The translations under genes and the position numbers were made by a program. This document shows, piece by piece, positions 1 to 32,000 of a DNA stretch of 32,000 bases. The notes beneath the pieces are model-generated. The model saw only the letters and a list, made by a program, of their open reading frames with translations. It was not told where the DNA came from and did no database searches. Numbering within the stretch: position 1 is the first letter of the stretch; each line of letters opens with the position of its first letter. Source of the DNA: Bellilinea caldifistulae (GTDB taxonomy: Bacteria > Chloroflexota > Anaerolineae > Anaerolineales > Anaerolineaceae); contig NZ_LGHJ01000021.1 of the NCBI RefSeq assembly GCF_001306055.1, forward strand, positions 1 to 32,000, in the 5' to 3' direction.

Positions 1-140
1 TGGAGGTGAAGAGGTCAAATCAAGATACACAGCCCCTTTATTTTAGGGTGGATACCCCATCGGGTGCGGCTTTTCCACCCCTCAAACAGCCTGCTCGGCG
101 TATTACGCTTGATTTTTCAACTCTCTCTGAAATTTTTTAC

Positions 141-170
141 TTGACAGTTCTAAATGGGTGAAGGTACAAT
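141..170 (+). promoter_or_regulatory. sigma70-type promoter for rpmF (TTGACA - 18 nt - TACAAT)
   Basis: TTGACA at 141-146 and TACAAT at 165-170. An A/T-rich stretch (aaattttttac) lies just upstream. AGGAG at about 221-225 precedes the ATG at 234. Confidence 0.6.
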
Positions 171-233
171 AGTGCAGCTTTTTGAATTGGAAAATTTGCC
201 GGAATCTGGCTAGGCTAAACAGGAGTAACAGGA

Positions 234-431
234 ATGGTACCACTTCCAAAGCGGAAACTTTCAAAGGGCCGGCGCGACCGTCGGCGGGCTCACGACGCAC
301 TGCAAAACACCAATCTGGTACAGTGCAGTCAATGTGGTGAAATGCGATTACCGCATACGGTTTGCCCCAATTGCGGATATTATCAGGGCCGCGAAATTAT
401 CAGTATGGAAAAAGCCGAGAAAAAGAAGTAA
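234..431 (+). CDS. rpmF: 50S ribosomal protein L32
   Basis: 65 aa. The N-terminus MVPLPKRKLSKGRRDRRRAH is typical of L32. A zinc-ribbon pair is present (CSQCG...CPNCG). Confidence 0.95.
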   Translation: MVPLPKRKLSKGRRDRRRAHDALQNTNLVQCSQCGEMRLPHTVCPNCGYYQGREIISMEKAEKKK

Positions 432-455
432 TTTAAAACTTGATGGCTGAAGTTT

Positions 456-486
456 AAAAAGGCTGCTCGATTCGGGCAGCCTTTTT
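456..486. terminator. bidirectional rho-independent terminator between convergent rpmF and the hflX string
   Basis: Stem GGCTGCTCG (461-469) pairs with CGGGCAGCC (473-481) around a 3-nt loop. It is flanked by AAAAA (456-460) and TTTTT (482-486). Confidence 0.75.
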
Positions 487-493
487 GTGGTGC

Positions 494-715
494 TCAGAGC
501 GCCCAGGCCAGCATAAACCCGATGATTGCCAGAATCAGTCCGAGATGTAAAAATAAATTACTCTCAATCAGCCAACCGCTTAAGAAAAATTGCAAGATGA
601 AGTTGAGTAATATCAAAATCAACCCTGCCAAAGGTAACAATCCCTTGCGGTTTGCCAGAAAGGAAGAAACTTTATCCAGAAAATGCGAGAAATTACCCAG
701 CATACTCTTGTTCAA
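494..715 (-). CDS. small hydrophobic membrane protein (hypothetical)
   Basis: 73-aa ORF with two long hydrophobic segments, followed directly by the terminator. The track start is a TTG that overlaps the hflX stop. An ATG at 703 is an alternative start. No clear RBS for either. Confidence 0.45.
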   Translation of the reverse strand: MNKSMLGNFSHFLDKVSSFLANRKGLLPLAGLILILLNFILQFFLSGWLIESNLFLHLGLILAIIGFMLAWAL

Positions 716-2067
716 ACCTCGCTTTTCGCAGGGGTGGGGCGTTTCAGGTATGGGCGGTAAGCGTTCAATAAACGTCCGGGCAACGAACCTTTGATTTTGA
801 TGTATTCTCCAAAAGGTTGACTTTCCTCCACTTTACCGAATTCGTGGAATTGGGCGATTAACTGACCTTCACGGTAGGGGATGTAAACGGTTACAGGAGC
901 GAAGTTTTCAAAGAGGATGTTTTCCACTTCGCGCAGCAGATTGGGAAGACCTTCGCCGGTTTTTGCGGAAATGGCCACAGAACTGGTGAATTGACCCAAT
1001 GCTTTGCGAATTGCTTCGGTATCGGAGATGCGATCTACTTTGTTTAAAGCGGTTATGGTGGGGATATTCTCGCAGCCGATATCCAGGAGTGTCTGCTGGA
1101 CGGCTTTCCACTGCTCCCAGGCATTTGGATGCGTTACATCCAGCACATGCACCAGAAGATCAGCTTCGGTAATTTCTTCGAGCGTTGCTCGAAAGGCGGC
1201 AATTAATTGGGTGGGTAATTTTTGAATAAAACCAACCGTATCGGTGAAAAGAACCGTATGACCGGCGGGTAATTCAACGCGGCGTGTGGTCGGATCGAGA
1301 GTGGCGAATAATTGATCGGCGACATATACTTCCGCCCTGGCCAGGCTGTTCAACAGGGTGGACTTACCGGCATTGGTGTAACCCACCAATGCTACGATGG
1401 GAATATTGGAGCGGCGGCGCTGTTCACGATACCGCTGGCGATGGGCGCGAACTTTTTCCAATTCTTCCTTCAACCTGGCGATCCTTCGCCGAATTTCGCG
1501 GCGATCAACTTCCAGTTGGGTTTCACCGGGGCCACGTAAGCCAACACCGCCGGTTGAACCTGTTCGACCACCACCCCCACCGGTCTGTCGAGCGAGATGG
1601 GTCCATACTCTTGTCAGGCGGGGCAGCCGGTATTCGTAGTAAGCCAGTTCAACCTGTAAAATGCCCTCGCGGGTGCTGGCGTGACGGGCAAAAATATCCA
1701 GGATTAATGCTGTTCGGTCAATCACCCGTACCTGTTCGCCAAAACGTTCTTCCAATTCGCGTTGATGACGGGGCGAAAGTTCGGTATCAAAAATGACCAG
1801 ATCCGCTTGAGTTTCCTCGACCAGCATCTTAATCTCTTCGACTTTGCCGGAGCCAATGAAAGTATCCGGGTTGGGTTTATCCAGTCGCTGGGTTACTTCG
1901 CCGAGGACTTCTACTTCTGCGGTATCTGCCAGCAAAGCCAGTTCGGCGAGGGAATCTTCGAGGGGGAGTAGACCGGGATCTCCGATTAAATCCACTCCAA
2001 CGAGGATGGCGCGTTCGCGCGGTGTTTGAGTTGGTTCAGCAATCTTTTTTGCCATTTGATCTGTCAA
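712..2067 (-). CDS. hflX: GTPase HflX
   Basis: Glycine-rich HflX N-domain (GGGGGRTGSTGGVGLRGPGETQLE). G1 GYTNAGKST, G3 DTVGF, G4 NKVD. Confidence 0.95.
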   Translation of the reverse strand: MTDQMAKKIAEPTQTPRERAILVGVDLIGDPGLLPLEDSLAELALLADTAEVEVLGEVTQRLDKPNPDTFIGSGKVEEIKMLVEETQADLVIFDTELSPRHQRELEERFGEQVRVIDRTALILDIFARHASTREGILQVELAYYEYRLPRLTRVWTHLARQTGGGGGRTGSTGGVGLRGPGETQLEVDRREIRRRIARLKEELEKVRAHRQRYREQRRRSNIPIVALVGYTNAGKSTLLNSLARAEVYVADQLFATLDPTTRRVELPAGHTVLFTDTVGFIQKLPTQLIAAFRATLEEITEADLLVHVLDVTHPNAWEQWKAVQQTLLDIGCENIPTITALNKVDRISDTEAIRKALGQFTSSVAISAKTGEGLPNLLREVENILFENFAPVTVYIPYREGQLIAQFHEFGKVEESQPFGEYIKIKGSLPGRLLNAYRPYLKRPTPAKSEV

Positions 2068-2073
2068 TTCCGC

Positions 2074-3264
2074 TTATTTTTTCAGCCATTCGATCATGCG
2101 ATGCATGGCTTCTCTTAAGCGATCAGTGGGTACGCCGAGGGATATGCGGATGTATCCTTCACCATGTTTGCCGTAAACCACCCCGGGTGTAACGCTGACA
2201 CCGGCTTCTTCTAATAATTGAGAACAAAAAGCGGTGCTGTCTGTATAACCCTCCGGTAGGTGTGCCCAAATGTAAATGGCAGCCGGGGGAGTTTCCACTT
2301 TAAAACCGGATTCCCGCAAACCGCTCAGGGCAATATCTCTACGGTACTGGTAGATTTGGTTGCGTTCCTCCAGCCAGGATTGATCACCGGTCAAGGCAAT
2401 GATACCAGCCTGTAAAATGGCTTCAAAGTGAGAAGAATCCACCTGGCTTTTATAAGTGTGCAGATAACGGATGACTTCCGCGTTTCCAACCGCCATCCCT
2501 AATCGCCAACCAGCCATATTGTAGGTTTTGGAAAGGGAGTTGAATTCGATGGCTACTTCTTTTGCGCCCGGCACCTGCATGATGCTGGGGGCTTTATATC
2601 CGTCAAAGCAAATATCTACATAGGGGGCATCGTGAGCAATCAAAATCTGGTGTTTGTGGGCAAACGCAACTGCTTTTTCGAAAAATTCAAAAGGTGCAAC
2701 GGCGCCGGTAGGGTTATTTGGGTAGTTTAGCCAGATCAAACGCGCTCTTTCCAACACCCATTCGGGAATCGAATCCAGATCGGGCAGAAAGTGATTTTCG
2801 CTCAACAGGGGCATTGGAAAAATTTGACCACCGGCAATCATGGTGCTGGATTGATAAACGGGATAACCGGGATTGGGCACCAGCACAATATCACCCGGAT
2901 TGATGCAGACCTGAGTGAGATTGAAGATGCCTTCTTTAGATCCAAGCAGCGCAATGGTTTCTTTTTGCGGGTCTAAATCAACCTGAAAACGATCCGCATA
3001 ATAGGCTGCAATGGCTCTGCGAAAAGCCAGTGTACCGCCGTTGGGTGTGTATCCATGGGTATCTGACCTGCGGGCAGTGGAAATTAACACTTCGGTGATA
3101 AAATCGGCGGGCGGCAGGTCAGGAGAGCCCATGTCCAGGCGGATGACATCCACGCCGAGGGCTTTGAGTTCCGTAATTTTTTGGTTCAGACTAGCAAAAA
3201 AGTAGGGCTTGAACGAAGCGATTCGATCAGCCGGGCGAAAGATGGATTTATTCTGATGATTCAT
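2074..3264 (-). CDS. PLP-dependent class I/II aminotransferase (AspC/DapL-like)
   Basis: Motifs NPGYPVY and YPNNPTG, plus the PLP-lysine motif SLSKTYNMAGWRLG. 396 aa. Confidence 0.85.
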   Translation of the reverse strand: MNHQNKSIFRPADRIASFKPYFFASLNQKITELKALGVDVIRLDMGSPDLPPADFITEVLISTARRSDTHGYTPNGGTLAFRRAIAAYYADRFQVDLDPQKETIALLGSKEGIFNLTQVCINPGDIVLVPNPGYPVYQSSTMIAGGQIFPMPLLSENHFLPDLDSIPEWVLERARLIWLNYPNNPTGAVAPFEFFEKAVAFAHKHQILIAHDAPYVDICFDGYKAPSIMQVPGAKEVAIEFNSLSKTYNMAGWRLGMAVGNAEVIRYLHTYKSQVDSSHFEAILQAGIIALTGDQSWLEERNQIYQYRRDIALSGLRESGFKVETPPAAIYIWAHLPEGYTDSTAFCSQLLEEAGVSVTPGVVYGKHGEGYIRISLGVPTDRLREAMHRMIEWLKK

Positions 3265-4501
3265 AGGCTCCAGTTTTGTGTGTTGGGGTAAGTAAAGATG
3301 CGAATAATCGGGCGGTTTTTAAGTCGGGTGGTTCAACATGGTGTGGAACGAGGATGTGAAAAGTGGAACCGGGGCATTTTTCCTCGTCGTAGCCGTTGGA
3401 TTCCACCCAAATAGCGCCGCCATGGGCTTCAATAATTCCTTTGGCAATATGTAATCCCAGACCGGGGCCGCCGCCTTTGAACTTTGTTTTTCCGCTGGAA
3501 TGGAGAGCGACATTGCCAATGCGGGAAAACTTTTCAAAAATGATCAGCTGATCTTCCGCATCAATGCCAATGCCTTCATCGGTGATGGCTACTTCAATAA
3601 AACCGGGTAATTTCCGCCCATTGATGATGATTTTGCCGTAATCGGGTGTGAATTTGATCGCATTTACCAGCACATTGCGGAAGACTTGTAAAAGTCTTTC
3701 GGGATCCCCGAAAGTCAACTCGTCATAACCGGGGAATGGGTGGATGGTCAAGGTTTGATGGCGTTCCTGAAGAGCGGGTTGCAATTCAGCCTGAAGCAGC
3801 TGGAAGAGGCGGTTAATCCACACCGGCTGAATGTTGAGGCTGAGCAGTCGGTTATCAATCAAAGAAACGTCAATCATGTCATCAATGATCGTGCGCAGGC
3901 GGCGTGCGCCGTTGGAAATACCATCCACCATTGTGAGGTAATGATTCAAGCCGGTTTGCTGCTCCAGCATTTCGCGCAGCATGGCAGTGTATCCTTCAAT
4001 GAGGGTGAGTGGGGTTTTCAGCTCATGTGCAGCAACAGCAATGAAATCGGATTTACTTTTGTCCAGTTTTTCTAGATTCTGACGGGTCTGTTCCAATTGA
4101 GCGCTGAGATGGCTTACTTTGGCTTCCATTTCCAACACAGCGCTTTTTTCCACGATATAGCTGAATATGGGCAGGAGAGTAGTGACCATGCCCAATGCTT
4201 GAGACTCATCGAGGACTTCCTGACAGGTTTCGATGGTGATTTGCTGAAGCAGGATGGTGAATTTCAACAAGCTACTGGTGCTCACCTCCAGGTCGGTGAG
4301 TGTTAGTGAAAGAGACCAGTCGGTTAACACCGAATCCAGCCATGCCGGATCACCGGTTTCGACGGCTTGTTCAAGTTTGGTGAAAAAGGATTCAACTTGA
4401 ATCCGCAGGTCTTCCCGCAATCCTGCCCCGCGTGCCAAAGATTGGATCACGCGATTGATCCAGACCGGTTTGATTGTTCTCAACAATTCCAATTCGTTCA
4501 T
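3248..4501 (-). CDS. soluble sensor histidine kinase with no adjacent response regulator
   Basis: H-box AAHELKTPLT, N-box VNAIKFT, G1 DEGIGI, G2 GGGPGLGLHIAKG. No hydrophobic TM segment. The 3' end overlaps the aminotransferase start by 17 nt. Confidence 0.85.
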   Translation of the reverse strand: MNELELLRTIKPVWINRVIQSLARGAGLREDLRIQVESFFTKLEQAVETGDPAWLDSVLTDWSLSLTLTDLEVSTSSLLKFTILLQQITIETCQEVLDESQALGMVTTLLPIFSYIVEKSAVLEMEAKVSHLSAQLEQTRQNLEKLDKSKSDFIAVAAHELKTPLTLIEGYTAMLREMLEQQTGLNHYLTMVDGISNGARRLRTIIDDMIDVSLIDNRLLSLNIQPVWINRLFQLLQAELQPALQERHQTLTIHPFPGYDELTFGDPERLLQVFRNVLVNAIKFTPDYGKIIINGRKLPGFIEVAITDEGIGIDAEDQLIIFEKFSRIGNVALHSSGKTKFKGGGPGLGLHIAKGIIEAHGGAIWVESNGYDEEKCPGSTFHILVPHHVEPPDLKTARLFASLLTPTHKTGAYESSE

Positions 4502-4541
4502 TGGGTTAAGTTTATGCTATTTTTGAGGTTTTTACCAAGGG

Positions 4542-5441
4542 TTATTCGGATGTGGTTAACCAGTGATAAATTGTTTCTCCAACGATGCCGAGGCTTTCTG
4601 CAGATACTTTATCGAGGGTATCCTGACGAGTGTGCCAATAGGGATAATCAAAATCAATCACATCCACCGCTGCAAATCCTCTTTCTAAAAAAGGAGTGTG
4701 ATCATCGAGTATGCTGTATTTATACTGTGGGATGAAGTGCTTTTCAAACCCCAATTTTTGGGCACTATCCCAAATTTGACCGGCCAGCTGCGGGTTGGAA
4801 TTTCTTTCGAGATAGATGTTCAAATCAGCATCCCCGATCATATCTAAAATCACAACAGCAGTGGGGTTGATGGAAACCTCCTCAACAAATGCGCGAGAAC
4901 CCAAAATCCAATCCCAACCGGGGATATTACCCTGATCTTCGGCATCGAAAAAAACCAGCCAGATTTCAACAGGTAAATCCGGTGGCAGACTGCGAGCCAG
5001 TTCAAGCAAAACAGCCACACCCGAAGCCCCATCGTTTGCACCGGGGACGGGTTGATTGTGTTGTGCAGGATCGGGGTCTTGATCACTGAAAAAGCGCGAA
5101 TCATAGTGTGCGCCAAGGATGATGGTTTTTCCCTGTGGATTTGACCGCTTGGCAACCACATTGGTAATTGGATGTCCCATGCGCTGAGTTTGGTGTAATT
5201 CCACCCGCCAGCCTGCCTTTTGGGTTTGTTCAAGGATGTACTCAATGGTCTGGTGGTGAGCCTGGCTGCCGGGGGTTCGTTCTCCAAACGACAACTGCAC
5301 TTCCACATCTCGGAATGCACGGGTTTTGTCAAAACGGTAAAGGGTAGAAGAAGGACTGCCACCAAATCGGTTGCTGATCAGCAAACCGGTGAGCAATAAA
5401 ATGATGAACAGAGCAAGGGAGTAGAGGGGAGATCTCTTCAT
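4542..5441 (-). CDS. M28 family metallopeptidase / glutaminyl-cyclase-like, membrane-anchored or secreted
   Basis: N-terminal hydrophobic signal/anchor (LYSLALFIILLLTGLLI). M28-type metal ligand motifs: HYDS, NDGASGVAVLLELAR, FFDAEDQG, LDMIGD, WHTRQD. Confidence 0.8.
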   Translation of the reverse strand: MKRSPLYSLALFIILLLTGLLISNRFGGSPSSTLYRFDKTRAFRDVEVQLSFGERTPGSQAHHQTIEYILEQTQKAGWRVELHQTQRMGHPITNVVAKRSNPQGKTIILGAHYDSRFFSDQDPDPAQHNQPVPGANDGASGVAVLLELARSLPPDLPVEIWLVFFDAEDQGNIPGWDWILGSRAFVEEVSINPTAVVILDMIGDADLNIYLERNSNPQLAGQIWDSAQKLGFEKHFIPQYKYSILDDHTPFLERGFAAVDVIDFDYPYWHTRQDTLDKVSAESLGIVGETIYHWLTTSE

Positions 5442-5448
5442 GGGGTTA

Positions 5449-6801
5449 TTACTGTTTTAATCCCCATTCTTTAAAAAAGGTTCCCAGATCCCGCAGTGAA
5501 CGTTCAACATGCGCTTGAGCGCGCGCCCGTTTACCTTTGACCGGTTCTGGCAGTTCGGGGAGGATACCAAAATTCGCTTTCATCGGCTGGAAGTCTTTCA
5601 TCGAAGCGTGGGTGACATAATGACACAACGCACCCAGCATGGTCGTCTGCGGCATGATCAACGTTGGCTGACCTTTTGCCAGTCTGGCAGCATTGATACC
5701 AGCCAGCAATCCGGTCGCGATATTCCCCATATAACCCTCTACACCCGTAATTTGGCCAGCAAATAAAAGGGTTTCCCGTTGACGAGCCTGTAGAGAAGGT
5801 TGAAGTAGAAGCGGCGATGCAATAAAAGTATTGCGGTGCATTTGACCGTAGCGGACAAATTCGGCGTTTTGCAAACCGGGAATCATACGGAATACCCGTT
5901 TTTGTTCAGGGAAAGTCAGATTGGTTTGGAATCCGACCAGATTGTAAAGCGTACCGGCCAGATTATCCTGGCGCAGTTGAACAACAGCAAAGGGGCGTTT
6001 ACCGGTACGCGGGTCTTTCAAACCCACCGGGCGCATCGGACCATACGCCAGGGCCAGATCACCCCGTTGAGCAAGAATTTCGACCGGCAGACACCCCTCG
6101 AAGAAGTGATCCATTCCGGCGCGAACGCCTGCTTCAATTTCCTTTTCGAACTCACGCAGTGCAATGCGTTGAGCGTTGCGCAACGCCTGAACAAATGCGA
6201 AATACTCATCGCGAGACATGGGGCAATTGATATAATCCCCCTCCTGGTCCTCGCCAATTCCGTAGCGCGAGGCTTTGAAAGCAATCGAGAAGTCAATTGA
6301 GTCTACATGCACAATTGGGGCAATTGCGTCGTAAAAATAAAGGCGGTTTTCTCCACTGAGGTTTTGAATCGCCTCTGCCAGTGCAGGTGAGGTGAGTGGG
6401 CCGCTGGCAACAATGACAATGCCATCGGGAATGTCTTTGACTTCCTGGCGGATGAGATGAATACGGGAATGATTGGCGATCCGTTCGGTGACCATTTTGG
6501 AAAAAGCCTCACGATCAACGGCTAACGCACCACCGGCAGGTAAGGCAGTGGCTTCGGCACATTGAAGCAGCAAAGACCCAAAACGGCGGATTTCTTCTTT
6601 GAGCAAGCCGGAAGCGCGGTCAATTAAGGAAGAGCCGAGTGAGTTGGAGCAAACCAGTTCAGCAAGGAGGCCGCTGACATGCGCACCAGTTTGAATTTCC
6701 GGGCGCATTTCGTATAGAAATACCTCACAGCCCAACTCGGCTGCCTGCCAGGCTGCTTCACTGCCAGCCAAACCGCCACCAATCACGGTAATTTGCTTCA
6801 T
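5449..6801 (-). CDS. trmFO: methylenetetrahydrofolate--tRNA-(uracil-5-)-methyltransferase TrmFO
   Basis: Start reassigned to [21 protein letters not shown] (FAD GxGxxG fold), with the ATG complement at 6799-6801. TrmFO/Gid-like sequence throughout. Confidence 0.9.
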
Positions 6802-6848
6802 TTTCCGTTTCCCAAAGCAAATTCTACCACGCTTGGGGTAAATTGCCC

Positions 6849-6888
6849 TGGCATAAAACTTGCACCATTTGCTGATGATCAGTATACT
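6849..6888 (+). promoter_or_regulatory. overlapping sigma54-like (-24/-12) and sigma70-like promoter elements upstream of rpoN
   Basis: TGGCAT (6849-6854), AAAAC, TTGCA (6860-6864), with the canonical GG-to-GC offset of 12. The same TTGCAC (6860-6865) lies 17 nt from TATACT (6883-6888). The element sits in the 111-nt trmFO/rpoN divergent region, 49 nt before the rpoN ATG. Confidence 0.5.
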
Positions 6889-6912
6889 TTTTTGAGGGAG
6901 CAGGTTGAAAAC

Positions 6913-8313
6913 ATGTTTCAAATCCAGAGTCCCAGTATCCGCACGGTAACTACCGCTCATTTAACCCAGACCATGACCCTCCTGAACCAGACGGTGGGAG
7001 AGTTATATCAGCAAATTCAACAGGAGTTGACCAACCCCGCCCTGGAGCTGGTAGAAGAACGCCGCTGTCCGACCTGTCATCGGGTGCTGCCGGGGCATGG
7101 TGAATGTCCGGTGTGCAGCCGCCCGGTCAGTATGCAGGCGGAAGAACCAGTTGTTTTTGTTTCGCCACGTGAGGATTTTTACTCTTCCGGTGGCTCGAGT
7201 GCGGATTTGATCCCCGATGAACCTGTTTCACCCATTGTGGAAGAGTTGCCCGTCTTCATTTTGCGTCAAATTGCGGTTGAGCTGGAGGGAGAAGAACGAC
7301 GGATTGCCGCCTTTTTCCTGACTCATCTGGATGAGGACGGGTTCTTGACCATTGCACCGGTTGAAATTGCCCAGTATTTTCATGTCCCGCTTTCAAAAGT
7401 GCTGCGTATTAAGCAACTCATCCAGCGCGCCGAACCTGTTGGGGTGGGGTCGGCCAATCCACAGGAAGCTTTGCTGGTTCAACTGGATGTCCTAAATGAA
7501 ACCAAGCCTACTCCTGAGTTAGCCCGGCACATCATTGCTGAGGCGATGGATTTGCTCACCCACCGTCAATACGCGGAAATTGCCCGCAAATTGAATGTTT
7601 CTTATCATCAAGTTCAGGAGACGGTGCGTTTCATTGGTGAAAACCTGAATCCTTTTCCGGCGCGAGCCCATTGGGGGGATGTGAGAAACCCCTCACCGAA
7701 AGCGGGAGAAGTCTATTACCATCCGGATATCATCATCAGTTACCTGAATAATTCTCCAGAAAACCCCCTGGTGGTTGAAATTATCTTGCCGATACGCGGA
7801 TATCTGAGGGTCAACCCTCTATTTCGGCAAGCGGCGCGGATTGCCAGTGAAGAAACCCGGATTGGAATGAAAAATGATCTGGAACGGGCAGCATTATTTG
7901 TCAAATGCTTACAGCAGAGGAACTTTACCATGCAGCGCTTAATGCAGCGGGTGGTCAGTATTCAACGAGATTTCATCTTGCGCGGTGACCGCTATATTAA
8001 ACCGTTGACCCGCGCTTCTCTGGCGGAGGAGCTGGGTGTTCATGAGTCGACCATTTCGCGGGCGGTTTCTAACAAAACAGTTCAATTGCCCAACAAGAAA
8101 ATCATTCCCCTAGCGAATTTCTTTGACCGCAGTCTGAATGTGCGGACGGCATTGCGGGAGATTATCTCAAGGGAAAAAAATCCTCTCAGTGATTCTCAAC
8201 TGGCGCGTTTGCTCGCCCAACAAGGTTATGAAGTTGCCCGGCGAACGGTGGCAAAATATCGGGCAATGGAGGGTATCCTCCCCGCCCACTTACGCAGAGT
8301 TAATCAGGTTTAG
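6913..8313 (+). CDS. rpoN: RNA polymerase sigma-54 factor with a Cys4 insertion in Region II
   Basis: Start reassigned to MFQIQSP (ATG 6913). Region I-like [45 protein letters not shown]. RpoN box ARRTVAKYR near the C-terminus. Confidence 0.9.
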
Positions 8314-8315
8314 AT

Positions 8316-10271
8316 ATGAGAGATGTAATCAGTCGTCCGATTCAGGCGTTATTTGGTAACAAAATTAATAAGATTGAACCCTATTCAGCCATTCAAAATT
8401 TACTGGAATTGATTGCAGAACCGGCGCTGGTGTATGATCCAGAGGGCAACCGAGTCCTTCTGGCGAACAGCGCATTTTTGGTGCTTTCTGCTTATTCCCA
8501 GCAGGAAGTCATAAATGAAAATTTAGAGAATTTATTGGAAAATCCCAGCCTCGAAGAAATCTTGAAAGAGGATAGCACTACGGGATTGTTGAGAACCCGT
8601 AATCGCTTGAGCATCCCGGTAGAAATTCGCAAAGGTGTGTTGGATCAACAAACCGGCTACGTCGTATTGAGGGTTATTTCCCAAATGACTTTGCAATATC
8701 TGAGCGGCAACTGGCAAAAGCGACTATTAACCACATTTCAGATGATTCCACGGTTTGTGGAGAATTCGTCTGGAGAATGGATGGAGACCGTTCAGCATTT
8801 GCTGGATGTGTTAAAGGGACTTTTTGAAACCAATCTGATCTGTATTTACCACGCCAGCGCCGATTTTCCCGAATTGCGCAAGCTGATCAGTCTCGAAGAG
8901 TTGACATTATTCCCCGATACCTTGCCGTCCAGCGATTTGATCCGCCTGTCGTTGCCCGTGTTGTGGACTCCGGGGAAGCGGATGACCACTCATTTACATC
9001 GTTCAGCAAGGATTGCGGGTGTCACTTATGTTGCCAGTGTTGCCATCGGTAGAGAAAATGCCTTGGAAGGTTTGCTTGTTGTGGGAGGTATGGAATCTCA
9101 GCCACCACCTTTATTATTAGAGACCATTGAAGTGCTGGCGGTTTATGTTTCTCAAGTCATCAGCCGTTCTGTTCTGGAAGAAAACATTAGAAGAGAAGCA
9201 GCGCGGAGGGAGTTTCAACTTCAGTTGTATGGGGCGGTTTATGAAGAAGTTCAAGAAGGGGTTGTGGTTGTTGACCCGGACTCGGTGATTATCGAAATCA
9301 ATCCCGCTGCAGAATTATTATTCGGTTATACGCGGAATGAGGTTCGGGGGGAGCGGATTGAAAATATTTTGATCACCCCTGATCGCTTTCTGCCAGCGCT
9401 TGCCAATGTGATGACAACGAAGACTTCGTCCCTGCTGGAAAACATCACTTTACACCGCCGAAACGGGCAAACCTTTGCAGCAGATGTGAAAATTTTACCG
9501 ATCCAGCACTATGGCGATCTGTCTGGAGTAGTCCTTCTGGTACGGGATATCAGCGAGCATGAGCAAATTCTGGCGCAATCCCGCCAGTTGGAACAACGCG
9601 CATTTCTCGGCGAGTTTATGGGTGTTTTTGCCCATGAAGTTCTCAACCCAATCAACAATATTTCTACCGGCTTACAAATTCTTTCCCGCCGGCTAGCCAG
9701 CGAAAATTCTTTACAGGAACTGGTTAGCCGTATGGAGAATGATTGTGAACGCTTGCACCACCAGATGGAAGCACTGAAAACCTATGCCAAGCCTTATGAA
9801 CCCAAGCAAGAAATGGTGGACGTCCCCCAATTGCTGAATCGCATTCTGGAGCGCTGGCGGCCGCGTATGGAAAGATTGAACGTACACCATGTGTTTCAAT
9901 CGGCGGAAAAACTACCACCTGTAAAAGGCGATTGGCGGGCACTTGATCAGGTTTTCAACAATCTCATCAGTAATGCGATTGATGCCATGAGAGAGAATGG
10001 CGGGGTCTTAAGCGTGAAAGTCAGCCTTTCAACGCTGGTATCTCCGCACCCGCATTTGGAAATTGCGGTGTCAGATAACGGGCCAGGAATCCCGGATGAT
10101 ATTCGAGAAAGGATCTTTGAGCCTTTTGTGACAACCAAAGCCAGCGGTACTGGCTTGGGCCTGTCTATCACAAAAAGGATCGTTACTGCCCATCGAGGGA
10201 GCATTACATTCAATAGTTACCCGGGCGGAACTGTATTCCGTATCTTTCTACCTGCCAGCGAGGAATCCTGA
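8316..10271 (+). CDS. soluble PAS-GAF-PAS sensor histidine kinase (NtrB-like)
   Basis: PAS segment ([30 protein letters not shown]...HRRNGQTF). H-box [13 protein letters not shown]-box [11 protein letters not shown]1 DNGPGIP, G2 GTGLGLSI. No TM segments. Starts 2 nt after the rpoN stop. Confidence 0.9.
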
Positions 10272-10273
10272 TT

Positions 10274-11449
10274 ATGTCCATAACCATCCTTGTAGTTGAT
10301 GATGAAGCCAATCTCAGAAAAAACATCTCAGATTACTTAACCCCGCTGGGTTATGAAGTAATTGGTGTGCCGACTCTCAGTGATGCTCGTACATGCCTGC
10401 AGCGTGGCAACGGGGATGTGGTTCTTCTGGATGTCTCACTGCCTGACGGCTACGGGCCGAGTTTGTTGTATGAAATGCAAAATATGCCTTATCGGCCACC
10501 GATGATCATCATCACTGCTCATGGCGATATAGAAATGGCAGTGGACGCCATGAAGAATGGCGCCCATGACTTTTTGACCAAACCGATTCAATTGACCCAA
10601 TTGGAAAATTCTATTTTGAGAGCTTGCGAAATCGTGCAAATGCGGAGGGAACTGGCTCATTTACGGCAAAGCCAGAAACAAAGTATTTCCTTTGTAGTGG
10701 GTAAAACCCATTCCATGGAATCGTTGCTCAGTCAGGCGCAGAAAGCCGCGCAGGCTCAGGTCTCAGTATTGATTACTGGCGAAACCGGCTCAGGGAAAGA
10801 AGTGCTTGCCCGGTTCATCCACAGCACAGGGCCGCGTTCGAACAAGCCGTTTATTGCGATTAATTGCGCAGCAATTCAACCCACCGTACTTGAATCGGAA
10901 TTGTTCGGCTACGAGGCAGGTGCATTTACCAGCGCGGAACGGCGTAAAAACGGTTTAATGGAAGTAGCCGATGGCGGCATCCTGTTTCTGGATGAGATTT
11001 CCTCTATGCCGTTGGATATTCAGGCCAAGTTGCTGAGAGCGATTGAGGAACATGCGTTTCGGCGGGTAGGCGGAACGAACTTAATTCAAGTGGATGTTCA
11101 AGTGCTGGCAGCTTCCAATCGCAACTTGAAAGAGATGATACAAGAAGGCAGTTTCCGGCAGGATTTATATTACCGCCTGAAGGTGGTGGACTTGCACCTG
11201 CCGCCCCTCCGCGAAAGAAAGATGGATATTCCTGAACTGGTGGGCTTCTTCATCCGGCAATACAAAGCCAAACTGGGGGTAAATGTGGACGATATTACTC
11301 CACGGGCAATGCAGGCTCTGATGGAGTATGATTGGCCGGGAAATATTCGCGAATTAAGCCATGCCATTGAGCGTGCCATGCTCTTTTGTGAGGGTCGGGC
11401 AATTGATTTACCGGACTTACCGGCGGATATAGCCCATCTGAACGGTTAG
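10274..11449 (+). CDS. sigma54-dependent response regulator (REC + AAA+), lacking a C-terminal HTH
   Basis: REC domain (VVLLDVSLPDG, LTKP). Walker A GETGSGKE, Walker B ILFLDEI. GAFTSA loop at nt 10919-10936. Arginine-finger region FRQDLYYRL. The protein ends about 25 aa after NIREL, leaving no room for a Fis-type HTH. Confidence 0.9.
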   Translation: MSITILVVDDEANLRKNISDYLTPLGYEVIGVPTLSDARTCLQRGNGDVVLLDVSLPDGYGPSLLYEMQNMPYRPPMIIITAHGDIEMAVDAMKNGAHDFLTKPIQLTQLENSILRACEIVQMRRELAHLRQSQKQSISFVVGKTHSMESLLSQAQKAAQAQVSVLITGETGSGKEVLARFIHSTGPRSNKPFIAINCAAIQPTVLESELFGYEAGAFTSAERRKNGLMEVADGGILFLDEISSMPLDIQAKLLRAIEEHAFRRVGGTNLIQVDVQVLAASNRNLKEMIQEGSFRQDLYYRLKVVDLHLPPLRERKMDIPELVGFFIRQYKAKLGVNVDDITPRAMQALMEYDWPGNIRELSHAIERAMLFCEGRAIDLPDLPADIAHLNG

Positions 11450-11460
11450 GAAGCAGTTTC

Positions 11461-11476
11461 TGGCACATTTCTTGCA
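11461..11476 (+). promoter_or_regulatory. consensus sigma54 (-24/-12) promoter
   Basis: TGGCAC (11461-11466), ATTTC, TTGCA (11472-11476), an exact match to TGGCAC-N5-TTGCW. It starts 11 nt after the activator stop (11447-11449) and lies 38 nt before the ATG at 11514. Predicted TSS is near 11486-11488. Confidence 0.8.
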
Positions 11477-11513
11477 TCATATCCTTCCAGCAGAGATCTA
11501 TGGGAGGAAGGGT

Positions 11514-11843
11514 ATGATGATTTTCGAAATGACCAGAAACGACTTTTTGCTGACCACGGCTGGGGTGGCCTTATGCTTGGGTGTCATCATGTGGTTGATT
11601 GGCGTGATTGTGCTGGTCAGCCGGGTGCTGGGTGGAGAAATCAAGCGAATCGCAGAACAAACCGCCCGACTGGCTCAAAAGGGGATTGCTGAAGAAGTTG
11701 CCGGTCTGATTGGGAATGCTTCCGGACTGATCGAATCCCTCAATCAACTGGTGCGGACGGCAGCTGGCATAGGTGTATTTTTGATCATTGCCGGCATGTT
11801 GATGATAGCAGCAGCCTTTGGGCTTGCCTTTCAAATCCAGTAA
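11514..11843 (+). CDS. small 2-TM membrane protein (hypothetical), first gene of the sigma54-driven operon
   Basis: 109 aa from the ATG at 11514, preceded by GGGAGGAAGG (11502-11511). N-terminal TM (VALCLGVIMWLIGVIVLV), a central amphipathic helix region, and a C-terminal TM (GIGVFLIIAGMLMIAAAFGLAF). Confidence 0.6.
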   Translation: MMIFEMTRNDFLLTTAGVALCLGVIMWLIGVIVLVSRVLGGEIKRIAEQTARLAQKGIAEEVAGLIGNASGLIESLNQLVRTAAGIGVFLIIAGMLMIAAAFGLAFQIQ

Positions 11844-11886
11844 TTTGTTTTCCCTGCATTGCCCAAATTAAAAACAAGGAGTCCCT

Positions 11887-14800
11887 ATGCCATCCGCAGA
11901 CCTCCTGGAAGTATTGAAAACAAGTTTGGCGGTGGAAGATGTGCCGGTTGTGTTTTCAGCGTTGAAGAGAGACGCTCTCGTCTGGGACGCAGTCCAGATC
12001 AGCTCGAACATTGAAGGGTTGAGCAGCGGACAAACGGTCAAAGAAGACTGGCAGCCAGCCAATCTGGTTTTGAGGATCTTGAACAGCCGCATGGATATCG
12101 CTGCTTTACAAGGTGACCATTTCCCCTCGGTTGAGCCTTCCATACGAAAAAAGGCGCTGGAATCTTTTGAAAATTTGCTGCGCACCGCTTCAAAACCGCA
12201 AAATTTGCGAGAGGCTGGTTTGATTGCGCTGGCATTACGCGAGCGTCGGCGTAAGACTCAAACCTGGCTTGGATTGATGGATGAACTCAAATCCATTCAT
12301 TTGAAGAATAAAATTTTCCTCCTCGAATTATGGAAAACACCGCTTGTGTGTTTGTTCGGCCTGATTCCGGACCGGGAAGATTATTTGAAAGCACTTTTAA
12401 GCCAAGAGGATTTCGTTCTTTCAAAAGAGTGGATCACTCATATCTTGTTAGGCAACCCATTAGGTGAAGATGAAACAAAACGCCTGTTCATGCTGGTTTT
12501 GGCGGAAATCTCTCTTGCTTCTCAGGTTGAATGGCTGGTTTATCTTAAAGGTTGCGATGAACCTCAACTGGCCGGATGGCTGGCAAACCAAATATTACGC
12601 GAAGGTCGTCTGAAAACTGGCGGTTTGTCCGGCGTGGATTGGGATGCCTTGCGTCAAAAATCGTGGGCTGAATTGGCCGGTGAAGCCCTGGATCTGCAAT
12701 GGACGGCAACTCTGCATCAGATAGCAGGACATCCGGCTCAATCAGAATTGTTTTTGAGCCGTTCCAGAAATTTATTACAGCACTGGCTGGGTGGTACAAC
12801 CCTGCAATTGATTTCGGTGGTGAAGAATGATTCCAGAGCAACCGAAACATTATGGGACGAGATTGAGCCTTTGCTCAGCACTCAACCCTTACCCGAAACA
12901 TTGATGGAGGAAGCTGTTTGGGTTAAACCACCTGTTTCTCTCATGCGGCGATTAAGCGAATTTAATCTGCCTGGATTGGTTCAGGTATTTGCAAAAGGAA
13001 GCGAAGCAGCGATTGGAGAGGAACACGAAAGCCGGGAAATTGTCAAAGAAGCCGTTTGGGAATGGTTAAAGCATCAACAGAACGAAGAAAAAATCCTTAG
13101 AGGACAATTTGTCTTTGAATATTCTCCTTTCGAATTATTGGCAATTTTAGAACACCTGAGTTTGTATCAGGAAGCCCTGGAAGTGGCCCAATTGTTCCTC
13201 AAGCGGCGTGTTAGAGATGTTTCTCTGATGACATGGACAGCTCGGCTTGCTCATCGTTTGGGTCAGGATGATATTGCAATCCGATTGATCCGCGAAGCCA
13301 TCTTATTGGAGGAAACCAATCCCCAACATTATCGGACTTACGCCAGAATGCTTGAGGATCGGAATGATTGGGAGTCGGCCTTGAAAATCCGTCAGGATAT
13401 CCTGAATCGTTTCGAAGATTCATCTTTAGAAGATCAGTTGAATCTGGTGACCTGTGCGATTGGAGGAAGGAATTACGATCTCGCGGTTCAAACCTGCCAG
13501 CAAATAATCGAACAGCATGGTGATCAGGGACAGGCTTATACCCTGTTAGGGTTGGCTCAGTTTGGAGAGGGAAAATTGGAAGAAGCCCAAACCAACCTGA
13601 CGAAAGCCACTCTTTTGATACCGGAAGAGCCCAAGCCATGGCTTGAATTAGCCCGATTGTACAAACACAACGGCGAGTCGCAAAGAGCGCTGGAAACCTT
13701 GAGGGCAGCTTTGTTGAATGTACCCGACTCGGCTGAATTACATCTTGCCATGGGAAGAGCATGTTTGGAAAATGGCCTATCGGCTGAAGCTTTACCCTAC
13801 TTAAAGCAGTCTGCCCGTTTAGCACCGGAGTCAGATGAAGTGGCATTGACCTTGATTAAGACCCTTGCTTCCCTTGGTCATGATAAGGAAGCCCTGGAAG
13901 TGGCAGAAAGAGCCCGACTGAAATGGCCGACTCATCCAGAATTGGCCTATGAACATGCGCGCATTTTGTTGCGGGATGGGGAGAGGAGCGAGGGTATTTC
14001 GATATTAGAAGTGGCACTTCAATTCGAAGGTGCGCGATTGGAATGGTTTGTGGAATATGCAAAAGTTCTTTTGAATGGTCTGGAATTGAGGCGGTTCTCC
14101 AGCGTGCCAGATTCGTCTGTTGGGATTTTAATCAAAGCCCAAAAAGCACTTCAGCGGGTTTTGAAGGAAGTACCCCATCATTTTGAAGCGCTCTTACTAA
14201 AATCGGAAATTCACTTGAATTTGCAGGAATGGGATCAGGCTTTGCCGGGATTCCAGCGATTGGTTGAATTTGAGCTGGCTGGTTCACCTGAGTGGCAATG
14301 GAGAATCCAATCCGGGCTTGGGGTTATTGCTTTTCATTCGGGTGAAAACGAAATGGCACTGGCAGCCCTGCAAAATGCCAGTCAGGCTTCCCCTGAAAAT
14401 TTGGATGTCAAGAAGCTGCTGGCAGAAGTGTACTTCCGTCTAAACCTTCTTGAATCATCCAAAGAAGTAGCTCAACAGGTGAGGAAGCTTCAGCCGAACA
14501 GCGTAGAGGGTTTAATTTGGTTTGCAAACTTAATGGAACGCTTGAATGAAATTCAACTCAGCATTGAAGCTTTTCAAACTCTTGTTCAACTGGTTCCTCA
14601 GGAAGTCGAGTATGCTTTGAATCTGGCTCGACTTTGGATGAAGAACGGTAATGATGAGGCAGCCGGTGAGGAATTGAAGCGATTGCTATCCCTGGAATAT
14701 ATCACGTCAGATCAATTGAAAAGGATGGCTGAGATAGCCCTGACAATCGGCGATTTGGAAGCAGCGAAGAAGGCTATTGACAAGGCGATTTTACTATCAC

Positions 14801-17313
14801 AGGAACCGGATTATTCCCTGCATTTCCACCTGGCTTTATTGCACTGGCGCAGTGGTGAGATTGAATCGGCTAATCATTCCCTGCAAACGGCTCTTACAAT
14901 AAATCCTAACGCAGCCGAGGCTTATATTTTCCAGAGCGAGTTGCAAAAATTAATGCAACGTCCCCAAGCAGCCATTGCCTCTTTGGAGAAGGCTTTACGA
15001 ATTTGTGAAAGTCAAGAGGGGAGAGGAGAAGCAATGGTGGATGACAAGGACAGTCAGGTGTGGGGGTACCAACCTGCAACCACCTTTACAGTTCACCGTC
15101 TGTTTGTTCCGGTATGCCTGGAAGCCGGTGAGTTAAATCTGGCTCTTTATCACGCCGAGAGCGCTTTGCAACTGTGTCCATCCTCACTGGAAATGGCTTA
15201 TCAGGTAGCCGATCTTGCCTACCGGCTGCTTCTTCCTGAACGGTTTAGCAAAATTACCACCGTGGTTGAGCAGAATCTTCCAATCGGTTGTTTTACCAGT
15301 TTCACCAGCGAGGAAGAAGCAGATTGGCTGGCTGGACTGCACGCTTTTCAGGCAGAAAGTCAAATTGAAAACGGAGATTTAATCGAAGCTGAGAAAATTA
15401 TTCAACGCGGATTGGCGCATAAACCGGATCATCTTCATCTCAGGACTGTTCGCATCCGATTAAATGCCAAACTGGGTAATTTTCCGGAAGCGCTTTCCGA
15501 GTTTCGCCAGGTATTTTTGAAGGTCCAGGAAGAAAAAAGTGCCGCGAACCACGAAAGGGGGTCTGCAGTCTTACGGACGCTGAGCGAAGCCGCCTTTGAT
15601 TTGATGGAGTGGCAGAATGGTATTCAGCTGGCAGAAAGAGTTTTGCAGGAGCACGAAAACGAACCGGCTGCCTATCTTTGTTATGCAAAGGGATTGATTC
15701 GGGCGCTGGAGTGGCAGCGGTTGAGTCAAATTCTGGGAATTGAAAACCACGCACTGAAGCCGGCTACCTCACTGACTATTCAGCGGCAAGCGAAGGAAAT
15801 GTTGGAAAAAGCAAGCCAGATGAGCCGCTCGCGCCTGTTGGATCATTGGGTGGCACGGGCAGAGGCATTGCTCCAGCCGGATTATCAACGTATTCAGGAT
15901 TTGAGCGCATTTGCTACCATAGACGAAGATTTTGCGTGGCTGGTTGAGATGCATCTGCGCACTAATAACCCGAGCGGTGCAATGCAAATGGCTGAAATCT
16001 GGCGACAGCACCCCTTTGTCCAAATGCTTTCAGCACTGCTTTGGGAGGATGAGGATGCCCCAAGAGCCCTTGATTACGCTCGTCATGCAGTTGAGCAGGC
16101 ACCTTTCCATCCGGTCTATCAAGCGGTACTGGCCCGAATGGCTGAAAAGAATCAGGATTATGCTCAGGCATTAGAAGCCATTGAGGTTGCGCTGGGGATT
16201 TGGGAGAACGAAATCATCTGGCAGATCAAGGCGGCGGATCTGGCTGAACGATGTGGTGAGATGGCATCTTGCCGTCATCATCTTGAAAAAGCCCTGCAAC
16301 TTAATCCAAATGATTACGATTTGCTCGTCCGGCTCGTGCAGCATTATTTGATGACCGGTTATTCTGATCACGCTGTGCAATTGCTGCAAAGTGTTGTCCA
16401 TTTATATGGCGAGCGCAGCGAAATCTGGCTGCTGATGGCTCTGGCATTACAGGGGTGTAATGACGATAAGGCTGCTTTGAGAGCTGCCGAAAAAGCCGTG
16501 GAATTGGACCACACCAATGGAAAGGCATGGATCACCGCTGGTAAAATTGCTCTACGAATGGGTGATGAAAACAAGGTGCTGTATTTTGCACGGCAGGCAG
16601 AAAAGGTTGCACCTGCGGATGCGGGCACCCGCTTGTTAGTGGTGAAAATCCTGATCCGTCAGGGGGAGTTGCGCGAGGCTCTAACCGAATTGAATCGGGC
16701 GATTGAAGAAATTCCCGGGCAATGGGAACTGGAGTTTGAGCGGGCAAGATTGGTTGGAGAATTACAAGGCGTGGCGGCAGCACAGGAATTGCTTCAGAGA
16801 TTGGTGGTGAATTACCCGCAAAATGAGCAGATTTTGTGGTTGTTTGCTCAAACCTGCATGAAAACCGGCAAAGTCAAACTGGCAGAGCAGAGCGGCTTGC
16901 AGGCATTGAAACTGAACCCGCAAAATGTGGAAATCCACCGGCTTTTGGCGGAAGTATTCAAAGATCAAGGGCAACTGGATCGAGCGGTGTTCCATCTTAG
17001 CGAAGCCATCCGGCTGCAACCAGCTCAGTTGGAAACCTATCTGAAACTGGGAGAAGTGTACACCACCCGTCGGGAATTCAGTAAAGCATTGGGGGTTTAC
17101 CAGCAGGCTATTCAAGTCAACCCAGAGGATTATCGCCCTTATTATTACTCGGCACTGGTTTTGCGGGATGGTAAAGATTATCCCGCGGCGGAGGTTATGC
17201 TAAGAAGGGCGGCTGAGTTAGCACCAGAGGATGTCAACATTCGCCGTCAGCTTGGTGCAATCATTGCACTGAATCTGGTTCATCACGGACAGGAGGCGAA
17301 AACATGCCTGTAA
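11887..17313 (+). CDS. giant tetratricopeptide-repeat (TPR) protein, 1808 aa
   Basis: Uninterrupted 5.4-kb ORF with RBS AAGGAG (11876-11881). Recurrent 34-aa TPR-like units run from about aa 450 to the C-terminus (e.g. AYTLLGLAQFGEGKLEEAQTNLTKATLLIPEEPKPW, YLKLGEVYTTRREFSKALGVYQQAIQVNPEDYRPY). No signal peptide. Confidence 0.85.
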   Translation: MPSADLLEVLKTSLAVEDVPVVFSALKRDALVWDAVQISSNIEGLSSGQTVKEDWQPANLVLRILNSRMDIAALQGDHFPSVEPSIRKKALESFENLLRTASKPQNLREAGLIALALRERRRKTQTWLGLMDELKSIHLKNKIFLLELWKTPLVCLFGLIPDREDYLKALLSQEDFVLSKEWITHILLGNPLGEDETKRLFMLVLAEISLASQVEWLVYLKGCDEPQLAGWLANQILREGRLKTGGLSGVDWDALRQKSWAELAGEALDLQWTATLHQIAGHPAQSELFLSRSRNLLQHWLGGTTLQLISVVKNDSRATETLWDEIEPLLSTQPLPETLMEEAVWVKPPVSLMRRLSEFNLPGLVQVFAKGSEAAIGEEHESREIVKEAVWEWLKHQQNEEKILRGQFVFEYSPFELLAILEHLSLYQEALEVAQLFLKRRVRDVSLMTWTARLAHRLGQDDIAIRLIREAILLEETNPQHYRTYARMLEDRNDWESALKIRQDILNRFEDSSLEDQLNLVTCAIGGRNYDLAVQTCQQIIEQHGDQGQAYTLLGLAQFGEGKLEEAQTNLTKATLLIPEEPKPWLELARLYKHNGESQRALETLRAALLNVPDSAELHLAMGRACLENGLSAEALPYLKQSARLAPESDEVALTLIKTLASLGHDKEALEVAERARLKWPTHPELAYEHARILLRDGERSEGISILEVALQFEGARLEWFVEYAKVLLNGLELRRFSSVPDSSVGILIKAQKALQRVLKEVPHHFEALLLKSEIHLNLQEWDQALPGFQRLVEFELAGSPEWQWRIQSGLGVIAFHSGENEMALAALQNASQASPENLDVKKLLAEVYFRLNLLESSKEVAQQVRKLQPNSVEGLIWFANLMERLNEIQLSIEAFQTLVQLVPQEVEYALNLARLWMKNGNDEAAGEELKRLLSLEYITSDQLKRMAEIALTIGDLEAAKKAIDKAILLSQEPDYSLHFHLALLHWRSGEIESANHSLQTALTINPNAAEAYIFQSELQKLMQRPQAAIASLEKALRICESQEGRGEAMVDDKDSQVWGYQPATTFTVHRLFVPVCLEAGELNLALYHAESALQLCPSSLEMAYQVADLAYRLLLPERFSKITTVVEQNLPIGCFTSFTSEEEADWLAGLHAFQAESQIENGDLIEAEKIIQRGLAHKPDHLHLRTVRIRLNAKLGNFPEALSEFRQVFLKVQEEKSAANHERGSAVLRTLSEAAFDLMEWQNGIQLAERVLQEHENEPAAYLCYAKGLIRALEWQRLSQILGIENHALKPATSLTIQRQAKEMLEKASQMSRSRLLDHWVARAEALLQPDYQRIQDLSAFATIDEDFAWLVEMHLRTNNPSGAMQMAEIWRQHPFVQMLSALLWEDEDAPRALDYARHAVEQAPFHPVYQAVLARMAEKNQDYAQALEAIEVALGIWENEIIWQIKAADLAERCGEMASCRHHLEKALQLNPNDYDLLVRLVQHYLMTGYSDHAVQLLQSVVHLYGERSEIWLLMALALQGCNDDKAALRAAEKAVELDHTNGKAWITAGKIALRMGDENKVLYFARQAEKVAPADAGTRLLVVKILIRQGELREALTELNRAIEEIPGQWELEFERARLVGELQGVAAAQELLQRLVVNYPQNEQILWLFAQTCMKTGKVKLAEQSGLQALKLNPQNVEIHRLLAEVFKDQGQLDRAVFHLSEAIRLQPAQLETYLKLGEVYTTRREFSKALGVYQQAIQVNPEDYRPYYYSALVLRDGKDYPAAEVMLRRAAELAPEDVNIRRQLGAIIALNLVHHGQEAKTCL

Positions 17314-32000: not shown

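Follow-up and report, generated by a model that had tools for sequence, protein, structure and literature searches.

A conserved composite of a sigma-54 site and a sigma-70-type promoter in front of rpoN in the Anaerolineaceae, with a candidate role in autoregulation

[quoted passage not shown] A study of qrr2 of Vibrio parahaemolyticus determined that sigma-54 occludes an overlapping sigma-70 promoter and that the loss of RpoN results in de-repression (bioRxiv 10.1101/2021.07.01.450815). Occlusion of an overlapping sigma-70 promoter by sigma-54 is also described for crl of E. coli, again with de-repression upon loss of RpoN (Zafar 2014 as cited in PMC4591121). Overlapping sigma-54/sigma-70 promoters such as those of glmY and qrr2 are already known, and so is the autoregulation of rpoN, the gene encoding sigma-54.

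For B. japonicum rpoN2, R. etli rpoN1, and P. putida rpoN this autoregulation is negative, and for R. capsulatus nifR4 it is positive. Additionally, negative autoregulation is reported for R. leguminosarum rpoN and positive, NifA-activated expression for prxS-rpoN2 of R. etli (PMC3538637). For Bacilli, Clostridia, Planctomycetia, and Proteobacteria, sigma-54 promoters have been predicted in front of rpoN (PMC12316311); the Chloroflexota receive 0 mentions in that paper, and nothing on sigma-54 in the Chloroflexota was found in the accessible literature. Sigma-54 biology is essentially unexplored in this phylum. Among the sigma-54 activators, FlgR of Helicobacter has no HTH and acts from solution. 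CtcC of Chlamydia, whose kinase is CtcB, is a sigma-54 activator without a DNA-binding domain as well (PMC7482065).

The locus described here lies in a 32,000-nucleotide stretch of Bellilinea caldifistulae DNA, the whole of which is called the window. The genes of the rpoN cassette and its divergent neighbour are as follows.

5449-6801, minus strand: trmFO (NCBIfam TrmFO, 633 bits)
6913-8313, plus strand, ATG at 6913: rpoN, encoding sigma-54 of 466 aa (Pfam Sigma54_CBD and Sigma54_DBD; TIGR02395, 255 bits)
8316-10271, plus strand: PAS histidine kinase (Pfam PAS, HisKA, and HATPase_c), co-operonic with rpoN
10274-11449, plus strand: sigma-54 activator of 391 aa, made up of REC, AAA+, and lid (Pfam)
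11514-11843, plus strand: small ORF with no family match, a presumed sigma-54 target
11887-17313, plus strand: TPR protein of 1808 aa, a presumed sigma-54 target

The translation of rpoN (6913-8313) contains an intact RpoN box, ARRTVAKYR. A CxxC-X9-CxxC insert follows region I of the protein in 81/81 orthologues. RpoN relatives in the Anaerolineaceae number in the hundreds (Bellilinea, Leptolinea, Levilinea, Longilinea, and others), and from these a comparative set of 81 was assembled that consists of 80 species-level genome loci and the window. RpoN of the other loci is 58-96% identical to that of the window, and within the set the pairwise identity goes down to 53%, with 27 clusters at 70% identity. 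The loci were compared as 13-kb regions, 1.0 Mb in total, and both strands were scanned. The gene order is conserved: the M28 peptidase gene and trmFO are divergent, and rpoN is followed by the kinase, the activator, a sigma-54 promoter, the small ORF, and the giant TPR protein. The kinase is syntenic with rpoN in 80/80 loci and a TPR homologue in 68/80.

The activator has no C-terminal HTH or DNA-binding domain, its only Pfam domains being REC, Sigma54_activat, and the AAA lid. The NCBIfam models of the NtrC/AtoC type, which have 441-469 positions, are matched only as far as about position 385-391, and the orthologues have lengths of 388-397 aa, all without an HTH. The activator motif is GAFTGA in 38 orthologues and GAFTSA in 26; the window protein has GAFTSA and not the canonical GAFTGA. 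Judged by its gene content, the locus is a self-contained cassette that comprises a sigma factor, a kinase, an activator without a DNA-binding domain, and the presumed targets. The rpoN gene appears to be the sole cassette copy and not a second, symbiotic paralogue, which makes the likeness to sigma-54-dependent rpoN paralogues that was drawn in the original prediction an imperfect one.

The intergenic gap of 111 nt between the divergent trmFO and rpoN genes (6802-6912) houses a composite element with the following parts.

6849-6864, plus strand: sigma-54 -24/-12 element, TGGCATAAAACTTGCA (TGGCAT-AAAAC-TTGCA; GG at 6850-6851 and GC at 6862-6863)
6853-6859, plus strand: A-rich spacer ATAAAAC inside the sigma-54 site, kept only at the rpoN site
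6860-6865, plus strand: -35-like hexamer TTGCAC, which has TTGCA in common with the sigma-54 -12 element
6883-6888, plus strand: -10-like hexamer TATACT, separated from TTGCAC by a 17-nt spacer (6866-6882)

Compared with TGGCAC-N5-TTGCW, TGGCATAAAACTTGCA has 1 mismatch (C to T), and its GG and GC doublets are exactly 10 nt apart, which is canonical. The original prediction had read the same sole departure and the same GG/GC spacing at this site and had assigned TTGCAC as a -35 hexamer 17 nt from TATACT, and on both counts it was exact. The core of the sigma-54 site physically overlaps the sigma-70-type hexamer in the window and in the relatives, TTGCA being part of both. The site is on the same strand as rpoN, 49 nt from the ATG, and rpoN and the activator belong to one operon. 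A sigma-54 start is predicted near 6875 and a sigma-70-type start near 6895.

Within the 32-kb window, 2 sites with at most 1 mismatch were observed vs 1.83 expected, a count that is not significant, and p is ~0.003 for the chance landing of a site in the rpoN gap on the rpoN strand. The motif within the window alone is weak evidence, and it is the conservation that is decisive. A scan for sigma-70 promoters between 6500 and 7200, with thresholds of at least 4/6 per hexamer and 9/12 overall, found none, because the promoter in the window matches at 8/12 positions and its -35 hexamer, TTGCAC, at 3/6 to TTGACA, which is below these thresholds. When the rpoN leader was folded from either start, nothing beyond shuffles was found (z of 0.5 and -0.8), and with the leader unstructured by this measure an RNA role for TATACT was dropped. 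A search of Rfam at a permissive threshold across 6000-12500 gave no match.

In 81/81 loci the sequence upstream of rpoN takes the form [T/C/G]GG[C/T]A[T/C]-N5-TTGCA(N)-spacer followed by a -10-like hexamer. The motif that was first noticed in the window is present in front of the rpoN orthologues of 80/80 other genomes. The sigma-54 site has at most 2 mismatches in 81/81 loci, with GG and TTGCA invariant, and the sites beyond the 67 with at most 1 mismatch are TGGTAT or GGGCAT variants in which GG and TTGCA are retained. The -35-like hexamer is TTGCAA, TTGCAC, or TTGCAT in 80/81 loci, and the -10-like hexamer is TATACT in 77/81, TATAAT in 3/81, and TAAACT in 1/81. The spacer between TTGCA(N) and the -10 hexamer has 17 nt in 78/81 loci and 16 nt in 3/81. 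Across the 81 loci, only the columns of TGGCA, AACTTGCA.C, and TATACT have high information; the 13 columns in the middle of the spacer and those of the flanks have ~0 bits, and this is still so if each 70% cluster is represented by a single sequence. The presence, spacing, and conservation of both halves are established by these alignments. The fixed C of TATACT departs from the consensus and has no explanation from a plain -10 role.

The scan of the 1.0 Mb gave 157 sites with at most 1 mismatch. Of these, 68 precede rpoN by 30-120 nt and 67 come directly after the activator gene, which leaves only 22 at other places. The expectation by chance for the sites upstream of rpoN is ~0.08 in the 81 loci, and it is this figure that bears out the original view that a coincidence is unlikely; the count in the window does not contribute to it. 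In three loci (L066, L069, and L070) a second complete sigma-54 motif is found in tandem, 17 nt upstream of the first, which argues that occupancy by sigma-54 is a selected property. TGGCA lies 11 nt 5' of the -35 hexamer and has no sigma-70 role, and TATACT, at +9 to +14 relative to the sigma-54 start, has no sigma-54 role, so it follows that both readers of the element have been selected for. The observation is more than chance, and the comparison argues that both halves are under selection. The conservation of the overlap itself could be the result of inheritance together with the constraint of the shared hexamer, instead of selection for competition.

Several features of the alignment bear on the sigma-70-type half. 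TATACT is not present at the downstream sigma-54 promoter of the relatives compared. A TG extension of the -10 hexamer is found in 1/81 loci only, and because of this the promoter should depend on the shared -35 TTG that lies in the sigma-54 -12 element. The distance from TATACT to the ATG varies from 6 to 27 nt across the relatives; the ATG of rpoN follows TATACT after 6 nt in L075 and after 8 nt in L072 and L074, which is a leaderless distance and provides independent, if indirect, support for TATACT as a -10 hexamer. These distances also undo the earlier argument that the position of the SD favours a sigma-54 start. In the relatives a G-rich SD stands 4-8 nt ahead of the ATG; its equivalent in the window is AGGTTGA at 6902-6908, which is downstream of either start, and the SD is thus retained with both. 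At positions 3 and 4 of the spacer inside the sigma-54 site, A is found in 70/81 and 72/81 rpoN sites vs 23/72 and 36/72 sites at the downstream promoter, and we infer that this A-rich spacer might serve as an UP-like contact, a second constraint from the housekeeping enzyme. No upstream enhancer repeat is conserved 5' of the site in the 81 loci, where only an A/T block and a divergent extended -10 element were found; for an activator that lacks a DNA-binding domain this is the expected result, and, as CtcC shows, an enhancer is not obligatory for promoters of this type.

The divergent element is the following.

6821-6829, minus strand: extended -10 of the trmFO/M28 operon, read on this strand as TGGTAGAAT, in a back-to-back arrangement with the rpoN promoter

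The corresponding reverse-complement motif, ATTnTAnCA, is present in 55/81 loci, 42 of which have it 18-20 nt upstream of TGGCA; 0.005 per locus would be expected by chance. TGGCAT was considered as the -35 hexamer of this divergent trmFO promoter and was rejected, as the promoter is of the extended -10 type and its expected -35 position (AGGGCA) is unconserved.

Public metagenome contigs were subjected to an unbiased scan for the exact composite, TGGCAY-N5-TTGCA-N18-TATACT. Among the 120 matches listed, 51 are directly upstream of an rpoN orthologue with 48-95% identity, and the rpoN matches among those listed include a clade of ~50% identity that is absent from the genome set. Several further matches listed precede incomplete ORFs that begin with MFQ or MLQ. 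An unrelated family with 11 members among the matches listed has the same composite upstream of a B12-binding radical SAM/DUF4080 gene.

A second sigma-54 site and a hairpin are located at the end of the activator gene.

11461-11476, plus strand: perfect sigma-54 promoter TGGCACATTTCTTGCA, 11 nt past the activator stop, with a predicted start near 11487
11475-11519, plus strand: hairpin with a 5' arm at 11475-11488 and a 3' arm at 11506-11519

The perfect match of TGGCACATTTCTTGCA, and perfect sites behind the activator gene in relatives, indicate that canonical sigma-54 promoters are in use in the clade, and the downstream promoter is kept at the same place with at most 2 mismatches in 72/74 loci. 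The 5' arm of the hairpin spans -12 to +2 of this promoter and the 3' arm covers the SD of the small ORF and both ATGs. In the window the hairpin folds with a 14-bp stem at -23.4 kcal/mol, and RNAs that begin at 11486 (-3.2 kcal/mol) and at 11489 (-1.8 kcal/mol) fold more weakly than the majority of shuffles. Alifold applied to 29 loci kept the helix with compensatory changes in 5/9 pairs, and the pairing in these 29 loci is 89.6%; shuffles reach 76% (0/500) and slid controls 38-56%. The covarying outer pairs are upstream of any plausible sigma-54 start, from which it follows that the hairpin can form only in RNA that reads through from the rpoN operon. Such a hairpin implies that the rpoN operon is transcribed while the targets must stay silent, and that this transcription is by the housekeeping enzyme. 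The better reading is that the hairpin would silence read-through at the downstream genes by sequestering the SD and ATGs. The T-run after the hairpin was considered as the tail of an intrinsic terminator and rejected, as in most species these Ts are base-paired to As in the 5' arm. A conserved C 2 nt after TTGCA in both classes of site was also considered, as a clade-specific sigma-54 contact, and this was rejected since at the downstream promoter the hairpin pairs this C with the start codon's G.

Our preferred model, which we consider slightly more probable than not on the strength of the sequence comparisons, is that the shared site provides basal expression by the housekeeping enzyme, occlusion by sigma-54, and positive feedback that is fired by the activator. 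The housekeeping promoter (sigma-70/SigA-type; TTGCAC-17 nt-TATACT) would fire near 6895 and supply basal amounts of sigma-54, kinase, and activator. The conserved TATACT, the lack of a TG extension, and the hairpin that would silence read-through all point to the sigma-70-type promoter as the source of basal transcription. As the -35 hexamer is at the same time the -12 element of the sigma-54 site, the two holoenzymes would be mutually exclusive on the DNA. When the activator is unphosphorylated, the sigma-54 holoenzyme would remain in a stable, silent closed complex that represses the housekeeping promoter, and this occlusion would result in negative, homeostatic autoregulation of sigma-54. 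Upon phosphorylation of the activator by the kinase, the bound sigma-54 holoenzyme would fire from ~6875, leading to positive feedback, and the perfect sigma-54 promoter at 11461 would fire at the same time. Without a DNA-binding domain the activator should act from solution on any closed complex, including that at rpoN, and an enhancer should be unneeded. In this model, that sigma-54 binds, that the two holoenzymes exclude each other, where both starts lie, and which sign the regulation has are what we infer from sequence. [quoted passage not shown]

That a sigma-54 site is fused to a sigma-70-type promoter, with autoregulation of the rpoN-kinase-activator operon as the implication, was the central claim of the original prediction, and it is strongly supported by the family-wide conservation of both halves. 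Positive autoregulation and occlusion had been given there as two alternative readings; the sequence does not separate them, and probably both apply, as at glmY. The weak -35 hexamer in the window, the unexplained C of TATACT, and the GAFTSA of the window activator count against the dual model.

An alternative that we regard as unlikely is that the site is an operator only, so that the sigma-54 holoenzyme at 6849-6864 purely represses the housekeeping promoter and never fires productively. The conserved TATACT with its 17-nt spacing, the dependence of the promoter on its -35 hexamer, and the leaderless-distance ATG in L075 are all in agreement with such an operator, and pure occlusion by sigma-54 has precedents (qrr2, and the references in PMC4591121); negative autoregulation of rpoN is reported in R. 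leguminosarum (PMC3538637). However, an activator without a DNA-binding domain should remodel any closed complex, that at this site included, and the site is as near to the consensus as the genuine downstream promoter and has no sequence mark of being non-activatable.

It is rather improbable, in our estimate, that the two promoters are simply additive, the sigma-54 site being a second, inducible promoter for positive autoregulation and the competition having no regulatory significance. The near-consensus site is in the right orientation, and the operon itself encodes the kinase and the activator. Examples that would fit are prxS-rpoN2 of R. etli, which is activated by NifA (PMC3538637), and the sigma-54 promoters predicted upstream of rpoN in several classes (PMC12316311). 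What speaks against additivity is that five bases are common to both sites in 81/81 genomes, which should leave no room for simultaneous occupancy. Judging by the established footprint sizes of the sigma-54 and sigma-70 holoenzymes, binding of both at once would be sterically impossible. Additionally, the same geometry at glmY yields measurable repression.

The conservation of the A-rich inner spacer at rpoN only, together with the A/T block upstream, might suggest that TGGCA...TTGCA is not a sigma-54 site and is read by another protein, or that it is an UP-like element of the sigma-70 promoter. This is highly improbable, as GG and GC are invariant at an exact spacing of 10 nt, the variants TGGTAT and GGGCAT retain exactly the sigma-54 core, the same motif occurs at the downstream promoter of the cassette, the tandem copies keep the full motif, and the element stands before the gene of sigma-54 itself. 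A chance match in an AT-rich intergenic gap, in line with a window count that equals expectation, is refuted by the comparative data and has a negligible probability, given that 68 of the sites in the 81 genomes fall at one and the same place, that the spacers are unconserved, and that the metagenome matches listed are enriched for rpoN.

Taking the dual model of basal expression, occlusion, and activator-fired feedback together with the hairpin, we tentatively suggest a hard-wired sigma-54 switch of two layers that takes in the whole locus and is kept throughout the family. In the first layer, the composite promoter, sigma-54 would repress its own housekeeping promoter at rest and activate itself once the activator is phosphorylated. 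In the second layer, the hairpin would keep read-through RNA untranslatable, and the effectors would be made exclusively from transcripts initiated at the sigma-54 site, which amounts to gating of translation by the start site.

As a minimal module, the locus combines the sigma factor with a single kinase, a single activator, two sigma-54 sites, and a few presumed targets, and the cis logic of the cassette is fixed in more than 80 species. It would extend the dual-sigma design of the glmY type well beyond the enterobacteria, a point that was left open by the glmY authors (PMC3045617), and would apply this design to the sigma factor's own gene. As a simple model, it illustrates how a potentially toxic alternative sigma factor could be held at a set level and yet be amplified on demand. 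The Anaerolineae are abundant filamentous bacteria of anaerobic digesters for which genetic tools are lacking, and the elements described here are potential promoter and insulator parts for them.

Among the systems compared, glmY resembles the locus in that both types of promoter are on one stretch of DNA and in that a two-component system is encoded nearby; at glmY sigma-54 represses and an activated EBP switches on the sigma-54 promoter. At glmY, however, the overlap is perfect and there is one start site, whereas at rpoN the -12 element is the -35 hexamer and the predicted starts are ~20 nt apart. GlrR binds to upstream sites at glmY and the product is an sRNA, whereas here the activator has no DNA-binding domain and the target is rpoN itself. 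Furthermore, the sigma-70 half of glmY is kept only in some genera, whereas both halves are kept here in 81/81 species, TATACT itself in 77/81. The qrr2 and crl genes share with this locus a sigma-54 site that overlaps -35/-10 elements; they differ in that their targets are not rpoN, there is no autoregulatory loop, and both are proteobacterial.

The likeness to the autoregulated rpoN genes is that sigma-54 would act on the promoter of its own gene, and here it is the cis element that is known. These genes are usually found in an lptB-rpoN-hpf-ptsN context or as a symbiotic paralogue, whereas here rpoN heads a cassette of rpoN, kinase, activator, and target. CtcC and FlgR share the REC and AAA+ architecture without an HTH and the paired kinase; to our knowledge, rpoN is not co-operonic with the kinase and the activator in Chlamydia and Helicobacter. 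Features of this locus's own are the sharing of a hexamer between the -12 and -35 elements, the self-contained cassette with its activator that has no DNA-binding domain, and, as predicted from the sequence, the coupled read-through hairpin. What is new is an unusually well-conserved composite in the Chloroflexota, a phylum unstudied in this respect.

The composite promoter upstream of rpoN retains the non-consensus C of its -10-like hexamer (TATACT; window 6883-6888) in 77 of the 81 species; the third base of the neighbouring divergent promoter varies freely. The elements around this promoter and its counterparts in other genomes and contigs are as follows.

Window 6821-6829, minus strand: extended -10 of the divergent trmFO/M28 operon, TGGTAGAAT, conserved
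L066 (an Anaerolineaceae locus), about 5920-5955, also in loci L069 and L070: tandem sigma-54 motifs, e.g. TGGTACGAAACTTGCA-T-TGGCATATTACTTGCA
L095 (a metagenome contig), 10052-10091, also in contigs L106, L107, L112, L114, L118, L162, L166, L188, L194 and L196: composite before a radical SAM/DUF4080 gene

Because the distance from the sigma-54 -24 element to the divergent extended -10 is fixed at 18-20 nt, sigma-54 holoenzyme might interfere with the trmFO/M28 promoter as well. The tandem arrangement consists of two complete sigma-54 motifs located 17 nt apart upstream of rpoN, and only the downstream copy has the correct spacing to the -10. Two further loci, L022 and L025, each with a full trmFO-rpoN locus, come from separate contigs within a single MAG (CAYNJT01, 'uncultured Leptolinea sp.'); a mixed bin is a likelier source of the two copies than genuine paralogy.

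In unrelated metagenome contigs, the composite TGGCAY-N5-TTGCA-N18-TATACT is likewise conserved, here upstream of a gene encoding a B12-binding radical SAM/DUF4080 protein of roughly 600 aa, which has a TTG start and begins MRILLVALNAKYVH. These sites may represent a second dual-sigma promoter family.

At the other end of the rpoN operon, a perfect sigma-54 promoter is located 11 nt past the activator stop codon (window, within 11461-11519) and is followed by a conserved and covarying hairpin. The hairpin and the presumed sigma-54 targets are arranged as follows.

Hairpin 5' arm: shares positions -12 to +2 with the downstream sigma-54 promoter
Hairpin 3' arm: the SD and ATG of the small ORF
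Window 11514-19985: presumed sigma-54 targets (109-aa ORF, 1808-aa TPR protein, 893-aa protein)

Only RNA that reads through from the rpoN operon can fold into this hairpin, which suggests that translation of the small ORF is unmasked depending on the start site. No family match was found for the 109-aa ORF, the TPR match of the 893-aa protein is weak, and alaS lies just 25 nt beyond the targets.

The sigma-54 activator (window 10274-11449 and its orthologues in L001-L080) is 388-397 aa in length with REC, AAA+ and lid domains, and an HTH DNA-binding domain is absent in every one of these species. Its sigma-54 contact loop, GAFTSA in the window, is identical in 26 orthologues; another 38 have GAFTGA. 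RpoN itself carries a zinc-ribbon-like CxxC-X9-CxxC insert (window 7066-7116, residues 52-68) immediately C-terminal to region I in all 81 orthologues, and no described sigma-54 is known to have such an insert.

Follow-up and report, generated by a model that had tools for sequence, protein, structure and literature searches.

What drives expression of the genes lying behind a sigma-54 regulator operon in Bellilinea caldifistulae, and can a -24/-12 motif wedged into the short gap in front of them be a working promoter whose output stands apart from the transcripts that read in from the regulators? We approached this question computationally in a stretch of 32,000 nucleotides, called here the window, and in the corresponding loci of related bacteria. 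To our knowledge, sigma-54 biology has been worked out nearly all in Proteobacteria, Firmicutes, Chlamydia and a few other groups. A literature search on sigma-54 in Anaerolineae gave nothing directly relevant, and for Chloroflexota it yielded just a mention that some of them carry the gene (PMC3162934).

From our analysis it would be logical to suggest, with a probability that we put at about four in five, that the motif in the gap (P2) is functional and drives an operon of three genes, for a small membrane protein, for a TPR protein of 1808 aa and for a TPR-gingipain-like peptidase, that a hairpin acts as a filter on read-through RNA, and that a second site in front of rpoN (P1) is a composite promoter.

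The regulator operon and the P2 element

Three genes on the forward strand precede the gap, and their Pfam domains agree with the context described in the earlier note, which had rpoN and its activator lying upstream of the motif.

6913 to 8313, forward strand: rpoN (sigma-54), 466 aa; Pfam Sigma54_CBD and Sigma54_DBD; the gene call starts at 6913
8316 to 10271, forward strand: PAS histidine kinase, 651 aa; Pfam PAS, HisKA and HATPase_c; starts 2 nt past the rpoN stop
10274 to 11449, forward strand: response-regulator sigma-54 activator, 391 aa; Pfam REC, Sigma54_activat and AAA_lid_14; no HTH

The sigma-54 of the window possesses the RpoN box ARRTVAKYR, found in 75 of 77 sigma-54 orthologues, and a CPxC...CPxC insert after region I; it aligns to TIGR02395 over the full profile length with 255 bits, a score under the cut-off of 277. 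The activator is the last gene of the rpoN, PAS-kinase and activator operon. Its Sigma54_activat domain scores 230 bits, its loop reads GAFTSA, which differs from the canonical GAFTGA (the orthologues have GAFTGA in 38 cases and GAFTSA in 27), and AAA_lid_14 ends at residue 387 of 391 with no HTH_8/Fis-type domain in the Pfam search. It aligns to positions 1-383 of 463 of the NtrC model, 6-391 of 461 of AtoC and 2-377 of 429 of FlgR, and so ends where these models have 50-80 residues to go. All 70 orthologues are equally short (388-397 aa) and have no DNA-binding domain, and thus the idea of an adjacent activator of this kind, put forward from the window, extends to its relatives. No upstream enhancer would therefore be required.

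11461 to 11476, forward strand: P2, a very probable sigma-54 -24/-12 promoter, TGGCACATTTCTTGCA, identified by sequence match, shuffle statistics and conservation
11486 to 11488, forward strand: predicted P2 transcription start, placed by the -24/-12 position rule 12 nt past the C of the GC doublet

The motif matches 11 of 11 consensus positions, with GG at 11462-11463 and GC at 11474-11475, 10 nt apart within TGGCAC-N5-TTGCW. It stands 11 nt past the activator stop codon (TAG, 11447-11449), inside the 64-nt gap that ends at the ATG at 11514, and on the same strand as the gene it would serve. The earlier note had described the match, its orientation, the 11 nt and the gap correctly. Its distance of 38 nt from the motif to Shine-Dalgarno plus ATG is right if one counts from the last motif base, 11476, up to 11514, where the ATG begins (37 nt lie between the two), and wrong as a distance to the Shine-Dalgarno GGGAGGAAGGG, which starts at 11502, just 25 nt past the motif. 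The chance rate given there as one per 4 Mb per strand should be about one per 2 Mb, because the last consensus position is W.

Could such a match be a functionless accident? The window has a single occurrence of TGGCAC-N5-TTGCW, where dinucleotide shuffles give an expectation of 0.05, and at least one match appeared in 5 of 100 shuffles of the window. That about 5% of shuffled 32-kb sequences yield an exact match leaves some room for chance, and a p value of about 0.05 from one window, taken alone, is not decisive for P2. For the loose motif TGG-N9-TGC the window shows no enrichment (19 matches, 23.5 expected); these loose matches aside, only two full sites, P1 and P2, stand out. The decisive evidence is conservation: all of the 71 orthologous loci have the motif in this gap.

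We compared syntenic loci of related Anaerolineaceae, with sigma-54 protein identity of 58-96%, and counted P2 in 71 of them. The cassette, in which a divergent trmFO is followed by rpoN, kinase, activator, small gene, TPR gene and TPR/C25 gene, is syntenic across 80 Anaerolineaceae genomes. TGGCAY-N5-TTGCA lies in the gap between activator and small gene in every one of the 71 loci, GG, the A at position 5 and TTGC being invariant, while the spacer and both flanks carry approximately 0 bits of information. When 1.47 Mb of related loci were scanned with TGGYAY-N5-TTGCW, 140 of the 147 matches fell at P1 or P2, and the remaining 7 compare with 5.6 expected by chance. A chance origin of P2 is thereby already ruled out, and we assign it a negligible probability. 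The motif lies 4-25 nt from the upstream stop codon in most loci and 52, 115 and 523 nt from it in three, and the downstream start codon is found at +24 to +31 from the predicted P2 start in all of them; P2 keeps its distance constant with respect to the start codon that follows it, and not with respect to the stop codon that precedes it. None of the 71 P2 regions contains TTG-N20-TAnnnT, that is, an overlapping sigma-70-type -10 element. Upstream of P1 or P2 we found no conserved element or convincing inverted repeat, except for the -10 box of the divergent trmFO. Taken together, the sequence comparison argues that in P2 we very probably have a genuine sigma-54 promoter, which about 70 related genomes of Chloroflexi share and which is directed, as had been proposed, toward the downstream genes; the comparative evidence for this is strong.

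The hairpin between P2 and the small gene

It had also been supposed that nothing separates P2 from the regulator operon, and that the downstream genes are fed by sigma-54 initiation and by basal read-through alike. This is not supported by our data, as a conserved, covarying hairpin pairs the promoter with the Shine-Dalgarno and the AUG.

11475 to 11488, forward strand: hairpin 5' arm, CATCATATCCTTCC, at -12 to +2 of P2; given the predicted start, nearly all absent from P2-started RNA
11506 to 11519, forward strand: hairpin 3' arm, GGAAGGGTATGATG, including the 3' half of the Shine-Dalgarno (11502-11512) and the ATG (11514-11516)

In the window the stem has 12-14 bp, the loop 17 nt and the tail after the stem reads UGAUUUUCG. 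With both arms present, the RNA has a predicted minimum free energy of -17.8 kcal/mol (z -3.1), which becomes -2.1 when it starts from the predicted +1; the means over 71 loci are -18.4 and -3.2 kcal/mol, respectively. When arms were exchanged between loci, the native combinations folded at -18.2, chimeric ones at -11.2 and shuffled ones at -6.0 kcal/mol. The 3' arm pairs the Shine-Dalgarno in every scorable locus, the whole GGAGG being paired in 49 of 71 while in none of the others is GGAGG left wholly unpaired, and in many loci, the clade of the window included, the start codon also lies inside the stem. An Rfam search gave no match at the locus.

An unanchored MAFFT alignment from promoter to ATG, folded with RNAalifold, recovered only the core of anti-Shine-Dalgarno and Shine-Dalgarno together with spurious pairing inside the promoter. 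Loop and outer-stem lengths differ between clades, and we replaced it by an ungapped two-arm alignment of 45 distinct sequences, anchored on the Shine-Dalgarno A. Paired cells made up 81% in this set against 68.5% in shuffles, with 0 of 500 shuffles reaching 81%, although the anchoring was taken from each sequence's own predicted fold and the pair counts are biased towards structure. The covariation score was 0.386, compared with 0.179 in shuffles (0 of 500 as high) and 0.09-0.15 in slid registers. Double changes occur in 11 of 16 pairs, one of which is found as AU in 13 sequences, GC in 12, UA in 10 and CG in 4. Covariation is strongest in the outer stem, for instance between columns 4-6 and 27-29, and the outer stem begins at -10 in 40 of 71 loci. 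The hairpin is a conserved, covarying structure which overlaps the predicted P2 start region.

As both arms would be present only in RNA reading in from upstream, masking of the ribosome-binding site is predicted for read-through RNA and not for P2-started RNA. In the 52 loci where at least four of the five GGAGG bases are paired, their partners lie within -6 to +2 and end at -2 to +2, so that an RNA from +1 would keep two of them at most, and no more than one in 51 of these loci. The filter requires a start within about 2 nt of the predicted position, and with a start 3 nt further upstream four of the five anti-Shine-Dalgarno bases would be kept in most loci.

This sensitivity leads to an alternative which we regard as improbable, namely that transcription starts a few bases upstream of the rule and the hairpin is carried by all transcripts, those from P2 included, as a 5'-stabilising stem or as a translational lock opened by temperature, a protein or a small RNA. 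It would be consistent with the inner stem and the Shine-Dalgarno/anti-Shine-Dalgarno core surviving a start 3-6 nt upstream, and the P2 start is a predicted one. Characterised -24/-12 promoters start, as is well established, about 12 nt past the C of the GC doublet, and it is the outer stem, reaching from -10 in those 40 of 71 loci and outside any sigma-54-initiated RNA, that covaries most, which argues against this alternative.

Another explanation, rather unlikely in our estimation, takes the main role of the hairpin to be that of an intrinsic terminator, or of a 3'-end stabiliser, for the rpoN-kinase-activator operon; with P2 lying inside the hairpin, transcripts from P2 alone would escape, and masking would be secondary. 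The stem is GC-rich, with about 13 pairs and -18 kcal/mol on average, and 5-7 T are found among the 8 bases past it in 36 of 64 distinct loci, for example GGAGGTTTTTTTATG in locus L067 and GGAGGTTTTTTATG in L032. Against this, several clades have no T run past the stem (L073-L077 have AAAATG), and the window itself, with the tail TGATTTTCG and a loop of 17 nt, was not listed by the terminator scan, in which the hairpin did not appear with its loop of more than 8 nt. Pairing of the 3' arm with the Shine-Dalgarno in all scorable loci, and often with the start codon too, would be needless for a pure terminator. Terminator-like matches number 26 in the window and 16.2 in shuffles (sd 4.2), which is no clear excess. 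We may add that a terminator is compatible with a real P2 and differs from the masking solely in how read-through is stopped. To return to the masking, its conserved pairing suggests that read-through is probably filtered out rather than added to the sigma-54 output; in some relatives read-through RNA is possibly also terminated.

P1 and a candidate self-contained switch

The second full site stands in front of rpoN itself, where the earlier note had missed it, and is overlapped by a promoter-like pair of the housekeeping type.

6849 to 6864, forward strand: P1, sigma-54-type -24/-12 element, TGGCATAAAACTTGCA; differs from the consensus at one position; the rpoN start codon follows after 48 nt
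6860 to 6888, forward strand: sigma-70-type promoter over P1, with TTGCAC at 6860-6865 (-35-like), 17 nt, and TATACT at 6883-6888 (-10)

All of the 81 loci have P1 in this position, GG, the A at position 5 and TTGC being invariant here too. The exact TATACT stands at a fixed spacing from it in 76 of these loci, and 78 of the 81 P1 regions contain TTG-N20-TAnnnT. The TTGCA of P1 is shared, serving as the -12 element of the sigma-54 site and as the -35 element of the sigma-70-type promoter; TTGCAC agrees with TTGACA at only 3 of 6 positions, and the pair was not listed by a generic sigma-70 promoter scan of the window. The first base of the -24 element is other than T at both P1 and P2 in the same six loci.

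One may ask whether P1 and P2 are activated at all, or mainly hold non-productive closed complexes, P2 as a roadblock to read-through and P1 as a means of occluding the -35. The coincidence of the P1 -12 element with the -35-like TTGCAC would fit such a role, for Chlamydia it has been proposed that sigma-54 represses at dual promoters (PMC7482065), and rpoN of R. leguminosarum is negatively autoregulated (PMC3538637). We nevertheless hold this to be highly improbable: a kinase and an AAA+ activator with intact Walker A and GAFT(G/S)A loop are co-conserved in the operon in all loci, and P2 has promoter-like spacing, with the start codon at +24 to +31, and is free of an overlapping sigma-70-type -10 element in 71 of 71 loci.

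We propose instead that both sites are activated promoters, with the following sequence of events. Sigma-54 holoenzyme, formed with the product of rpoN 3 kb upstream, would sit on P2 as a closed complex. The PAS kinase would phosphorylate the REC-AAA+ activator encoded just upstream of P2, and the activator would oligomerise and remodel the closed complex with no enhancer, from solution, because it has no DNA-binding domain. Transcription would begin near 11487. Since the P2 DNA from -10 to about +4 is complementary to the Shine-Dalgarno and AUG, RNA reading in from the regulator operon would fold, its ribosome-binding site being hidden by the hairpin; P2-started RNA would be translatable, as it lacks the 5' arm. 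With read-through masked and P2 RNA translatable, the output of the effector operon would depend on sigma-54 initiation and not on read-through. At the composite P1, the sigma-70-type -35/-10 pair would give basal expression of the regulator operon, and, since its -35 is the -12 of the sigma-54 site, bound sigma-54 holoenzyme would compete with the housekeeping holoenzyme at rest; once the activator is on, the sigma-54 site of P1 may add positive feedback. The sequences, their conservation, the hairpin covariation and the protein domains are direct results of our analysis, and from these we infer the P2 start site, the sigma-54 dependence, the activation from solution, the masking, and the competition and feedback at P1.

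A more far-reaching suggestion, which we offer tentatively and lean somewhat against, is that sigma-54 of Anaerolineaceae is not a global regulator and serves as a dedicated, self-contained switch, used in the manner of extracytoplasmic-function sigma factors. If so, one operon would supply the sigma factor, its sensor kinase and an enhancer-independent activator, and there would be only two sigma-54 promoters, that of the operon itself and that of the adjacent effector operon for a membrane protein, a giant TPR scaffold and a caspase-fold peptidase. Through the fusion at P1, sigma-54 would hold its own basal level in check and, on a signal, switch to positive feedback, and by means of the anti-Shine-Dalgarno arm the cell would tell transcripts apart by where they begin, with effectors made only from sigma-54 initiation.

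The nearest parallels can be drawn with Chlamydia trachomatis, where CtcB/CtcC likewise combine a two-component kinase with a REC-AAA+ activator and with sigma-54 activation that would have to be enhancer-free; CtcC has no DNA-binding domain, dual sigma-54/sigma-66 promoters have been described, and the sigma-54 regulon was put at 64 genes by RNA-seq (PMC7482065). In both cases sigma-54 and housekeeping promoters overlap at some targets, and in Chlamydia sigma-54 has been proposed to be inhibitory there when the activator is off (PMC7482065). Unlike in Chlamydia, rpoN, kinase and activator form here one operon adjoining its target, a sigma-54 site is found at the rpoN promoter, and a hairpin predicted to be specific to read-through overlaps the target promoter.

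FlgS/FlgR of Helicobacter and Campylobacter belong to the type Ic enhancer-binding proteins (Francke et al. 2011, PMC3162934), and FlgR, like our activator, consists of REC and AAA+ without a functional DNA-binding domain, the alignment of the activator of the window covering positions 2-377 out of the 429 in the Campylobacter FlgR model. We rejected orthology to FlgR, as the 307 bits are far under the model cut-off of 750; our system further differs from FlgS/FlgR in having targets other than flagellar genes and in coming from a member of the Chloroflexota.

Amplification by sigma-54 of its own synthesis, with a constitutive and a sigma-54/activator-dependent promoter for rpoN, as we propose here, is also a feature of Rhodobacter capsulatus, whose nifU2-rpoN superoperon has a weak constitutive promoter and a NifA/RpoN-activated one (Cullen et al. 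1994, as relayed in PMC6925177). There the promoters are separate, upstream of nifU2 and upstream of rpoN, and NifA binds DNA, whereas here they overlap base for base (-12 being -35) and the activator, co-transcribed with rpoN, has no DNA-binding domain. The literature searched for a sigma-54 site upstream of rpoN, or for fold-back inhibition, gave nothing directly relevant. If confirmed, it would be of general interest that a -12 element is at the same time the housekeeping -35 of the rpoN promoter, with competition in the resting state and feedback once the activator is on.

The same can be said of an anti-Shine-Dalgarno arm in the -10 to +1 region of a promoter, through which only promoter-born transcripts would be translated. 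In IS10/Tn10, a sequence just upstream of the resident start reportedly pairs with the ribosome-binding site, so that transcripts from outside are left untranslated and resident ones are translated. Our hairpin resembles it in having its 5' arm upstream of the predicted P2 start and its 3' arm with Shine-Dalgarno and start codon, and compensatory changes are seen between its two arms. The protection of IS10/Tn10 from external promoters has been termed fold-back inhibition (Davis, Simons & Kleckner 1985, as cited in PMC13181058). That is a defence of a mobile element at a sigma-70 promoter; here a regulator operon would be kept apart from its own effector operon at a sigma-54 promoter, in an arrangement conserved across a bacterial family. 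Such an arm would be a simple and portable insulation of an internal promoter from upstream read-through and may be reused in synthetic circuits. The locus offers a compact, testable model kept in about 80 species, with sigma factor, sensor, enhancer-independent activator, two promoters and targets within approximately 13 kb.

The genes probably served by P2

11514 to 11843, forward strand: first P2 gene, small protein of 109 aa; two hydrophobic, probably membrane-spanning stretches by inspection
11887 to 17313, forward strand: TPR-repeat protein, 1808 aa; Pfam TPR families; syntenic in related loci
17304 to 19985, forward strand: protein of 893 aa with N-terminal TPR and C-terminal gingipain-like peptidase C25

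The 109-aa protein has no match in Pfam or NCBIfam; it has about 156 homologues, all of Anaerolineae type, and its synteny holds across all loci. The proximity of a large TPR protein to a kinase and to a response regulator of the sigma-54-dependent type brings to mind PrsK/PrsR/PrsT of the PEP-CTERM/exosortase systems. PrsR proteins have a DNA-binding domain. The activator scores 343.6 bits against TIGR02915 (PrsR), for which the cut-off is 502.6, with the AtoC and NtrC models scoring higher, and the 1808-aa protein 259.6 bits against TIGR02917 (PrsT), for which it is 312.2; as both scores are under the curated cut-offs and no exosortase is present among the scanned or annotated ORFs of the window, we rejected membership in this group.

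The 893-aa protein is 100% identical to 'peptidase family C25 [Bellilinea caldifistulae]'. Searches of its peptidase-like domain against PDB by sequence returned TPR matches only, and its link to gingipains is built on three observations: homologues with precomputed PF01364 (Pfam C25), the invariant motifs H615-G616 and A661-C662, and a Foldseek match of the predicted model to gingipain K (6i9a_A, 4rbm) with E 2.4e-4 over about 475 columns, the model having a mean pLDDT of 64, that is, moderate confidence. A cytoplasmic TPR scaffold together with a peptidase of gingipain/caspase fold, in filamentous bacteria, hints at a regulated proteolytic programme.

The -24/-12 motif and its gene neighbourhood

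The 16-mer TGGCACATTTCTTGCA at 11461-11476 (+), here called P2, lies where the earlier note had placed it, with GG at 11462-11463 and GC at 11474-11475, beginning 11 nt past the stop codon of the activator gene (TAG, 11447-11449) in an intergenic gap of 64 nt; GGGAGGAAGGG at 11502-11512 precedes the ATG of a small gene at 11514. Two of its figures had to be corrected: the 38 nt given to the Shine-Dalgarno sequence lead from the last base of the motif (11476) to the ATG (37 nt between), and the chance rate is about one per 2 Mb per strand, not once per 4 Mb, since the consensus ends in W. The window has a single exact match to TGGCAC-N5-TTGCW, where dinucleotide-preserving shuffles predict 0.05; permitting one mismatch adds a second site at 6849-6864, and loose TGG-N9-TGC showed no enrichment in the window (19 observed, 23.5 expected).

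Genes around P2 (+ strand), from Pfam and NCBIfam
6913-8313 (+): sigma-54 (rpoN), 466 aa; Sigma54_CBD and Sigma54_DBD; TIGR02395 over its full length, 255 bits (cut-off 277)
8316-10271 (+): PAS/HisKA/HATPase kinase (Pfam/NCBIfam)
10274-11449 (+): activator, 391 aa; REC, Sigma54_activat and AAA_lid, without DNA-binding domain
11514-11843 (+): small protein, 109 aa; two hydrophobic stretches by inspection, no family in Pfam or NCBIfam
11887-17313 (+): TPR protein, 1808 aa
17304-19985 (+): 893-aa protein with TPR N-terminus

The sigma-54, kinase and activator genes are spaced by 2 nt each. Alignments of the activator to NtrC (1-383 of 463), AtoC (6-391 of 461) and Campylobacter FlgR (2-377 of 429) end short of the full models, thus the activator stops where a DNA-binding domain would begin; its orthologues, with Walker A motifs present, have 388-397 aa and therefore all lack this domain, as had been proposed for the activator of the window. 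The activator loop reads GAFTGA in 38 orthologues and GAFTSA in 27.

The P2 operon ends with a gene (17304-19985) for TPR repeats fused to a gingipain-like (C25, caspase-fold) domain. The protein is 100% identical to the entry 'peptidase family C25 [Bellilinea caldifistulae]', PF01364 is a precomputed assignment of its homologues, and its predicted model (mean pLDDT 64; about 90 in the TPR part, 40-85 in the C-terminal part) matches gingipain K (6i9a_A, 4rbm) with E 2.4e-4 over about 475 columns; PDB sequence searches returned TPR proteins only. In 25 homologues H615-G616 and A661-C662, which contain the HG...AC dyad (H615, C662), do not vary. By eye the protein shows no signal peptide, and among more than 2800 database homologues the best 120 are 49-100% identical over nearly the whole domain. 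A test with NCBIfam profiles rejected membership in the PEP-CTERM PrsK/R/T system, and no exosortase was found among the window ORFs scanned. The remaining genes of the window are ordinary housekeeping ones; a glycine riboswitch (RF00504, 28000-28099 (-), 67.6 bits) adjoins gcvH (27466-27858), gcvPA (26117-27466) and gcvPB (24655-26124), all (-), on their upstream side, which is an ordinary known arrangement.

Conservation across Anaerolineaceae

A scan with the sigma-54 protein, one genome per species, gave 80 loci, all of them from Anaerolineaceae (Bellilinea, Leptolinea, Longilinea, Levilinea, Ornatilinea, Anaerolinea and MAGs), with sigma-54 identity from 58% to 96%. The order divergent trmFO, then rpoN, kinase, activator, small protein, giant TPR protein and TPR/C25 protein is kept wherever the contig reaches. 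In all 71 loci that contain the gap between activator and small gene, the best consensus match falls into it (9-11 of 11 positions). G2, G3, A5, T12, T13, G14, C15 and A16 never vary, C4 is kept in 69 of 71 and position 6 is C or T, while the five spacer positions and both flanks hold essentially zero information. Most loci have 4-25 nt between P2 and the upstream stop codon, and three have 52, 115 and 523 nt, whereas the start codon of the small gene stays at +24 to +31 of the predicted start, so that P2 keeps its place relative to the downstream gene. In 1.47 Mb of these loci there are 147 matches to TGGYAY-N5-TTGCW, 64 of them at P2 and 76 at P1, the second site, upstream of rpoN; the 7 others compare with 5.6 expected by chance.

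This is how a functional sigma-54 promoter should be conserved. The conservation and the distribution of the 147 matches exclude a chance match, and the same comparative data exclude coding constraint as the cause. We estimate at roughly 90% the probability that P2 is a working sigma-54 promoter, as the earlier note had called it.

The protein machinery is conserved together with the site; the RpoN box ARRTVAKYR is found in 75 of 77 sigma-54 orthologues. All 77 also carry a zinc-ribbon-like CPxC...CPxC insert (residues 51-68, about 7063-7116 in the window) that separates region I from the core-binding domain, in the place of variable region II of other sigma-54 proteins; we know of no described function for it.

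A hairpin over the ribosome-binding site

The sequence just past TTGCA of P2 is complementary to the ribosome-binding region of the small gene, a feature absent from the earlier note. The arms, CATCATATCCTTCC (11475-11488) and GGAAGGGTATGATG (11506-11519), are 14 nt long and 93% complementary. RNA of 11477-11522 folds at -17.8 kcal/mol (z -3.1) into a stem that takes in the AUG and half of the Shine-Dalgarno sequence, on its 3' side; RNA begun at the predicted +1 (11487) reaches -2.1 kcal/mol (z +1.3). The hairpin is present in every relative (mean -18.4 kcal/mol from -10, -3.2 from +1), and GGAGG is fully paired in 49 of 71 full-length RNAs versus 4 of 71 begun at +1.

The arms vary between clades yet remain complementary: native pairs fold at -18.2 kcal/mol, cross-locus chimeras at -11.2 and shuffles at -6.0. 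When 45 distinct arm pairs are aligned without gaps, 81% of cells are paired versus 68.5% in shuffles (0/500), a count biased by anchoring on each sequence's own fold, which the chimeras and slid registers address; the covariation score is 0.386 versus 0.179 in shuffles (0/500) and 0.09-0.15 in slid registers. Double changes occur in 11 of 16 stem pairs, and the pair adjoining the Shine-Dalgarno core is AU in 13, GC in 12, UA in 10 and CG in 4. In the near-identical metagenome assembly ERZ795108 (locus L001, position 11208) the 5' arm differs from the window at 11481 by A to G (TCATATCC versus TCATGTCC), which turns an A-U pair into G-U and keeps the pairing.

Characterised -24/-12 promoters start about 12 nt past the C of the GC doublet, and the outer stem starts at -10 in 40 of 71 loci, so the 5' arm would be absent from sigma-54-initiated RNA. 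The pairing partners of GGAGG are confined to -6 to +2 and end between -2 and +2; RNA begun at +1 retains at most one of them in 51 of the 52 loci that could be scored, and two in the remaining one. By these positions the hairpin can form only in RNA reading through from the activator gene, and the predicted masking of the ribosome-binding site is its universal feature. Termination as the main effect would agree with the T run past the stem in some relatives (5-7 T in the next 8 nt, 36 of 64), but tails are A-rich in several clades and that of the window is weak; we regard it as unlikely, though termination may contribute. We rather favour the reading that the hairpin discriminates transcript origin through masking, which contradicts the earlier proposal that read-through adds to promoter output. 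The logic is the same as in IS10, where a structure forms only in RNA from an outside promoter. This protection of IS10 against external promoters was reportedly described by Davis et al. in 1985 (cited in PMC13181058).

The second site, at rpoN

P1, TGGCATAAAACTTGCA at 6849-6864, lies 48 nt ahead of the rpoN ATG, and each of the 82 loci fetched has an equivalent site 30-65 nt upstream of rpoN. In the 81 that could be anchored for a position profile GG, A5 and TTGC are invariant, and TATACT stands exactly 18 nt past TTGCA in 76. Judged by sequence, TTGCAC (6860-6865) and TATACT (6883-6888), with a 17-nt spacer, are a -35/-10 pair of sigma-70 type, in which the sigma-54 -12 element doubles as the -35 element; TTG-N20-TAnnnT is present in 78 of 81 P1 regions versus 0 of 71 P2 regions. 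TGGCAY plays no sigma-70-type role, so its invariance argues for binding of sigma-54 holoenzyme to P1, which we consider very likely. Six loci (L073-L077, L079) lack the initial T of the -24 element at P1 and P2 alike, probably by a single evolutionary event; it fits one protein reading both.

It would be logical to suggest that P1 unites basal expression, occlusion and feedback. The housekeeping promoter would supply basal rpoN, kinase and activator, and would face competition from sigma-54 holoenzyme bound in a closed complex at the site that overlaps it. The kinase would phosphorylate the activator, which may act from solution, like CtcC and FlgR, on holoenzyme bound at P1 and P2; at P1 it would convert the closed complex into an extra, self-amplifying promoter, and at P2 transcription would start near 11487, with read-through RNA masked.

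Both halves of this proposal for P1 have precedent in rpoN of R. capsulatus, with a constitutive and a NifA/RpoN-activated promoter (PMC6925177), in negative autoregulation of rpoN in R. leguminosarum (PMC3538637), and in dual sigma-54/sigma-66 promoters of Chlamydia, where sigma-54 was proposed as an inhibitor (PMC7482065). Enhancer-binding proteins without DNA-binding domain make about 4% of the total (PMC3162934). Each component, -24/-12 promoters, such activators, self-amplified rpoN and fold-back masking, has precedent; in the literature we found no account of this combination, nor of sigma-54 circuitry in Anaerolineae. P2 itself is ordinary; of more interest is the conserved architecture of the cassette in which it lies.

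A few relatives carry tandem pairs of sigma-54-type motifs ahead of rpoN (L068 and L071, about 9900-9960; in L071 TGGTATGATTCTTGCA is directly followed by TGGCACATTACTTGCA), and L072 has a tandem half-site pattern there. Upstream of P1 a conserved element, AATTCTACCA(C/T)G, lies at 6810-6822 in the window; read on the minus strand it is an extended -10 box, TGGTAGAAT, probably the promoter of the divergent trmFO.
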